From: a virus
Lineage: Duplodnaviria > Caudoviricetes
Reading direction: 5' to 3' (one strand)
Length of the DNA stretch: 64,000 nucleotides
IMG/VR virus record: IMGVR_UViG_3300044557_000281
Location: 1-64,000 of that record
Shown here: positions 1 to 64,000 of the stretch, piece by piece
How the letters are laid out: each line of letters begins with the position of its first letter
Position numbering within the stretch: the stretch's first letter is position 1
The notes under the pieces: model-generated
The model's database searches: none
Told to the model about the DNA's origin: nothing
What the model saw: the letters and a program-made list of their open reading frames with translations, nothing else
Made by a program: the position numbers and the translations under genes

Positions 1-584
1 TTATTCTTGAGCTATGATAATTACTTTCCTAGTTTTGTCATGAATACAATTTCTTACTCTACCATTACTATTTACTCTATATTACTAATTATAATAATAC
101 TAGTATATATTATATATAATAATAATGGTAAGACAGAAAAATCTATTCATGACAAAAGTTGTTAAATCAAGGTTTCTAAAATAAGGATATTCTTAAACCC
201 TTTAGATACAACATTTCTTAACTCAAAAACAAAGAATAACCCATAACTCAAAATAAGGAATAGTCCTTAACTCAAAAAAACAAATAAATATCCCTGCAAA
301 CTTTAACCAAGGACTGTATTAAACCGCAATGCCGTTTATCTTAAATTTAAGATAGGTTTAAGCCGTTTAAAGTACAATCTGGGATAATTACTCGTAAAAT
401 GCTTAGAACGTCTTAGAATGGCTTACAAGAGCAAATAAAGGTATAGTAAAAAAGAGATACCGGATTCAGTATCTCTCAAAAGATATTTAGTTAGATGTCC
501 CCAAAATTGGGGAGGTGTTTGTTAGTTAAGTGCTAAGCCTAGTTTTCGGCTGAACTAGCGAGGTGTGTCCAAAACTGGACTAAC

Positions 585-1112
585 CTAACCAACCTTAGCC
601 CGCATAGCCTTTAGTTTACAGTCAATGATGTAACTAACTCCTTTAGGCGTCATTTGTAATAAGTCAGCAATGGCTTGGTAAGTCCAACCCTCTTTCCACT
701 TTTCAAACCCAAGTTCATTCCTATCCTCCACAGAACACCAGTAGGACGTCACAGGAAGCTCTCTAAGCCGTTTTAACTTGTTTATGGTATGATTACCCCT
801 AAAATCTTTAAACGTCACAGGAAGGCTTAAATCGTACTTAGGATTGACTGACACAATTTTAATGTTTTTAACTTGAGCTACCTTATTCCAGTAATACCTT
901 TTGGAAGATAAGTCAAGGTGATTGTATTGAATACGAGTACCACGGTGAAGGCTTTTCCAATCCTTATGACCGTGACAGCCTTTGTAAATTCCCTTAATTA
1001 TGTTGTATGAGATTATATCAGAGTCCCTAAAGTCATTCATATAGGTCGGGTTGACCGGATAACTCGTAAGTTTAATTCCTAATCTTTGTTCCACTTCTGC
1101 TACTTTTGCCAT
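585..1112 (-). CDS. Hypothetical DNA-binding protein with C-terminal HTH
   Basis: 175-aa ORF; C-terminal GWTYQAIADLLQMTPKGVSYII is HTH-like; repeat-motif copies lie on both sides. Confidence 0.6.
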   Translation of the reverse strand: MAKVAEVEQRLGIKLTSYPVNPTYMNDFRDSDIISYNIIKGIYKGCHGHKDWKSLHRGTRIQYNHLDLSSKRYYWNKVAQVKNIKIVSVNPKYDLSLPVTFKDFRGNHTINKLKRLRELPVTSYWCSVEDRNELGFEKWKEGWTYQAIADLLQMTPKGVSYIIDCKLKAMRAKVG

Positions 1113-1182
1113 GTATATTCTCCTTTAATCAATAATTTATTCACATTATACCACTAATTATTTGGTGGTCAATCACTTTTTC

Positions 1183-1777
1183 TATGTCATAATTTAAAGT
1201 GGTACTACCTAGTAGTCTATTTTCTACTTTTGTCATGAATACATTTTTTGAATTTGCCTGAAATGTCATGAATACAATTTGTTATTTAGTTATTGGATAT
1301 TCAAATTTTGTAATGAATAGATTTTCATATGTTATTACTTTTGTCATGAATAGATTTTCATATGTTCTTATAGATTTGTCATGAATACAGTTTTGTATCT
1401 ATAGTTTTGAACTATAACGAGAATGTCATGAATAGATTTTCATATGTTATCGTGTCATAATTTAAACTATTACTAGGTAGTAGGGTTTTATCCACTTTGT
1501 CATGAATACAATTTGTTATTTTAATTATTGGATATTCAAATTTTGTCATGAATACATTTTTCGCTTTTGCCTGAAATGTCATGAATAGATTTTCATATGT
1601 TTTACTTTTGTCATGAATACAATTTTGAGTTTACTATAGATTTGTCATGAATACAATTTATTGTTTATAGTTTAAAACTATAACCAAAATGTCATGAATA
1701 GATTTTCATATGTTATTTTGTCATGAATGCCATTTTACAATTTGCCGAAAAATGTCATGAATAGATTTTCATATGTT
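1183..1777. repeat. Iteron-like array of ~14 TGTCATGAATA direct repeats
   Basis: Copies at ~1231,1264,1309(variant),1342,1377,1424,1498,1544,1577,1609,1643,1690,1719(variant),1753; outliers at ~37 (direct) and ~141-157 (inverted). Confidence 0.9.
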
Positions 1778-1868
1778 ACCTAAACCAAGACAGAATTATT
1801 ATAAGTATTAGTGTAGCTACACTAATGTAAGAGACAGCTTAAGTCCCCTTATTACGGGGGACTTGTTG

Positions 1869-4800
1869 TTAGTTGTATTGTGTGTATATGTCTGGTAAAG
1901 TAGGTGACATTGTTTCGTTTAACCATAGGTTGTTAAATTCATAACCAGCCCCATAGTTAACATCTACTAATCGTTCGTACCCTAGCATACTATAAACACA
2001 TGCTTGACCATACAACTAGAAGCATAATCTTGTTAAGAAGCTTCTAGCTAGACTATATCATCAATAATCATATTAGTCAATATAATTATTGGTACACGCT
2101 TCCCACCTTAGAGTTTCACTAAAGTAGTACAGATTTCATCAGCATAGCTACTAAGCCTTAGCTAGTATATCTTAGTCGTTAGACCTTCAAAGCATTTTCA
2201 TGCTAAGCTTGGCACAGGATTAGCATGAAAATGCTTTCCCTGTTAGCTTGCTTATTAACCATCATTTCTTATGGCTACTTAACCGTTAAACAAACACCCT
2301 ATAAGTATAGGTTCATGTACTTTATCGACCACTAATTTGTCAATGGTCGTCTCCTCTGCGTTTAATTATTTGATAAAATTCACCAGTTTTTTGGTCTTCT
2401 TCATCACGAATAACAATATTTCCCCAGTGTTCAATAAAGCGTTTTAATTCTTCATCAACTTCCCACCAGAAACCAATTTCTCCACCTTTCATCTTAGCAA
2501 TGTATCGTTTGTTTTGCATAAGTTTATCAGCAGAAACAATACTATTTTGCTCTGACCATGAAGGAATTAAATTACCAGTAGATTTAGGGGTGCTGGGATA
2601 TTTGCAACCGAATACTTTTTGTTTCCCATAATAAGCAATCAGTTGCGCAAGCTTTTCTCCACTATCCCCAATATCAGCCACAATAATATCCGGACTGTAG
2701 GGGGCTAGTTCTGCAATAATACTTTGTAAGTCAACCCCAATTGCTTTAGGGTCTACTATACTTGATTTACCAACAGAAAATAATCGAATCAAGTCTACTT
2801 GTCCATTGGTTCTTACACCGTGAACAGCACACCAATGACGATTTCCCCAATCGATACCCACCGAGATAAATTTATAATCTCCTCGGCTCATACGTTGTGT
2901 TGGTAAATCTTGTTTTCTGTGTTCTAATACGTCCTCTTGGTGAACACTTAATTTCTTATCTTCGTAGGGGTATCCAAGTGTGTAATTCCAAAACGCTTGC
3001 TTGGATAATGACGCTAGTTCTTTGCGTTTTAGGTCGTCAGCGGTACGGGCATACCGTAGTTTTCACTATACTTTAACACTGATTTAACAGTCGGACTAGA
3101 CTATATCATAAACCTACTTTTTGGTGTAGGTTTCCTTGCTTTACTTTCTCTTACGAGATTTTCTTATCTGGTTTTCACTAGTACCATTTTACTAGTTATC
3201 CAGAAATTTAGTCGTTAGGCTTTTATAGTGCATTGCACTGATTTAGCACGGGATTAACTCTGTCCATATAGGATTTAGTCTCTCTTATCAGCTTATTGGT
3301 TATTCAGCTATGCCCGTTTAACAAGGTTTACTCTCTTATCATTGCTAATAAGGTGGGCTATTACTTAACCCACACCGCGTTCATTTGGCTTATCATGTAC
3401 CCTCTTGTACCTTGACCACCTTTAGTACGGTCAGGGAATTTAGGAACCCCATTGTTAACTACCGCTACTTTCGTAGTATTTAATACGGATTGGACTATAT
3501 CATATTCTTATATTTTGGCATAAGAATCTCTACGTTACGCTATTGCTGTTGGCATTTTTTTGTAAAATCTTCGACTACTTCTAACACTTTATTTTACATT
3601 TGTAGTTTGTATGATACTCTGATAGCAGAGTAATTCTACCGCCATTTGCTTTTACAGCTTCTTCTCTGTAGCTTTCTGGTGTTTGTTTTATACCTTTCAT
3701 AATGTGTTCTCCTTAACTGTGCCAACAGTTCTAATAGCTTTCTCTTAGTTCTCACTAACCCCATTTGGTTAGCTACCCAAGAATTTAGTCTCTAGGCTTT
3801 TATAGCGCTTTGCGCTAGTTTAGCACGGTAGGTAAACTCTATCCTTGCATATTAGGACTTAGTCTTTCTTACCAGTATATTCTTTGTATATGCATTATTT
3901 TACTATGCCCGTTTAGTAGAGTTTAAGGTGTACAGGTCTGTTTATACACCGTTGTACCATCTGTCTAGTGGCTCTCCACACTTTTGGCAAACGAATTGGA
4001 AGGAACCATCTACGACAGTCTTAGCGAGTACGTCAACCCCTTTAGGGTTAACACAATAAATATTGCCACGTTTCTCAATTGGTGCTTCTGGATTATAATC
4101 CTCATAACTCATTTCGTTATAGTGATTACATTTAGGGCATTTGTGCATATACACAAATTGGTCGGATTGCTCAAACACACGGTGTATGCCCATGTGAGGG
4201 GTACTTGGTGTCGACCAACGGTTTATAATTTTGAATGGTGAACTTGACATGGATTCGATAGCAGACATTTCAGCAAAAGCTGGAACCCTATCATATTCGT
4301 CCCGAAAATACCGTAGTTTTCACTATACTTTAACACTGATTTAACAGTCGGACTAGACTATATCATAAACCTACTTTTTGGTGTAGGTTTCCTTGCTTTA
4401 CTTTCTCTTACGAGATTTTCTTATCTGGTTTTCACTAGTACCATTTTACTAGTTATCCAGAAATTTAGTCGTTAGGCTTTTACAGTGCGTTGCACTGATT
4501 TAGCACGGGATTAACTCTGTCCATATAGGATTTAGTCTCTCTTATCAGCTTATTGGTTATTCAGCTATGCCCGTTTAACAAGGTTTTCTATAGAAATTAC
4601 TTCCTATAGCCACTATAACTCAAAATGGCTAAATAGTCTATATCAATCTAAGAAACCCTCACTTTCGTGATATTTAATAGGGACTAGACTATATCATACC
4701 CCTCCTATTCGGTGGAGGGGTCTCTCCGTTACTTCCTACAAAACTTTAGTTAATCTTATATTTTTGCTCTTTATTTAAAACAATTCCTTGTACTGCCATT

Positions 4801-7371
4801 TTTAGCTCGTTATTTAAAACATAATAAGGTATACGATACAAATCTGTAGACAGTGTTTGGAAAAACTTATTGGTTTGGTCATCCTTCTGTTTTACTTTAG
4901 TTAGATAATCCATACCACCCCAAAGCTCCGTAGGTTCATAGTGCTGTCTACCATCGTACTCAATGACAATATCAAGCTCTGGTAAATAGAAGTCTAATCT
5001 ACGGACACCTACGTTAGGTATGTCAAACGTTTTTTCTTGCTCGTACTTTACACCTAGTTCATCAAGCATATAGGCAATCATTTCTTCCCCACCGCTCTCC
5101 TTACAATGTTTACAACCGTAACCACGCATAAACGCATTGTATTGAACATCCAGTTTGTTCCCACACTTTTCATGAGTAATATTAACAAACATATGATGGT
5201 TTTTCATATACACTTTGTTTAAAGTAAAGTTAGGTCTATTTTCTCTCATATAGTCTAGAACATCTTCCTCAGTGTGTCGGTAGATATTTGAGCAGTACTG
5301 ACAACCGGATGTTCCTGTTTTTACAATCCGAGATAAATTTTGTAGGGACGTGTGTACAGTTTTTCCACAAGGGATATGGATAAAATCAGTAGAATACTTT
5401 ATTAACTCAGGGTACTCTACAATTTCAAATGTCTTATCAAGACCAAGTTCTTTAAATCGCTTATCAAACTTGTCTTTAACACTTGCTCTATGTCGAGCAC
5501 GTTTATCTTCTTCCATACACATTTGACATGGTATCTTTTGAGCGCCAATAGAGTGTGGTATCTTATTAAATCGGTACCCACAAGTTAAACATTCAAAGTC
5601 GGCATGAGTTCGAGCATTCACATATTCAGAAACTAATCTGACATGTTTACGCTCCATTGTTTTAATAAAAGATTCTGGTATTTTTTTCATAGTAATAGTT
5701 TGTGTAGGTTTTCTTATCTAGTTCTCACTAATCCCATTTGATTAGCTACCTAGAAATTTAGTCGTTACACTTTCCTCCTTAATTTGATAAATTAACTATA
5801 ACATAAATATTATTTAGTGTCAATACCTATGTAGTCAATTGTTTTAAAGAGGTTTAGCACGGGATTAACACTATCCTAAAACTAGGACTTAGTCTCTCTT
5901 ATCAGCTTATTGGTTATTCAGCTATGCCCGTTTAGAAGAGTTTTTCGACACTAATCACTTAGTGAAGGGGCATTGTAAGTCTACCCTCTACTGCGCCCGG
6001 TTTAGAACTAGAACGAAAATATAAATAACTATCACGTATTTTCTTTGCTTTCAATGAATCTAGTTCTGGGTCGGCTATTGTCTTGTAGTACCCTTTTTCT
6101 AATAACGGATTTAGCCGTGTTTGTACGAACTTCAACATCTGCTCGTTGGTAGGAAATGTATAAAGTGCTTTAACTGCACTGTGACTGTACGTGTCTACAA
6201 AGTGTAATAACTTTCCTACACCAATTTCACTTAACCCGAGCTGACGCGACTTAATTACGGCTAAATTCTTGTGTGTGTCATTTAATACTTGTACTTGCCC
6301 ATTGAGTGTACCCTCGGTTTCCCGATATTTATTAGGGGACTAGACTATATCATCAACCTATCTTTTGGTTTAGGTTGCTCTACGTTACTTTCTCTTACGA
6401 GATTTTCTTATCTAGTTCTCACTAATCCCATTTGATTAGTTACCTAGAAATTTAGTCGTTAGAGTTTCAAATAAGAACAGTTAGTTATATTTATATGTTT
6501 AATAGCAGAACTCCCAACCTTTATAACTTTGTTGCTTTCCTGACAGGCATCTCCTTATACCATTTCTATCTAGTTGAGTGTCTCTTGCACACTCGTTTTG
6601 ACTTAGGTATGTTTTCCTAACACCTGTTGGGGAAGTAGCAGTGAACTTAGTCATATGGCTAGGCTGATATTTATTATTGACTTCCTTAGATATCCATATG
6701 CAGGTTTCGGTGGAATACTTTTTAGCCCCTTTAATGTCTTTGTCTAGTTGAAGCTCTCCTGCGTAGAACCTACTCTCATCCCAACCGTCAATATCACTAA
6801 TGTCTTCTAAGGAATAGTCGAAGCAGTGCCACCTAGCGTCTATGGTAACATCTTTGTAAGCATTAGCTCGAATATGCTTGGCATCATAACACCGCTTTAG
6901 CATACCTTGCCAGACACTAAAAGCTCTGCTATCAGTTCTGTAATTTGTCTCTATAAAATAACCCTTATTATAATAGCTAATGTTAAACACCCCCTTATTA
7001 GCTATTATATCATTTAACTATGGTTTTGTTAAGTACTGCTCTTATTTGTTTACTACGGTAGGTTAACTCTGTCCTTGCATATTAGGATTTAGTCTTTCTT
7101 ACCAGTATATTCTTTGTATATGCATTATTTTACTATGCCCGTTTAGTAGAGTTTATAGACCACAGCATTTTTATGGTCGGTGACTTTGCCGCTTAGTTTG
7201 GTCACGGTCGGAAATAACAAAGGTAATCGGGTGATTACGTATGGTGTGATTTCTCAACAAGTACGTGGAAGTTTGGGTCATATCTAGCAAGTAGCTAAGC
7301 TGTTCAGTTGAAATTCTTTCGGTACCGAACATTTGCCTAGACATACCAGCTAAGTGATTTCCATCTACCAT
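1869..7371 (-). CDS. terL: Terminase large subunit, 7 exons: 7371-7173, 6299-5983, 4647-4625, 4302-3944, 3449-3368, 3045-2343, 2012-1869
   Basis: Exons sum to 1827 nt (608 aa + stop). Join restores RPWQ, KSRQLGLSE, Walker B IDIDYLAMDE, STP, GIDWG and GDDHYGQA, collinear with recalled phage K-type TerL. Confidence 0.93.
2013..2342 (-). ncRNA. Group I intron terL-I6 (330 nt, no ORF)
   Basis: P1 CGACCAU/GUGGUCG; terminal G at 2013 before TAT GGT CAA. Confidence 0.9.
3046..3367 (-). ncRNA. Group I intron terL-I5 (322 nt, no ORF)
   Basis: P1 GUGGGU/GCCCAC; terminal G at 3046; core near-identical to I3. Confidence 0.9.
3450..3943 (-). ncRNA. Group I intron terL-I4 (494 nt, endonuclease remnant)
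   Basis: P1 GGUGUAU/GUACACC; P10 GGGUU; terminal G at 3450. Confidence 0.9.
3581..3700 (-). pseudogene. 39-codon remnant of an intron endonuclease
   Basis: RBS AGGAG + MKGIKQTPESYREEAVKANGGRITLLSEYHTNYKCKIKC*; resembles the N-terminus of the I2 ORF. Confidence 0.55.
4303..4624 (-). ncRNA. Group I intron terL-I3 (322 nt, no ORF)
   Basis: P1 UAGCCAU/GUGGCUA; terminal G; core near-identical to I5. Confidence 0.9.
4648..5982 (-). ncRNA. Group I intron terL-I2 (carries endonuclease ORF)
   Basis: P1 GGGU/GCCC; P7 core; terminal G at 4648 before ATT GAT ATA GAC. Confidence 0.88.
4746..5690 (-). CDS. Intron-encoded Vsr/DUF559-like homing endonuclease with Zn-ribbon repeats
   Basis: CxxC repeats; C-terminal RLDFYLP..IVIEYDGRQHY. 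Confidence 0.78.
   Translation of the reverse strand: MKKIPESFIKTMERKHVRLVSEYVNARTHADFECLTCGYRFNKIPHSIGAQKIPCQMCMEEDKRARHRASVKDKFDKRFKELGLDKTFEIVEYPELIKYSTDFIHIPCGKTVHTSLQNLSRIVKTGTSGCQYCSNIYRHTEEDVLDYMRENRPNFTLNKVYMKNHHMFVNITHEKCGNKLDVQYNAFMRGYGCKHCKESGGEEMIAYMLDELGVKYEQEKTFDIPNVGVRRLDFYLPELDIVIEYDGRQHYEPTELWGGMDYLTKVKQKDDQTNKFFQTLSTDLYRIPYYVLNNELKMAVQGIVLNKEQKYKIN
6300..7172 (-). ncRNA. Group I intron terL-I1 (carries HNH ORF)
   Basis: P1 ACCAU/GUGGU with U-G pair at the splice site; P7 GACUA/UAGUC; terminal G; P10 with GGCA. Confidence 0.9.
6499..6990 (-). CDS. Intron-encoded HNH-type homing endonuclease with C-terminal NUMOD1-like domain
   Basis: WQGMLKRCY, LDKD..YS.ETC.WI...NN, SQNECAR...CLSGK; lies inside terL-I1. 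Confidence 0.8.
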   Translation of the reverse strand: MFNISYYNKGYFIETNYRTDSRAFSVWQGMLKRCYDAKHIRANAYKDVTIDARWHCFDYSLEDISDIDGWDESRFYAGELQLDKDIKGAKKYSTETCIWISKEVNNKYQPSHMTKFTATSPTGVRKTYLSQNECARDTQLDRNGIRRCLSGKQQSYKGWEFCY

Positions 7372-7374
7372 AAT

Positions 7375-7800
7375 TTAAAACGTCCCTTCATTCTGTTGGT
7401 TCATTACTTTTTCTTTTTCGGTTAACATGGCATGAACTTCTTTGTCTGTAAGACTAGCCAAGTCTGCTAAATCAACCAGTTCCTTATCTTCTTCCCCATC
7501 ATTCACAATTTCTGTGGGTAGATAATCAGAAATAACATTACGCTCACCGGGAGACAAAGCTGGCAATGTACCAGTACCCTCACCAGATAGGCTATTAATA
7601 TTATTTATGTCCGTATATATTTGAAACAGCCGGCTTAAATCGGTTACTGAATCAACCTTAACCGCACCGGTAGACACATCTTGCATAAATGTATCAATCA
7701 GTTTTAAGGAAGCGTTGTTAAAAGTATCTCTTAACTTTTCTTCCGAAGACTTCGATTCCTCCTTTTTAACATTTCTTCTAATGTTATCTGAAATAGACAA
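7375..7800 (-). CDS. Putative terminase small subunit / conserved protein upstream of terL
   Basis: RBS AGGAGG then TTG at 7800; position matches the ~136-aa gene preceding terL in K-like phages (recalled). Confidence 0.5.
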   Translation of the reverse strand: MSISDNIRRNVKKEESKSSEEKLRDTFNNASLKLIDTFMQDVSTGAVKVDSVTDLSRLFQIYTDINNINSLSGEGTGTLPALSPGERNVISDYLPTEIVNDGEEDKELVDLADLASLTDKEVHAMLTEKEKVMNQQNEGTF

Positions 7801-7802
7801 GT

Positions 7803-8129
7803 TTATCCTCCTCCTTGCTTGTGTTGAGCATAACAACTTTTAGAATCTTTGCATAAACTCAACGATAAATTTTTACCTAAAGATAACACATAATGGTCTC
7901 TAATGGATTTAGTCTCATACTTATTGTAAGGGATTCCACCTTTAGAGAACCCTTGGACAACTCGTGTTTCTGTTAGTGGTCGTTGACAGACCACACATAC
8001 CCTTGTGCCTTCTGTAATGCGCTTATCGCCTTTTTTAACGATACGTTTAGTCACAGATTTCTTTAACAAGTAAGCTCGTTCTTTACGAATCGTTTCCTTG
8101 TCTTTCTGCTTAATCGGGACGTGTTTCAA
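7803..8129 (-). CDS. Hypothetical basic protein with CxxC
   Basis: 108-aa ORF co-oriented with the terL operon. Confidence 0.6.
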   Translation of the reverse strand: MKHVPIKQKDKETIRKERAYLLKKSVTKRIVKKGDKRITEGTRVCVVCQRPLTETRVVQGFSKGGIPYNKYETKSIRDHYVLSLGKNLSLSLCKDSKSCYAQHKQGGG

Positions 8130-8221
8130 GTGAATATCAACTCCTTAATATAATTTAGCAAATGCTGAAACTAATAAGAATCTATAATATATTATAGAAG
8201 GATAACTGAAGGAGAGGGTGT

Positions 8222-8521
8222 TTGCTTATTCTACAATGGCTGATTATTACCCTAAGTGCTTGCTTTATTCAACTCGTTTCACATTTGTTTCTATATAAAC
8301 TACTGGAATCCTTTATATTAGGAGAGCTTATCATGCAAAAAAAGATAGAATTGCTAACCGCATTTGTCGAGGTCGTTTTCCTATCTGCTGGCAATGTGTG
8401 TTTAATTATTCTCCACCAAGGAATAATTCTTGTGTTTTTAGCTATCCTTATCCTAGTTGTTTTGGCGCAACAGTTATTGGGAGGTGATAAGAATGGCAAA
8501 AACGAAACAAATGTACTATAG
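8222..8521 (+). CDS. Hypothetical membrane protein
   Basis: Hydrophobic segments; RBS AGGAGAGGG. Confidence 0.55.
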   Translation: MLILQWLIITLSACFIQLVSHLFLYKLLESFILGELIMQKKIELLTAFVEVVFLSAGNVCLIILHQGIILVFLAILILVVLAQQLLGGDKNGKNETNVL

Positions 8522-8843
8522 AGATTATGTTAAAACAGAGTTTATTGATATGTTGGCAAAGTTTTTAGATGGTCGACCTAGATACCACGAGTACATAGTA
8601 GATAGGTGTTGTCTAACCGCAACATTGGTAGGGTTCTCCTACCACTATTATACCATGAAAGACGGGGACGGCATTGCCTACAAGCGCTTAGAGTTAGGCA
8701 AGTATGGTACAATAGAGTTTAAGTTACTAGAGAATTTCAATGAGTATTACGTCATTACTACCCCTAATTATGAGTCTATCTTAAAGGAAATTATCACAGC
8801 TTTCCCAACGGTTTCTATTAAAATATCTTTAGAAGATATATAG
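8493..8843 (+). CDS. Hypothetical protein
   Basis: RBS GGAGGTG before ATG 8493 (MAKTKQ). Confidence 0.6.
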   Translation: MAKTKQMYYRDYVKTEFIDMLAKFLDGRPRYHEYIVDRCCLTATLVGFSYHYYTMKDGDGIAYKRLELGKYGTIEFKLLENFNEYYVITTPNYESILKEIITAFPTVSIKISLEDI

Positions 8844-8853
8844 GAGGTAGAAC

Positions 8854-9192
8854 ATGGAATTACAATTACAAGAAGTGATTACCAAGTTACAAAACTTGGA
8901 AGAAAAAATTAAAACGGGTGAAGCTGAAACCAAAGAAAGCGTTAAAGAGCTTAATGAAACAATGAATGACTTACAACGGTGGGTTGTAGCATTAGATAAA
9001 GACGTTGCGATTCAAGAAGAAAAACGTAGGCACCTAATTTTACAAATAAGTCAATTAGAAGCGCAAGCGGCTGAAATAGAAAAGTCCCAATCCGAGGGCG
9101 TAAGCAAGAGGAATGCCTTTGCAGAACAAGTGGTCTTATTGTTAATAGGAAGTGCTATAGGGGCTATAGCAAGCTATGTGACGGCTAAATAA
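8854..9192 (+). CDS. Coiled-coil protein with C-terminal TM helix (XhlA/holin-like architecture)
   Basis: Heptad-rich body then VVLLLIGSAIGAIASYV. Confidence 0.55.
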   Translation: MELQLQEVITKLQNLEEKIKTGEAETKESVKELNETMNDLQRWVVALDKDVAIQEEKRRHLILQISQLEAQAAEIEKSQSEGVSKRNAFAEQVVLLLIGSAIGAIASYVTAK

Positions 9193-9204
9193 AGGAGAAG
9201 TGTT

Positions 9205-9546
9205 ATGAGTTTATATGATGTTAAAAAAGAAGCTGTAGTAGTAATCGAGGATAAGTATTATGTGTTCCCAATGAGGATGGCTGGCACTGCTTTATCAGCA
9301 GAATCAGTATTAAACTCATCAATCGTAGATGAGGGTGGCGTGTTACCAGTATTGATTACGCATACTGATAAGGACAGACGTAGTGAAATCCACTATGTAG
9401 TGTCACGAAATATTCAAAGTATTACCGCAAGTGTTGTTGACGTACCAGCTGATATTATAGCTTTACAGACTGTACCAGATGGTGAAACGACAGAAGCGAA
9501 AGAGATTCGAGAAGCGCAAATTAAAGATTATTTCGAGAGAGCCTAA
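9205..9546 (+). CDS. Hypothetical protein
   Basis: 113-aa ORF with RBS, followed by a terminator. Confidence 0.65.
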   Translation: MSLYDVKKEAVVVIEDKYYVFPMRMAGTALSAESVLNSSIVDEGGVLPVLITHTDKDRRSEIHYVVSRNIQSITASVVDVPADIIALQTVPDGETTEAKEIREAQIKDYFERA

Positions 9547-9564
9547 CCGGTTCTCTTTTTTTTT
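9536..9564 (+). terminator. Rho-independent terminator
   Basis: GAGA..TCTC stem followed by T run. Confidence 0.55.
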
Positions 9565-9575
9565 ACATTTTAGTG

Positions 9576-9604
9576 TTGACAATTCAAAAAACACATGATA
9601 TTAT
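9576..9604 (+). promoter_or_regulatory. SigA-type promoter upstream of the tRNA cluster
   Basis: TTGACA-17-TATTAT. Confidence 0.7.
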
Positions 9605-9771
9605 AGATGAGTAAACAAAACTAAGGAGGAAACAAAATGAGCACAACAGAAGTAATGAGCATTCAAAAAGGGTTAAATACCTTAAAAGTATTAGACGATC
9701 GAATTTCTCGTAAGATTTAACTGTTTACACAAAGATTAAAGTAGCACAAGGCTGTGTAGTCAGCACAGTAA

Positions 9772-9844
9772 GCCGAATTAGTTCAGTTGGTAGAACGCTT
9801 GATTTGTAACCAAGAGGTCGGAGGTTCAACCCCTTCATTCGGCA
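9772..9844 (+). tRNA. tRNA-Thr(UGU)
   Basis: GCCGAAT/ATTCGGC acceptor; D-loop AGTTGGTA; loop TTTGTAA; TTCAA T-loop. Confidence 0.85.
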
Positions 9845-9849
9845 TTCAC

Positions 9850-9941
9850 ACTTCTTTAGCTTAATGGTAAAGCACCCGGTTTATGCCCGGCATATGTCCC
9901 CAGATTAGGGAGTAATGTAGGTTCAAGTCCTACAAGAAGTA
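9850..9941 (+). tRNA. tRNA with UAU (Ile) anticodon and long variable arm
   Basis: ACTTCTT/AAGAAGT acceptor; CCGG-TTTATGC-CCGG anticodon arm; TCCC-n-GGGA variable hairpin; GTAGG-TTCAAGT-CCTAC. Confidence 0.6.
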
Positions 9942-10020
9942 TAGTAAGCACGGCTGTAAGGCGCTGTATCAGTGCTCGAGCTAGAAAGGCTATCCAACCT
10001 AAATCTAGTGCTTACTAACT

Positions 10021-10092
10021 ATTACTATAGCTTAACGGATAAAGCAATCGCCTTCTAAGCGATAAATCTGTGTTCAATTCACAGTAGTAATG
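10021..10092 (+). tRNA. tRNA-Arg(UCU)
   Basis: ATTACTA/TAGTAAT acceptor; ATCGC-CTTCTAA-GCGAT. Confidence 0.85.
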
Positions 10093-10207
10093 TCAAGTGC
10101 TTACTTATGTTATGCTCAATATAAGTGAGTCACTACAGGTTTATGAAGCTGATGTCTATCAGAAACGGTTGACCTTTTAGTAAAACGAACCGTTAACACA
10201 ACAACGT

Positions 10208-10503
10208 AGCTTATAGTTCAATTGCAGAACGACACACGGATAATTTCTTAATATGTTTCTCATATTTTTTCCTTTTATATTAAAGTAATACTAGAACCGT
10301 AGGGACTACGGGGATAGCCTAATCAATATAGATAACCTCTGGAGCTATAAAAAATAGCTCTAAGTCAGTCTAGTTCTTAGGAATCCCCACCTTCAATTTT
10401 CTTTGAAAATAAGGTGGGGTAGTTCAATTGATTACTTACACTTCCGTTTTGTTTCTATTTTCCACCGTGTGTAGATGGTACCTTGCGATAGGTGCCTAAG
10501 CTG
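10208..10503 (+). ncRNA. tRNA-like scaffold with a large insertion in the anticodon loop
   Basis: AGCTTA/TAAGCT, D-arm GTTC-AATTGCA-GAAC, ACACACGG/CCGTGTGT stem, T-like arm GGTACC/GGTGCC. Confidence 0.35.
10279..10427 (+). mobile_element. Orphan IS200/IS605 right end / omegaRNA copy
   Basis: 10293-10427 is identical to the reverse complement of 45189-45323; ends TCAA; TTTAT lies just 5' (10274-10278). Confidence 0.8.
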
Positions 10504-10570
10504 TTTTTGGTGACCAAATACACCAAAAACCAAAAAGTTCTTTCATAGGACACCTCCTTAGATAATGAGG

Positions 10571-10648
10571 TTCTTTAGTTACTGGTGTAACGAATTTAGT
10601 TTCTTGGCATGGAGATTAAAGGACTTGGTTCGATTCCAAGTAAAGAAA
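10571..10648 (+). tRNA. Atypical/pseudo tRNA (anticodon possibly GGC)
   Basis: TTCTTTA/TAAAGAA acceptor and CTTGG-TTCGATT-CCAAG T-arm; anticodon arm irregular. Confidence 0.4.
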
Positions 10649-10902
10649 TTGGTTGTTTAGTGTTACTGTAATCGAAACTAGTTACTCAAATAGCTAGTTT
10701 CATGATAGATTGTAGTGATAGGGAACAACTAAATATTTATTTAATAAACGATAACTGAATAGCAAAAAAATGTAAACCGTGTAGGGTTGAAACTATCTAC
10801 GGTTTATTTTTTTTGTGTTATTTATTTCTATATTATGTAATGAGATTGGGTCGTGAAACCTAGTAAAATATGGTATAATGTAGTAAAGGGGTTGGTCATG
10901 AA

Positions 10903-11370
10903 ATGCTAAACATGATTGTGGCTGTAGACACAGCCGGTGCTATTGGATATAAAAATGAGTTATTGTTCCATTCAAAAGAAGATATGCAACACTTTAAACG
11001 AACTACACTAAATCGTACAGTCGTAATGGGAGTGAATACGGCAAAGTCATTGCCTAAATTCCCCTTACCAAAAAGAAAAAATATAGTATATGGTAGAAAG
11101 CCTGTAGAAGGCGCTTATGCAGAGTACGCCATGTATAAAGAAGATATTATTAAATTAGCTAAAAAGGAAGAAGTTTATATTATAGGGGGCGGACAAACGT
11201 ATCGTGCCTTTATGAAGTATGCGGACGGCTTAATTGTAACCATATTCAAAGATAAAGCAGAACAAGCAGATACTTATTTTCCGGAAATAGACCATTCCTT
11301 ATTCAAATGGATAGATACATTACCACTGAAAGATAACAAAGGAGAGATTCATACTTTTATCAGGAGATGA
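10903..11370 (+). CDS. dfrA: Dihydrofolate reductase
   Basis: MIVAVD..GAIG..NEL; DMQHFKRTT..RTVVMG; LPKRKNIV; IIGGGQTY; ADTYFP. Confidence 0.92.
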   Translation: MLNMIVAVDTAGAIGYKNELLFHSKEDMQHFKRTTLNRTVVMGVNTAKSLPKFPLPKRKNIVYGRKPVEGAYAEYAMYKEDIIKLAKKEEVYIIGGGQTYRAFMKYADGLIVTIFKDKAEQADTYFPEIDHSLFKWIDTLPLKDNKGEIHTFIRR

Positions 11371-11374
11371 TGGC

Positions 11375-11668
11375 ATGAGTAGAAGTTACAGAAAGCACCC
11401 TTGCAATAAGAAATTGTATTCCTTTGGCAAGAGTTATAAAGAAGACAGAGTGCTGGGTGAACGACAATATAGACGTAAACTAAATCAAGGGTGTTTTGAT
11501 GAGTTACCACCACAACGAAAAGATTATAGACGGGTTGGCTATGACTTGTGTTGGCAAAATGACGTTGTGAAGAGTTACTGGATAGGTTTGATAAATGACG
11601 AGCCAGCAAGCAAATATAGTAAATTAACGAACCGAGAAACATTTTTTAAATATTATTACAGAAAGTAG
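11375..11668 (+). CDS. Hypothetical basic protein
   Basis: MSRSYRK-type small phage ORF. Confidence 0.6.
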   Translation: MSRSYRKHPCNKKLYSFGKSYKEDRVLGERQYRRKLNQGCFDELPPQRKDYRRVGYDLCWQNDVVKSYWIGLINDEPASKYSKLTNRETFFKYYYRK

Positions 11669-11727
11669 TTGACTTAACACTATTAATTCTGTATACTAAG
11701 GGTATAACAAATAAGGGAGTTGTTCAA

Positions 11728-12354
11728 ATGGAAAAGAAGAACATGAAACGTAAAGTAGCAATCGGGGCAATCGCATTATCATTAGTTGGGGGCGGTACTG
11801 GATTAGGTGTATTAGCTGGTTCGGGTAATGACGACCCAATTACAAATGTACAAGTTTCACGGAATAATTTTGATACAGTCGTAGACGCTTATAAACAAGC
11901 TTTGACTGACCAAGCAACAGCCACAACAGATAAAGAAAATGCGATTAAAGCGCAAACAAAAGCTGAATCAGACTTGGCACAAAAAGAACAAGAGCTTACT
12001 GAATTAGGTCACCAAGTAAATGACTTGCAAAATAAATTAGCACAAGCAGAAGACAATACACAAGATGAAGCTACTATCCAATCATTGCGTGATAACATTC
12101 AACAATTACAAGACCAAATGGGTGAAAAAGACCAAGAGATTAATGCGTTGAAAGACCAAATTAATCAATTAACTGCGCAATTAAATCAAGCTAAAACAGA
12201 TTTAACAAATGCTCAAGAAGAAGCACAAAAGAGAGAAGAAGAAATTCAAAACTCTAACGCAACCGATAAAGCAAAGTATGACGCATTAGCAGACGCAGTG
12301 AAAGTATTGCGTGACCATACCGACCAAGTAGTTGCTAATCTAGGTTTAAATTAA
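11728..12354 (+). CDS. Membrane-anchored or secreted coiled-coil protein
   Basis: N-terminal basic + hydrophobic segment, long Q/E/A heptads; promoter TTGACT-17-TATACT upstream. Confidence 0.65.
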   Translation: MEKKNMKRKVAIGAIALSLVGGGTGLGVLAGSGNDDPITNVQVSRNNFDTVVDAYKQALTDQATATTDKENAIKAQTKAESDLAQKEQELTELGHQVNDLQNKLAQAEDNTQDEATIQSLRDNIQQLQDQMGEKDQEINALKDQINQLTAQLNQAKTDLTNAQEEAQKREEEIQNSNATDKAKYDALADAVKVLRDHTDQVVANLGLN

Positions 12355-12438
12355 TAGCCTTTTGTGGTATAATAGAATAAGAGGGAACAAGTCCAGAACA
12401 TTCTTTCTGGGCTTTCTTTCTGTCCGAGGGAGGAAACT

Positions 12439-13305
12439 ATGCGTAAAGCAGATAGAGTTTTTAAAGAGAATTTACTTGCCATCTCTAATGAACATAATGA
12501 AACCATTAACAGCAGACCAAACTATGCAGATGGTTCCAGTGCAGAATCACACTATGTGACAGACGTATTTGAAAAATATGATTTAGCCAAAGGAGAAATT
12601 CCAATCACCTTAGCTAGAAAAATACCAATTAAATCAGCTATTCAAGAACTATTAGTTATTTACCAAGATAAATCCAATAAACTAGTAGATTTCGAGAAGC
12701 GTGGCATTACTTGGTGGAAGCCGTGGGAAGTAAAGGGTACTGGCACTATCGGTGAAGTTTATGGCAAAACGGTTGCCAACTATGATATTATAGATAACAT
12801 ATTACATGCTTTAGTGCAGAAGCCACACAGTCGCAGACATATTATAAACCTATGGCAGTACAAAGATTTAGAGAAGCCACATGGTTTAGTACCTTGCGCT
12901 TATAGTATGGCATTTGATGTACGCTATAATAAACAGACCGGACGATACCTATTAGACGCTTCTCTTACTATGCGTTCATCTGATTACTTAGTGGCTGGTC
13001 ACATTAACATGATACAATATGTGGCGTTACAACTTATGGTAGCTAAACATTGCGGTTATGACGTAGGGACGTTCTCACGCCACACTACGAACCTACATGT
13101 GTACTCTAATCAAGTAGAACAAATGAGTAGTGTTCTCTTACGGTTAGACGCAGATAGAGTAAAGAATGCTAAAGATGGAGAAGTAAAATTCTATTTAGAC
13201 GTTCCGGATAAAACATCATTCTATGATATAAAAGCCAGTGACTTTAAGTTAACAGGCTATGAACCCACAACCCCACAAATTAAGTTCCCTGATTTAGCAA
13301 TTTAG
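12439..13305 (+). CDS. thyA: Thymidylate synthase
   Basis: SRRHIINLW; LVPC; MRSSD; INMIQY; HTTNLHVY. Confidence 0.93.
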   Translation: MRKADRVFKENLLAISNEHNETINSRPNYADGSSAESHYVTDVFEKYDLAKGEIPITLARKIPIKSAIQELLVIYQDKSNKLVDFEKRGITWWKPWEVKGTGTIGEVYGKTVANYDIIDNILHALVQKPHSRRHIINLWQYKDLEKPHGLVPCAYSMAFDVRYNKQTGRYLLDASLTMRSSDYLVAGHINMIQYVALQLMVAKHCGYDVGTFSRHTTNLHVYSNQVEQMSSVLLRLDADRVKNAKDGEVKFYLDVPDKTSFYDIKASDFKLTGYEPTTPQIKFPDLAI

Positions 13306-13367
13306 CCTATACATTCAGGATAAACCCTGTTATAATAAAAACAGTTATTAAGAGAGGAAGATTTTTA

Positions 13368-13595
13368 ATGAAAAAGTTTTACGCTATCTTAGAGGGTAAA
13401 GAATCACATAAAGAAACCTATACTACCCGTAATCGTGTTGGTAAAGAGGTTACTAAGACAAAGAAAGTATCTGTAGGAAAAAGCTATAATGTTCCTTTAG
13501 AAGACGCTACAACACGTAGTGAAGCTGTACAAGACGCTACACGTAAAGCATTAAACATTGGCGCTTCTGTTTCTTTTGTCGGAAGCTACAATTAA
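13368..13595 (+). CDS. Hypothetical protein
   Basis: Strong RBS, 75 aa. Confidence 0.6.
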   Translation: MKKFYAILEGKESHKETYTTRNRVGKEVTKTKKVSVGKSYNVPLEDATTRSEAVQDATRKALNIGASVSFVGSYN

Positions 13596-13734
13596 GCACT
13601 TCTCCGAAATGAGACTAAACTATTAAATAACTAATTTAAGGTGGGCGCCTAAAAAAAATAATGAAACTTTTTGGATAATCTTTTTTCTAGTTGCAACGTC
13701 CACCTTTTATTAAATATAGAGTTAGAAAGAAGTT

Positions 13735-16700
13735 TTGTATTTGACAACAGCAACAACAGCATTAGCTACTAAGGTGGCTAAAAGAGATGGTCGGACTGTT
13801 AAGTTTACAAACAACCGTATCAAAAAATCTATTAGAAAAGCTTGTTTTGATGTTTCTTTAGGGGATAAAGAAACTAAGGAATTAGTAGAACGGGTAACAG
13901 AAACGCTTACCCCTCATATTAGCCAAAGACAAGAAATTTCAGTAGAAACCATTGAAGATTTAGTGGTAGAACAGTTAGAAGTGCTTGGTGCAAAAGATGT
14001 AGCAGAATCTTATCGTGTGTATCGTATGCAACGAACTATTGAAAGAGAACAACAAACAGATGTTACTCATGCAATAGGGAAATTAATTGCTAGGGATAAA
14101 ACGGTAATCAATGAAAATGCCAACAAGGACGCTAACACTATTCCGGCTAACCGTGATTTAACAGCAGGCGTAGTAGCAAAAGCAGAGGGGCTTAAAATGT
14201 TACCAAAACGTGTAGCGAATGCTCATTTAAAAGGGGATATTCACTTCCATGATTTAACCAACAGCCCTTATGATGTTAGTACCAATTGTTGCTTAATTGA
14301 TTTTAAGACCATGTTATCTAACGGGTTTAAGATGGGCAATGCTCAAATTGAATCACCAAAATCTATACAAACTGCCACAACAGTAGCTTCGCAAATTATT
14401 GCCAATGTAGCCAGTCAACAATTTGGTTAGGACACTTGCCGTTTTCATAGGTAACTATGATTATTATTACCGAGGTAACAACAGGAAGGCTGTAAAATGC
14501 TAACCCGAAGGGAAGGTTAAAAATAACATTTTAACCACATGCAACGCATAGATTTTGAAACTGGTTTAACCAGAATATAGTAAATCCAAGAGACCACGGC
14601 ACCCTAGATAATAGGGTGAAAAGATATGCTAAACTGGGTATGAAAGAACATACCAATGAAAATGAAGGAAACTTCCAGAGCTATAGATAATAACCTATAG
14701 GATAATAACAATTTGGGGTGCTCATTTGACCGCATAGACGAGGTGCTAGCCCCGTATGCAGAAATGAACTACAAAAAGCATTTAAGTGAAGCTAAGCAAT
14801 ATGTATTTCCAGAAATGCAAGAACAGTACGCAAAGAACAAAACTAAGAAAGATATTTATGACGCTTTCCAAAGTCTTGAGTGAGCATTCACGCCCAAGTA
14901 AAACTTATCTAAACAGGGAAACTCTTAATAAGACAATCCTGTACAAAGTATATTTTTTAATATATGCGTGCAACGACTATCGAAAACAGAAACTAATATT
15001 ACAGGTATTAGTGGAGAAGTGAGTAGAGTACAATTCAAGTGAATTGGAAAAGGTGAGGTTCTGTAAGTAACGATACAGAATATGATATAGTCTGAACTAT
15101 ATGGTGACATATAGAAGGTACAATCTAACGAATTGTATCGTAACATAATGATGAAGTAAATACTTTGTATACCGCTAACGGTTAAGTTTGGCTGTTATAA
15201 AACTATGTGAACCTATATTTGTAGGGTGTTTACTTAACGGTTAAGGAACTATAGGAAATGATAGTTAGTAAGTAAACTAACAGGGGAAGCTAAGGCAGTA
15301 GCTATGCTAATCCTGTGCTAAGCCTTAATAAAGGAAAGTGCAACGACTATCGAAAGCAGAAATCAATAAGAAAATTATTGGTAGGTAAGTGAGTAGAGTA
15401 CAGATTAAGTGTGAATCTTAACTGGAAGCGCATAGAGAATGAAATGAGTGAATCAAAACTAATTTGAACTTGTTTTGTTTTAAGATATAGTCTGGATTTA
15501 TGGAAACATAAAGAGGTGCTACAAACACCGTTTACCACGATTGCCGGTTTCTTAGGCACTAACTGGTTCGAGAGAGAAATACAAAAAGCAATTCTTAATG
15601 TTAGATTAGTTGGACTTGGAGCTGACAAAAAGACAGCAATATTCCCTAAGATACTGTTCACCCTTAAAAAAGGTGTAAACTTTTCAGCAGAAGACCCTAA
15701 CTATGATATTAAGCAATTAGCAATGAAATGTTCACAAGCAAGAATTTACCCTAAGCAACGTTGGGGCTTTATTAAGTAATTAATAAGTGATAATGTGGTG
15801 AACCTAGTTAAAGGGTGTCCTTAATAAGGGCTAACGGGCATAGCTGAATAACCAATAGGCTGATAAGAGAACCTAAGTCCTACATGGATAGTGGCAATCC
15901 CGTGCCAAGACTACTAATAAACATACATTTAATTTTAAACATAGGGAGTTGATTACACATGGAAAAAGATGAGTTATTACAGCTAGCAATAGACGGGTAC
16001 CTCAAGGAGGTAGAAACTATTACTTACATTGAATGCCCTGTCTGTCATGCAAAACTTACCTATAAATGGAAAAGTTCCCTACGCAATATTAAAAGTATAC
16101 ATGGAGCTAACTGCAGCAAATACTACCAGAACCAAGTAACTAAGGAGTTAGGCGAGCAAGCTTGTAAGAAATTCTCAAGCACATACCGTCATGCAAAAGA
16201 ACGTTGTACAAATAAAAACTCTAAAGATTATTACTGTTATAAAGGGAAGTGGGGATTTACTGATTATGTAGATTATCACTTTTGTTGCTATAGCAGTTTT
16301 AGGGACGCTTGGTTACGGAAAATAGAAAATATTTCTATTGATAGGATAGACGGGAATTTAGGCTATGAAAAGGATAATGTTAGGTTTATATCTATGGGGG
16401 ATAATTTAAGAAACAAGGATAGAATAAAACCAGTTATGGCTTTAAACATAGAAACTAATGAATGTCTTACAGCTAACAGTTTAGCTTCTCTTGTAAATAG
16501 TAATAGTACCACTTTTAAGTCGTTAAGTGCTATGCACCACCATCTTAAGAACGGTGGATTATACAAGAAAAAATGGAAAGTGGTTTATCAGTAGTAAGGT
16601 GTATCGACTAAATTGTGCATATGCACTAAGACCTACGAGATTAACACGTAGGGTAGCGCCACACACCCAAGAAATATTGGGTGATGATATAGTCAGGTTA

Positions 16701-18030
16701 AGTAGAAATGCTTAAAGAATAACGGACGTATTAAATTATGATAAACTTGTGGAAATTACTGGCTCATATAAAGCCAGCATGGGTTGCAGAAGTTTTTTAA
16801 ACAAATGGGTCAATGAACATGGAGAAGAAGTTCATGCTGGTCGTATGAATTTGGGTGTTATTTCATTAAACACACCAAGAATTGGGATTGAATCAGAAGG
16901 AAATGTTGAAACTTTCTGGGAACTTTTCAATGAACGATTAGACATTGTTCATGAGGGGCTACAATTCCGAATTAAACGTTGTAAGGAAGCGCAACCTAAG
17001 AATGCACCAATGCTTTATAAACAAGGTGCATTCGGTCATTACCTTACAGATGAGGATACAGTAGACCAACTGTTCGACAATGAACGAGCTACCGTTTCTA
17101 TCGGCTATATTGGCTTATATGAAACAATGACAGCTTTGTTCGGTAATCCTAATTGGGAAACCAATAAAGATATTTATGCTTTTTCTATCGAAGTAGTGAG
17201 ACGTATTGCTGAAAAAGCTGAAAAATGGTCTAAAGAAGAAGAAATCCATTATTCATTGTATGCCACACCAAGTGAATCAATGACTGACCGGTTCTGTAGA
17301 TTAGATACCGCTAAGTTCGGTATTATCAAAGACATTACAGACAAAGGTTTTTATGTGAACTCATTCCATTTAGACACACGAAAAGATTGGTCTCCAATGG
17401 ATAAGATTGATTTTGAATCACCTTACCCTAAATACTCTAATGGTGGGTTTATTCACTATGTAGAAGCAGTTATTCCTAAGCACAATCTGAAAGCTATGGA
17501 ACAACTTTGGGACTACTCGTACGACAAACTAGGATATTTTGGTGTTAATACGCCAATAGATAAATGTTTGAAATGTGGTTTCGAGGGAGACTTTCACGCT
17601 ACCGAGGACGGCTACGAATGTCCAGAGTGTGGGAATAATGACCCAGAAACCTGTGATGTTGTAAAACGACTTTGTGGGTTAACTTAAAGGCTCACATTAA
17701 ACTGTATAAATTGACGGGGACTACCTTAGAGCTTTTACTACTAACTTACTGTGGTGACACAGGCAAGGGCTAGCATAATTAACTAGGTATAGTAAAAAAG
17801 TAAAAGATTGGTAAATCCGCAACGAAACTTCACTACCGTCACATGTTAGTGAAGGACGCTCAACGACTATAATTACGGATGAGGTTAGTCAAACCTCATA
17901 AGGTATAGTCTACTCCCCTAATAAATATCGGGAAACCGAGGGTACTAAGGATTTAGGACAACCACAATTACGCCCCGAAGTTAAGGGAAGACGTAAAGAA
18001 ATAATGAGTCGGGTTAAACACCAACAATAA
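13735..18030 (+). CDS. nrdD: Anaerobic ribonucleotide reductase, 6 exons: 13735-14427, 14716-14881, 15151-15182, 15522-15752, 16725-17679, 17951-18030
   Basis: Exons sum to 2157 nt (718 aa + stop); ATP cone, HFHD, NCC, QFGGCS, EYEVNT..NGQTPF, YPDV, MGCRS, CxxC..CxxC, RLCGYLG. Confidence 0.9.
14428..14715 (+). ncRNA. Group I intron nrdD-N1 (288 nt)
   Basis: P1 UGGU/GCCG; P10 GGGUG/CACUU; terminal G. Confidence 0.85.
14882..15150 (+). ncRNA. Group I intron nrdD-N2 (269 nt)
   Basis: P1 CUUGAGU/GCCCAAG; P7 GACUA/UAGUC; terminal G. Confidence 0.88.
15183..15521 (+). ncRNA. Group I intron nrdD-N3 (~339 nt; 3' end atypical)
   Basis: P1 UAACGGU/GCUGUUA; P7 core; P10 CAAAC/GUUUG places the 3' junction after A15521. 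Confidence 0.75.
15753..16724 (+). ncRNA. Group I intron nrdD-N4 (carries HNH ORF)
   Basis: P1 CCCU/GGGG; P10 GACGU/ACGUU; terminal G at 16724. Confidence 0.88.
15959..16594 (+). CDS. Intron-encoded HNH homing endonuclease
   Basis: SIDRIDGNLGYEKDNVRFI...N; C-terminal NUMOD-like segment. Confidence 0.8.
   Translation: MEKDELLQLAIDGYLKEVETITYIECPVCHAKLTYKWKSSLRNIKSIHGANCSKYYQNQVTKELGEQACKKFSSTYRHAKERCTNKNSKDYYCYKGKWGFTDYVDYHFCCYSSFRDAWLRKIENISIDRIDGNLGYEKDNVRFISMGDNLRNKDRIKPVMALNIETNECLTANSLASLVNSNSTTFKSLSAMHHHLKNGGLYKKKWKVVYQ
17680..17950 (+). ncRNA. Group I intron nrdD-N5 (271 nt), splits the Tyr codon of RLCGYLG
   Basis: P1 UGUGGGU/GCUCACA; terminal G at 17950. Confidence 0.9.
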
Positions 18031-18108
18031 CACTTTACAATACCCTTGTGATTTGGTATAATGTCTATATCAAGTCACAAGGGTTATTTATTATAAGGAG
18101 GAATTTAC

Positions 18109-18420
18109 ATGATAGAAACACCAAAAGCTAGATTAATGAGTACGTTCGACAAGGCAATAGAGGATAACGTAGCGGTAGTGGTGGTCATTCGTACACCAGA
18201 TGATACAGTTTATCCAGAAATTATTATTCACCGACCATATAGCATTCCCGTAAAGAAAGCTTTTTACAACAAAGCTTATACAGATGAGTGTGTTCATGTT
18301 ATGAATGATAAAGTGCTTATTACAAATGCTTTACTAGTTGGTGATGATGTTACTTTAAGAGAACTGTATGCCGCACTTAGCTTTGCCACAGATGAAGGAC
18401 ACACTTTAAATGAAGAGTAG
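18109..18420 (+). CDS. Hypothetical protein
   Basis: RBS AGGAGG; overlaps the nrdG start. Confidence 0.65.
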   Translation: MIETPKARLMSTFDKAIEDNVAVVVVIRTPDDTVYPEIIIHRPYSIPVKKAFYNKAYTDECVHVMNDKVLITNALLVGDDVTLRELYAALSFATDEGHTLNEE

Positions 18421-19006
18421 TGCATGGTCAGCAGAAAAGTTATCGAAGCAATACATTTCCGATTATAAGTTTCCTACTACGGTAGACGGTGAAGGGATTA
18501 GAGGTTCCATTTATGTTTCTGGGTGCTTGTTTAACTGCGAAGGGTGTTATAATAAGAAGGTACAGAACTTTAAAAATGGTATGCCTTATTCAGACGCTAT
18601 TCAGGAACAAATACTAGCCGATATGGAGAAACCTTTCGTAGATGGCATTACCTTACTAGGCGGAGAGCCATTCTTAAATACACAAGTCTTAACGCCTTTG
18701 GTAGAAGAAGTCAAACGATTAGGAAAAAGTGTGTGGGCATGGACGGGCTATACGTGGGAAGAACTCATGGATTCAGCTACTACACGAGATAAATTACACT
18801 TGTTACAGCAAGTAGATGTGTTAGTAGATGGTCGATTCGATAAAACAAAGTATAATAATAAACTTGTTTTTAGGGGGTCGTGGAATCAGCGTATAATTGA
18901 CGTACCAGCCAGTCTAACTAAAAAAGACCTAGTTCTATGGCGTAATGGAGAATACCTCTTAAACGAGCTGAGAGAGCCAATGAAGGTGCATACAGTAGGG
19001 GAGTAA
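18410..19006 (+). CDS. nrdG: Anaerobic RNR activating enzyme (radical SAM)
   Basis: DGEGIR..IYVSGCLFNCEGCYN; LLGGEPF; VDGRF; FRGSWNQRII. Confidence 0.93.
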   Translation: MKSSAWSAEKLSKQYISDYKFPTTVDGEGIRGSIYVSGCLFNCEGCYNKKVQNFKNGMPYSDAIQEQILADMEKPFVDGITLLGGEPFLNTQVLTPLVEEVKRLGKSVWAWTGYTWEELMDSATTRDKLHLLQQVDVLVDGRFDKTKYNNKLVFRGSWNQRIIDVPASLTKKDLVLWRNGEYLLNELREPMKVHTVGE

Positions 19007-19008
19007 CT

Positions 19009-19407
19009 ATGGAAGAACGTAAAGAGAACTTAATTAATGCAATGAAGCGTGAACAAATAGGTGAGATTAAGGTACGGTCGATTAATAAACTAATCAGTAC
19101 GCTCACTGACAAAGGGAGCGTAAGTGATGGGAGTCATACATTCAGTGAGTTGTATTATCACAGATTAGTATTGTTTTCAGTCATTTGCCAAAGTCACCCT
19201 GAACTAGCGTGGAAATCTAAACAACATGATGATGGCACTATGTTTGACGACTACTTTGTGGTAGGGGTTAAAACACCTTTAGGAGACTACTCTTATCATT
19301 ATGAACTAAAATATTGGGATATGTTTGCGGTACCAGAATTAGACAAAGCACCTGTCTGGGACGGTCATACACCGGCAGATGTAACCCGACTGCTTAGCTT
19401 AATGTAG
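19009..19407 (+). CDS. Hypothetical protein (WDGH-motif phage family)
   Basis: HTFSELYYHR, WKSKQHDDG, APVWDGHT. Confidence 0.7.
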   Translation: MEERKENLINAMKREQIGEIKVRSINKLISTLTDKGSVSDGSHTFSELYYHRLVLFSVICQSHPELAWKSKQHDDGTMFDDYFVVGVKTPLGDYSYHYELKYWDMFAVPELDKAPVWDGHTPADVTRLLSLM

Positions 19408-19417
19408 GGGGAGTTCT

Positions 19418-19678
19418 ATGATGATACTTGTAAGTTTAATCACTATCATTTTCCAGATTATGCTAGTAACCTACTTATGGACTACCATGGTAGGTTATAT
19501 AAGATTTCTTAAGGAAATTTCAATAGCGGAGAAGATTGCCGGATTTATAGTCATGGTCACTGCTTCTACCACTATATTTAACGGCTTTCATTTAGCCCCT
19601 TCTATCTGCTCATTAATCTTAATTGTTTTATTCTGGAATAAAGCTTTGATGAACTTGGTAAACGCAAAGGAGAGATAA
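19418..19678 (+). CDS. Hypothetical membrane protein
   Basis: Three hydrophobic stretches. Confidence 0.6.
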   Translation: MMILVSLITIIFQIMLVTYLWTTMVGYIRFLKEISIAEKIAGFIVMVTASTTIFNGFHLAPSICSLILIVLFWNKALMNLVNAKER

Positions 19679-19680
19679 GT

Positions 19681-20274
19681 TTGTATACGCTTGGACAAAA
19701 ACAAAAGAACGGTAGCACAAAAATAAAAAGATACAGAAGGAAAAGCCTATACAGCTTTGATACTTTAGAAGAAGTGACCACTTTTATTAAGGAAAAGAAC
19801 TTGGAAGAAAGCATTGTTCCTTTAGAGATTTTAGCTGGCACTGTACGAGAACTATTCTTAGCTGAATCAGACCCAGAAGCTTTCCACTTTGGGTACAATG
19901 TAATTGAGTTGATTGCTAGTAATGCTAATCGTGCGGTTATTTATGACAGCCCCGACTATAAAGTGGCTTTATCAGTAGATATGGAAAACTATTCATTGCA
20001 TTGTTTTAATGAGTATGATACCACCTATGAAGATGAATCAGGAACAGAATTAGCTGAACACGTACAATCGTACCGTAGAATAGATATATTGGACTTGTTC
20101 GGAGTGTATCAACAAAGTAGGTTAAACGGATTACCACTAGTACGTGAATCAGAACTTCTTGACTTAATAGACGATTATGATTGTACTGATTTGTCAGAAC
20201 ATAACATTTGTTATGAGGGAGAACAGTTCCGTGCTATGCTTAATAAGGTGTATCTTAACAAGCAAAATTCATAA
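19681..20274 (+). CDS. Hypothetical protein
   Basis: 197-aa ORF in operon. Confidence 0.65.
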   Translation: MYTLGQKQKNGSTKIKRYRRKSLYSFDTLEEVTTFIKEKNLEESIVPLEILAGTVRELFLAESDPEAFHFGYNVIELIASNANRAVIYDSPDYKVALSVDMENYSLHCFNEYDTTYEDESGTELAEHVQSYRRIDILDLFGVYQQSRLNGLPLVRESELLDLIDDYDCTDLSEHNICYEGEQFRAMLNKVYLNKQNS

Positions 20275-20353
20275 AATCTTCACACAAATTAACTCAACGT
20301 TGCAAGGCGTTAGGCTATATTATAATTAGAAACCAAGAGAGGGAGTTTTTTAT

Positions 20354-21094
20354 TTGGCAGATACTGAAACGACAACACCTGTAGAAGAATCTACAGAAGC
20401 AACGCCTGTTACCCCAGAAGAAACGGGTACAGAATCAGAAGTCACCACAGCACCAGAATCAACATCAGAAGTAGAACCAGAAGTTACACCGGAATCGGAA
20501 GCAGAAACACCAGAGGTTACGGAACCTGTAACAGAACATACTACAGAAGAAACACCAGTTGAAACACCAGTTGAAACACCAGTTGAAACACCAGTTGAAA
20601 CACCAGTTGAAACACCGGCTGAATCAACTACAGAAGAACCAGTGGAATCAACAGTTGACCCTACTATTGTTGCTAATGCAACAGAGGTATTAACAAAAGT
20701 AGCAGAAGAAGCAGAAGCCAAAGCGCAAGCGGAAGAAGAAGCCAAAGCGCAAGCGGAAGAAGAAGCCAAAGCGCAAGCGGAAGAAGAAGCCAAAGCGCAA
20801 GCGGAAGAAGAAGCCAAAGCGCAAGCGGAAGAAGAAGCCAAGGCGGCAGAAACACCTGTTAAAACTACAGTAACAAAATACTATGTAGAAATCCGTTTAA
20901 CTCGTGAAGGTGTGGATTATGTATTTGCTGATACCATTGGGAATACAGATATTCTAGCTACTCAAGACAAATTCGGTAAATTACTACGTGGATTTAGTAC
21001 AGTATACGATACAAGACGTAATATTGTGAAGTTGTCACCTAATGGTGTAACAACATTGTACTACCGTTTAATTTCTGTAGAAGTAAACGCCTAA
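20354..21094 (+). CDS. Acidic low-complexity repeat protein
   Basis: ETPV x5-6 (12-bp unit) and AKAQAEEE x5 (24-bp unit); strong RBS. Confidence 0.7.
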   Translation: MADTETTTPVEESTEATPVTPEETGTESEVTTAPESTSEVEPEVTPESEAETPEVTEPVTEHTTEETPVETPVETPVETPVETPVETPAESTTEEPVESTVDPTIVANATEVLTKVAEEAEAKAQAEEEAKAQAEEEAKAQAEEEAKAQAEEEAKAQAEEEAKAAETPVKTTVTKYYVEIRLTREGVDYVFADTIGNTDILATQDKFGKLLRGFSTVYDTRRNIVKLSPNGVTTLYYRLISVEVNA

Positions 21095-21640
21095 ATCAAA
21101 TTAATTTAACGTGTAACCACTAACTTGTTGACAGGCTAGTGGTTTTTTTTGTTACTATGAGTTTGTAAAAGAATAAGGGGGGGGGGGATTATATGAGCCA
21201 AGAAGAATTAGAACGGAAAGCAATAGAGGAGTTAAAACAAGAGAAAAAGGTAGAAGTTACTTATTGCGCAAAACGAGATTTAATTTTAACACAGATGATG
21301 ATTGAGACTTATGCTTCTACACTAAAAGTGGAGCAACTGATTTCGCTAAATTGTTTAAAAAACTATTCTATAAAACCTATGATGATGAGGCTGTTCGTAA
21401 AGTAGCTAATCTGATTTGGAGAAAAAATGTTACTGTATTGTATGAGGTTATTTTACCAGATAGAGACCCTCATTTAGTGGATTATGACCATGACCAGTTA
21501 CGGTTATTAGATGTAGTAGACAACAACTTAAACTTTAAACTGAATCAAAAAGTAAAAGACATTTTAGTAAACGATTGGGACTTTGAACAACAAGAACCAA
21601 CCGTGCTTGCTGATAGCAAAGACCTATTGGCATTCATGAT

Positions 21641-23220
21641 GATTTTACGCCAGGAAACTCGGTATTTTAATGCCGAGAGGAATGGCGTCCTTTCTATAAT
21701 TTAGTGTAATTTAGTATTGACAAAATGCTCGATTTCTGCTATAATAGAAGTATCTTAAGTAGAAAGGGGCCCTTATGGAATCTGCAATTTCTTTAAAATT
21801 TAGACTATATCCAACACCAGAACAAAGCCGAGCCTTTTCAGACCTTTGTCAACGTTATGCCAACGCCTGTAATTTTGCAAGTCAATATGCCTTTGACAAC
21901 GGAATGATTACTTCAGTCATTGACTTAAACAGAGGCATATACTTAAACCTTCGTCAAAAGTTTAACCTTAAAGCTCAGTTAGCACAGTCTGTTTCACGTA
22001 CAGTTACTGCACGATATAAAACAATACGTAAACAAATGCAAAAGAATCCTTATGTTTGCAAGTACGAAGTGATACCTAAGAATCTTGATAAAACAAAGTC
22101 TAAAAATAAAAAGTTTAAAACAGTATACGTTAGTCGAAATTTAGACTGGTTACAAAAACCTGTACAATTCAATCGTCCACAAGCGGATTTAGTAAGAAAC
22201 CGTGACTATAGTTTTGTAGAAAATTGCACTAAACTGTCAATTAATACATTAAACAAACGTGTAAAAGTAGATTTTAGTATTAAAGGTTTTGAACATTACC
22301 TTGACGATTATAAACTTGGTACAGCTAAGTTGGTTAAGTCTAATGGAAAATGGTTCTTGCATGTAGGCGCAACAAAAACCGTTGAAGACTTACCCGACGT
22401 TAAACACGTTGTGGGTATTGACCGTGGTTTACGCCAATTGATGGTCACCTATGATGAAGATGGACAGACCGCCTTTTATTCTGGACAAACCGCACGTCGT
22501 AAACGTGACCATTATTCAGCCTTAAGGGCTTCTCTGCAAAGACGTAATACCAAATCTTCCAGACGACGCTTGCGTCGTCTCGGTAACAAAGAGAACCGCT
22601 GGATGACAGATTATAATCATCAGTTATCAAAGACACTTTGTTCAAAATATGAAAATGATACGGTATTTGTTCTTGAAGACTTAAGTGGCGTTCAGTTCGC
22701 TGCAGACAACCAGTCGAAGCAACGTAAGTCTGATAATCATACCTGGGCATTCTATCAATTGGGACAGTTTCTTGCTTATAAAGCAATTCAAAATCGTTCT
22801 ATGATATTGAAAGTAGACCCGGCATACACCAGTCAACGTTGTCCTAAATGCGAACGTATTGACAAAGAACAACGCGACCATAAGTTACATGAGTACCGTT
22901 GTGAATGTGGATACGTAAGTAACGATGACCGTTTGGCTGCAATGAACATTCAAATTTTAGGGCAGTACATTCTTGCACATCCAGAATTTAAAACACGGCC
23001 TTCGTATAAAACATTAACAGGCTTGGCATAAATGTCAACCTTATTGCCGGTGCAATCAACCACCGGGTCTAAGCAGCGGCTTAATACGCTATGACTTAGA
23101 TGAGTAGCATCCTCGCATTAAACATTGATTAAGCCAAGGTTTAAGGTGTTAGAAGTGACTTCGTCATGCTTGACTAACATTTGAGTTGCAAACTCGGTAC
23201 TTTAGTGCCGAGTAGTTGAT
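21641..23220 (+). mobile_element. IS200/IS605-family tnpB-only element
   Basis: Subterminal hairpins CTCGGTATTTTAATGCCGAG (left) and CTCGGTACTTTAGTGCCGAG (right); TGAT at the junctions. Confidence 0.8.
21775..23031 (+). CDS. tnpB: RNA-guided nuclease TnpB
   Basis: RLYPTPEQ; RuvC GIDRG, VLEDL, NDDRLAA; CPKC/CECG Zn finger. Confidence 0.9.
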   Translation: MESAISLKFRLYPTPEQSRAFSDLCQRYANACNFASQYAFDNGMITSVIDLNRGIYLNLRQKFNLKAQLAQSVSRTVTARYKTIRKQMQKNPYVCKYEVIPKNLDKTKSKNKKFKTVYVSRNLDWLQKPVQFNRPQADLVRNRDYSFVENCTKLSINTLNKRVKVDFSIKGFEHYLDDYKLGTAKLVKSNGKWFLHVGATKTVEDLPDVKHVVGIDRGLRQLMVTYDEDGQTAFYSGQTARRKRDHYSALRASLQRRNTKSSRRRLRRLGNKENRWMTDYNHQLSKTLCSKYENDTVFVLEDLSGVQFAADNQSKQRKSDNHTWAFYQLGQFLAYKAIQNRSMILKVDPAYTSQRCPKCERIDKEQRDHKLHEYRCECGYVSNDDRLAAMNIQILGQYILAHPEFKTRPSYKTLTGLA

Positions 23221-23624
23221 AGACAAGGCAAGCAAAGAAACCAATACAGAGGGTTATGTGTTACGTGATGTCACTGGCTATATGGTGAAGTACAAAACAC
23301 CAGAGTTCTTATTGCTTAAAGAGATACAAACGGCAATGGAGCATTGTGCAGGCATGAACGAACCATTAGCTACAGGTACACGGTACAGCATAGTCAACCT
23401 GATTAGAGCGATTAACATGCCTATGCCAGCTAGAAATAAGCGAGATGGGGTTAGTATTAGAAGATGGTTAGAACGTTCTCGTGGTAAGGATTGGTACAGC
23501 ATAATAGCACCTAAAACTCTCGGTGAGAAGCTAGATTAATTTCTAGCTTTTTTTGTTTATTAGTGTTGACAATAGTGTGAACACATGGTAAGATGTACTC
23601 ATGAAGCAAAGGGAGAGAACAAAC

Positions 23625-23969
23625 ATGACAATGACAGAAAATGATTTAGACTTTTTAGATGGATATAACGATTATGAAACCACAGATATATCCGAAGAAT
23701 TAGATTTAGGTAATCCGAGAGCGTTGTTTTATGTACCGCTACCACGTACAAAGGACTATCGTAAAGTAACCATTACTGCTTATGAGCAAGGGGATTACGT
23801 GGCGGCATGGGAAAACTTACGTTGTAAAGAAGTAAACCAAGTATTATTCTCATCATTAGGTTATGGGGATTGGGAAGCGATTGTGTATGATGGTGATTTA
23901 TCAATCAGCATGGAAAAATACATTGTGAAGAAACTAAATCAAATCGAGAAAGAGGGTTTACCAGAATGA
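23625..23969 (+). CDS. Hypothetical protein
   Basis: Promoter TTGACA-17-TAAGAT at 23566-23594; RBS before ATG 23625. Confidence 0.65.
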   Translation: MTMTENDLDFLDGYNDYETTDISEELDLGNPRALFYVPLPRTKDYRKVTITAYEQGDYVAAWENLRCKEVNQVLFSSLGYGDWEAIVYDGDLSISMEKYIVKKLNQIEKEGLPE

Positions 23970-24349
23970 GCAACGCATGGGTACCTTATTTTAAATATAT
24001 TGACGAAGAAAAAGAAGAGCTTATTCCAGACAATCTAAGACATTTCTTAATAGAAGTAAATGCCACGGGCATAGAAGCAGGTCGAACAAAAGGTGATACT
24101 ACTACTGTAGTATTCGCTGTTGTGGGCGAAGTAAACGTCACTTTCACTATTAGAGATGAAACACCTGATTTAGTAAATGTAAACGCAGAGGTATATGCCA
24201 CATATGGTGTAGATTACTTGCGAACACTAAGATTGAATGTGATTCCTTTATTAGAGAATGCAGAAATAGACGGTTTACTTCACACGCTAGTAGATTTAAA
24301 CAGCGAGAACGAATACTACTTAATCAAGACAAAGTTCCTTGACAAATGA
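23966..24349 (+). CDS. Hypothetical protein
   Basis: ATGA overlap with the preceding gene. Confidence 0.6.
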   Translation: MSNAWVPYFKYIDEEKEELIPDNLRHFLIEVNATGIEAGRTKGDTTTVVFAVVGEVNVTFTIRDETPDLVNVNAEVYATYGVDYLRTLRLNVIPLLENAEIDGLLHTLVDLNSENEYYLIKTKFLDK

Positions 24350-24498
24350 GAGGTGGTTGGTATATAATAGCGAAAGATAAGAACAGTACCGTAAAGTCCC
24401 CGATACGCTTTGTAACAGCTGATAAGGCATATGCTTACTTAGACAAGTGGGGCTTGCGTGAAACACATAAAGTGAAGAAAGTATTCTAAGGAGGTCAT

Positions 24499-24551
24499 GC
24501 TTGACTAACATTTGAGTTGCAAACTCGGTACTTTAGTGCCGAGTAGTTGAT
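24499..24551 (+). mobile_element. 53-bp right-end-only mini element (PATE-like)
   Basis: Identical to 23168-23220; preceded by GTCAT in both places. Confidence 0.75.
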
Positions 24552-24623
24552 GAAAGCAAAAACAAATATTAGACGGTACGGACGGTTAATCCGCCATGAA
24601 TCCGTCATTTTGGAGAGTGAGTT

Positions 24624-24866
24624 ATGAAAGCTACAATAGTAGAAACCACCCAACCGTTGGAAACCGAACATAGCACTGCTTTATACATTGATAATGTCCT
24701 TTGTTATACCGCAACAGCCTTAACCGCACAAGAAGTGGCAGAATATGTACAACAAGTCGTAGAATCCATTACAAGTGCTTATAATAAGGGAGTAGAAGAC
24801 CCCTTCTGTGACCTCACTATAAAGACTTTACCAAAAACGGAATCGGACTACACTATCAAATTATGA
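24624..24866 (+). CDS. Hypothetical protein
   Basis: 80-aa ORF with RBS. Confidence 0.55.
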   Translation: MKATIVETTQPLETEHSTALYIDNVLCYTATALTAQEVAEYVQQVVESITSAYNKGVEDPFCDLTIKTLPKTESDYTIKL

Positions 24867-25549
24867 CCTGTACCTGTAATCAGCCCTTATATGGAGGAGA
24901 TAGAGTAAGAATCACTTACCTTGTCCATTACCCTAATCAGGACATAACACAACAAACCATTTTAACTTTCACTAAGGAACTAGAACAGTCCCCAGACATT
25001 GTTAAAATAGAAAAACTTCCCCTATGACGATTCAGTTGTAGGGCTTTTTAATGTAAAAAATTCCCAAAAATAAATGTGGGGAATAGTAGAGGGCGTATAG
25101 AAGAAAAGTTAATCAGAGAAATTACGGGGGAGGGGGAAGAGCAAGGAAGAAGAAGTATCAGTAAAGATAGCGTAAGGGGGGAGCACTTGAACGAATTAGT
25201 TAAGATTTAGTATAGGGTATATGAGCCATAGGAGGGGATTAGTATAGAAGGGCATAGAAGGGCATAGAAGGGGAGAGGCATAGCGGTGGTATAGTAGGGG
25301 AGTAGTGGTAGAGGTATAGACCAATTATAGGGGGCGTTTCATTTACCCAGAAAAATCAGGAAAATTTTACAATGAAAAATAGAAGCCCCAGAGTGTAGGT
25401 GCCCAAATAGAAAGCCCGGCATGTATCGGTCATAAAATAACGGGGTAGGGGTCATCCTCAAGTATAACATAGGATAGCCCCAATGTCAACCCCTAAAATG
25501 AAATTTAATAAAAAGGTTTCGGGGGTCGTGTCCTCCTTGCCTCCCTTGC

Positions 25550-25813
25550 CTAACGTTCTAACAAGTCGGATAAGGAAGCCTTACCTTCTAGTATATATCG
25601 GGCGTTTGTGGCTTGTGTGGTCGTCCCTCCGTACACGTACCCCGCTAAGTCCCTGTATAAGGTTGTTAGGTCGTCCACCCCGTTAAGGTCTTTTAATGCC
25701 TTGTAATAGCCATTAATACCATCGTGGGCTTGCAAGCCCGTGATAAGCTTTCTTTTAGCTAGTGATAACTGATTAAGAATGAATGTTTTGAACAGTTCAT
25801 TTGAGTTTTGCAT
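25550..25813 (-). CDS. Small early hypothetical protein
   Basis: RBS AAAGGAAG; upstream promoter. Confidence 0.55.
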   Translation of the reverse strand: MQNSNELFKTFILNQLSLAKRKLITGLQAHDGINGYYKALKDLNGVDDLTTLYRDLAGYVYGGTTTQATNARYILEGKASLSDLLER

Positions 25814-26232
25814 TTTTAGTACTTCCTTTTCTTATTTATAAACCTAGTATACACTAGTTTTTTAAGGTGTCCACCCTTTTGATTAAATAAATGCAATAAT
25901 AACAAAACTTTCTAAAAGTTCCGCCCTCCTTGCCCTTGTGGTATTTCAATATCTGCAAACCCTTCCGAATCAAATCCCCATGCAACAGGTATATTAATAT
26001 CCCACACGGTAACAAGTCCGCCCCCGTGTCGTCCTTGTGTGTGTCCCTTGTTCCTTACAAGACAAGTATACCATCCCCTTATTAGTATTGCAAGCACTAA
26101 TTGCATGAAATACAAATTTTTTAATTTCTTTTTATCGATTGTAAGCTTCTCTAAGCTATCCTAATGTTTTATGTGTAATTATGTATGATTGTTCTTACAA
26201 CGCCTTAAACGGGCTTACAATGACAATAGGGG

Positions 26233-26487
26233 CTATTTAAAGCTTGCGCTATCATCTTTATGGTACAAGTAGAAAAGTATGATAGCTAATAGTAGTAGTC
26301 CCGTGACCGTGGGAACGAACATATAATATAACAGCCAACTCACTAGAATGACTGGTAAATATAGGCACACTACTAGTTTAAATAACTTTAGAAAATGACT
26401 GAAGGACTTAAAGCACCCTAGTACTGCCATGATTGCTAGGACTGCTGAAACTATTGTTATATAAAAGCAGGTGACTGTTACTAGCAT
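26233..26487 (-). CDS. Small membrane protein
   Basis: Three hydrophobic segments. Confidence 0.5.
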   Translation of the reverse strand: MLVTVTCFYITIVSAVLAIMAVLGCFKSFSHFLKLFKLVVCLYLPVILVSWLLYYMFVPTVTGLLLLAIILFYLYHKDDSASFK

Positions 26488-26893
26488 AATAACAACCAGC
26501 CCAATGAAATTTTCATGATAAACTACATCCCCTCTGTTAAGATCTCTAAGGCGTTGTAAGCTACTCTAGTATAATTATTCCAATAGTGGCTTAGAATAGC
26601 TTACGTGACCGTTTAGAGGTACTGCAAGCTATAATGCAATGATTGTGTATCCTTGACTGTCCAACTGAATATCTAATCCGTTATTTTCGTCCTTACTGCA
26701 TAGGTAGCCTACTACTTGTCCCTTACTATTGATTACCTTACACGTTGAGTAGTTATTCTTCTTAATTGCCATGTTATTTTTCCACCTTTTACTAGTTTTT
26801 GTATAGGGGCGGTACTCGTTCACCGTTTAGGCTTAACCCTCACCCTCACCCCCTTACATTTATTATTATAGATCCTTTAACTTAGTAAGTCAA

Positions 26894-27259
26894 CTACTTA
26901 TTTAAAAGAATTTGTTCTTCTAAAAACTTTTCTGTTTCGGTAACTTTAGCTTCATTATCTGTCATAGTAATTTCTAAGCCACTTGACCATTCGTTCAAAT
27001 ATGTTTCTTGAATGATAATGAACTTACGAGGTTTAGCTTTCCCGATCTTAATGCGGTCAGTCCCATAAATAATGTAATTGTTTACTAATCTACCCTCATA
27101 CGTTTCTACCCAACAGTTCAAGTTTTCAGCAAAGTCCTCCCAACATTTCAAGTTTTCAGCAAAGTCCACCAAACAGTTCAAGTTTTCAGCAAAGTCCACT
27201 AGTCTATTCACTGTTTCTAAGTCTGCATTGATTTTGTAATCTCTCATGATAAATTCCAC
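26894..27259 (-). CDS. Early hypothetical protein with internal 10-aa triplication
   Basis: (L/W)(V/E)DFAENL(N/K)C x3 = 30-bp tandem repeat. Confidence 0.6.
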   Translation of the reverse strand: MEFIMRDYKINADLETVNRLVDFAENLNCLVDFAENLKCWEDFAENLNCWVETYEGRLVNNYIIYGTDRIKIGKAKPRKFIIIQETYLNEWSSGLEITMTDNEAKVTETEKFLEEQILLNK

Positions 27260-27453
27260 CTTTAGTTTTATTTGTTGTTTCCTTATCTCTCTTACAAACC
27301 TAGTATAAGCTCTTTGAGCGAATAAGTCAACTACTATTTAAAAAGAATTTAAAAATAATAAATAAATATTTATGGTTGTAATTGGTACCCTAGTATGGTA
27401 TACTTAATTTATAAAGAGGTGGGAAACCAGATGGCACACCGAACCACGGCTAT

Positions 27454-27471
27454 AATGTAAGCGCTTACATT
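27454..27471. promoter_or_regulatory. cre-like (CcpA/LacI-family) operator, copy 1
   Basis: Perfect palindrome AATGTAAGCGCTTACATT. Confidence 0.6.
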
Positions 27472-27659
27472 TAGGTGTTACTTCCTTGTTTGACCCGAAC
27501 TGATTTAAAAAAAAGCCCGTGAATTTTATGAGAATTTTTTAATTTACTTCACCTTCCTTTCTAATTTTACTGACCTCACTATCCACCTTTCCCTTATAAG
27601 TTAAGTATAGCAAAGGTGGGCTAGTAAGTCAATAACTTTTATTAAGTTTTTTTACTAAT

Positions 27660-27890
27660 TTATTTCATGTTTGCAATGTGGTTTATATTGCCTTTATACA
27701 AGAAACAATTTTCATCATTATAGGCGTTATATGGTAGCGTGTTAGGCGTCCCGCTTGCTGTTCCTTGTGCTGTTAGTGTTCCCGCTTCCTTGTTGTTACT
27801 GATAATAATTTCAATATAGCCAAACATTTCCGATTGAATGACGTCCCCAGCTGTCAGTATGTTAATGTTATTTTTATTTATTTTATACAT
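27660..27890 (-). CDS. Small early hypothetical protein
   Basis: 76-aa ORF with RBS. Confidence 0.55.
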   Translation of the reverse strand: MYKINKNNINILTAGDVIQSEMFGYIEIIISNNKEAGTLTAQGTASGTPNTLPYNAYNDENCFLYKGNINHIANMK

Positions 27891-27951
27891 AGTATTTTCC
27901 CCCAGTAAGTCCTAGCTACCTCTCACGATAGCTAGGCTAGTTTATTAGTTG

Positions 27952-28521
27952 TTATTGTAATGCACTTGCGGCAACTTCTTCATAGCCGGCAGATGGTTCA
28001 CGGAAAGCGGTATATATAAGTTCTTCTTTGTCGTAGTCGTAATAGTAGCCAACAACTTCCATTTCAGTGCCATCTTTTAATGTTATGTTAAACTCTTCCG
28101 CATTGTTTACCGCGTCCATAGCGCGATCTAATTCAGGAATACCTGTAATCACATGCTCAAAGTCAACGCTTGCCCAGTTATCAATAATTTCAGTTTCATT
28201 GTCTAACAGCTTTTGTTCATAGTCGTAATTGTTAATACTACAAATGTCCATGTTATCACTAATGTAAAAATAGTCGTCTGACCATCTAAAGTCGCTGTCT
28301 AAATTGCTTACAATATCGCTAGGTGAGTAACTTTGTAAAGCACCGTTAAATGCTTCATTGTCTAAATCCATCACCGCATAATCTTCCAGTGACCTATTAT
28401 GGCATGTTAAGTCACTGATAATAGCTTTAAATAGCGCAACTTTTTCGTCATTGCTTGCCCGTTTTACATAAGTAGTTACGGCTTCCGATAAACTGTCAAA
28501 TCCAGTATTTAATGTTTTCAT
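27952..28521 (-). CDS. Acidic early hypothetical protein
   Basis: 189 aa; own promoter and RBS. Confidence 0.7.
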   Translation of the reverse strand: MKTLNTGFDSLSEAVTTYVKRASNDEKVALFKAIISDLTCHNRSLEDYAVMDLDNEAFNGALQSYSPSDIVSNLDSDFRWSDDYFYISDNMDICSINNYDYEQKLLDNETEIIDNWASVDFEHVITGIPELDRAMDAVNNAEEFNITLKDGTEMEVVGYYYDYDKEELIYTAFREPSAGYEEVAASALQ

Positions 28522-28625
28522 GATAATTTCTCTCCTTGTAGGGGTCGAACCTTATTGCCCGTACCCCTTATCTCTTACAAACCTAGTATAAGCTCTTTGA
28601 GCGAATAAGTCAACTACTATTCTAA

Positions 28626-28820
28626 CTAATTTTTAAAATAATTATTTGCTTCATAATCTGCTAAGGCTAACTCTAAACTGTCGTAGCTGTCAAAGTATTC
28701 CGTATGAAAGTCCCCATTGTCTGCATAGTCCTTAACTAACAAGTGGTAGTAAGTTTCTTCCGTCCCATCAGTTTGTACCACTTGAATGCTGTCGTTTTCC
28801 CAGATAGTTGTATTTGTCAT
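28626..28820 (-). CDS. Small acidic early protein
   Basis: 64 aa; RBS GGGAG. Confidence 0.55.
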   Translation of the reverse strand: MTNTTIWENDSIQVVQTDGTEETYYHLLVKDYADNGDFHTEYFDSYDSLELALADYEANNYFKN

Positions 28821-29093
28821 TTTTATTACTCCCTTTCTTTCTTACAAGTTCATTGTACCATTGTTTAATCAGTATTGCAAGCACTAGTTTCAATTCTTTT
28901 AAAACTTTTTTATTGGCTGCCCCCTTTCCCTTACAAACCTACTATAGCATTATCTAATTAGTAACACAATCATTTATCTAAAAGAATTTAAAGAAAATAA
29001 ATAAATATTTATGGTTGTAATTGGTACCCTAATATGGTATACTTAATTTATAAAGAGGTGAATACCAGATGAAACGCCAACCCAACGATATAA

Positions 29094-29107
29094 TGAAAGC
29101 GCTTACA
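29094..29107. promoter_or_regulatory. cre-like operator, copy 2
   Basis: TGAAAGCGCTTACA. Confidence 0.55.
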
Positions 29108-29372
29108 TTTAAGTGTTACTCCCTTGTTTAGTGTCTGGATTTTTAAAAAAGTCCCACACACTTTTTGCAGCATTTTAATTATTTTCTCATTCCTTTCTAA
29201 TTTTTATTTTTACCTGCCCTCCTTACAATTCTTATTATACACTTGTTAACTTAGTAAAGCAAGCACTATTTTAAAAGAATTTTGAAAGAGTGCTAACTTA
29301 ATAACACTCTTTCATTCCTTTTAATCCGCTGTTACACTAGTAAAGACAACGCCATTTTCTGTTAAGTAATCC

Positions 29373-29996
29373 TTAACGCTTTTTGCGGATAGGTGTAATC
29401 AAATAAGTGAAGTCAATGCTTGATACTACGAATGGCTTAGTAACCGTTGAGTAATTAAATTCAATTGTTTCCCGTGTACAATCGGATAAGTAGTCACAAA
29501 CAAAAGCAAAGCAATCTCTTAAATATTCACAATTACAAAGAATAGCGGTATGGTTAACAATCTCACTACTACTAACAGCTAACTCGATAGATACGGGACT
29601 AGTAATCACACTAGACTTATTTTCTTGGAACCCGATTGTCATTTTATCTTTGTCAATCGTAAGTACCGCTATGCTTTTCTTAAAGCTAGTCAAAATTTTA
29701 ACGTTATCTTTAGAAAAAGCGTTACGTATTAAATGCACTCTATTCGATTGATTTGTTTCGATAGCACCCTCTATAATTCTATCAGTTGCAGGATAACGCC
29801 CGTCAATTTCTTGCATAGTGTTAATATTAAGCACCATATCGTTTTTAATTTCCCCAATAAAATCAGTTTCTAGCATACGGTAACTGTCAGTAGCAACGAG
29901 CTTATTACGGTCGGCTTGGAAATGCACGCCACCTAAAATCGGGCGTGAGTCTGTTTTCTTAGTGATTGCAGTAAAGTGTTTGTTTAAATTTTTCAT
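29373..29996 (-). CDS. Truncated DNA polymerase III beta-clamp-like protein
   Basis: SRPILGGVH..KLVATDSYRM; YPATDRII; CNCEYL.DC..; KPFVV..YLITPIR resemble DnaN domains 2-3. Confidence 0.65.
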   Translation of the reverse strand: MKNLNKHFTAITKKTDSRPILGGVHFQADRNKLVATDSYRMLETDFIGEIKNDMVLNINTMQEIDGRYPATDRIIEGAIETNQSNRVHLIRNAFSKDNVKILTSFKKSIAVLTIDKDKMTIGFQENKSSVITSPVSIELAVSSSEIVNHTAILCNCEYLRDCFAFVCDYLSDCTRETIEFNYSTVTKPFVVSSIDFTYLITPIRKKR

Positions 29997-30336
29997 GGTA
30001 TTTTCTCCTTATGAGGTCAAGCCTTATTGCCAGTACCTCGTATCTCTTACAAGTTCATTGTAACAAAGTTAATTAAGTAAGTCAACTACTAATTTCAATT
30101 CTTTTAAAACTTTCTTACCAGTTAACTTCTTGCTTATCTCTCTTACAAAACCTAGTATACACGCACTCTATTCCTAAGTCAACAACTAAATACAGTATTT
30201 TTCAAATTAATTTAAACCTTCATTTTTCTATTTATATAGTAGAAACACGACTATTTTAATTAATTTAAATAAACCTATTGCAATTTCATACCCAATCAAC
30301 TATACTAAATCTATCAAAGAAAGGAAGTAACATACC

Positions 30337-30540
30337 ATGACAAAACAAAACATATTTCGAACAAAAGTAGTAAGCACCCTATACACACTCTATCTAATCA
30401 TAGACACGCTTTATAAGCTGTTTAATAAAGAATGCCACAATCAGTCCCCAACCTATGTAAAGCGTCGTAAACGAGCTTATACAGCCTTATGGTTACTCTT
30501 AAGCCTAGTAGCTGCCCTAATCTTAAAAGCAATCTTATGA
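30337..30540 (+). CDS. Small protein with C-terminal TM helix
   Basis: Promoter and RBS upstream; LWLLLSLVAALILKAIL. Confidence 0.5.
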   Translation: MTKQNIFRTKVVSTLYTLYLIIDTLYKLFNKECHNQSPTYVKRRKRAYTALWLLLSLVAALILKAIL

Positions 30541-30713
30541 AATTGTGGGGATTCCCTGATACAACTATCTATGATTCAATTGTACTGATTTCGTTATATT
30601 ACAAAGGCTTAGAGTTAGTACAAATTAATCAATTAGATAAGAGTATTACCATTTACGACAGTGCAGACTGTTATAAACCAATGATTAAAAAGTTCTTAGA
30701 ATTATATCAATAG
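30537..30713 (+). CDS. Small hypothetical protein
   Basis: ATGA overlap with the preceding gene (MKLWGFPD). Confidence 0.45.
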   Translation: MKLWGFPDTTIYDSIVLISLYYKGLELVQINQLDKSITIYDSADCYKPMIKKFLELYQ

Positions 30714-30789
30714 ACTTGACAAAGGGAAAGAAGTGTGAAAGCTTCTTTTCTTCAGTCCCTAGTTCATTCAGCCAGCAGTCCCACGGATT

Positions 30790-30880
30790 CATGACAGCTA
30801 CTACTCCTAATCCATGACAGCTACTACTCCTAATCCATGACAGCTACTACCCCTAATCCATGACAGCTACTACCTAAATC
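30790..30880. repeat. 23-bp tandem repeat x4
   Basis: Unit CATGACAGCTACTACTCCTAATC. Confidence 0.9.
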
Positions 30881-31419
30881 AATTCATTCCTACCTGTAAG
30901 CTCATATAAGGCGTTCTAATGTTATCTAATGTAATTAACCCACACTATCCCCTAAACCGCTTAGAACGCAAACTAGACCCCTTGTAGGTCATTCTAACGA
31001 TAGTACATCCCTAAACTGTATACCCTGAATAGCCCATACTCTTATTACTTCATGACACTTACTATATAGCCAATGCCACCAGTAAGCTAAACACCCTACA
31101 AGTACACTGTAAGCCCACACAATCCGTTCTAAGCTATTGTAACCCTATTCTAGCATAATTACACCTCATAACTCTAAAACCTCTTAGAACGCAAATGAGA
31201 GCCTTATAAGCCTATACACAACATAATAGTATAATCATACTCTAGTTCACAATACCTCTAGGAGGCTCTGTAAGCCGTTCTAAGCCATTGTAAGTATAGG
31301 AAGTAACAACTACACTAGTCAATCTAACCAATACACTCATCCCCCTGCATAGTCTAATAGGGATGTCCTCTAATAATTGTATAGGGGATAACTACTAACC
31401 TACAGTCTATCCTAACCTT

Positions 31420-31800
31420 ATACCCTAAGCCTATCCTAATTCAATCTATCCTAAGCCTATCCTAATTCAATCTATCCTATCTTGAATGGACACACCCTTA
31501 TCCTAAGTCTTATCCTATCTAGTAGTTTATCCTAACTATCCTATCCTAATTCCACTGTAAATTAGAAAATGTATAAAATGTATAAAATAACATCCACATT
31601 TAGAAAAAGTCGTGAGTTTCCCCTAGGGAGAAAGTTCATTTCACCTCTTACAAAGCCCGGTAAATCAACATTCCTGTTTTTACCATATTTTTCATAAAAA
31701 TGTATAAAATAACTAAAAACTTGCATAAAACACCCAAAACACCCTAAATCTACCTAAATCTACCTAAATCTACCTAAATCTACCTAAATCTACCCTAAAA
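31420..31800. repeat. Short skewed repeats (CTATCCTA units; 10-bp TCTACCTAAA x5)
   Basis: Read directly at ~31420-31550 and ~31741-31797. Confidence 0.8.
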
Positions 31801-32216
31801 TAGCCCTCACCTCCCCCCTATGTAAAATGGACATTTTCCCTGTGGGTAAATCAGAATAACACTAACTCACTCTGATTGGTGTACTATTGGTACAGTAATT
31901 CACGGGGAAACAGTAAGAGTAACCTGAATGGTTAAACCCTAATGCTTTAATCAACTTGTACATACAAGTAAAGGGATGTCCTAAGACCATCCCCCTACTC
32001 TATGACATACCGTATAATAACCTTTACCTCATTCAATACCCCTACATAGTCTATCCCTACAATCCTACCCCCTGTAAAGTCATTGACTACCTTATTCAAC
32101 TTCACACTAAGAGTAACCTCATTCATCCCACTTACATTAGGTATAGTAGTAACATAATGATTGATATATTCCAAAACTAGCCACCTCCTTTCTCCTACAA
32201 TTTTCAGGTACCCTTT

Positions 32217-32705
32217 TTATAAAAATACATTCTTCCCTACTTTATTAAATCCATCAAAGTGACGGACTATGGTAAAGTAATCATCTAAGTCCCAGTGTAC
32301 CTGTGTAATTCCCTGCAATGCTTCTGTATACCTATGAATAGCCAGTACATACTCCCCTAAGTCCCTATACAAGTGTTCCATTGTGTCCCAGTGGTCAATA
32401 CTGGCTACTGTATAGTCCCTCTCTAAGTGACCGTTAACAACCACTCGTTCTAACTCTAAATCAACCCTACTTATCTCAATCACCTTACGGTCATTGTCCA
32501 CATACGTATAAGGGATAATAGCTAATAGACTACGTTCATTCATGAAAACATAGTTCATATCCATTACTAACAGTCCATCTATTACTTCCCCTGTACGGTC
32601 ATAGGCAGGTTCTACGTCCTCATACCAAGGGAATTCAAAAGTAGCCTTAAATTGTTCCTTATTCATTGTCCAGTTATTCCTATATAATTCTAGTGATTGT
32701 GTCAT
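32217..32705 (-). CDS. Hypothetical protein
   Basis: 162 aa; promoter and RBS GGAGGAAG. Confidence 0.65.
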   Translation of the reverse strand: MTQSLELYRNNWTMNKEQFKATFEFPWYEDVEPAYDRTGEVIDGLLVMDMNYVFMNERSLLAIIPYTYVDNDRKVIEISRVDLELERVVVNGHLERDYTVASIDHWDTMEHLYRDLGEYVLAIHRYTEALQGITQVHWDLDDYFTIVRHFDGFNKVGKNVFL

Positions 32706-33129
32706 AGTAACTTCCTCCTTAACTTTCTATAAACCTAGTATACTATACACTGATTAGCCTGTCAACCATTATCACTTAATTAGTACATTAAACTTTGATT
32801 AGTATAAGTAGTATAGGGATAGTAAGGTTGACTGCTGTGCTGGTAGGGGGTACTGGTTAAGAGTATAGGAAGCCGTATAAGAGGTTTGAATAGGTTAGAG
32901 GGATGATTAGTAGTATAGAGAGTAAGTTACCAGTAAGCCTTGTCAGGGACAGTATAGGGGCATAGTAGGTTAAAGGATGAGTATAGGGGAACTAGTATCG
33001 GTTACTAGGTGGACTGGTAGTGAGAAGTATAGGGGATAGTTATGAGTATTTATTATTGTTACAAATGCAACATAATTATGTAGGCTAGGGGGGATATATA
33101 GAGGGGATGTTGTGAATCTGGGGCTACAG

Positions 33130-33750
33130 TTTTTTTTTTTATTTGATTAAATTTTATTTTGATGGTCATGGGTTGACTCATATTAATTATCCCTTTCTTT
33201 GATTTTCAACATATCGTTTAATTGTTTGACTAGATACGTTCCCAGCTGTTGATACGAAATAACTACGTACCCATAAACTAGGCATTGCCTTTAGTTCTGA
33301 AAATTCATCACGTAACTGCCTTGATGTCCCTCCTTTAATTTTAGCCATTATATCAGCAGGACTATAAGTTGGTAGTGCATTTATGAAAAGATGACAGTGG
33401 TCTTTATCGGTTTCTAATGCCACTATGTTAAAGTCATATTTTTGAGCAATTTGACCTACCAATTCTTTAAACCTAGCATCTAAATGTTTATTAAAAAATA
33501 TTTTACGTCTGTATCTGGGGCAAAACACAAAATGATAGTTGATTAAACTTACGGTTGTTTTAGTTCTTCTGTACTCTTCCATGATTCAATGTTAACATGG
33601 AAATATATGTTAGTCAATAGCACATACATCAATTGTTGAAAAAAGGATAGTGAAAATTTGGCTCTTCGATTTCTCTAAAAGAGAAACCTTGTCACCACTT
33701 CACTACCATCCCACGATTAAAACCGTGGGCTTTCCCGTTCAGGTAATTCT
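33130..33750 (-). mobile_element. Truncated IS605 (left end + tnpA + first codons of tnpB)
   Basis: Left-end hairpin CCCACGGTTTTAATCGTGGG; MSQPMTIKIK follows tnpA and then breaks at poly-A. Confidence 0.75.
33187..33582 (-). CDS. tnpA: IS200/IS605 Y1 transposase
   Basis: YHFVFCPRYR; DHCH (HUH); LWVRSYFVST; IKRYVENQ. Confidence 0.92.
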   Translation of the reverse strand: MEEYRRTKTTVSLINYHFVFCPRYRRKIFFNKHLDARFKELVGQIAQKYDFNIVALETDKDHCHLFINALPTYSPADIMAKIKGGTSRQLRDEFSELKAMPSLWVRSYFVSTAGNVSSQTIKRYVENQRKG

Positions 33751-33860
33751 GTAACCTCTTTTTATTTTCTCTAAAATATTAACTACTTTCCGAATCTCGA
33801 CTCTAATACCACAAAGGTTCAAGGATATAGAGATTAAAGCAATAAATATTAGAAATTCCA

Positions 33861-34034
33861 TCACTCTTCCTCCCATTTCAACACAACGTCTCCTTCTTTT
33901 TCATACGTATCTAACCATCGCTGCTTACCATCGGAAAAGATACATAACCTTAACGGATAACCCATTTCATCAAATTGGATTACATTTGAACGTATTTTTA
34001 TTCTTGGTATATCCTTCTTTTTGAAGAACATCAC
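33861..34034 (-). CDS. Small hypothetical protein
   Basis: Start MFFKK after GGAAGAG RBS. Confidence 0.5.
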   Translation of the reverse strand: MMFFKKKDIPRIKIRSNVIQFDEMGYPLRLCIFSDGKQRWLDTYEKEGDVVLKWEEE

Positions 34035-34326
34035 TCTTCCTCCTGTTCCATTCCGCAAATGCAGTGAGGACTTGGTATTGTTCTTTAGTCAGTATATCAG
34101 ATATCTCCTCATTTTCCATTATGCGCCAAATTGTAAAAAATGGGTCCCAACCGTCTTGGTCTACTTTCAATACTTCCAAAACTGTCCGCTGGTTGTCGTT
34201 GAGAGAGACTACTGGCTTCAAAATTTCTCTAACCTTTTCTAATGTATTTTCTGCCGTATCAACTCCTGCACTATACATATCTAAAATAAATTTAATACCA
34301 ATAAGTGTTTCTTCTGCTTTAGTCAT
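33970..34326 (-). CDS. DUF1642-like prophage protein
   Basis: LNDNQRTVL...QVLTAFAEW, paralogous to 37387-37794. Confidence 0.55.
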   Translation of the reverse strand: MTKAEETLIGIKFILDMYSAGVDTAENTLEKVREILKPVVSLNDNQRTVLEVLKVDQDGWDPFFTIWRIMENEEISDILTKEQYQVLTAFAEWNRRKSDVLQKEGYTKNKNTFKCNPI

Positions 34327-35003
34327 TCCGCTACCTCCTGATTTTCTATTCGTTCTTTTGCAATGTCAAAATACTTTTGATCCAACTCCATGCCTATAAA
34401 GTTACGGTTATCATTTAAACAAGCGATACCAGTTGTGCCACTACCCATGAATGGGTCTAAGACTAAGTCACCTTCGGCACTACTCGCAGATACTAAATAC
34501 TCAAACAATGATAGACTTTTTTGTGTAGGGTGAATCTTCCCTCTCTCCGTAGGAAATTCCCATACGGAAGATTTAGTTTTAGCATAAAATTTTGTTTTTC
34601 TACGCTTTGCAAAAATACAATTTTCCATTGACGACAACCACATGTGCTGACCATTCATCGGAGAAGGGTTAGTTTTCTTCCAAGCACATTGTCGTACCAT
34701 GAAATCTTTATGCGCATTAAAATATGAGTAGATATGCGATACTTGTTCAATGCCACAGAAGATATAAATTCCTCCGTTTGAAACTCTACTTAACTCAATT
34801 AATAACTCGTCTATATCAAAATTAATTTTATCAGCGTTTCCTTTGTCAATATTTCTTAGTTGACCAGCGTACCTAGCTCTCTCTGCTCCCATCTTATTTA
34901 CCTCTCCATACGGGATGTCTGTTAAAATCATATCAATACTTTTATCAGGTACATTTTTCATCAGTTCCAAGCAATCACCTTGCAATAATTTCATTTCGCT
35001 CAT
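34323..35003 (-). CDS. N4C/N6A DNA methyltransferase (beta class)
   Basis: GDCLELM; DMILTDIPY; HPTQKS; DPFMGSGTTG. Confidence 0.88.
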   Translation of the reverse strand: MSEMKLLQGDCLELMKNVPDKSIDMILTDIPYGEVNKMGAERARYAGQLRNIDKGNADKINFDIDELLIELSRVSNGGIYIFCGIEQVSHIYSYFNAHKDFMVRQCAWKKTNPSPMNGQHMWLSSMENCIFAKRRKTKFYAKTKSSVWEFPTERGKIHPTQKSLSLFEYLVSASSAEGDLVLDPFMGSGTTGIACLNDNRNFIGMELDQKYFDIAKERIENQEVAE

Positions 35004-35078
35004 TTAATTCACTAAGGAGTAAAGTATACTTTAATCGGTGGCCACCAAACCTCCACTCCTTTCGCTTATTTAGTTATT

Positions 35079-35540
35079 TTAATTTAAAAGGTCACTATTT
35101 TCGTAAATGTTTCCAATTACTTTGATAGAATTACGAGGATCTTTTGTTAATTCACTAAGTTGTACACATGACCCGAATTGCCTTGTCAGAAATCCTCTAG
35201 TGAACAAGCTTTCTACTTCTGAATGATGTTCTATCTCTTTTACTTCTATACATGTAAATCCGTGAAAAGCCCATTGCTCGTCTTCGTTGCTATAGCTAAT
35301 CCAACTTACGGGCGCATTGTATGTTCCACCGTATCTACCGTATTCAAAAACTCTAACAATATCACCCTCATAAATCTCCACGCCGTTCTTGTCCTTGAGT
35401 CCCGTGTATTGCATTAAGATACGTTCTCCGCCTTCTTCATGAGCAAAACGAAATAAAACGCTATCGTCGTAGTCTTCACGCTCTCCAATTACCAATGTTT
35501 TGCGTTCTGTATCCCATTCACGAAATTTAATCTCTCTCAT
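35079..35540 (-). CDS. YopX-family protein
   Basis: MREIKFREWD; MQYTGLKDKNGVEIYEGDIV; VIGNIYEN. Confidence 0.85.
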   Translation of the reverse strand: MREIKFREWDTERKTLVIGEREDYDDSVLFRFAHEEGGERILMQYTGLKDKNGVEIYEGDIVRVFEYGRYGGTYNAPVSWISYSNEDEQWAFHGFTCIEVKEIEHHSEVESLFTRGFLTRQFGSCVQLSELTKDPRNSIKVIGNIYENSDLLN

Positions 35541-35568
35541 TCCGCTACCTCCTCCTCTAAGTACTCCG

Positions 35569-36831
35569 TTAGTTGAATTTAAATCTCTTTGCGATTTCAT
35601 ATATCACAGGTACGGTCACACTATTGCCAGCTTGTTTATATAGTTGGCTGTTGCTATTTACTTCTTGTGCTTTATCAAACGCCCAATCAGGAAAGCCTTG
35701 CAATCGCCAGCATTCCCTTGGGGTAAGTTTCCGTATCCGCAATCCGTCATAAATCCCGTGGCGGTCTTGGGTGTTTAATGTAAACGTTGGATCTCCATTC
35801 TCTTTAAATCTTCGCCCATTTTGTCGCTTGTTCATTCTATCTGGTGTAATCACTGGAACAACTACACCCTGATTCAGACCTGTTTCTAGTGTGTTTGCTC
35901 GCTGCTTTCCGACTCTTCCGCGCCTTGTTTTTGAATTAGGTTGGCTAATATTTACTGAATCACCAACTTGTGCTTCGGAATATCCTTTTTTCGTAGCTTC
36001 ACGAATGGTAATCTTAGGTTCACGTCCACCACCGCCCATCGTATTTAATGCAGGACTAACGCCAGCTGGATAATAAACTCGACCAGTTTGTGGGTTACCA
36101 CCAAAAGAATCACTGTCACTAATGTTTCCTACTTGTTTAATAGCAATTTGTTTTGGTCCTTTATAATCTCTGCTCATTAGAGTAGTTGAAAGACCAGTTG
36201 GGTCTAGCACATCCTGACTACCATACGAGCCATCCCTTCTACCGTTGAACAAGCGAACTATTTCATTTGTTTCACTAGTTGATCTGTTTTCTCTTTCGAT
36301 AGGAAAAACTTTTCTGGTACGTTTCCCTCTAAGATGCCCAACAATGAAGACACGTTCTCTGTTTTGAGGCACGACTTCTTTTGAATTGAGAACGTCCCAT
36401 TCACAGTCATACCCGATTTCATCCAGTTCAATTTGAAGCTTGGCAAAGTCCCATCCTCCGTTAATACTAAGTAAGTTTTTAACGTTCTCAATGAGTAAGA
36501 ACTCGGGTCTATTTTCTTCTTCGAGGTCTCTAATAAGTCGCGTAACTGTGAAAAACAAACTTGAACGATTACCTGTGAATCCTTTTTGTTTTCCTGCAAC
36601 ACTGATGTCTTGGCAAGGGAACCCGAAGCACCAAATATTGGCTCTTGGGATTTCATTTGCTCTAACGTTTGTAATGTCATGTGCTGTCCATTCTCCTTCT
36701 GTGTTGTGAATCGCTTTGTAACTGGCTCTTGCGAATTTATCCCATTCAACATAACCAACGCACTCGTGACCCGCTTGTTCCATCCCTAAACGGAATCCAC
36801 CAATGCCGGCGAATAAATCTAAAAACTTCAA
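35569..36831 (-). CDS. dcm: C5-cytosine DNA methyltransferase
   Basis: FAGIGG; GFPCQDIS; ENVKNL; PQNRER; LTPREC.RLQGFPD; QAGNSV. Confidence 0.93.
   Translation of the reverse strand: MKFLDLFAGIGGFRLGMEQAGHECVGYVEWDKFARASYKAIHNTEGEWTAHDITNVRANEIPRANIWCFGFPCQDISVAGKQKGFTGNRSSLFFTVTRLIRDLEEENRPEFLLIENVKNLLSINGGWDFAKLQIELDEIGYDCEWDVLNSKEVVPQNRERVFIVGHLRGKRTRKVFPIERENRSTSETNEIVRLFNGRRDGSYGSQDVLDPTGLSTTLMSRDYKGPKQIAIKQVGNISDSDSFGGNPQTGRVYYPAGVSPALNTMGGGGREPKITIREATKKGYSEAQVGDSVNISQPNSKTRRGRVGKQRANTLETGLNQGVVVPVITPDRMNKRQNGRRFKENGDPTFTLNTQDRHGIYDGLRIRKLTPRECWRLQGFPDWAFDKAQEVNSNSQLYKQAGNSVTVPVIYEIAKRFKFN
36258..36758 (-). CDS. Alternative-frame ORF inside dcm, resembling the M.EcoHK31I beta polypeptide N-half
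   Basis: NWMKSGMTVNG and SLLGILEGNVPEKFFLS motifs; 166 open codons in an overlapping frame. Confidence 0.5.
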   Translation of the reverse strand: MVMLNGINSQEPVTKRFTTQKENGQHMTLQTLEQMKSQEPIFGASGSLAKTSVLQENKKDSQVIVQVCFSQLRDLLETSKKKIDPSSYSLRTLKTYLVLTEDGTLPSFKLNWMKSGMTVNGTFSIQKKSCLKTENVSSLLGILEGNVPEKFFLSKEKTDQLVKQMK

Positions 36832-36880
36832 TTTACCTTCTCCTTTTTCTACATAATTGGCGTGGTTAGCGGACTATCCA

Positions 36881-37387
36881 CTAATTCTCGTAGATGTTAC
36901 CTAAAATAGTTATATCGCTTGATGTTAAGTTGAAATTGTGCAAGAATATTTCTTCTAAATCTTCCGCATCAGGTAAACTCACGGAAACAGAAATCCCATC
37001 AATTTCACTAGGTATAGGTTTGGGAGTATCGAAGTCATACTTGGCATCTTTGATAATCCATGCTGTTCCTGTTTCGTCTTTATCAACCACACCGATCATA
37101 TGATTTTCTTGGTAATAGCCCATAGGCCACTCTTCCCAAAAGATATCAATGATGTCACCTCTATAAACGTCCTTTTCTTCATCGTCTTCGTGTGAATCTG
37201 ACATATAACCTTTCAAGCCAGTTGATTGCATAAGCACCACATCGTTAAAATCCCGTGTCAATGTGTGTCTGTTTTCGTGGTCTCCATTGTCCGTCTCAAG
37301 CCAAACTGTGTTTTTCTCAAAGTCAATCTCATTGACGGTCATAATCATTTTGTATTTTTTATCCCATGCCATAAATTTTGGTACCAT
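36881..37387 (-). CDS. YopX-family protein
   Basis: PKFMAWDK; LMQSTGLK; GNIYEN. Confidence 0.82.
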   Translation of the reverse strand: MVPKFMAWDKKYKMIMTVNEIDFEKNTVWLETDNGDHENRHTLTRDFNDVVLMQSTGLKGYMSDSHEDDEEKDVYRGDIIDIFWEEWPMGYYQENHMIGVVDKDETGTAWIIKDAKYDFDTPKPIPSEIDGISVSVSLPDAEDLEEIFLHNFNLTSSDITILGNIYEN

Positions 37388-37752
37388 CACTCTTCCCCCT
37401 TGTTTCCCCATTCCGCAAAGGCAGCGAGGACTTGATTAGACTCGTTCCTATCTAACCTTAAAAATTCATCTGACATACATTTGTTAATAAAAATGTACAC
37501 TGCTTGCATTTTTGATTTGTAGCTTTGTTTCATAAAAATCTGGCACAACTGGTTCAATACGACCTGCTGATCGTTGGTGAGCTTAGGCGGTAACATCAAC
37601 CTAAACTCATTCGGATGTGTCTCAATCCACTTTCGGACGTCTGGGTCGTCGAGTGTGTTATGCCCGGAATTATAAATAACGCCAATCATGATGCTGTCAA
37701 AACTATCGGTAGTGAGGTTTTTATCCACAATCCACTCTTTGACTTGTCCTTT
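37387..37752 (-). CDS. DUF1642-like prophage protein
   Basis: LTNDQQVVL...QVLAAFAEW. Confidence 0.55.
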   Translation of the reverse strand, partial: KGQVKEWIVDKNLTTDSFDSIMIGVIYNSGHNTLDDPDVRKWIETHPNEFRLMLPPKLTNDQQVVLNQLCQIFMKQSYKSKMQAVYIFINKCMSDEFLRLDRNESNQVLAAFAEWGNKGEE

Positions 37753-37784
37753 CATTCTGCTACCTCTTTCTATTACTTTAATCA

Positions 37785-38393
37785 TCATATCCATCTAATA
37801 ATAGGTTCTCCTTGATAGCCTTTTTCAAAAACAAACCAACCGAAAGCCATAGTGCTTGCCCATTTTTTACCGTCCTTGTCCGTTGATTGACCATTGCGCC
37901 AAGGATTAGCACGATAAGAATATACATAAACATATTTTAAAGGTACAGTGGGGAACCATTCCTTTCTAGCAACCCCTTCTAAAAATTGAATCTTTAAAAA
38001 CATCATTACGTATTTTTTTGATACTTCTAGCGACTTATCAATCATTTCCTTTGCGTATTTGAAAGGCGGGTTTGTGAGCGTTAAATCATACATATTTTCA
38101 TCTGGATAACAATCTAAGTAATTCAACTGCTTTATATAAGAAGCTCTTGGGTTTATGTCATAACTATCAACCCGTATACCAGAATGGTATTTTTCCACAG
38201 TTTCAGTGATATGCCCAGCCCCTGCACAAGGTTCTAACATGCTAGAACCGTCTATCATTATCCCATCTCGCTCTAAAGCTTTTAAAAAATTAAGTGTATC
38301 GCGTGGATTGGTGGCATAGAAGTCACCATCTACGCGCCCTCTCTTTGGATTCCCGCCAGCTATGTTACTGCCTGTAACCACCGTTGTTCTCAT
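37785..38393 (-). CDS. Putative N6-adenine DNA methyltransferase
   Basis: DFYAT; LEPCAGAG; TNPPF; FLEG..R. Confidence 0.78.
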   Translation of the reverse strand: MRTTVVTGSNIAGGNPKRGRVDGDFYATNPRDTLNFLKALERDGIMIDGSSMLEPCAGAGHITETVEKYHSGIRVDSYDINPRASYIKQLNYLDCYPDENMYDLTLTNPPFKYAKEMIDKSLEVSKKYVMMFLKIQFLEGVARKEWFPTVPLKYVYVYSYRANPWRNGQSTDKDGKKWASTMAFGWFVFEKGYQGEPIIRWI

Positions 38394-38600
38394 TCTGCTA
38401 CCTCCTCTTTATTTCTAAGGTCATATACTATTACAGCACTAGGGAAGGTTGAACTACCTCTAGGGATACCATCTACTTCAAACCTCAATCGACCTTTAAT
38501 GAACCTAATATCGTCTGCTTTATTGAAGATGTAATCATGCCATCTTTTTGTATCTGTCCTAGCTGGTATAAGGAGAACTATAACCCCCCTCCAGTTAGAA
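38390..38600 (-). pseudogene. C-terminal fragment of a phage N6-adenine methyltransferase
   Basis: LIPARTDTKRWHDYIF..IRFIKGRLRF..FPSAVIVY; N-terminal half absent. Confidence 0.7.
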
Positions 38601-38612
38601 GAAATGGTATCA

Positions 38613-39146
38613 TTAATCTTTGATTTCTTTAATTGACACATTAACCACACAAGGGTCTGAATACAGTGCTTCCTTAGCTACTTGCATACGTTTAGGTAGT
38701 TTTAAGTTACTAGGCATTTGTTTCACTGCTTCTACATTATAATACACTGGAATACTTTTATCAAACTTTTTACGACTTCTTAAAGCTGTAATTTCAATTT
38801 GATAAATCATAACGATTTGAGAAATGTAGGCGTCTGTCTTACCCATAATTTCTGCCATTTCTTTAATGTTCCACATCTTTTTATTTAACGAACGAATTTC
38901 TTCTGCAATTTCTCTTCGTGAGTTCCGAATATCTTTACGACCTAAATTTCCTAGTAGGTTTGAATAAGCAACTAGTTCTGGGTCATTCATGTTTTTCACA
39001 CTTACTATAGAAGCGTCCTCCACTTGGTCATTTAAAATGTAACGGGCAATGACTTTGTTTTCCCCTAAGAACCGTTTCCGTTCATAGGTGACTGTTCCGT
39101 TTCCTAGTTTAAAAATATCTACTCCGTATTTTGTGTTTGCTTTCAT
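38613..39146 (-). CDS. HTH-containing hypothetical protein (paralog of 41228-41644)
   Basis: GNGTVTYERKRF; IKEMAEIMGKTDAYISQI. Confidence 0.65.
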   Translation of the reverse strand: MKANTKYGVDIFKLGNGTVTYERKRFLGENKVIARYILNDQVEDASIVSVKNMNDPELVAYSNLLGNLGRKDIRNSRREIAEEIRSLNKKMWNIKEMAEIMGKTDAYISQIVMIYQIEITALRSRKKFDKSIPVYYNVEAVKQMPSNLKLPKRMQVAKEALYSDPCVVNVSIKEIKD

Positions 39147-39240
39147 AATAAATCTCCCCCTTTACTTGATGAATTAAGTATAGCTTTTACTAATTAGTTT
39201 GTCAACTACTTTATTTAACTTTATTTCAAGGAACTAGAGA

Positions 39241-39465
39241 TTAATCTAGCTCCTTATTAAACTCACTACCATTTAAAATCAGTTGGTTATTTAGTACCGT
39301 GTAACTTGCTACTGCTCGTGGTTTAGATTGAATGTTACGAGTACGGGCACGGAATGATGAGGGAATATCTACAGCCACTTTAGCAGTAACCAGTACCTCT
39401 GTTTCGTCTGCAATCCCTAACTCCTCAACCTTATCCAGTAAGTTCTTCAGTTCTTTAATTGTCAT
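39241..39465 (-). CDS. Hypothetical protein
   Basis: RBS and promoter upstream. Confidence 0.55.
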   Translation of the reverse strand: MTIKELKNLLDKVEELGIADETEVLVTAKVAVDIPSSFRARTRNIQSKPRAVASYTVLNNQLILNGSEFNKELD

Positions 39466-39538
39466 GAGTAACTCCTCCTCTTGTTATCTTTGTTGAATTA
39501 AATATACCATGTGTTCACAATTCTGTCAACACTATTTT

Positions 39539-39829
39539 TTAAATATTTTTATTAAATTCTGCAAAAGCAGAAGTCTCCTTTAACACCGGGTACAACCGAT
39601 ACGTGTTGTCCATTATAGTTAGCATAGTTTTATCCATCTTGTCTACTTGATTGCTCCACCAATCCAGCTCGGTATCTATATCCCTATCCGCCCCTTTGGT
39701 TCGGTTTATTTTCTTAATCATTAGTTTGTCCCTGTCATATCTAGGAAGTACAGCTACAGATAGCCAAGCAAGGAATCCAATAACCCCTAGGGAAATTACT
39801 ACTATAATTTTATAGGTTGTACTACTCAT
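39539..39829 (-). CDS. Hypothetical membrane protein
   Basis: N-terminal TM helix. Confidence 0.55.
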   Translation of the reverse strand: MSSTTYKIIVVISLGVIGFLAWLSVAVLPRYDRDKLMIKKINRTKGADRDIDTELDWWSNQVDKMDKTMLTIMDNTYRLYPVLKETSAFAEFNKNI

Positions 39830-40044
39830 TTAACGAACCATATTAGTAAACAAGCTATTGCCACAAACATGATGGCTAAGCACTCTAAAATCACTAACAT
39901 TCTTTCTTTTTTATTTTTGTACTCGGTATGTGTGAGAATCCATATACAGACTCCGATAGTAACTAATGCTAACGCCACCTCCGCAAAGCCAATATAATCT
40001 CGCAAGTGAAACCACATCATAATAACACTCCTTATCTTTTTCAT
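39826..40044 (-). CDS. Hypothetical membrane protein
   Basis: Two TM helices. Confidence 0.5.
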   Translation of the reverse strand: MKKIRSVIMMWFHLRDYIGFAEVALALVTIGVCIWILTHTEYKNKKERMLVILECLAIMFVAIACLLIWFVK

Positions 40045-40084
40045 AAAAAATCAGAACTATAGTTGTGAGCTATAGTTCCGATAC

Positions 40085-40648
40085 TTAGACTAATTCCACG
40101 TCTAATTGTACTTCATTTAATTTAATCGCTTCCGCTTCTTGTACAGTACGAGTTCTCACTGCAATGTTGCCGGCACCTGTACTGGTGATATGCAACTCAA
40201 TGATTAAGTCTTGTGGGGCATGAGTAGTAACCGCTGTAGGATTTAATACTACTGGTTTTTGTGCCACCTTTTTAGGCTTTTCATCTGGTAATAACTCTTG
40301 TTGTACTGGAATACGTGGAACCTTTTTCCCTTGTAATGGGGCTTGTGTTTGACGCATAGCCGGTTCTGGGTCTAATCCAACAGAAACCATCCAATCAATA
40401 TAAGTAGCTTGTTGTGGCTTATTCTTAGCCTTTACAGTTGTTTGTTTGATTGGGTTGGCTATGAAACCTCTTACGTAAAACACTTCTGTTTCTTGGTTTC
40501 TGCTTTGGTAAATATGGGCTAAAGAAACTTGGAAGAATTTTCGTAAGCCAGCAATAGAAGTAAAGTCTAAGTAGTACGTTACCCCTTTACCGGTTGGAAC
40601 AGTTACGCGATAGGCTTTTGCTAATGTGCTTCTCATAAGAAAAATCAC
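40085..40648 (-). CDS. Hypothetical protein
   Basis: Basic, Pro/Gln-rich linker. Confidence 0.55.
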   Translation of the reverse strand: MIFLMRSTLAKAYRVTVPTGKGVTYYLDFTSIAGLRKFFQVSLAHIYQSRNQETEVFYVRGFIANPIKQTTVKAKNKPQQATYIDWMVSVGLDPEPAMRQTQAPLQGKKVPRIPVQQELLPDEKPKKVAQKPVVLNPTAVTTHAPQDLIIELHITSTGAGNIAVRTRTVQEAEAIKLNEVQLDVELV

Positions 40649-40662
40649 TCCTTTTAATTTTT

Positions 40663-41175
40663 TTAAGAGGCTGTTAAAGTAACAGTTACTCTATTTAATG
40701 TTTTAAATTGTACGTTTTGGTTAAACGTGGTGTGTCCTGCAACAGGTGAAAGAATTAAAGGTTCTTTTGGTACGTTTGGCTTATTCCTTTTAGCTTTCCG
40801 TGTCACTGGGTGTTTTTTATGTTTAAGTAATTCACTGTCTTTTAGAATGTTTGGATTCACTAGATAACGGTTTACTTTCCCTTCTAAGAGTACGGAAGGA
40901 TAACGGTCTACCACTTCTTGGAACCATTTGTAAGTCCCTAGTACCCGTCCTTTAGGTAGGTTTAGCTCCCTTGTAATGGTTGCATAAGAAACCCAATCAC
41001 CCTTAATGTAATTAATCAACGCTGTCCCTAACACGAAAGCACCCTTATTGGCTACATTAAATGTAGAAAGTTCCCCTTTAGTTACAAGGTTGAGTACGTC
41101 TGTGTAGTCCATATCTAGGATTTGTCCCACGGTCTGCAATGAATACTGTTCATTCTCCGAAATAATTGTTCGCAT
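40663..41175 (-). CDS. Excisionase-like HTH protein
   Basis: YSLQTVGQILDM...VLNLVTKGEL. Confidence 0.55.
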   Translation of the reverse strand: MRTIISENEQYSLQTVGQILDMDYTDVLNLVTKGELSTFNVANKGAFVLGTALINYIKGDWVSYATITRELNLPKGRVLGTYKWFQEVVDRYPSVLLEGKVNRYLVNPNILKDSELLKHKKHPVTRKAKRNKPNVPKEPLILSPVAGHTTFNQNVQFKTLNRVTVTLTAS

Positions 41176-41227
41176 AAGTAATTCCTCCTTCAGTTAGTAG
41201 TGTAACAAGCTTTAAAGTTTAAAGCAA

Positions 41228-41593
41228 TTATTTTGACTTCTTATGTGGATTGGTAATCTCATATAACATAGCGGTTTGAGAAATGTAAGCCGGTGACTTG
41301 TTCAGCAAGGTAGCAATCTCTACAAATGATTTATCTAAATTAGCTAGATTGCGAATGGTCTGTGCTAAATCATCTCGTCCGCTTTGTTTAGCTGATAGGT
41401 TAATCAGTAGTGTGCCGTACGCTCTAAGCTCGTTGTCTGCACCATCTATAGCTTCCACAACTACTGCTCGTGTGACGTCTTTGTCTGGTGCTTCTCGGTA
41501 CCGCCCTAGAATCTTCACACTTCCCGTGAACTTTCTTTTTTCATAACTTACTGTGCCATCACCAATCTTACTAGTATCTACTAGACTTGTCAT
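41228..41593 (-). CDS. HTH-containing hypothetical protein
   Basis: GDGTVSYEKRKF; FVEIATLLNKSPAYISQ. Confidence 0.65.
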   Translation of the reverse strand: MTSLVDTSKIGDGTVSYEKRKFTGSVKILGRYREAPDKDVTRAVVVEAIDGADNELRAYGTLLINLSAKQSGRDDLAQTIRNLANLDKSFVEIATLLNKSPAYISQTAMLYEITNPHKKSK

Positions 41594-41721
41594 GTGTACA
41601 CCTCCCTTTAATTTAATTCTACTACGTGTTCGTTGGCTTTGCAATAGGAAAGTAACAATTAGTTTAAAAAGACTACCGTTTCTTTTATAGTTAAGGCTAG
41701 GAAGAACCTAGCCCACTACAA

Positions 41722-42009
41722 TTAAACCATTGCTAAATCAAAATATATTTCATATTCTTCTGGTAGGGGGAATACAGACCCTAATTCCTTTAAATTAAAT
41801 AATACTATAACACCTTGTTCCTCACACGGTTCTACTTCTTTGTTTTCTAAATCTACAAAAGAAGTGTTCGATACCCAGATTTCATCTTTTGTTACGGCTG
41901 TTAGATACCCCAAAAACCCTTTTTTTAAGTCTGTAACTTGTTCTACTTGTTCATAACCAAAAACATAAGGGGTGTTTAGTGCAACCTGTTCCAATTCTTT
42001 AAATAGCAT
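41722..42009 (-). CDS. Hypothetical protein
   Basis: RBS GGAGAATG. Confidence 0.6.
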   Translation of the reverse strand: MLFKELEQVALNTPYVFGYEQVEQVTDLKKGFLGYLTAVTKDEIWVSNTSFVDLENKEVEPCEEQGVIVLFNLKELGSVFPLPEEYEIYFDLAMV

Positions 42010-42067
42010 TTTCTCATTCTCCTCATAAGCAAAAGTGTTGTTACTGTATTACAGGATTATAATAACA

Positions 42068-42706
42068 TTAACTATTTGAATGGTCAATACTTTTCTTAGG
42101 AAAATCTTTCCCTGTTTCAAGGTCAATCTCATAAGGCTCAAAGCGGAATGTTCCTAATTTCTTTTCAGGTTTTAATAGGGTATTGTAGGTGTCTTGTACG
42201 TCCGTAGACTCCTTGTAACTTCTTGTTAAGTACAATTTCCCCGGCATATCTGCATAGCGCTCACGGGCGTTTACAGCGTTTCTGGTGTAAGCCACTAATT
42301 GTCTGGTTTGTTTTAAGGCGTCCACAATAGCGTAGACCTCTGTTACAATAGAAGGGGACTTTTCCATGTACCCTTTGTTATAAATTTCTTCTTGTTCTTC
42401 TTTCGTTAACATTTTCGTTAATACGTCTTTAATCTGTCTACGTTCATGTAATAAGTTGGTGTAACAATTTCCTAAGAAAGCAAAGTCTCCTTGTGAGTAC
42501 CCTTCCCCTAATTCAAACATATGTTGGTAGTCAATCTGTTTGTGTAAGTTTTGATGAAATAGGGACACGGTATCTTTTACTAAGGAATGTACTTTAGTTT
42601 CCACTCCCCAAAGAACAGTGTTTGGTACATCAATAGTATCTAAAATTCCTTTTAATTCATTCCAGTTCGATTCTGCTTGACTTCCTAGTGTATGTGTTTC
42701 TAGCAT
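42068..42706 (-). CDS. Hypothetical protein
   Basis: 212-aa ORF with RBS. Confidence 0.65.
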   Translation of the reverse strand: MLETHTLGSQAESNWNELKGILDTIDVPNTVLWGVETKVHSLVKDTVSLFHQNLHKQIDYQHMFELGEGYSQGDFAFLGNCYTNLLHERRQIKDVLTKMLTKEEQEEIYNKGYMEKSPSIVTEVYAIVDALKQTRQLVAYTRNAVNARERYADMPGKLYLTRSYKESTDVQDTYNTLLKPEKKLGTFRFEPYEIDLETGKDFPKKSIDHSNS

Positions 42707-42755
42707 GATTCATTTCTCCTTAGTGGGGCTTTGCTCTTACACAAAGCCCGTAACT

Positions 42756-43076
42756 TTAATTATTAGATACAATCCGTAAACTTGCTTTCGTTTTAACCAT
42801 CTTCGTATATTGTTTGGCAATGTTAGGGTAGTCTGCAATCATAGATTTCGTGTCTACGCTTTCTTTTGCTTTAGACGGAAGTAGTGTTGCGGTAGCGTCT
42901 TCTGTTGCTAATTTCTTAATATTATTTTCTTCCATGTACTCCATGATACCGGCTTTAATGGTATCTTTACGAGCTTTTAATTCTTTTAATTGGCGGTCAA
43001 TATCTGATAAATCTAGTAATTGGTATTCAAGTTCTTCCTTAGTTAATTTAACGTCTTCCATTTTAGTAATTTGCAT
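42756..43076 (-). CDS. Hypothetical coiled-coil protein
   Basis: LKELKARKDTIKAGIMEYM pattern. Confidence 0.6.
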   Translation of the reverse strand: MQITKMEDVKLTKEELEYQLLDLSDIDRQLKELKARKDTIKAGIMEYMEENNIKKLATEDATATLLPSKAKESVDTKSMIADYPNIAKQYTKMVKTKASLRIVSNN

Positions 43077-43303
43077 GAGTGTTTCCTCCTTAGATGAGTA
43101 CGTTTATTTTGTTTCTGGTTGTAACATTCCGTAAACGAAGCTTCCAGCAAATGTTAAAATTAATGCTGGGAAAAATCCTAATGTAAGCATGATAATGAAG
43201 AATGCAATAAAGGCTACGAAGTATTTCATGGTGTTCACTTCCTTTCGTTAAATTAATAATACCATACCACTAATTAGTGGTCAAGCACTTTTTAAAATAA
43301 TTT

Positions 43304-43969
43304 TTAATTTCTTTCTCGAATAGTTGGGAAATGTTCTTTAAACGTTAGGTTATCGAATAAATCAGTAATGAGATAAGAGTAATCTTTGTAACCGATAATA
43401 CTGCCTTCATACTTAGTGGAACGTAATGTGTACAATCGTGTATACGTCATATTCATTTCCATAGTTTGAATCTTACGACTGATTTCCTTTACTTCCCAAT
43501 CAATTTTCTTTTGGAGTGCTTTTGTATTGCCACAATCGGGTGATAGTACCACATTCAAACTGGTTTCTAAAATCTTTAAACTATGGGCAAAGGCATAAAT
43601 ATGATTAGCTCCATTGATATACATAGTGCTGTAGAAGTTATCATACTCTTTATGGTCTAAGACTTCATATAAGAAAGATTTGTAGGCTTTTCTAAGTTTA
43701 AGTACGGTTTGTAATCGTTCTGTTAAAAGGTATGTTTCTGATTCAGGTGCTAATTCTAGTAGGTGCACTAGGTCTGTGTACACCAAGTTAATGCTACGTG
43801 CTTCATTCAATGCGTTTCTAATTAACAAATGGATTGGAATAACCAATTGGTAAGTTCTTGTTTTGTCACTCCAATTGTCTGTAATATTTTCCACATTCAT
43901 TAGAATGTTTTCCTTAAAGTCATTTAGTAGTGTAATCGCTGTTTGTTCTTTCATTTTCATCATATTCAT
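43304..43969 (-). CDS. Hypothetical protein
   Basis: 221 aa; own promoter. Confidence 0.65.
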   Translation of the reverse strand: MNMMKMKEQTAITLLNDFKENILMNVENITDNWSDKTRTYQLVIPIHLLIRNALNEARSINLVYTDLVHLLELAPESETYLLTERLQTVLKLRKAYKSFLYEVLDHKEYDNFYSTMYINGANHIYAFAHSLKILETSLNVVLSPDCGNTKALQKKIDWEVKEISRKIQTMEMNMTYTRLYTLRSTKYEGSIIGYKDYSYLITDLFDNLTFKEHFPTIRERN

Positions 43970-44093
43970 TCTCTCCCTTATTATTTGTTTTGTTCCCTCT
44001 CAACACATTAAGAATACCATGTATTATTTATTCCGTCAACACTAATTTATAAATTAATTTTAAAGGCTAGAAATAAATCTAGCCCTAAGTGGT

Positions 44094-45113
44094 TTAGTTT
44101 CTACGAGGGACGTTGTGTAGGTCTAAAATGTAGTACAAGCCATTCTTGTATAGGTCATACTTTAAGTACAACTCTCGTAAAGGCATTTTGGTATTCTTGT
44201 AATCATCAAGTAACTCTGCTAATGCGTCTTGGTCACCAGTAATGTGTGCCACTCTGTCTTTTAAGGCTTTACTTACATTTGCAATCCCATGACGGATTTT
44301 AATAGATTGTAATTGCCCAGCACTGATAGATTGACGTCTCATTATATCCTTAGCAGTCACTCCATGTTTAATGTCATAAACAATTTGTTGCTCTTCTCGC
44401 TCTTTTTCTGGGTCAGCGGTTACTTCATCTTCTGGTTCATCTTCAATTTCAATAGAAGTGGTAGGATTTAATGCCACCTCATTATCAAAGTATTGTAATT
44501 TAGTTGAGTCCCCTAAACCAATTGCTTCAGCTAATTCAGCTTCAGTTGCGATTTCATCATCTTCAGATGGTTTCCACTCTGTTTGAATACATGTTCTAAA
44601 ATCTGAATAGTCGAACCACTCTGCTTTTTCATCTAGCCCTTTAGGAAAAGTTTCTGGAATACAAACTGCAACACCATCTTCATGTCCGGCACCTCCGGAA
44701 AAATTGAACACTTGCATACGGCTGTACACATAACGTTTTACCTTTTCAGTGCAATCAGCTAAATCTTCTTTTAGTGTGTCAGACACGAATTTAGCTGGTA
44801 GTGGGTAAGCGTCTATGAACTGTTGTTTAGTGAGCATGTAGAACACATTGTTACCCACTTCTCTTACGTTAGTCTCAAAGTCTCTCATTAGTTTTTCATA
44901 AGTTTCTGGTGTTGTATCTTCCTTTAATGACCACTCTTTTTGCCCAACAGGTACCACTTTAAGGTCTTTACCGTCTATTACAGTTTCTTCTAGTGTACCA
45001 TAAGGATTTTCTCGTGCATAATCTCTTACATTTTTCTCTAGTTCTTGTACAGCGGTAGCCATTGCAAAGTCTTTCACATTTTGTGATAAACGTTTTGACA
45101 TAGGTTTACTTTT
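44094..45113 (-). CDS. Conserved Herelleviridae-type protein with C-terminal HTH
   Basis: LYLKYDLYKNGLYYILDLHNVPRR C-terminus (recalled family feature). Confidence 0.65.
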   Translation of the reverse strand, partial: KSKPMSKRLSQNVKDFAMATAVQELEKNVRDYARENPYGTLEETVIDGKDLKVVPVGQKEWSLKEDTTPETYEKLMRDFETNVREVGNNVFYMLTKQQFIDAYPLPAKFVSDTLKEDLADCTEKVKRYVYSRMQVFNFSGGAGHEDGVAVCIPETFPKGLDEKAEWFDYSDFRTCIQTEWKPSEDDEIATEAELAEAIGLGDSTKLQYFDNEVALNPTTSIEIEDEPEDEVTADPEKEREEQQIVYDIKHGVTAKDIMRRQSISAGQLQSIKIRHGIANVSKALKDRVAHITGDQDALAELLDDYKNTKMPLRELYLKYDLYKNGLYYILDLHNVPRRN

Positions 45114-45188
45114 CACTTGTATCACTCCTTAACTTTATATTAGTAGTATATCAACATTAATAACCCTTGTCAACTACTTTTGTACAAA

Positions 45189-46584
45189 TTGAACTACCCC
45201 ACCTTATTTTCAAAGAAAATTGAAGGTGGGGATTCCTAAGAACTAGACTGACTTAGAGCTATTTTTTATAGCTCCAGAGGTTATCTATATTGATTAGGCT
45301 ATCCCCGTAGTCCCTACGGTTCTTTTTTTTTTATTTTAATTTAAGGCTTGATTCAGAATATTTTGTGCGGCATTGATATCTCTATCATGTGTTGTGTTAC
45401 AAGAAGAGCAAGTCCATGTCCTTACGGACAATGGTTTTTTCCCGTCTATGACTCCACAATTTGAACAGACTTGTGAACTTGGATAGAATCTATCTATCAC
45501 GACAAGCTCTTTATCGTACCAATGACACTTATACTCAAGCATAGAACGAAAAGCACCCCAAGATACATTCACAATAGCTTTTGCTAATTTATGGTTTCTC
45601 ATAAGTCCTTTCACATTTAAGTCTTCAATAGCAATGAAATCATTCTCTTTCACTATTTTTGTGCTTAACTTATGAAGAAAGTCCACTCGTTGATTGCGTA
45701 CCTTTTCATGTAACTTTGCTACTTTTAGTTTTTGTTTTTGATAGTTTTTTGCCTCTGAAAGAGCTTTACCATCTCTTTTTGCTTGTTCGTATCTACGAGA
45801 AAGGATTCTTTGTTCTTTCTTTAACTGTTCTTCGGCTTTTTTGATGAAGTTAGGATTATCTATTTTTTGCATATTCTTGTCTGTCGTAATAGCAAAATGA
45901 GTTAATCCTAAATCAATACCAATACTTTTGTTAGTCTTTTCCATTGGTTGAATGTCTTCTTCTGTTAACAACGAGATAAAGAACTTACCACTAGGATTTC
46001 TTCTTATGGTTGCAGAGATAATTCTCCCCTTAACTTCACGAGAAAGTGCAACACGAACAAGCCCTAATTTTGGAAGTTTGACCTTATTCCCCTTTATGGC
46101 AATGTTGTTGTTAACAGATTTAGTTGTGTATGATTGTCTTGAATCATGTTTTTTCTTGAATCGTGGATAATGATTCACTTTTTTGAAAAACATTTGAAAT
46201 GCCTTATGTAAGTCAAAAACAGCAGTTTGAAGGGCGATTGAATCAACTTCTTTAAGAAAATCCGTCCCTTTTTTCTCGTTTGTTAAGTTCTTACTCAAGG
46301 TTTTCTTACTAGTTTTTACACCCTTTTCATAATCAGCATTCCATTGAGCTAGTGCTTTGTTATAGACAAAACGAGTGCAACCGAAAGTCTTATTGATTAA
46401 GACAGACTGTTCTTTTGTTGGATAGATTCTAAAACTGTAAGCCTTGTATGTCATTGGACTTTCGACCCCTTTCTTTACTTGTATTATACCACAAAAAGAC
46501 TAAAAAGTCAACATTGTAGGGGAATTCATCTCCTCCTTAAAATCATTCTGATTTTTGAAGAAGGAGTCTTCTTCCCTTTTTTAG
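45189..46584 (-). mobile_element. IS1341-type tnpB-only element
   Basis: Target TTTAT at 46589-46585; left-end hairpin; right end ending TCAA; empty site restores terminator + promoter. Confidence 0.85.
45336..46454 (-). CDS. tnpB: RNA-guided nuclease TnpB
   Basis: FRIYPTKEQ; GIDLG; AIEDL; CSNC/CSSC; DRDINAA. Confidence 0.93.
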   Translation of the reverse strand: MTYKAYSFRIYPTKEQSVLINKTFGCTRFVYNKALAQWNADYEKGVKTSKKTLSKNLTNEKKGTDFLKEVDSIALQTAVFDLHKAFQMFFKKVNHYPRFKKKHDSRQSYTTKSVNNNIAIKGNKVKLPKLGLVRVALSREVKGRIISATIRRNPSGKFFISLLTEEDIQPMEKTNKSIGIDLGLTHFAITTDKNMQKIDNPNFIKKAEEQLKKEQRILSRRYEQAKRDGKALSEAKNYQKQKLKVAKLHEKVRNQRVDFLHKLSTKIVKENDFIAIEDLNVKGLMRNHKLAKAIVNVSWGAFRSMLEYKCHWYDKELVVIDRFYPSSQVCSNCGVIDGKKPLSVRTWTCSSCNTTHDRDINAAQNILNQALN

Positions 46585-46605
46585 ATAAAAAAGCTAAGAT
46601 TTCTC

Positions 46606-47055
46606 TTAGCTCATTTTGGTAAAACTGATTTTATCTACTGGTACTGGTTCTGTTACCGCACTCAATTGAACAGACAATGTATCATCATCTGCTTTTAATA
46701 GGTCTTCTATAAGAGCAGAATCCTCTTTACCAGTTGTTTCATTAGTGTAGTAAACCGTAGCTCCTACTGGATAGAGTGACGCTTCTGTGTAGTTTTCGTT
46801 CATTAAATACACAGGATATAAAGACAATGTGTTTAATGATACATCATGTAATGCCCAATACGTGCCACTCCAATTAGCAATTGTAATATCTGTATTGTAA
46901 CTAATAACTGTTAAGGGCACTCGTGTTTGGTCTAACTTCACCAATACATTTGCGTCATATGTCTTTTCGTACCCCTTAATAATAATAATATCTCCATTAA
47001 ACAAAGCGTCTAATGCCCCTTTAGCGGTTAGCTTCTTTAAACTGATTGATTTCAT
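46606..47055 (-). CDS. Conserved hypothetical phage protein
   Basis: In the K-like middle gene run. Confidence 0.6.
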   Translation of the reverse strand: MKSISLKKLTAKGALDALFNGDIIIIKGYEKTYDANVLVKLDQTRVPLTVISYNTDITIANWSGTYWALHDVSLNTLSLYPVYLMNENYTEASLYPVGATVYYTNETTGKEDSALIEDLLKADDDTLSVQLSAVTEPVPVDKISFTKMS

Positions 47056-47058
47056 TTA

Positions 47059-47751
47059 TTATAACTCCAATCCGGCTGATTTAAGTGCCGTAGTTATTTT
47101 TCTATCTTCTTCTGTTAAATCTAAAGTATCGTAAAACTCTTTTTCTTTCTCGTCCATAGCTTGTAACACTTCTTCGTGTTGGTCTGCCGGCACGTACTGT
47201 AAAAGAACTTCTGTCATAGCAGACTCTTTGGCTATCCGTCTTAGATTAAGTTCACGTAAACCTGCCATAGACAATCCTTGTAACTGATTCCCTGTAATTT
47301 TATTCTTAATTTCGATTGCTTTCATAGCAAGCGGTAGTTCCACAATATCCACGTACTGTAATCCGGCAAAGCCTTTAGCTACAATATCATCTAATAGTTC
47401 TAAGTCATTGTAAAGCTTGCCTACACTGTCTAATGGTGCATTATACTCCTCGATAATCTCACCATCTTTAGTAGTAGCTTTCTCCCGTTTAGGAACTAAA
47501 TCAATTACATTCCCAGTCTTTCTCCGCTTATCAATTAAATCCTTTAAAGGAACACCAGTCTCCATAGCTTCCTTACGTTTTGAATTGTAACGTGAGATAG
47601 CAGACTTACTGATTTCAAAGTCATACTCCCTACATAAATCAATAATTTCATCATACGTCATACCATTGTCTAACGCATAGTTTACTTTAGTAGCTAATTT
47701 CTTATTGTTGTATAACTGTACTAGAATTGGTTCTTCTGTTTTTCTTGTCAT
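47059..47751 (-). CDS. Conserved Herelleviridae-type DNA-binding protein
   Basis: MTYDEIIDLC..FEISKSAISRY HTH-like segment. Confidence 0.65.
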   Translation of the reverse strand: MTRKTEEPILVQLYNNKKLATKVNYALDNGMTYDEIIDLCREYDFEISKSAISRYNSKRKEAMETGVPLKDLIDKRRKTGNVIDLVPKREKATTKDGEIIEEYNAPLDSVGKLYNDLELLDDIVAKGFAGLQYVDIVELPLAMKAIEIKNKITGNQLQGLSMAGLRELNLRRIAKESAMTEVLLQYVPADQHEEVLQAMDEKEKEFYDTLDLTEEDRKITTALKSAGLEL

Positions 47752-48018
47752 TTTAGGTGTAACTCCTTATGCCTTAGTGTATTATCTGAAAGTCTTATGA
47801 GCCTTGCTCTATCAGCCTTCTGAAATAATATAGCAAAGTAAGCCGTGATTACTGGGTTCTAAGTAAAACACTGGCTTTCCTTTACTCTATTGTACCATAA
47901 AATGGCATTATGTGATTGTGAGTAACATGAAATAATTTCAATAACTACTACATCTAGTATTCAAAACTAGGTGTAATAGTAATGAAAACTAACACTCTTT
48001 AGTAACAAAATGAGGTAT

Positions 48019-48315
48019 CTAGTTTGCTTTCCGTAAAGCCACTCGTCCTTCTTTTAATCGAGCTAAACGAGCTTCTTGCTCGGCTACATTAGCTTTTACT
48101 GTGGCTAATCTATCGTTATTTGGTGTCACTAGCTTAGCTGAATTACGGCTCTTACCAACCAATGTAAGGTACTTGTCAATGACTTCATGCTGTTCAGCAC
48201 TTGGGGCGGCATTGAATCGGCAACGGGCTTGGACAGTACGATAGCCACCAATCTGTTCTTGTAATTCTAAGGTAATCCATGAGCGTTCTGGGCTATCTGC
48301 TTCACGTAAGAACAC
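48019..48315 (-). CDS. Hypothetical protein
   Basis: ORF in operon; start uncertain. Confidence 0.5.
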   Translation of the reverse strand: MFLREADSPERSWITLELQEQIGGYRTVQARCRFNAAPSAEQHEVIDKYLTLVGKSRNSAKLVTPNNDRLATVKANVAEQEARLARLKEGRVALRKAN

Positions 48316-48356
48316 AATGACACTCGTACCATTGGCTACTTTATTGGCATAAGAAG

Positions 48357-48632
48357 CTACACATTAAATGAAAGACCCTCATCTGTTCCCAGTCCTTCGG
48401 CAATACATTCCACAGCTTTTTCATTTAAACCATTTAAAGCGGTATTAATATTTACTTCGTTCCCTACACGAGCTTTTCCATCCATTGTGCAAGAAATTGT
48501 TCGGTCTCTGAAGTTTAAAGTAGTCGCCCATTCTGTCATTGATTCATCTTCTTCAGGTACGTTACTTCCAATAACCACAATTCCTTTTGCTCCACTAATT
48601 AAATGTATGTTGCTTGCTTTCCCATATCTCAT
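48357..48632 (-). CDS. Hypothetical protein
   Basis: RBS before MRYGK. Confidence 0.5.
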   Translation of the reverse strand: MRYGKASNIHLISGAKGIVVIGSNVPEEDESMTEWATTLNFRDRTISCTMDGKARVGNEVNINTALNGLNEKAVECIAEGLGTDEGLSFNV

Positions 48633-48735
48633 TGAACTACCCCACCTTAATTTGTATGAGCTTATTATAACGAACAATTGTTATTCTGTCAACACTAATA
48701 AACAAAAAAAGCTAGAAATTAATCTAGCTTTCAAA

Positions 48736-49122
48736 TTAAGGCTTATGTGTTCCTACTTTTAGAGAACCATCTTCTTGTAAAGTGGTTCGTATATCTAAAG
48801 CGGAATCTAATAATAATGTGCTGAATGAGTTATCAGCATAAATGATTTCGATAGCCGTAATGTCCCCTAAACTTAATCGGTCAAACAATTTCTCACCAGA
48901 TGGTATCGTATCATATTTCTTGTTTACCCCCGGTGCTAAATAAAATTCAAAGGTGCTTAACTCTTTAGCCAGAATGGTTTTATCATGAATCGGTAATAAG
49001 CTTTCTGTAAGGGTACCGGTAATGAGGTTGTAATACTCACCGGCTAGTAAAGGGACACCCTCCCCTGTTTCAAAGAATAATGAAATACTTCTTACTACTT
49101 TTTCTGCTCTTAGTGCTAACAT
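48736..49122 (-). CDS. Hypothetical protein
   Basis: RBS GGAGAG. Confidence 0.6.
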   Translation of the reverse strand: MLALRAEKVVRSISLFFETGEGVPLLAGEYYNLITGTLTESLLPIHDKTILAKELSTFEFYLAPGVNKKYDTIPSGEKLFDRLSLGDITAIEIIYADNSFSTLLLDSALDIRTTLQEDGSLKVGTHKP

Positions 49123-49132
49123 AGCTTCTCTC

Positions 49133-50008
49133 CTATCGGTTCATTAATAGTACAATGTCTTGTTCTTTTAAGTGAATGGTTACTTCTCGTGTACCGTTTT
49201 CTGCCGGACTAATCGTGATTGATTTCAACTCGTCACAATTGAATACTGTATACCCACCTAATTGTTTAATAATGTAATTTCCGTCCATTTCCTGAAAGAT
49301 TACATTGGAAGTTTCTGGTAATAGTACACTCACCACGTTACGAACATAAAGACTAGTCTGTAAAATGATGTTATTGGTCATTACAGGCTTGCACAAGGCT
49401 TCTATTATCTTCTTGGAGTCTCTTAGGTTATGATGTCCCTCCAAGCCCCCTAAGAACGTCTCACCGTCATATTCACGCTCTTTAAACAAAAGGATTAAAT
49501 CATGACTGAACGGTAACTCGGTTGCTTCTATGCTCACACCAGACCCCTGTAAGCGGACTTCATAATAGGTCTTGCCTGCTATGGTGATAGTAGCTCGTTC
49601 GATTGTATCGGTGTCATATACAGTAGTGAAAACATAATCCTGTACATTACTAAATGAGCTTTTCATAAGCAACATATCTGTTCCTAAATCAGATTCCACC
49701 TCTGGTGCTTTAAAGTCTGTCACGGCTGTTCCTAGACTATAATACTCCATTAGGAATTTTAAACGTGACAGTTCGTTGTCTGTTGTTTCACCGGGTGTAG
49801 GGGTGAATGTAATGTTCACGTCTACTGTTTTGCCATTGAAGTGAATCTCATCTATAAATGGTTTGATTGGTAATGGGTCTTGGGCGTTACTTGGAATATA
49901 AGTAGCCCCTACTAGGGTTAAGTAACTCCCTAAGTACGGTTCCTTTTCTCCATTTAACATTTTCTTTAATGTATTGGCTTGGATATGCTTTCCAGTTGCA
50001 TTAATCAA
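49133..50008 (-). CDS. Conserved hypothetical phage protein
   Basis: 291 aa in the K-like gene run. Confidence 0.65.
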   Translation of the reverse strand: MINATGKHIQANTLKKMLNGEKEPYLGSYLTLVGATYIPSNAQDPLPIKPFIDEIHFNGKTVDVNITFTPTPGETTDNELSRLKFLMEYYSLGTAVTDFKAPEVESDLGTDMLLMKSSFSNVQDYVFTTVYDTDTIERATITIAGKTYYEVRLQGSGVSIEATELPFSHDLILLFKEREYDGETFLGGLEGHHNLRDSKKIIEALCKPVMTNNIILQTSLYVRNVVSVLLPETSNVIFQEMDGNYIIKQLGGYTVFNCDELKSITISPAENGTREVTIHLKEQDIVLLMNR

Positions 50009-50487
50009 TAGAAGTTCCTCCCTTTTCTTGCGGTATTATTTGGTTTAAGTGGTTTGCCTTTAATCCCTTTTCCAGCTAAATGCTTATCACGGAACACAAA
50101 AATAAGCTGAATGGCCTTATAAGTACGTAAGACCTGAATGGATAGTTTCCCTATCGAGTGCGCTCCTAAACTCACATAGTATACTGTAGAAACAGAAGCT
50201 AATGTTTGGGTAGTTTTTCTGGTCTTGTACTTCAAGTGCTCTTTAGGTACTTTAGCATAATCAGCTACCATGTCAAGTCCATAATCTAATTTTAATTCCA
50301 CGTCACGTTCTGTCACATTTGCAAAAGATTCTACAAAAGCTAAGTCATAATTCCCTTTAAATGAGGCTTTTCTCGTCTTAGCAATCTTTCGTTTGTCTAC
50401 ATTAGGAACAAGGTTTAGGGCTTGGTTACGAGTGGTTTTAGACCGTCCGAACTTATTCCCTTTAAATTTATTCTTGTCTACCATCAC
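50005..50487 (-). CDS. Conserved basic hypothetical protein
   Basis: Overlapping operon gene. Confidence 0.65.
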   Translation of the reverse strand: MMVDKNKFKGNKFGRSKTTRNQALNLVPNVDKRKIAKTRKASFKGNYDLAFVESFANVTERDVELKLDYGLDMVADYAKVPKEHLKYKTRKTTQTLASVSTVYYVSLGAHSIGKLSIQVLRTYKAIQLIFVFRDKHLAGKGIKGKPLKPNNTARKGRNFY

Positions 50488-51209
50488 TTAATCCCTCCTT
50501 TTTTAAAGTGTTGAATTTTAATCACTTTATTCGAGAACCGTCTATGGTAAATGAAGTTATCACAAAATAGTTTATTGGCTCCCTCTTCCCCTACACGTTT
50601 AATGAGGGATTTTATAACCAATGTTTTACTCATGTCACGACCAATTACTTTCCTTTCATAGGAAGGCATTGACGTTTGACTTTTAAAACTCCGGTAAGTT
50701 AAGTCATTGGCTTTTGCTATAGCATGGGCTGGCTTCCTAAACATGCCATAAGTGGCTACTAGTTCTGCTTTCCATAAAATATCTAATGTGTTGAACACAT
50801 TCTTGTACGGGCTTAGTCGAGTAGGTCTGTAAATTCCTAACATAGGCTTCCCTTTGAACTCAATGTACGAGATAATACCTACGTGCGTGTGTTGGTAGCG
50901 TTTTAGTATCTGTTCTACCTTTTCTACATGGTCGTCATGACAAAGTACATACACGTAGTCACACACCTTTTCATAGTTGTGCAACTGTTTGTTTAACCGA
51001 TTCGTAGTATCACGTTCGGTCTTGATTTCTACCCCTATGACCCCCTTTTTCTCGGTACAGATTAAAGCGTCCATAATGGTTTTTCCACGCATAATTGCCT
51101 TTTCAAACACAATAGCAGACTTCCCAATATCCCCAAAAATATCTTCATTCACTAATAGGGAATCTTTAATATCTTGCTCTAAAAACTTAGTCAAATTTAA
51201 TCCCACCAA
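50484..51209 (-). CDS. PD-(D/E)xK-like protein (sce7726-like)
   Basis: FEKAI..IMDAL..GVEIKTERD...LNKQL.NY. Confidence 0.65.
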   Translation of the reverse strand: MVGLNLTKFLEQDIKDSLLVNEDIFGDIGKSAIVFEKAIMRGKTIMDALICTEKKGVIGVEIKTERDTTNRLNKQLHNYEKVCDYVYVLCHDDHVEKVEQILKRYQHTHVGIISYIEFKGKPMLGIYRPTRLSPYKNVFNTLDILWKAELVATYGMFRKPAHAIAKANDLTYRSFKSQTSMPSYERKVIGRDMSKTLVIKSLIKRVGEEGANKLFCDNFIYHRRFSNKVIKIQHFKKGGIK

Positions 51210-51756
51210 ACCAGATTTGTTTATTCACTAGATATTTCTCAATAGCGTCTGATAAATCTACTACGGCAGTGAACCATTCAATGGAGTCAAATGAGATAAA
51301 GACCCCTGTACGATTGCCTTGTTCTAAGGTTTTACCATCCGCTAAAATTCTGTCTTGGGTACGTTCATAAAACCCTTTTCCTAAGTGTCCGGTGAAAGTG
51401 TCTTGTCCGAAATACACCATATCCATGAACAAAGGTGGGTAATCATGATTACGGTATTGCTTCTTAACCCCTTTAAGGGTATTAGCAAGTTGCCCTAGTA
51501 GTGTGTCTTGCCGATAAGCTAATTTATATTCTTTTTGTACAAAAGCTTTGATTGGTGGCATTGCATTTGGCTGTGCTTTAAACACAGAAATCATTTCTAT
51601 ATCTTGAGCTTCTCCTACTACTTCCACTATATATAACGGGCGTTCTTTATTGGTGACACAGGTTTTTCCTTGTAAGCGCATTTCATAAATAACGCCCCTA
51701 CGGATTAATTTAGGGGCGTTGGTTAGGTCTACAAGGGCTTTGTTGTTTTCTTCCAA
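51187..51756 (-). CDS. Conserved hypothetical protein
   Basis: 189 aa. Confidence 0.65.
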   Translation of the reverse strand: MEENNKALVDLTNAPKLIRRGVIYEMRLQGKTCVTNKERPLYIVEVVGEAQDIEMISVFKAQPNAMPPIKAFVQKEYKLAYRQDTLLGQLANTLKGVKKQYRNHDYPPLFMDMVYFGQDTFTGHLGKGFYERTQDRILADGKTLEQGNRTGVFISFDSIEWFTAVVDLSDAIEKYLVNKQIWFGGIKFD

Positions 51757-51762
51757 CTAACA

Positions 51763-52131
51763 TCAGTCCTTCATGTTTTTTGCTGTACGTTGTACAATAT
51801 ATCGTATCATAAGTGTTTTAATAACAGTGAGTAAGAAGCGTGTCACCAAGTCCTGAATGATTAATAACAGTACAACTACTAAAATAATAATCATAGATGG
51901 TGCATGACTTACTGCACTATCTAAGATAAAGTGGGTCATAATCGGTTTTAAAATAGTAGAAGTTAAAATAACTTTAATAATGAACTCTAAGACTAGGAAC
52001 ACATAAGAACTAGTCGGCAACGGGCTTCCACCCTCTGCTACCACTTCTCGTTCTCTATGCACGGTAACAGAATAGCCACGCAACATATTAAAGATTAATA
52101 CGGCATAGACCACATTGAATATATTTTGCAA
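51763..52131 (-). CDS. Conserved membrane protein
   Basis: Three TM helices. Confidence 0.6.
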   Translation of the reverse strand: MQNIFNVVYAVLIFNMLRGYSVTVHREREVVAEGGSPLPTSSYVFLVLEFIIKVILTSTILKPIMTHFILDSAVSHAPSMIIILVVVLLLIIQDLVTRFLLTVIKTLMIRYIVQRTAKNMKD

Positions 52132-52134
52132 AAT

Positions 52135-52497
52135 TTAGTCTTCCTCCTTATCTCGTTGAGTAATCGTCCACTCGTGTTTATAAGGAATAGGGATTGTAAA
52201 CATTGGTCTAAATATTGGTTTAGTTGACAACATTTGAATGAAGTCCTCGAAAGTATCTACATACACAGTGCCATTAGCCCCTATAGAGATAATATCTCCA
52301 ATGTAAGCAGTTCTGGTTACACCATCTACTGGTTGTAACTTAATCATAGTAGAGAACACTCCTAGCCCCAATAAGCGCCAATTAGAATGACTTAAATCAA
52401 GTAAAATGTCTGCATTATCTATCAGCTCACTGGTCACTAAGTAGGTGGTTACTCTTTCCCCTAAACGGGTACACGTTGTGGTTAGCTCTTGTCTCAT
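52135..52497 (-). CDS. Hypothetical protein
   Basis: 120 aa with RBS. Confidence 0.6.
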   Translation of the reverse strand: MRQELTTTCTRLGERVTTYLVTSELIDNADILLDLSHSNWRLLGLGVFSTMIKLQPVDGVTRTAYIGDIISIGANGTVYVDTFEDFIQMLSTKPIFRPMFTIPIPYKHEWTITQRDKEED

Positions 52498-52509
52498 AAG
52501 TTTTCTCCT

Positions 52510-53763
52510 TTATTTAAGAAATACGGTATGTTGTACAATGCCATCTAAATCTTTTCCTAAGACAAACATAGTCTGGCTAGGTGTTGTTTCTGGTAGTTTT
52601 AACTCTTTCGAGTAGTTGTTGGCTCCCATTGTGCTTGAGCAGACAATTTGTAACCGTTCATAATCTTCTTGTTGTACAGAATAATTATGCACGTGACCAG
52701 TAAGTAGAATATCTATTGGGTGGTCTTTCATTACTTTTGTAATGTTATCTCCTTTTCCTTTTAAATGGTCTCCGTGGTCTACGGCTATTGTTTTTCCACA
52801 CGAGGTATACTCGGCGTAGTAAACATCTTTTCTATTATCATAAATCGTGACGTTTTGTAATGACCCAAGTTCTTGTGCTAATAACAAGCTATCTAAGATT
52901 AAGTAGCCGGCATTGTCATTGTAAACTGCGTCTTTCTTATTGCCTTGAAAACGGTCGTGATTGCCACCTACCATATAATAATTCGTGGTTGTGAGTTGTG
53001 ACACGTCTGTTAGAAAATCTAAAAGAAGTCTGGTGGCTTTGGCTATCTGCTCTGTTGCCGGAAACTCTGCTTCAAATGCTTGGTTCACATTCCGCATATT
53101 AATATGTTCGATAGTGTCCCCTAAGTTTACTACATTTATCTTAGTGACTTGATAAAGTTTTGCTATCTTCACAATCTGTTCTTGGTATTGATTAAGGCGG
53201 TCTCTTAGCTTAGTGAAGTTATAACCGCCTGTTCTGGTGTTGTAAACTAACGCTCCTACGTGCCAATCAGATAACATAACTGTCAGTTCACGTTCAGCGC
53301 CCTTAGCTTGCGTTCTAAGCGGTTTTAATGGTTTAGATGGAAGAATACACAGACCATCCTTAAAAGCGCTTAGAAGCTGTTTTCTGGACTCCTCAACGAG
53401 TAATTGTAAATAAGTTCCTTCACGTTGTAGTTTATTAAACTCTCGTTTATCTGCTAAGACTTTTTCATGTGTAATAGCATAAGGGGAAATAAGACTATCC
53501 ACTTGTTCTTCTAACCCTATTTTAAGGTCGTCTAGTGTATAAGTACCTTGCATAAAGTCCATGAATACTTCACTATAAAGTGGTTTAGTATTCACTAACG
53601 CCATCAGGTCTTGGGCTTCTTCTTTATTAATCTTATCCAGATTAAATTCCTCACCTATTTTATTAATTTTAGGTAGGTTAGCTTTCCCAAATGTTTTTAC
53701 ACAGTAACCAATGATAGCTACTGTTGTGTAGTCTTCATTGGCTTTAATTGCTTTAATGTCCAA
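52510..53763 (-). CDS. Metallophosphoesterase / exonuclease subunit
   Basis: SDWHVG; LGDTIE; GGNHDR; DHGD; GHVH. Confidence 0.8.
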   Translation of the reverse strand: MDIKAIKANEDYTTVAIIGYCVKTFGKANLPKINKIGEEFNLDKINKEEAQDLMALVNTKPLYSEVFMDFMQGTYTLDDLKIGLEEQVDSLISPYAITHEKVLADKREFNKLQREGTYLQLLVEESRKQLLSAFKDGLCILPSKPLKPLRTQAKGAERELTVMLSDWHVGALVYNTRTGGYNFTKLRDRLNQYQEQIVKIAKLYQVTKINVVNLGDTIEHINMRNVNQAFEAEFPATEQIAKATRLLLDFLTDVSQLTTTNYYMVGGNHDRFQGNKKDAVYNDNAGYLILDSLLLAQELGSLQNVTIYDNRKDVYYAEYTSCGKTIAVDHGDHLKGKGDNITKVMKDHPIDILLTGHVHNYSVQQEDYERLQIVCSSTMGANNYSKELKLPETTPSQTMFVLGKDLDGIVQHTVFLK

Positions 53764-53832
53764 GTTAAATCCTCCAGTTGTATGTTATAAACTAAGTATA
53801 GCACACTCCCGTTTGTTTCCTTTATCTATAGT

Positions 53833-54720
53833 TTAGAATAGTTGTAAAGTATTGTTAATAGCAGAAGCCATCATATCTACTGTATTGTCTAACCAACACA
53901 CAGCCGTATGCTGTTTTCCTTTAGCACTAGGCGTAAGTAATTTGCCATATGCCACAGCACTCACTTCACCGTAGGCGCGAATAGTGAACATATCCTGTTT
54001 TCCCGAATGACTTCCAAGGAATACAACACCGCTCTCATTATCAGCTTGCTTCATAGAGGTCATTAACAGATGAGCCAACTCATTGTTGTACCGTTCATTG
54101 TACGTCACACCCACTAAGACTTTTGAATTAGTGTGGAAATAGCTTACACGGTTAGGTTTATTAGCTAAGTCCATACAATAGTCATAGACTTGTTTCCCCC
54201 GTGAGTGTATTAAGTAGTTTAATGTACTGAATGGTGAGGCTTCATTGTTTGCTAAAACACTCCACCAATGAACACTGTTTTCTTCTAATGAGTAGTGTAG
54301 CCCTACAGCAGAAACAAATAATGGGTCTTCTGTCTTGTACGCATGGTACATTTGAATAAGGTTAAGAAATAACTCCATCCTTTTCTGGCTGTTATAATCA
54401 AAGTGAAAGAAGTTTCTTTGGTTTAACCACTCATATAGTAAGACTGTTGGGGATAGTCTTTCATGGTAGAGGTCTTGGTAATTAGTTGGTGGTCTGGTTT
54501 TAGATTCCTCACCATATGACCCTACCCGTAATATTTGCTTGGCGTACTCTACTTGGTTCCATTCCGTTTTGTCAAAATAAGAGTTCCCAGTAATGACTAT
54601 ATCTTCTGTCCCTATTAAGCTAGTGCTCTCTAGTGGTAACACAGGAACTTCGGTATAGTTTGCAATAATAGTTAGCTCTTTTGTTAGCGTGGCTTTTGTT
54701 TGTTTAATATAGATGGTCAT
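53833..54720 (-). CDS. DHH/DHHA1-like phosphoesterase-fold protein (degenerate)
   Basis: C-terminal FTIR..SAV.YG..AKGK; likely start MTIYIKQ at 54720. Confidence 0.5.
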   Translation of the reverse strand: MTIYIKQTKATLTKELTIIANYTEVPVLPLESTSLIGTEDIVITGNSYFDKTEWNQVEYAKQILRVGSYGEESKTRPPTNYQDLYHERLSPTVLLYEWLNQRNFFHFDYNSQKRMELFLNLIQMYHAYKTEDPLFVSAVGLHYSLEENSVHWWSVLANNEASPFSTLNYLIHSRGKQVYDYCMDLANKPNRVSYFHTNSKVLVGVTYNERYNNELAHLLMTSMKQADNESGVVFLGSHSGKQDMFTIRAYGEVSAVAYGKLLTPSAKGKQHTAVCWLDNTVDMMASAINNTLQLF

Positions 54721-55054
54721 TATAATTTGCCCTCCTTTGGTCTTATTATAACTCTTGTTTTGATTAAAGTAAAGCCATAATCTTATTATTTTCATTTGTT
54801 TCGGTGGACTGTAAGAGATGTCCGTATACTCGTTGTACCATAGAGGTGTCTGTATGTCCTAAACGCTTAGCTACCACCTGTAATGAAATTCCTTTGGGTG
54901 AACTACTCACCACTTAGCTAAACCTAACGGTTTCTTACGCTTGAAGTGGGAGCTTCTTGGGAATAGAGCGTACTTGCAAGCGTATTTCTTTGCTCACAGC
55001 GGTGTCTCTTATTTACCAAGCTATCCCCGTAGTTCCTACGGTTCTTGATTGTAC

Positions 55055-56206
55055 CTAAGCTAATGATTGTATTCTTAGACCTTCGGTCAAGATATTGATA
55101 CTAGCGTTGATGTCTCGGTCGTGTTGAGTATGACAAATAGGGCAAGTCCATTCTCGAATATCAAGAGATTTCTTACCATCTTTGTGTCCACAATTCGAAC
55201 AGATTTGGCTAGATGGAAACCACTTATCTACTTTGATGATTTTCCGACCGTACCAGTCAGCTTTGTATTGTAATTTAGTCACAAAACTAGACCAAGAAAC
55301 ATCCGAAATACTTTTTGCTAGTTTATGATTACGCAACATACCTTTTGTGTTTAAGTCTTCAATACAGATGATATCGTGATTTTTGATAATTTCTGTACTC
55401 AACTTATTCAGAAAATCAGTACGTTGATTCATTACTTTTTCATGCAATCGTGCTACTTTTCGTTTTTGCTTTTGGTAGTTTTTAGCTTCGAATAGATTGA
55501 TACCTTTCTTTTTAGCTAAAAGACCGCGTCTTGACAACTTACATTGTTCACGTTTTAGTTTCTTTTCCATTTTGGATGTGAATTTATTATTATCAATTTT
55601 TTGTCCGTCAGAAAGAATTGCAAAGTCAGTAATACCTAAGTCAATACCAATCGCAGACTTCATCTTAGGTAATTCGTTAACTTCTTCTTTGCATAACAGA
55701 GAAACATAGTATTTACCGCTAGAATGACGTGAGATTGTAGCGGACTTGATAATCCCTTTAGGCTGTCTATGAAGTTTAATTTTGATTAATGATTTTAATT
55801 TAGGAACTTTGATAAGTCTATTATCAATCAAAGAAATTGTTCCATTTTGATTATTCGTTGTATAACTCTGAACAGGATTTTTCTTACTCTTGAAACGAGG
55901 AAATCCAATGGATTTATCCCGAAAGAAATTCTTGTATGCTTTATCTAAATTAAGTTGTGCATTGGCTAAAGCAAGGCTATCAACTTCCTTCAAAAACGGA
56001 AATTCTTTCTTGTATTTAGCAGGTGTCGGAAAAGTCATTGTTTTAGAAGAATCATTTTTTACTTCTTCATACGCCTTTATTCGGTCATTAAGCATTAGAT
56101 TGTAGACCTTACGGATGCAACCAAAAGACTTAGCAAAGAAAATTTCTTGTTCTTCTGTTGGATATAATCTAAACTTATATGCTTTTAGTCGTTCCATAAG
56201 GCTCAC
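55055..56206 (-). CDS. tnpB: RNA-guided nuclease TnpB
   Basis: GIDLG; CIEDL; CSNC/CPIC; DRDINAS. Confidence 0.93.
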   Translation of the reverse strand: MSLMERLKAYKFRLYPTEEQEIFFAKSFGCIRKVYNLMLNDRIKAYEEVKNDSSKTMTFPTPAKYKKEFPFLKEVDSLALANAQLNLDKAYKNFFRDKSIGFPRFKSKKNPVQSYTTNNQNGTISLIDNRLIKVPKLKSLIKIKLHRQPKGIIKSATISRHSSGKYYVSLLCKEEVNELPKMKSAIGIDLGITDFAILSDGQKIDNNKFTSKMEKKLKREQCKLSRRGLLAKKKGINLFEAKNYQKQKRKVARLHEKVMNQRTDFLNKLSTEIIKNHDIICIEDLNTKGMLRNHKLAKSISDVSWSSFVTKLQYKADWYGRKIIKVDKWFPSSQICSNCGHKDGKKSLDIREWTCPICHTQHDRDINASINILTEGLRIQSLA

Positions 56207-56213
56207 CTACTTT

Positions 56214-56618
56214 CTATTTATGATTATTCCCTTGATTCTGAATATATTTCTTTATAACGTCAATCGGTGCACCACCAGTAGTCAAAAGACAGAAGCTTTT
56301 AGACCAGAACATTTCCTTCCAGAGAAATTGTTTTACTCTTGGAAAGTCACGTTTTATCAAACGAGAACTAGCACTTTTATAGGCATTGATGAATTTTGTT
56401 AATTCCGTTTTTGGTTGAGCTTTGAACATGATGTGAATATGGTCTTTATCATGATTCCACTCAACTAAAGTAATGTGATACGATTTTGAAATTCTTTCAA
56501 AAGTATCTTTAGCATAATCAGATATTTCATCATCAATCACTTGTCTACGATACTTCGTTACTAAAACAAGGTGGTAATAAAGAAGGAATACTGAATGATT
56601 ATTTGTGTCTAATTCCAT
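56214..56618 (-). CDS. tnpA: IS200/IS605 Y1 transposase
   Basis: YHLVLVTKYR; DHIH; FWSKSF; YIQNQ. Confidence 0.93.
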   Translation of the reverse strand: MELDTNNHSVFLLYYHLVLVTKYRRQVIDDEISDYAKDTFERISKSYHITLVEWNHDKDHIHIMFKAQPKTELTKFINAYKSASSRLIKRDFPRVKQFLWKEMFWSKSFCLLTTGGAPIDVIKKYIQNQGNNHK

Positions 56619-56962
56619 GTTATATCAACTCATTTCTTATATAGACTGATTATAACATAAGATAAAATAAAAAGTCAATATTGCCTTAACTGTCGGTTTT
56701 CGAGTTACCAACGGTAACCCTTATACTGAACGGCATTCATCACCCACCTATAGAGGATGGGCGACTTCTGCCTAATTCTGTTAAAAGGTAGGAAGCATGT
56801 GTATGGCGTAATTTATGGAACGCTGACACTCCACACGACTAAAGTCGTGGGGTTCTTAGGTAGTACACCCTAACAGGTGCAAATTTACTAAGCTATCCCC
56901 GAAAGTCCTTCGGTTTTAATATTTACGCTTGTCCAAGATAATATAACGGGGTATAGAACCCT

Positions 56963-57100
56963 ATATGTGGGTGCTACTACGATAAAAGATTCGTTTATAT
57001 ATAAGAAAGGGTTTGTAGGGTCTATCTCCACACTAGGTAGAGATAGCTTTTCTACAAACCTCTTAACATTGCCTGTTAAACTTAAGTAGGCAACTAACAT
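56963..57100 (-). pseudogene. nrdI: nrdI 5' fragment
   Basis: AYLSLTGNVKRFVEKL...FIVVAPTY, then fuses to the IS right-end sequence. Confidence 0.75.
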
Positions 57101-57102
57101 AT

Positions 57103-57333
57103 TTAAACTGCCAACTTAGCAATCAAGTCAGGTCTAAACCCTGAGAATGGCTCTCCTACAGGAGGGACTACGAAAGGTGCCTCCATAGCACCTTGGTTGA
57201 CCGCCTCTTCTCTATACTCGTCATTAAGGTCAATATGTCTCTCTTCATACTCTAACCCTAATTTTTCTAACTCTTTCTTAGTAAAGGTACATTGTCCGCA
57301 CCCTGCCTTAGAATATACAATAACTTTACTCAT
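57103..57333 (-). CDS. nrdH: NrdH-like glutaredoxin
   Basis: VYSKAGCGQC; GFRPD. Confidence 0.85.
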   Translation of the reverse strand: MSKVIVYSKAGCGQCTFTKKELEKLGLEYEERHIDLNDEYREEAVNQGAMEAPFVVPPVGEPFSGFRPDLIAKLAV

Positions 57334-57349
57334 TCAAAACCACCCTTAT

Positions 57350-58069
57350 TTAATGTATTACTTTATATAATCTTTCTGTCCTACCTCTATTTGAATTGTT
57401 TATGGATGATACCCCTATAGTCACCTCTTTGCACCAAAACTCCTCAAAAATGTCCTCAGGCATATCATACTCACTAATAAGCACTGTGTTATTCTCTGCC
57501 ATTTGTACACACCACTCATAAAATTCATTATGAGAAAATGTGTCCCGATAACCTAAGGTACTTTTATAGGGAGGGTCACAATAAATAACGGCACCCGATA
57601 CTGTTTTAGGGTCATAGTCCTTATACGAGCCTAACCCAAATTTTATACCCTTTAAGTTAGGAGCTTGGTTAATAATATTACGTATACCTTCACTAGACAT
57701 GTCACGTTTACCCTTTCTGTCTCTAGCAAACCCGCCAAAGTATTTAGCCCCAAATGTAGCACAAAAACCTACTAAGCCAACGTACCAATCAGGGTAGCTA
57801 TTCTTATTATCCCTAACATTGATATACTCGTCCTCAGTTATCGTACTAGGTAAGTTACTAATATTGTCCTCGTCTTGGACATAAACAAGTAGTGCAATAA
57901 GTTTCTCATGAACATCCGTCCCTATCTTAACTGGACTCTTAATCTTATCAATCATATTAGCCCCTCCAACGAAGGGCTCTATGTACATTGTAGTATCCTC
58001 CGTTATATATGATTGAATTATTGGTGCTATTTGTTTACTCAGCCTGTTTTTACTTCCTACGTATTTCAT
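57350..58069 (-). CDS. Dam-family N6-adenine DNA methyltransferase
   Basis: YVGSKNRL; EPFVGGA; YCDPPY; ISEY. Confidence 0.88.
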   Translation of the reverse strand: MKYVGSKNRLSKQIAPIIQSYITEDTTMYIEPFVGGANMIDKIKSPVKIGTDVHEKLIALLVYVQDEDNISNLPSTITEDEYINVRDNKNSYPDWYVGLVGFCATFGAKYFGGFARDRKGKRDMSSEGIRNIINQAPNLKGIKFGLGSYKDYDPKTVSGAVIYCDPPYKSTLGYRDTFSHNEFYEWCVQMAENNTVLISEYDMPEDIFEEFWCKEVTIGVSSINNSNRGRTERLYKVIH

Positions 58070-58079
58070 GTTAAACCTC

Positions 58080-59045
58080 CTAGATAAAGTCGTCTGAAAA
58101 TACTTTGTCCACTAACTCTGTTAAGTAGTTTAAAGTTATTTCACCGTCATTTTCTTCTAACCACTCATTATAAGCGGAAAGGAACCACAGCATGTAGGTT
58201 GTGTCCACTCCGATTAATTGCTCCCTTAAAACGTCAGGGTTTTTCAAATCTAACTCTTGTAGCTGAAATACCATTTTAAGAATCTGACCTGCGTTAACAG
58301 AGAACCCTCTTTGAATAAACTTACGCATACGGAATAGAGAACATAGTGGAAACTTAGAACCTGTGTATACTAGCTCATGAGTCATCATAGACACAAGGGC
58401 TTCCTTAGGTAAACCTAATTCTTTTTCTTTAGGGTCATACCAACAAGTACAATGAACGAAATCAAAGTTCTCATGTATTTGTTCAGGAGAACCAACAAAC
58501 CTCAATATAAGCTGTACTTTACCTGTTAAACTAATTGCGTTGTCTGTAAAATACACTGGTTTGTGTCTAGTTTCCTCAGTGTCCTCCACATTAGTATCTT
58601 CATCAGTTGTAGGTTTCAAGTCCTCATTTTTAAGTAACTCAGTATCTTGTGCCACACCTGACGATTTTATAAATACTTTTATCGGGTCAGTTGCTCCTTT
58701 AAATTTATGTGCGTCTGCCACATCAATATCTACACTCTCGCCTTCTCCTCCATATCCCTCTACGGAGGACGTTGTAATATCAGCATACTGTAGTTTAACT
58801 GATTCTTTGTTTTTCTTTTTATTAAACATTTTAGCATAGTAATCTGCGACTATAATAGCTGAGTACGTGTCCCTAAAGTATATATCTAGGTCGTTCAAAT
58901 CACCTACCATAAGTAAGCTAGCAACAGCACCTCCTGTTACGAATGTGCCGTCTTTAGCTACTTTTCTTACTTCTTCGTCTGTTATAGATTCTAGCCATGC
59001 TTTGTGTTTTCTACCTATAATGCTTTTTACAGTTTTAGTTTTCAT
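58080..59045 (-). CDS. Putative nucleotidyltransferase-fold phage protein
   Basis: GGAVASLL..DLDIYF; FDFVHC; RMRKFIQRGF. Confidence 0.55.
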   Translation of the reverse strand: MKTKTVKSIIGRKHKAWLESITDEEVRKVAKDGTFVTGGAVASLLMVGDLNDLDIYFRDTYSAIIVADYYAKMFNKKKNKESVKLQYADITTSSVEGYGGEGESVDIDVADAHKFKGATDPIKVFIKSSGVAQDTELLKNEDLKPTTDEDTNVEDTEETRHKPVYFTDNAISLTGKVQLILRFVGSPEQIHENFDFVHCTCWYDPKEKELGLPKEALVSMMTHELVYTGSKFPLCSLFRMRKFIQRGFSVNAGQILKMVFQLQELDLKNPDVLREQLIGVDTTYMLWFLSAYNEWLEENDGEITLNYLTELVDKVFSDDFI

Positions 59046-59107
59046 AATTATCTCCTTTTATCATATTTTAATTAATAATACCATAAAAGAGATAATTTGT
59101 CAACTAA

Positions 59108-59187
59108 TTACTTTATATGTTTAACTCTAGCGTCAATCTCTTTTTTACGACCATACGCATTAGGTCTAGCTTGTGGTTGTCCTAAAT
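59108..59187 (-). pseudogene. nrdD: Second nrdD terminal exon (80 nt)
   Basis: (Y)LGQPQARPNAYGRKKEIDARVKHIK*; same phase and length as exon 17951-18030. Confidence 0.85.
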
Positions 59188-60325
59188 CCTTTATACCCTC
59201 GGTTTCCCGATATTTATTAGGGGCATAGACTATACAATCACCTAAACGGTGGCTATATTATAGTCGTTGAACGTTATCTATGGTTAACTTTTTATATTTT
59301 TCATATTTACGGTCTAGATACACAGTAGCATTCCTGTACAGTATAGTTAACGCCATTCTAGCGTTGTTACCTCCTAGAGAGATATAGAAAATACCTTTAG
59401 CCCTGTATAACTGACTTTTAGACTTTGGTGCAATTATCGGCTTAACCACTGACAAGAGTTGTTCAGTACCTAGCATAGAAAACCTAACTCCTGATTTGCT
59501 GTTGTATACTGAACCATCTCCATCGAAGTAACCTCTAATAAAGTGGTTAACTAGATTATCGTCTAGTTTAGGAAACTTTAGTGTTTTACTTTTGTTGGGT
59601 GTTAGCCCCTTGTCTAGTAAGTCATTATACATTTTTCTACTAGTAATGTTTAGTACACAATACTTGTAGTCTTCACCGCTGTATGAGCTACTATTGCTAG
59701 TATACACATGAATAGGGATGTTACTGCTTAAACTTGAGTTTAATTTGTGTAAGTGGTCTATATCCTTTACAGATAACTTCACGCCTATAACTTTCCCGTT
59801 AGTAACGTACCCATCAGCCATGAGAAAACCTAACCAGTAAGCTTTATGCTCTGTGTTTATAACCTCAAAGTAGTCGTCATCCCAAGTATAAACCTTACCA
59901 TTAGACTCTACCCCTCTAATAGAAATGTTATTCTCTAGTAGCACTCTCTTTATTACAGATGTGCTTACTGAAAACTTACTGGCTATTGCTTGTTGACTAC
60001 TTCCTGCATTGTAACTTGTTAGTATAATTTCTATATCTTTATCCGTAAATATTTTCTTTTTTACCACATGTGTACCTCCTATAAGTTAGTTATACTTATA
60101 ATATAGCACAATGGAGTTTAACTGAGCCATAAATCTTCGATGCGGATTTCCCATTTATCCACCCTTAGCACCTTTGTGACAAGGCTTTTATTTCAGCTTA
60201 GGTAATCTAACTAATTTTTTCTGCTTTCGCAACGTTCACGCTCACCGTTTCCAGTCACGTTGTAATTTAGTTAGCTTTACGTATTTCCAGCAATTCAGTT
60301 TCTTCATTGGGCAATATGAGTTTTT
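59188..60325 (-). ncRNA. Group I intron lacking its 5' exon (cognate to the nrdD-N5 site)
   Basis: P7 GACUA/UAGUC; P9 shared with N5; terminal G; IGS GCCCA at 60312-60308. Confidence 0.75.
59258..60067 (-). CDS. Intron-encoded two-motif LAGLIDADG endonuclease with N-terminal HTH
   Basis: AYWLGFLMADGYV; HFIRGYFDGDGSV; LDRKYEKY. Confidence 0.85.
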   Translation of the reverse strand: MVKKKIFTDKDIEIILTSYNAGSSQQAIASKFSVSTSVIKRVLLENNISIRGVESNGKVYTWDDDYFEVINTEHKAYWLGFLMADGYVTNGKVIGVKLSVKDIDHLHKLNSSLSSNIPIHVYTSNSSSYSGEDYKYCVLNITSRKMYNDLLDKGLTPNKSKTLKFPKLDDNLVNHFIRGYFDGDGSVYNSKSGVRFSMLGTEQLLSVVKPIIAPKSKSQLYRAKGIFYISLGGNNARMALTILYRNATVYLDRKYEKYKKLTIDNVQRL

Positions 60326-61300
60326 GTATTGCCTCTAAATGCAAGTTTCCCTACATTCTTACAGTACGTCTACGGGCTATCATCCACACGGTTTTAACCG
60401 TGTGGGTTTTCTCGCCCGCAAATTCTATAAGTGGTCTGGTACACCGCAAGCGGTTAAGACTCTTCTTAAAGTTTCGTTCACTGTAGAATTAACTGGGTTA
60501 CGGTCTGTGGCTACAAAGTAAGGGGCATGTGGTTGAATTGTGTCATAGATGCTTCGCCACTGCTCAAATTTAGCTAAGAGAGTTAACCAATCTTGGTCAA
60601 TTACAATCGTTCGTACACTAGATAAGTTCTTGGTTGGGGCATAATCTTTGGTATATTTATAATCCCAAGTCTTATCAATTCGGATTGTATTATTGTTGAT
60701 TGAATCCTGATTTAGTCCTAGAATTTCAGATAAACGAGCACCAGTCTTTAGGGCTGTGTAAATAGGGAACATATAATACTGGATAGCGGTTTCTCTAGCC
60801 CTCGGTTTCCCTTGGGTATTAAAAGAAACTGGTTCCTTGGTTAAGAATGTGTTTAACCATGCTTCTGTATAAGAGACCACTCTAGTGTACTCATCTACCT
60901 CTAACTATTTCTTGGCATTTCGCTCATTAGACAGTTCTAAGATAGTCATTTGGTCGTCCTTACTGGTTAGAGTGATACGTTTATAAGGGCTTACTGGGAT
61001 ATAATTATCAATTACTGCGTCCGATAAGCATGATTTTATGTAGTTACTTTCTGTTTTTACTGTTCGTTTACGGTGGGTTAGCCCGTAGTCTTGCATATAC
61101 TGCTGAATATCTTTACGAGTAATTTTAGTGAGTTGTAGTTGCCCTAGATTAGATTTAGCTAATCGGTCTCCTGTAATCGTGTATTTTTCTAAGGTTGCTA
61201 ATCCTACATTAGGTTTCTTGTATAAGTTTACCCACTCGTTATACCACTCTGTCATTTTCATGTTATTTATTCTCTCCTTCTTTGTTTTAAGTACAAGCGT

Positions 61301-61329
61301 AGTATAACAGTATTTATTAGTGTTGTCAA
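61301..61329 (-). promoter_or_regulatory. SigA promoter of the recombinase
   Basis: TTGACA-17-TATACT. Confidence 0.75.
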
Positions 61330-61413
61330 TACTAATGTTAGAGTAAAATAAAATGATTAGTTGTGTGAACTAATCATTCTATTCTTCATGCTATTTAAAC
61401 AACAAATTTCGTT

Positions 61414-61878
61414 GTTGTAAAACGAGAGGAACTAACGGGAACTGATGTACAGCAACGTGTGGAAACGACTATTTACGTAAGAAATAGAATCATTGCTAAA
61501 TCAATTGTTAAAAACACTTATATTAATCCGGCAAACGGAAATGAAGATTACCAAGAGGGGAATGCTGTATTCACTACAGCACCCATCGCAATTGCCGTCA
61601 AAGAAGTTTCGATAGCAAAATATGAAAAAACTACATATGGAAACATTGCTATGAGTTTTTATAAAGCTATTCCACCGTCTGGTTTTGTGAATACTCTTGT
61701 TGTTACCACAGATGGAGAAACCAAGGAATCTATGTCGTTTACAATTGATGAGAGTATTAATTATATCCGCTTTAGTCCTGATGCAAATAACGGCGACTAT
61801 AATTTTAAATTCAAACTAGTATCTGGAACTGAAATAGGCGGAAGAACACTAGCTCCAGAGGACATCTTAGCTAGCTAG
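61414..61878 (+). CDS. Silent alternative C-terminal cassette (CBM-like) for gene 61867-62472
   Basis: Open from the repeat: VVKREELTGTDVQQRVETTIYVRNR...KLVSG...APEDILAS; no convincing own start. Confidence 0.75.
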   Translation, partial: VVKREELTGTDVQQRVETTIYVRNRIIAKSIVKNTYINPANGNEDYQEGNAVFTTAPIAIAVKEVSIAKYEKTTYGNIAMSFYKAIPPSGFVNTLVVTTDGETKESMSFTIDESINYIRFSPDANNGDYNFKFKLVSGTEIGGRTLAPEDILAS

Positions 61879-62355
61879 TATACTTTCAGCTGGAATGGTC
61901 CAAATGTATGAATCTTCCGAACTACCTTTTCTTAAAGAAAGCTTGCGTGCCTGACAGATAACTGGTAGATTGCCATCATTTTGGGTAATCATGACCAGAC
62001 CGAGGGTCGTAGAATTTTCGGTTGTCAGTACTGTCGCGGTTGTGATACCCTTGCTTCCATTTTTCACTTCTTGATTGCTTCCCCAATCTGCAACTGTGCC
62101 ATCAGAAAGATGGGACTGTAATTGTACACTTAAAGGCAATGTGTTAGAAGGCGCGGTATTATCAATTTCTATGCTTGCCGTATAATTTTCGTTAGATTGA
62201 ACATTGAGTAGTTCAATCTCCCCATTGTTCCAACCAGTAAATTTATATTCAACCCATTTTGAGGTACTAAGTAAACTAGTTAAATTGCGACTATACACCA
62301 CTACCCCCTCACGCTCAACGGCACCACTAGTAGCTACAACATCTCGTTTTACAAC
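61414..62355. other. Putative invertible segment bounded by GTTGTAAAACGAGA inverted repeats (61414-61427; 62342-62355)
   Basis: Both repeats read GTT GTA AAA CGA GA (VVKR) in frame with two alternative convergent C-terminal domains. Confidence 0.85.
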
Positions 62356-62472
62356 GTCTAACGGTTTCACTGTTAACGCGCCTGTATCGTCCTTCACACA
62401 TTGGAACCACACATAGTCAGAGGCGGTGTCTGTTGGTTGCACTTTATATAAATGTCCTTCGATTAATTTCAT
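61867..62472 (-). CDS. Putative virion surface protein with CBM-like C-terminal domain (expressed phase)
   Basis: VVKRD..VYSRNL..KLSLRKG..WTIPAESILAS. Confidence 0.65.
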   Translation of the reverse strand: MKLIEGHLYKVQPTDTASDYVWFQCVKDDTGALTVKPLDVVKRDVVATSGAVEREGVVVYSRNLTSLLSTSKWVEYKFTGWNNGEIELLNVQSNENYTASIEIDNTAPSNTLPLSVQLQSHLSDGTVADWGSNQEVKNGSKGITTATVLTTENSTTLGLVMITQNDGNLPVICQARKLSLRKGSSEDSYIWTIPAESILAS

Positions 62473-63398
62473 GCGGTTACTCCTTTTACCATAGTAAGAA
62501 AGTCAGTTTGAGATAACGAGTGAACAACACTATCCGTATCACTTGCCACACCGTCCACTGTTATATTAAGACTTTGTTTACTAATGATTTCTGTATTTTC
62601 ATAAATGTCTTTTGGTGCATAAGTAAAAGTAATTAAGTCTGTAGTAGCCCCTTTAATCACTTTGTGTTTGTTGCTATATTTTCCACTATCTGCGTCCATA
62701 GTCACAATAAGACTAGCTGTTCTATCGGGGGCAGTGAAGCTGAAGTTCCCTCCGGCTACTGTGGTTGTATTTTTATCTTGTTTTAACATGGTGCCACCGT
62801 CACCATACCATGTGAAGCTCACATTGCCCGTCCCAGCCGGTAGAATGCAACTATAGACCATCCCACTACTGGCTTTAATAGAACCGGTTACAAAGGAAGC
62901 TGTGGCGTCTACGATAGCGCCTGTAGCGTCCACACTCTTTAACGGTGTCACACCACCGGTCACAATTAAGTTTTTACTGTACACGGTTTTACCGTCACTG
63001 GATTGGATTAAATCTACTGGTGTCACTTGTCCGTACACACTTACATAATACACAAACTTACTAACGGTATCTGCCGGTTGTACAGCATACAATAAACCGT
63101 CTGTAGCAAAGAAGCTATCGGCATTGTTTATGTGGGTCATAAAGTCGGTCTGACTAATGGAAATAGTCTCATACTTCCCATTGCTTACTACACCGTCTAC
63201 TGTAATGAAATAATCAGTCAGTATAGGTAAAGCAGTAAATCCCGGTACGTATTGTTTTAAGCCGTCACTCGTTCGTTTAACATAGTAACTATTAGGTGGT
63301 ACAACTTGCCTACTCAATAAACCAGAAATTACTAGTGAAGTTTTATCCCCACTAGTAATTAGTTTATTGGCAGAATCGTATAATTCGTATTTAGCCAA
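62469..63398 (-). CDS. Putative virion/tail accessory protein with CBM-like domain
   Basis: VYSKNL..KVIKG..FTYAPKD; YAVQPADT module shared with 61867-62472. Confidence 0.6.
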   Translation of the reverse strand: MAKYELYDSANKLITSGDKTSLVISGLLSRQVVPPNSYYVKRTSDGLKQYVPGFTALPILTDYFITVDGVVSNGKYETISISQTDFMTHINNADSFFATDGLLYAVQPADTVSKFVYYVSVYGQVTPVDLIQSSDGKTVYSKNLIVTGGVTPLKSVDATGAIVDATASFVTGSIKASSGMVYSCILPAGTGNVSFTWYGDGGTMLKQDKNTTTVAGGNFSFTAPDRTASLIVTMDADSGKYSNKHKVIKGATTDLITFTYAPKDIYENTEIISKQSLNITVDGVASDTDSVVHSLSQTDFLTMVKGVTA

Positions 63399-63416
63399 TT
63401 GTTATTGTCCTTTCTA

Positions 63417-63884
63417 TCATTCTATTGGAAATATATCGTTATAAGCCGGTGTCCATACTATAGTGGCTGAATCATCACCAGTAGTTGGGATATACAGCTT
63501 ATAACCTGATTGTGGGTCTAATTCTGGTAAGGTAATCTTGCCGTTAGTGTCAGTCATAATTGTTCCGATTAACTCTTGTCGTTGCTCATACTGCCCATAT
63601 GAATCCTCATCAGTCGGTGCCACTACTTCATAAGAGTAATAACGGACTAAATCATAATTCGTATCAGCCAGTAGAACATCTGGCGTACCTGATTTAGGTA
63701 GCCAGTTTCTACGATAGTTGTTAACCTCCCCTGTCTCTAATACAAGATTTATCTTTTTAATGGGTTTATCGTCCACAAGCAATAAATCGTCTACGTCATA
63801 AATGTAAGGGAGTGAGTGCAAACCTTGCGCTTTATATATGTTATAGTTGGTTAGATTGCATGGCTGAATTGTGTATTTTGTCAT
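63417..63884 (-). CDS. Putative virion/tail accessory protein
   Basis: YRRNWL..WTPAYND. Confidence 0.55.
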   Translation of the reverse strand: MTKYTIQPCNLTNYNIYKAQGLHSLPYIYDVDDLLLVDDKPIKKINLVLETGEVNNYRRNWLPKSGTPDVLLADTNYDLVRYYSYEVVAPTDEDSYGQYEQRQELIGTIMTDTNGKITLPELDPQSGYKLYIPTTGDDSATIVWTPAYNDIFPIE

Positions 63885-64000
63885 ACTTCTAAACCGTTCC
63901 CTTCACTTGCTACTGTCGTATCAACCATTGCTAAAAAGTCTGCTTGTGAAACTGTCTCTACGTCATAGTCCCCTGTTTCTACTACACCATCTCTAGTAAT

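Follow-up and report, generated by a model that had tools for sequence, protein, structure and literature searches.

The G segment of phage Mu and the C segment of phage P1, inverted by Gin and Cin, are invertible phage segments from Gram-negative hosts, and a related invertase is Min of p15B. These systems employ serine invertases, 34-bp gix or cix sites, an enhancer and Fis, and a chaperone gene (U or U') is part of each cassette. In bacteria, silent half-genes are inverted by a tyrosine recombinase at phase-variable hsdS loci, such as pneumococcal ivr with CreX and Mycoplasma hsd, where the target is a bacterial restriction-specificity subunit and no phage protein. A tyrosine invertase acting on a phage receptor-binding protein is known from the Rin shufflon of the Bifidobacterium prophages Bb423phi1 and Bl157phi1 (Mavrich et al. 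2018, PMC6109161). The Rin phages are temperate siphophages in which several cassettes serve a recognised tail receptor-binding protein, and rearranged variants are found between genomes (PMC6109161). An active tail-fibre shufflon, shown by reads, has also been described in BV01-like Phocaeicola phages (PMC13596623, preprint), temperate phages of Bacteroidota in which three cassettes give six isoforms.

The locus described here lies in the window, by which we mean the whole stretch of 64,000 nucleotides that was analysed and that forms the first 64 kb of a 90,155-nt IMG/VR record. The record is estimated to be 60% complete, with about 40% of the genome missing, and it represents the replication half of a Herelleviridae-like phage, the structural half and the tail module being outside the record. 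The DNA polymerase shares 49% identity with the polymerases of Enterococcus Brockvirinae phages, and the gene order polymerase, SSB, UvsX, sigma factor, holin and Ig protein is that of EfV12-phi1. By these replication genes and their order the phage is Herelleviridae-like, and at a polymerase identity of 49% it is at most a distant relative. A run of genes on the minus strand encodes a Big_2 (Ig-domain) protein, a 155-aa protein, a 309-aa protein and, as the last of the run, the 201-aa protein that carries the cassette. The Big_2 protein is annotated as a 'structural protein with Ig domain', the cassette gene follows it in the replication half, and the cassette locus is outside the tail module. 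The interval from the Ig protein to a 320-aa gene, which is short in Enterococcus Herelleviridae, is far longer here than in EfV12-phi1 and is crowded with mobile DNA, namely an intron-like element, a homing endonuclease, IStron ends and an IS605 element. The features of the cassette locus are listed below in window coordinates.

62469-63398, minus strand: 309-aa paralog directly upstream of the 201-aa gene, with the same linker motif, in phrog_37836, without the VVKR insert
62356-62472, minus strand: constant N-terminus, 39 codons of the expressed 201-aa gene, with AAGGAG 8 nt before the ATG
62342-62355: right repeat arm and proposed crossover site, VVKR being codons 40-43 of the expressed 201-aa gene
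61867-62341, minus strand: cassette A, the expressed C-terminal domain, a predicted beta-sandwich, in phrog_37836
61867-61878, both strands: stop-region overlap, TTAGCTAGCTAG, which reads ILAS* either way
61428-61878, plus strand: cassette B, the silent alternative domain, in a frame open from 61399
61414-61427: left repeat arm, inside the imperfect dyad TTTCGTT-GTTGTAA-AACGAGA (61407-61427)
61347-61383, minus strand: terminator-like 18-bp stem-loop followed by a U-rich run (-17 kcal/mol, z -4.8)

An exact 14-bp inverted repeat, GTTGTAAAACGAGA on the plus strand in the left arm and its reverse complement in the right arm, delimits the two cassettes. Read on the minus strand, the repeat gives V-V-K-R within the 201-aa ORF (61867..62472); read on the plus strand, it again gives V-V-K-R, in a frame that runs open from 61399 to a stop at 61876-61878. 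The two ORFs are convergent and overlap by 12 nt, with ILAS* terminating both. The ATG of the 201-aa gene overlaps the stop of the upstream 309-aa gene, and its 39-codon N-terminus is homologous to residues 100-144 of the 309-aa paralog and to the N-termini of P0002 and P0005. The DNA around the repeat arms is unrelated between the two sites, and the right site has lost one dyad arm. The right arm is contained in an 11-codon insert, VVKRDVVATSG, that is missing from the A-type proteins of two relatives described below (L002_A and L008_A) and from the 309-aa paralog. A flip of 61428-62341 would place the plus-strand cassette in frame behind the 39-codon N-terminus. The hairpin at 61347-61383 comes just past cassette B when the operon strand is read, beyond the part that would flip. 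The anatomy on which the initial annotation had built was recovered from the sequence, in that both repeat arms were located, exact and in the same VVKR phase, the ORF coordinates agreed with convergent cassettes meeting tail-to-tail in ILAS*, the left dyad TTTCGTT-7 bp-AACGAGA and the right site minus one arm were as described, and the recombinase start placed at about 150 bp was found at start codon 61261, 153 bp from the left arm.

Cassettes A and B are about 25% identical and their overall similarity is weak (BLASTP E 0.37). Their alignment agrees at both ends, with (V/I)Y(S/V)RN at the start and P(A/E)(E/D)(S/D)ILAS at the end, and the shared landmarks VYSRN/IYVRN and ..PAESILAS/..APEDILAS that had been pointed out earlier are visible in it. 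Cassette B is a 160-codon open frame in DNA of 36.7% GC, and we estimate the probability that such a frame is free of stops by chance at about 1e-5. This frame contains no ATG, TTG or GTG before 61459, and neither a Shine-Dalgarno sequence nor a plus-strand promoter-like site was found upstream of it. As it is placed, cassette B is a coding sequence that cannot be expressed.

The recombinase gene that starts beyond the hairpin is interrupted and has the following parts.

61301-61329, minus strand: sigma-70-like promoter before the recombinase gene, TTGACA-17-TATACT, 11/12 matches, with TG extension
60427-61261, minus strand: recombinase piece 1, SAM-like N-domain and catalytic domain, ending before box II H-x-x-R
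56823-60426, minus strand: insertion 1, 3.6 kb, with IStron-like ends that are repeated in the genome
56781-56822, minus strand: recombinase piece 2, box II, SFHKLRHTHASYLLT, found by motif scan
54898-56780, minus strand: insertion 2, IS200/IS605 family, with Y1 transposase (56214-56618) and TnpB (55055-56206)
54764-54897, minus strand: recombinase piece 3 with the catalytic tyrosine, KGISLQVVAKRLGHTDTSMVQRVYGHLL...stop

The C-terminal piece was located 5.5 kb downstream by a six-frame Pfam search. When the pieces 61261-60427, 56822-56781 and 54897-54764 are joined, they form 336 codons that align end to end with gp43 of Listeria phage B025 (E 1e-47), seamlessly across both joints, and contain all motifs of a tyrosine recombinase (PF00589), namely HKLR, LGH and VYGH. 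As it stands the gene cannot encode the full polypeptide, and each single piece is below the Pfam cut-off. Piece 1 in addition carries an in-frame amber codon at 60905-60907, of which no variants were seen in the depth-94 contig of the source run. A SAM-like core-binding domain forms the N-terminus. B025 gp43 (314 aa) is aligned from residue 10 onwards and the A006 integrase only from residue 61, so the recombinase has no arm-binding domain. Its best matches are integrase-family genes of temperate Firmicutes phages (30-40% identity). The six-frame Pfam search revealed no other tyrosine recombinase in the 90-kb record. Insertion 1 carries a group-I-intron-like 5' part, a LAGLIDADG gene, a 321-aa ORF, a Dam-type methylase, nrdH and a truncated nrdI. 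Compared with an IStron-like element in the primase gene, it is similar at the 5' end (85% over 245 nt) and at the 3' end (94% over 109 nt), and both finish in ..GTGTCAG; an Rfam scan of 56000-64000 returned no family and no group I intron despite these genome-repeated IStron-like ends. Two earlier candidates for parts of the gene were rejected: a recombinase C-terminus just after the LAGLIDADG gene (59108-59257), where Pfam is empty and the true pieces lie elsewhere, and a second recombinase copy marked by 'SCGV' before piece 2, which is the conserved 3' end of the IStron-like element.

Because the recombinase has an amber codon and two insertions, the switch would be locked in this genome, and the earlier description of it as currently locked gains good support from such damage to the sole recombinase of the 90 kb. 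Barring an enzyme that acts in trans, supplied by the host or by the 40% of the genome that is missing, the phage is fixed in the A state. With respect to position, this sole tyrosine recombinase starts 153 bp from the silent cassette and has its own promoter, which speaks for a switch; it also lies amid mobile elements, so that the adjacency could be coincidental, which speaks against one.

In its layout the locus follows the Mu G and P1 C segments, with a constant part, an in-gene site, an expressed cassette, a convergent silent cassette, a site and a recombinase in this order, and the Mu and P1 systems differ from it in the enzyme class, sites, accessory elements and chaperone genes given above. 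It resembles the hsdS loci in having a tyrosine recombinase beside silent start-less half-genes and short in-frame repeats, and differs from them in its target. Like Rin, it is phage-encoded and combines a constant N-terminus with alternative C-terminal cassettes and short repeats (11 bp in Rin), and an armless recombinase (XerD-like in Rin) lies next to the cassettes at the end opposite the constant part, this likeness being one of architecture (PMC6109161). Unlike Rin, the window belongs to a Herelleviridae-like, lytic-type genome and has only two cassettes, which meet tail-to-tail with overlapping stops and are not part of the tail module; its recombinase is a pseudogene, and no variant was seen. 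BV01 offers a further likeness, in that a recombinase-flanked invertible region with a core motif of 10 bp overlaps a carbohydrate-binding tail-fibre gene at its distal end, and differs in its cassette number and its temperate Bacteroidota phage (PMC13596623).

Only two other phage types were found with this cassette family. The first, a Logan contig (L002), has A expressed and a near-identical B reversed, its silent cassette being about 98% identical to cassette B of the window; it departs from the window in a diverged N-terminus and in its upstream genes, one of which is tail-protein-like. The second, which we call the C|D phage, is represented by three contigs (L008, L078 and L079) that come from three samples and are 100% identical to one another; it has an N-terminus of the same type as the window and two further cassettes, C expressed and D reversed. 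Together, the window, L002 and the C|D phage contain four different cassettes. In both L002 and L008 the 12-nt overlapping stops are present and the gene sits between tail-like and lysis genes, and behind the silent cassette of the C|D phage come a 103-aa gene, a holin and an amidase, with no recombinase adjoining.

The relatives have a boundary repeat of their own, GCCGTTGATCGTGAGGG (AVDREGV), in frame at the N-terminal boundary, which matches over 21 nt at 95% in L002 and at 19/21 in L008. The window repeat (VVKR) is unlike it in sequence and lies 11 codons away, the relatives' repeat being further in. Because the repeats differ, no conserved recombinase site can be defined. Ahead of the repeat site, the relatives' silent cassettes have a leader of 11-12 residues, (M)ELNVFS..HV; the insert of the window is of about the same length, as expected if A formerly occupied the silent position. 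In the relatives the reversed ORF begins with this conserved ATG leader (MELNVFS..), and B and D behind it are unrelated. Given this leader, the relatives' silent cassettes could be expressed independently. No Shine-Dalgarno sequence precedes the ATG of the reversed cassette in L078 and L079, and the L002 contig ends 9 nt before it. L002 and the window have only 856 nt in common, at 97.7% identity (window 61471-62323), and the flanks are unrelated; the block extends from one repeat arm of L002 almost as far as the other. Judged from these boundaries, the cassette pair bounded by inverted repeats appears to behave as a discrete module exchangeable between phages. Regarding the family as a whole, several points speak for a switch: B is open yet start-less, a terminator-like hairpin lies past it, the layout recurs in both other phage types, each with an in-frame repeat of its own, the block shared with L002 has its limits at the L002 repeats, and the recombinase is armless; that the recombinase is triply broken, that the relatives' repeat differs and that no recombinase lies beside D speak against one.

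Further relatives were sought in several collections. The locus and cassettes A and B had no matches among 50,697 phage records (megablast, tblastn), scans of IMG/VR and JGI metagenome contigs with protein or alignment found no relatives, and exact DNA patterns for the stop junction and the starts of A and B had 0 matches in IMG/VR. The 17-mer GCCGTTGATCGTGAGGG gave 64 single matches, none of them related by tblastn, and these were treated as chance.

The most likely reading, to which we give even chances, is that the locus is a two-state invertible C-terminal domain switch, now locked, with a Mu G-like layout and a Rin-like tyrosine recombinase. The minus-strand operon would end in a gene composed of the constant 39-codon N-terminus and cassette A. 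Recombination between the 14-bp in-frame repeats would flip A and B as one segment and bring B behind the promoter, ribosome-binding site and N-terminus that now serve A, and the terminator past the segment would stay in place after the flip. The candidate enzyme is the armless tyrosine recombinase adjoining the silent cassette. A flip would change what the protein binds, probably a glycan, both cassettes being predicted beta-sandwiches comparable to the tips of tail proteins. With the recombinase dead in this genome, the A state would be kept unless the enzyme were supplied in trans.

Both A/B phages, the window and L002, hold A in the expressed position. No opposite-orientation joints were seen in contigs of 4 sequencing runs, and the predicted inverted junction TAGACGTTGTAAAACGAGAGGAAC had 0 matches in metagenome contigs; the orientation search covered assembled contigs and has low power, as rare variants are dropped and uncovered parts are uninformative. 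Protein searches found no proteins with the N-terminus fused to B or D. The inverted allele that the initial annotation had proposed to look for in related genomes was therefore seen in no contig and no protein search. The shufflon-like switch proposed there keeps its anatomical part, that is, the in-frame repeats, the silent cassette B and the conserved layout, and is left without an inverted allele and a conserved site.

It is possible, if rather doubtful, that there is no programmed inversion, that the reversed cassette is a spare module from interphage domain exchange, that the repeats are linker codons homogenised by homologous recombination or gene conversion, and that the recombinase fragment belongs to the mobile DNA. 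The block shared with L002 has sharp edges at the conserved linker AV[DE]REGV-VYSRN, a typical mosaic joint of receptor-binding proteins. The repeat differs between lineages, the C|D phage has no adjoining recombinase, and the interval that is short in Enterococcus Herelleviridae is full of mobile elements here, all of which would agree with domain exchange. Such exchange leaves unexplained why a reversed, 160-codon-open cassette lacking a start and ribosome-binding site occurs across three phage types, and why the 14-nt identity in the window falls on an insert outside the conserved linker; 14 bp is also short for homologous recombination. The likeness of the layout to known invertible segments, with the terminator past the silent cassette included, is likewise not accounted for.

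We regard it as improbable that the plus-strand ORF is an independent convergent gene encoding a free lectin-like beta-sandwich protein, for example a moron or receptor-masking factor, and simply paralogous to the expressed gene. In Firmicutes phages, genes that run in reverse between the tail and lysis modules are frequently morons, and the reversed ORF in L002 and L008 opens with the conserved ATG leader MELNVFS..HV. Against this explanation, the frame in the window has none of the start codons ATG, GTG or TTG until 61459 and neither a Shine-Dalgarno sequence nor a promoter-like site, the ATG of L078 and L079 is not preceded by a Shine-Dalgarno sequence, and no signal peptide was recognised by eye in the plus-strand ORF. 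In addition, the leader is conserved before the unrelated cassettes B and D, which fits a constant flank outside an exchangeable segment.

Finally, the repeat alone is not significant, because Markov simulations give about 1.2 14-bp inverted repeats with 200-2000 bp spacing by chance in a 90-kb genome, and it is nevertheless very improbable that the repeat arose by chance and that repeat, cassettes and recombinase are functionally unlinked, since chance is unlikely to put a repeat in frame with two convergent homologous cassettes, at the domain boundary that they have in common, and the relatives have boundary repeats of their own.

The cassette domain belongs to phrog_37836, a family without assigned function. 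Distant relatives of the domain are the C-termini of minor tail proteins in other phages, and one relative adjoins a phi29 gp9-like tail gene. The Atlas model of cassette A (pLDDT 0.65) has TM values of 0.52-0.63 to CBM_4_9-bearing clusters, and the Atlas neighbours of cassette B are accessory beta-sandwich domains of carbohydrate-active enzymes. AlphaFold models of both fusions had been suggested earlier; the fusion with A, which is the 201-aa protein, was modelled poorly (pLDDT 50, 6-row alignment), and a Foldseek search with this poor model found nothing in the PDB at E<=0.001, the weak beta-sandwich and lectin rows not being counted as evidence. The cassette protein had no match in Pfam, and neither the cassette proteins nor the recombinase pieces had a match in NCBIfam. 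The earlier terms 'carbohydrate-binding-like' and 'virion protein' are based on remote homology and the structural neighbours of a modest model, and the carbohydrate-binding-like assignment remains a lead.

A literature search for such a switch in Herelleviridae found no report, which agrees with the novelty that had been claimed for this family; the wider novelty of a phage shufflon with a tyrosine invertase does not stand, as Rin was described in 2018 (PMC6109161). New here are the minimal two-cassette form with overlapping stops, its presence in a lytic-type large phage and its position outside the tail module, as well as the mobility of the cassette pair between phages and the threefold disabling of the recombinase.

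Since the case is purely one of anatomy and the switch no longer works in this genome, the immediate importance of the locus is moderate. Only tentatively would we extend it to the proposal that a virulent Herelleviridae-like family uses, or recently used, a tyrosine-recombinase switch by which a virion adhesin or decoration protein, its gene lying outside the tail module, alternates its glycan-binding tip, that the pair bounded by inverted repeats moves between unrelated phages, and that the three recombinase knockouts may reflect selection to freeze one state. The locus provides a small test bed, with two cassettes, 14-bp sites and one recombinase whose intact frame can be inferred. Switching of host recognition has so far been known for temperate phages (Mu, P1, the Rin bifidophages and BV01), and Herelleviridae are the source of many therapeutic phages. 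If invertible adhesin tips occur in Herelleviridae, host-range predictions from single assemblies could mislead, and the silent cassettes would hold further specificities in hidden reserve.

The nearest full-length relative of the recombinase, whose gene lies on the minus strand in three pieces (61261 down to 54764), is gp43 of Listeria phage B025 (314 aa; L076, 29040-29984). It is the second recombinase of that phage, and its gene is located in the early region, adjoining a DNA methyltransferase gene and away from the lysogeny module.

The first insertion in the recombinase gene has IStron-like ends, which are common to this element and to a second one located beyond the window.

IStron-like elements (coordinates, interrupted gene and cargo)
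Window 56823-60426, recombinase gene: 3.6 kb of phage genes in place of TnpA/TnpB
Genome 78863-81013, primase gene: IS200 TnpA and TnpB

In both elements, the 3' ends have the terminal sequence ..GTCGTGTGGAGTGTCAG. The phage genes carried inside the recombinase-gene element are a LAGLIDADG gene, a 321-aa ORF, a Dam methylase gene, nrdH and a truncated nrdI. The nrdI remnant (window 56966-57103) is reduced to the N-terminal 47 profile positions (..IVVAPTY) and passes straight into the IStron-like 3' end; its C-terminal part was not found anywhere in the 90-kb record.

A 40-65-nt element located 3' of the LAGLIDADG gene (window 59171-59235) has three further copies with 82-94% identity.

Further copies of the 40-65-nt element
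17903-17967, sense strand of local genes
6309-6360, sense strand of local genes
4655-4693, sense strand of local genes

Every copy reads in the same direction as the genes around it, and the repeated element could represent either the 3' core of a group I intron or a motif with a regulatory role. Another set of repeats was observed near the start of the window, where a 14-20-nt sequence near position 138 (138-157) has at least eight inverted copies across 1228-1756 and a 33-nt tandem repeat occupies 1306-1387, all within 1228-1770 apart from the sequence near 138. This array (138-157 together with 1228-1770) may serve as an origin, or as a packaging or regulatory array.

Further along the record, a RecA/UvsX-like gene is split into two parts, a 607-aa ORF and a 236-aa ORF (genome 65147-68913; 5147-7914 in locus L003), and the 607-aa ORF contains additional helicase/endonuclease-like sequence. 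In the minus-strand operon, a 44-codon reading frame that lacks a start codon (..VSQADFLAMVDTTVASEGNGLEV; 63881-64013) is located between the gene for the Big_2 protein and that for the 155-aa protein, and its SQTDF[LM] motif is also present twice in the 309-aa protein.

In sequencing run X1 from the source sample, a 487-nt contig with a depth of 4 aligned at window 61846-61889. Its match to the window is limited to the ILAS stop junction, where the convergent cassettes overlap, and the remainder resembles cassette D of L008, a locus with cassette C expressed and D reversed. A low-depth phage of the C|D type is also present in the source sample.
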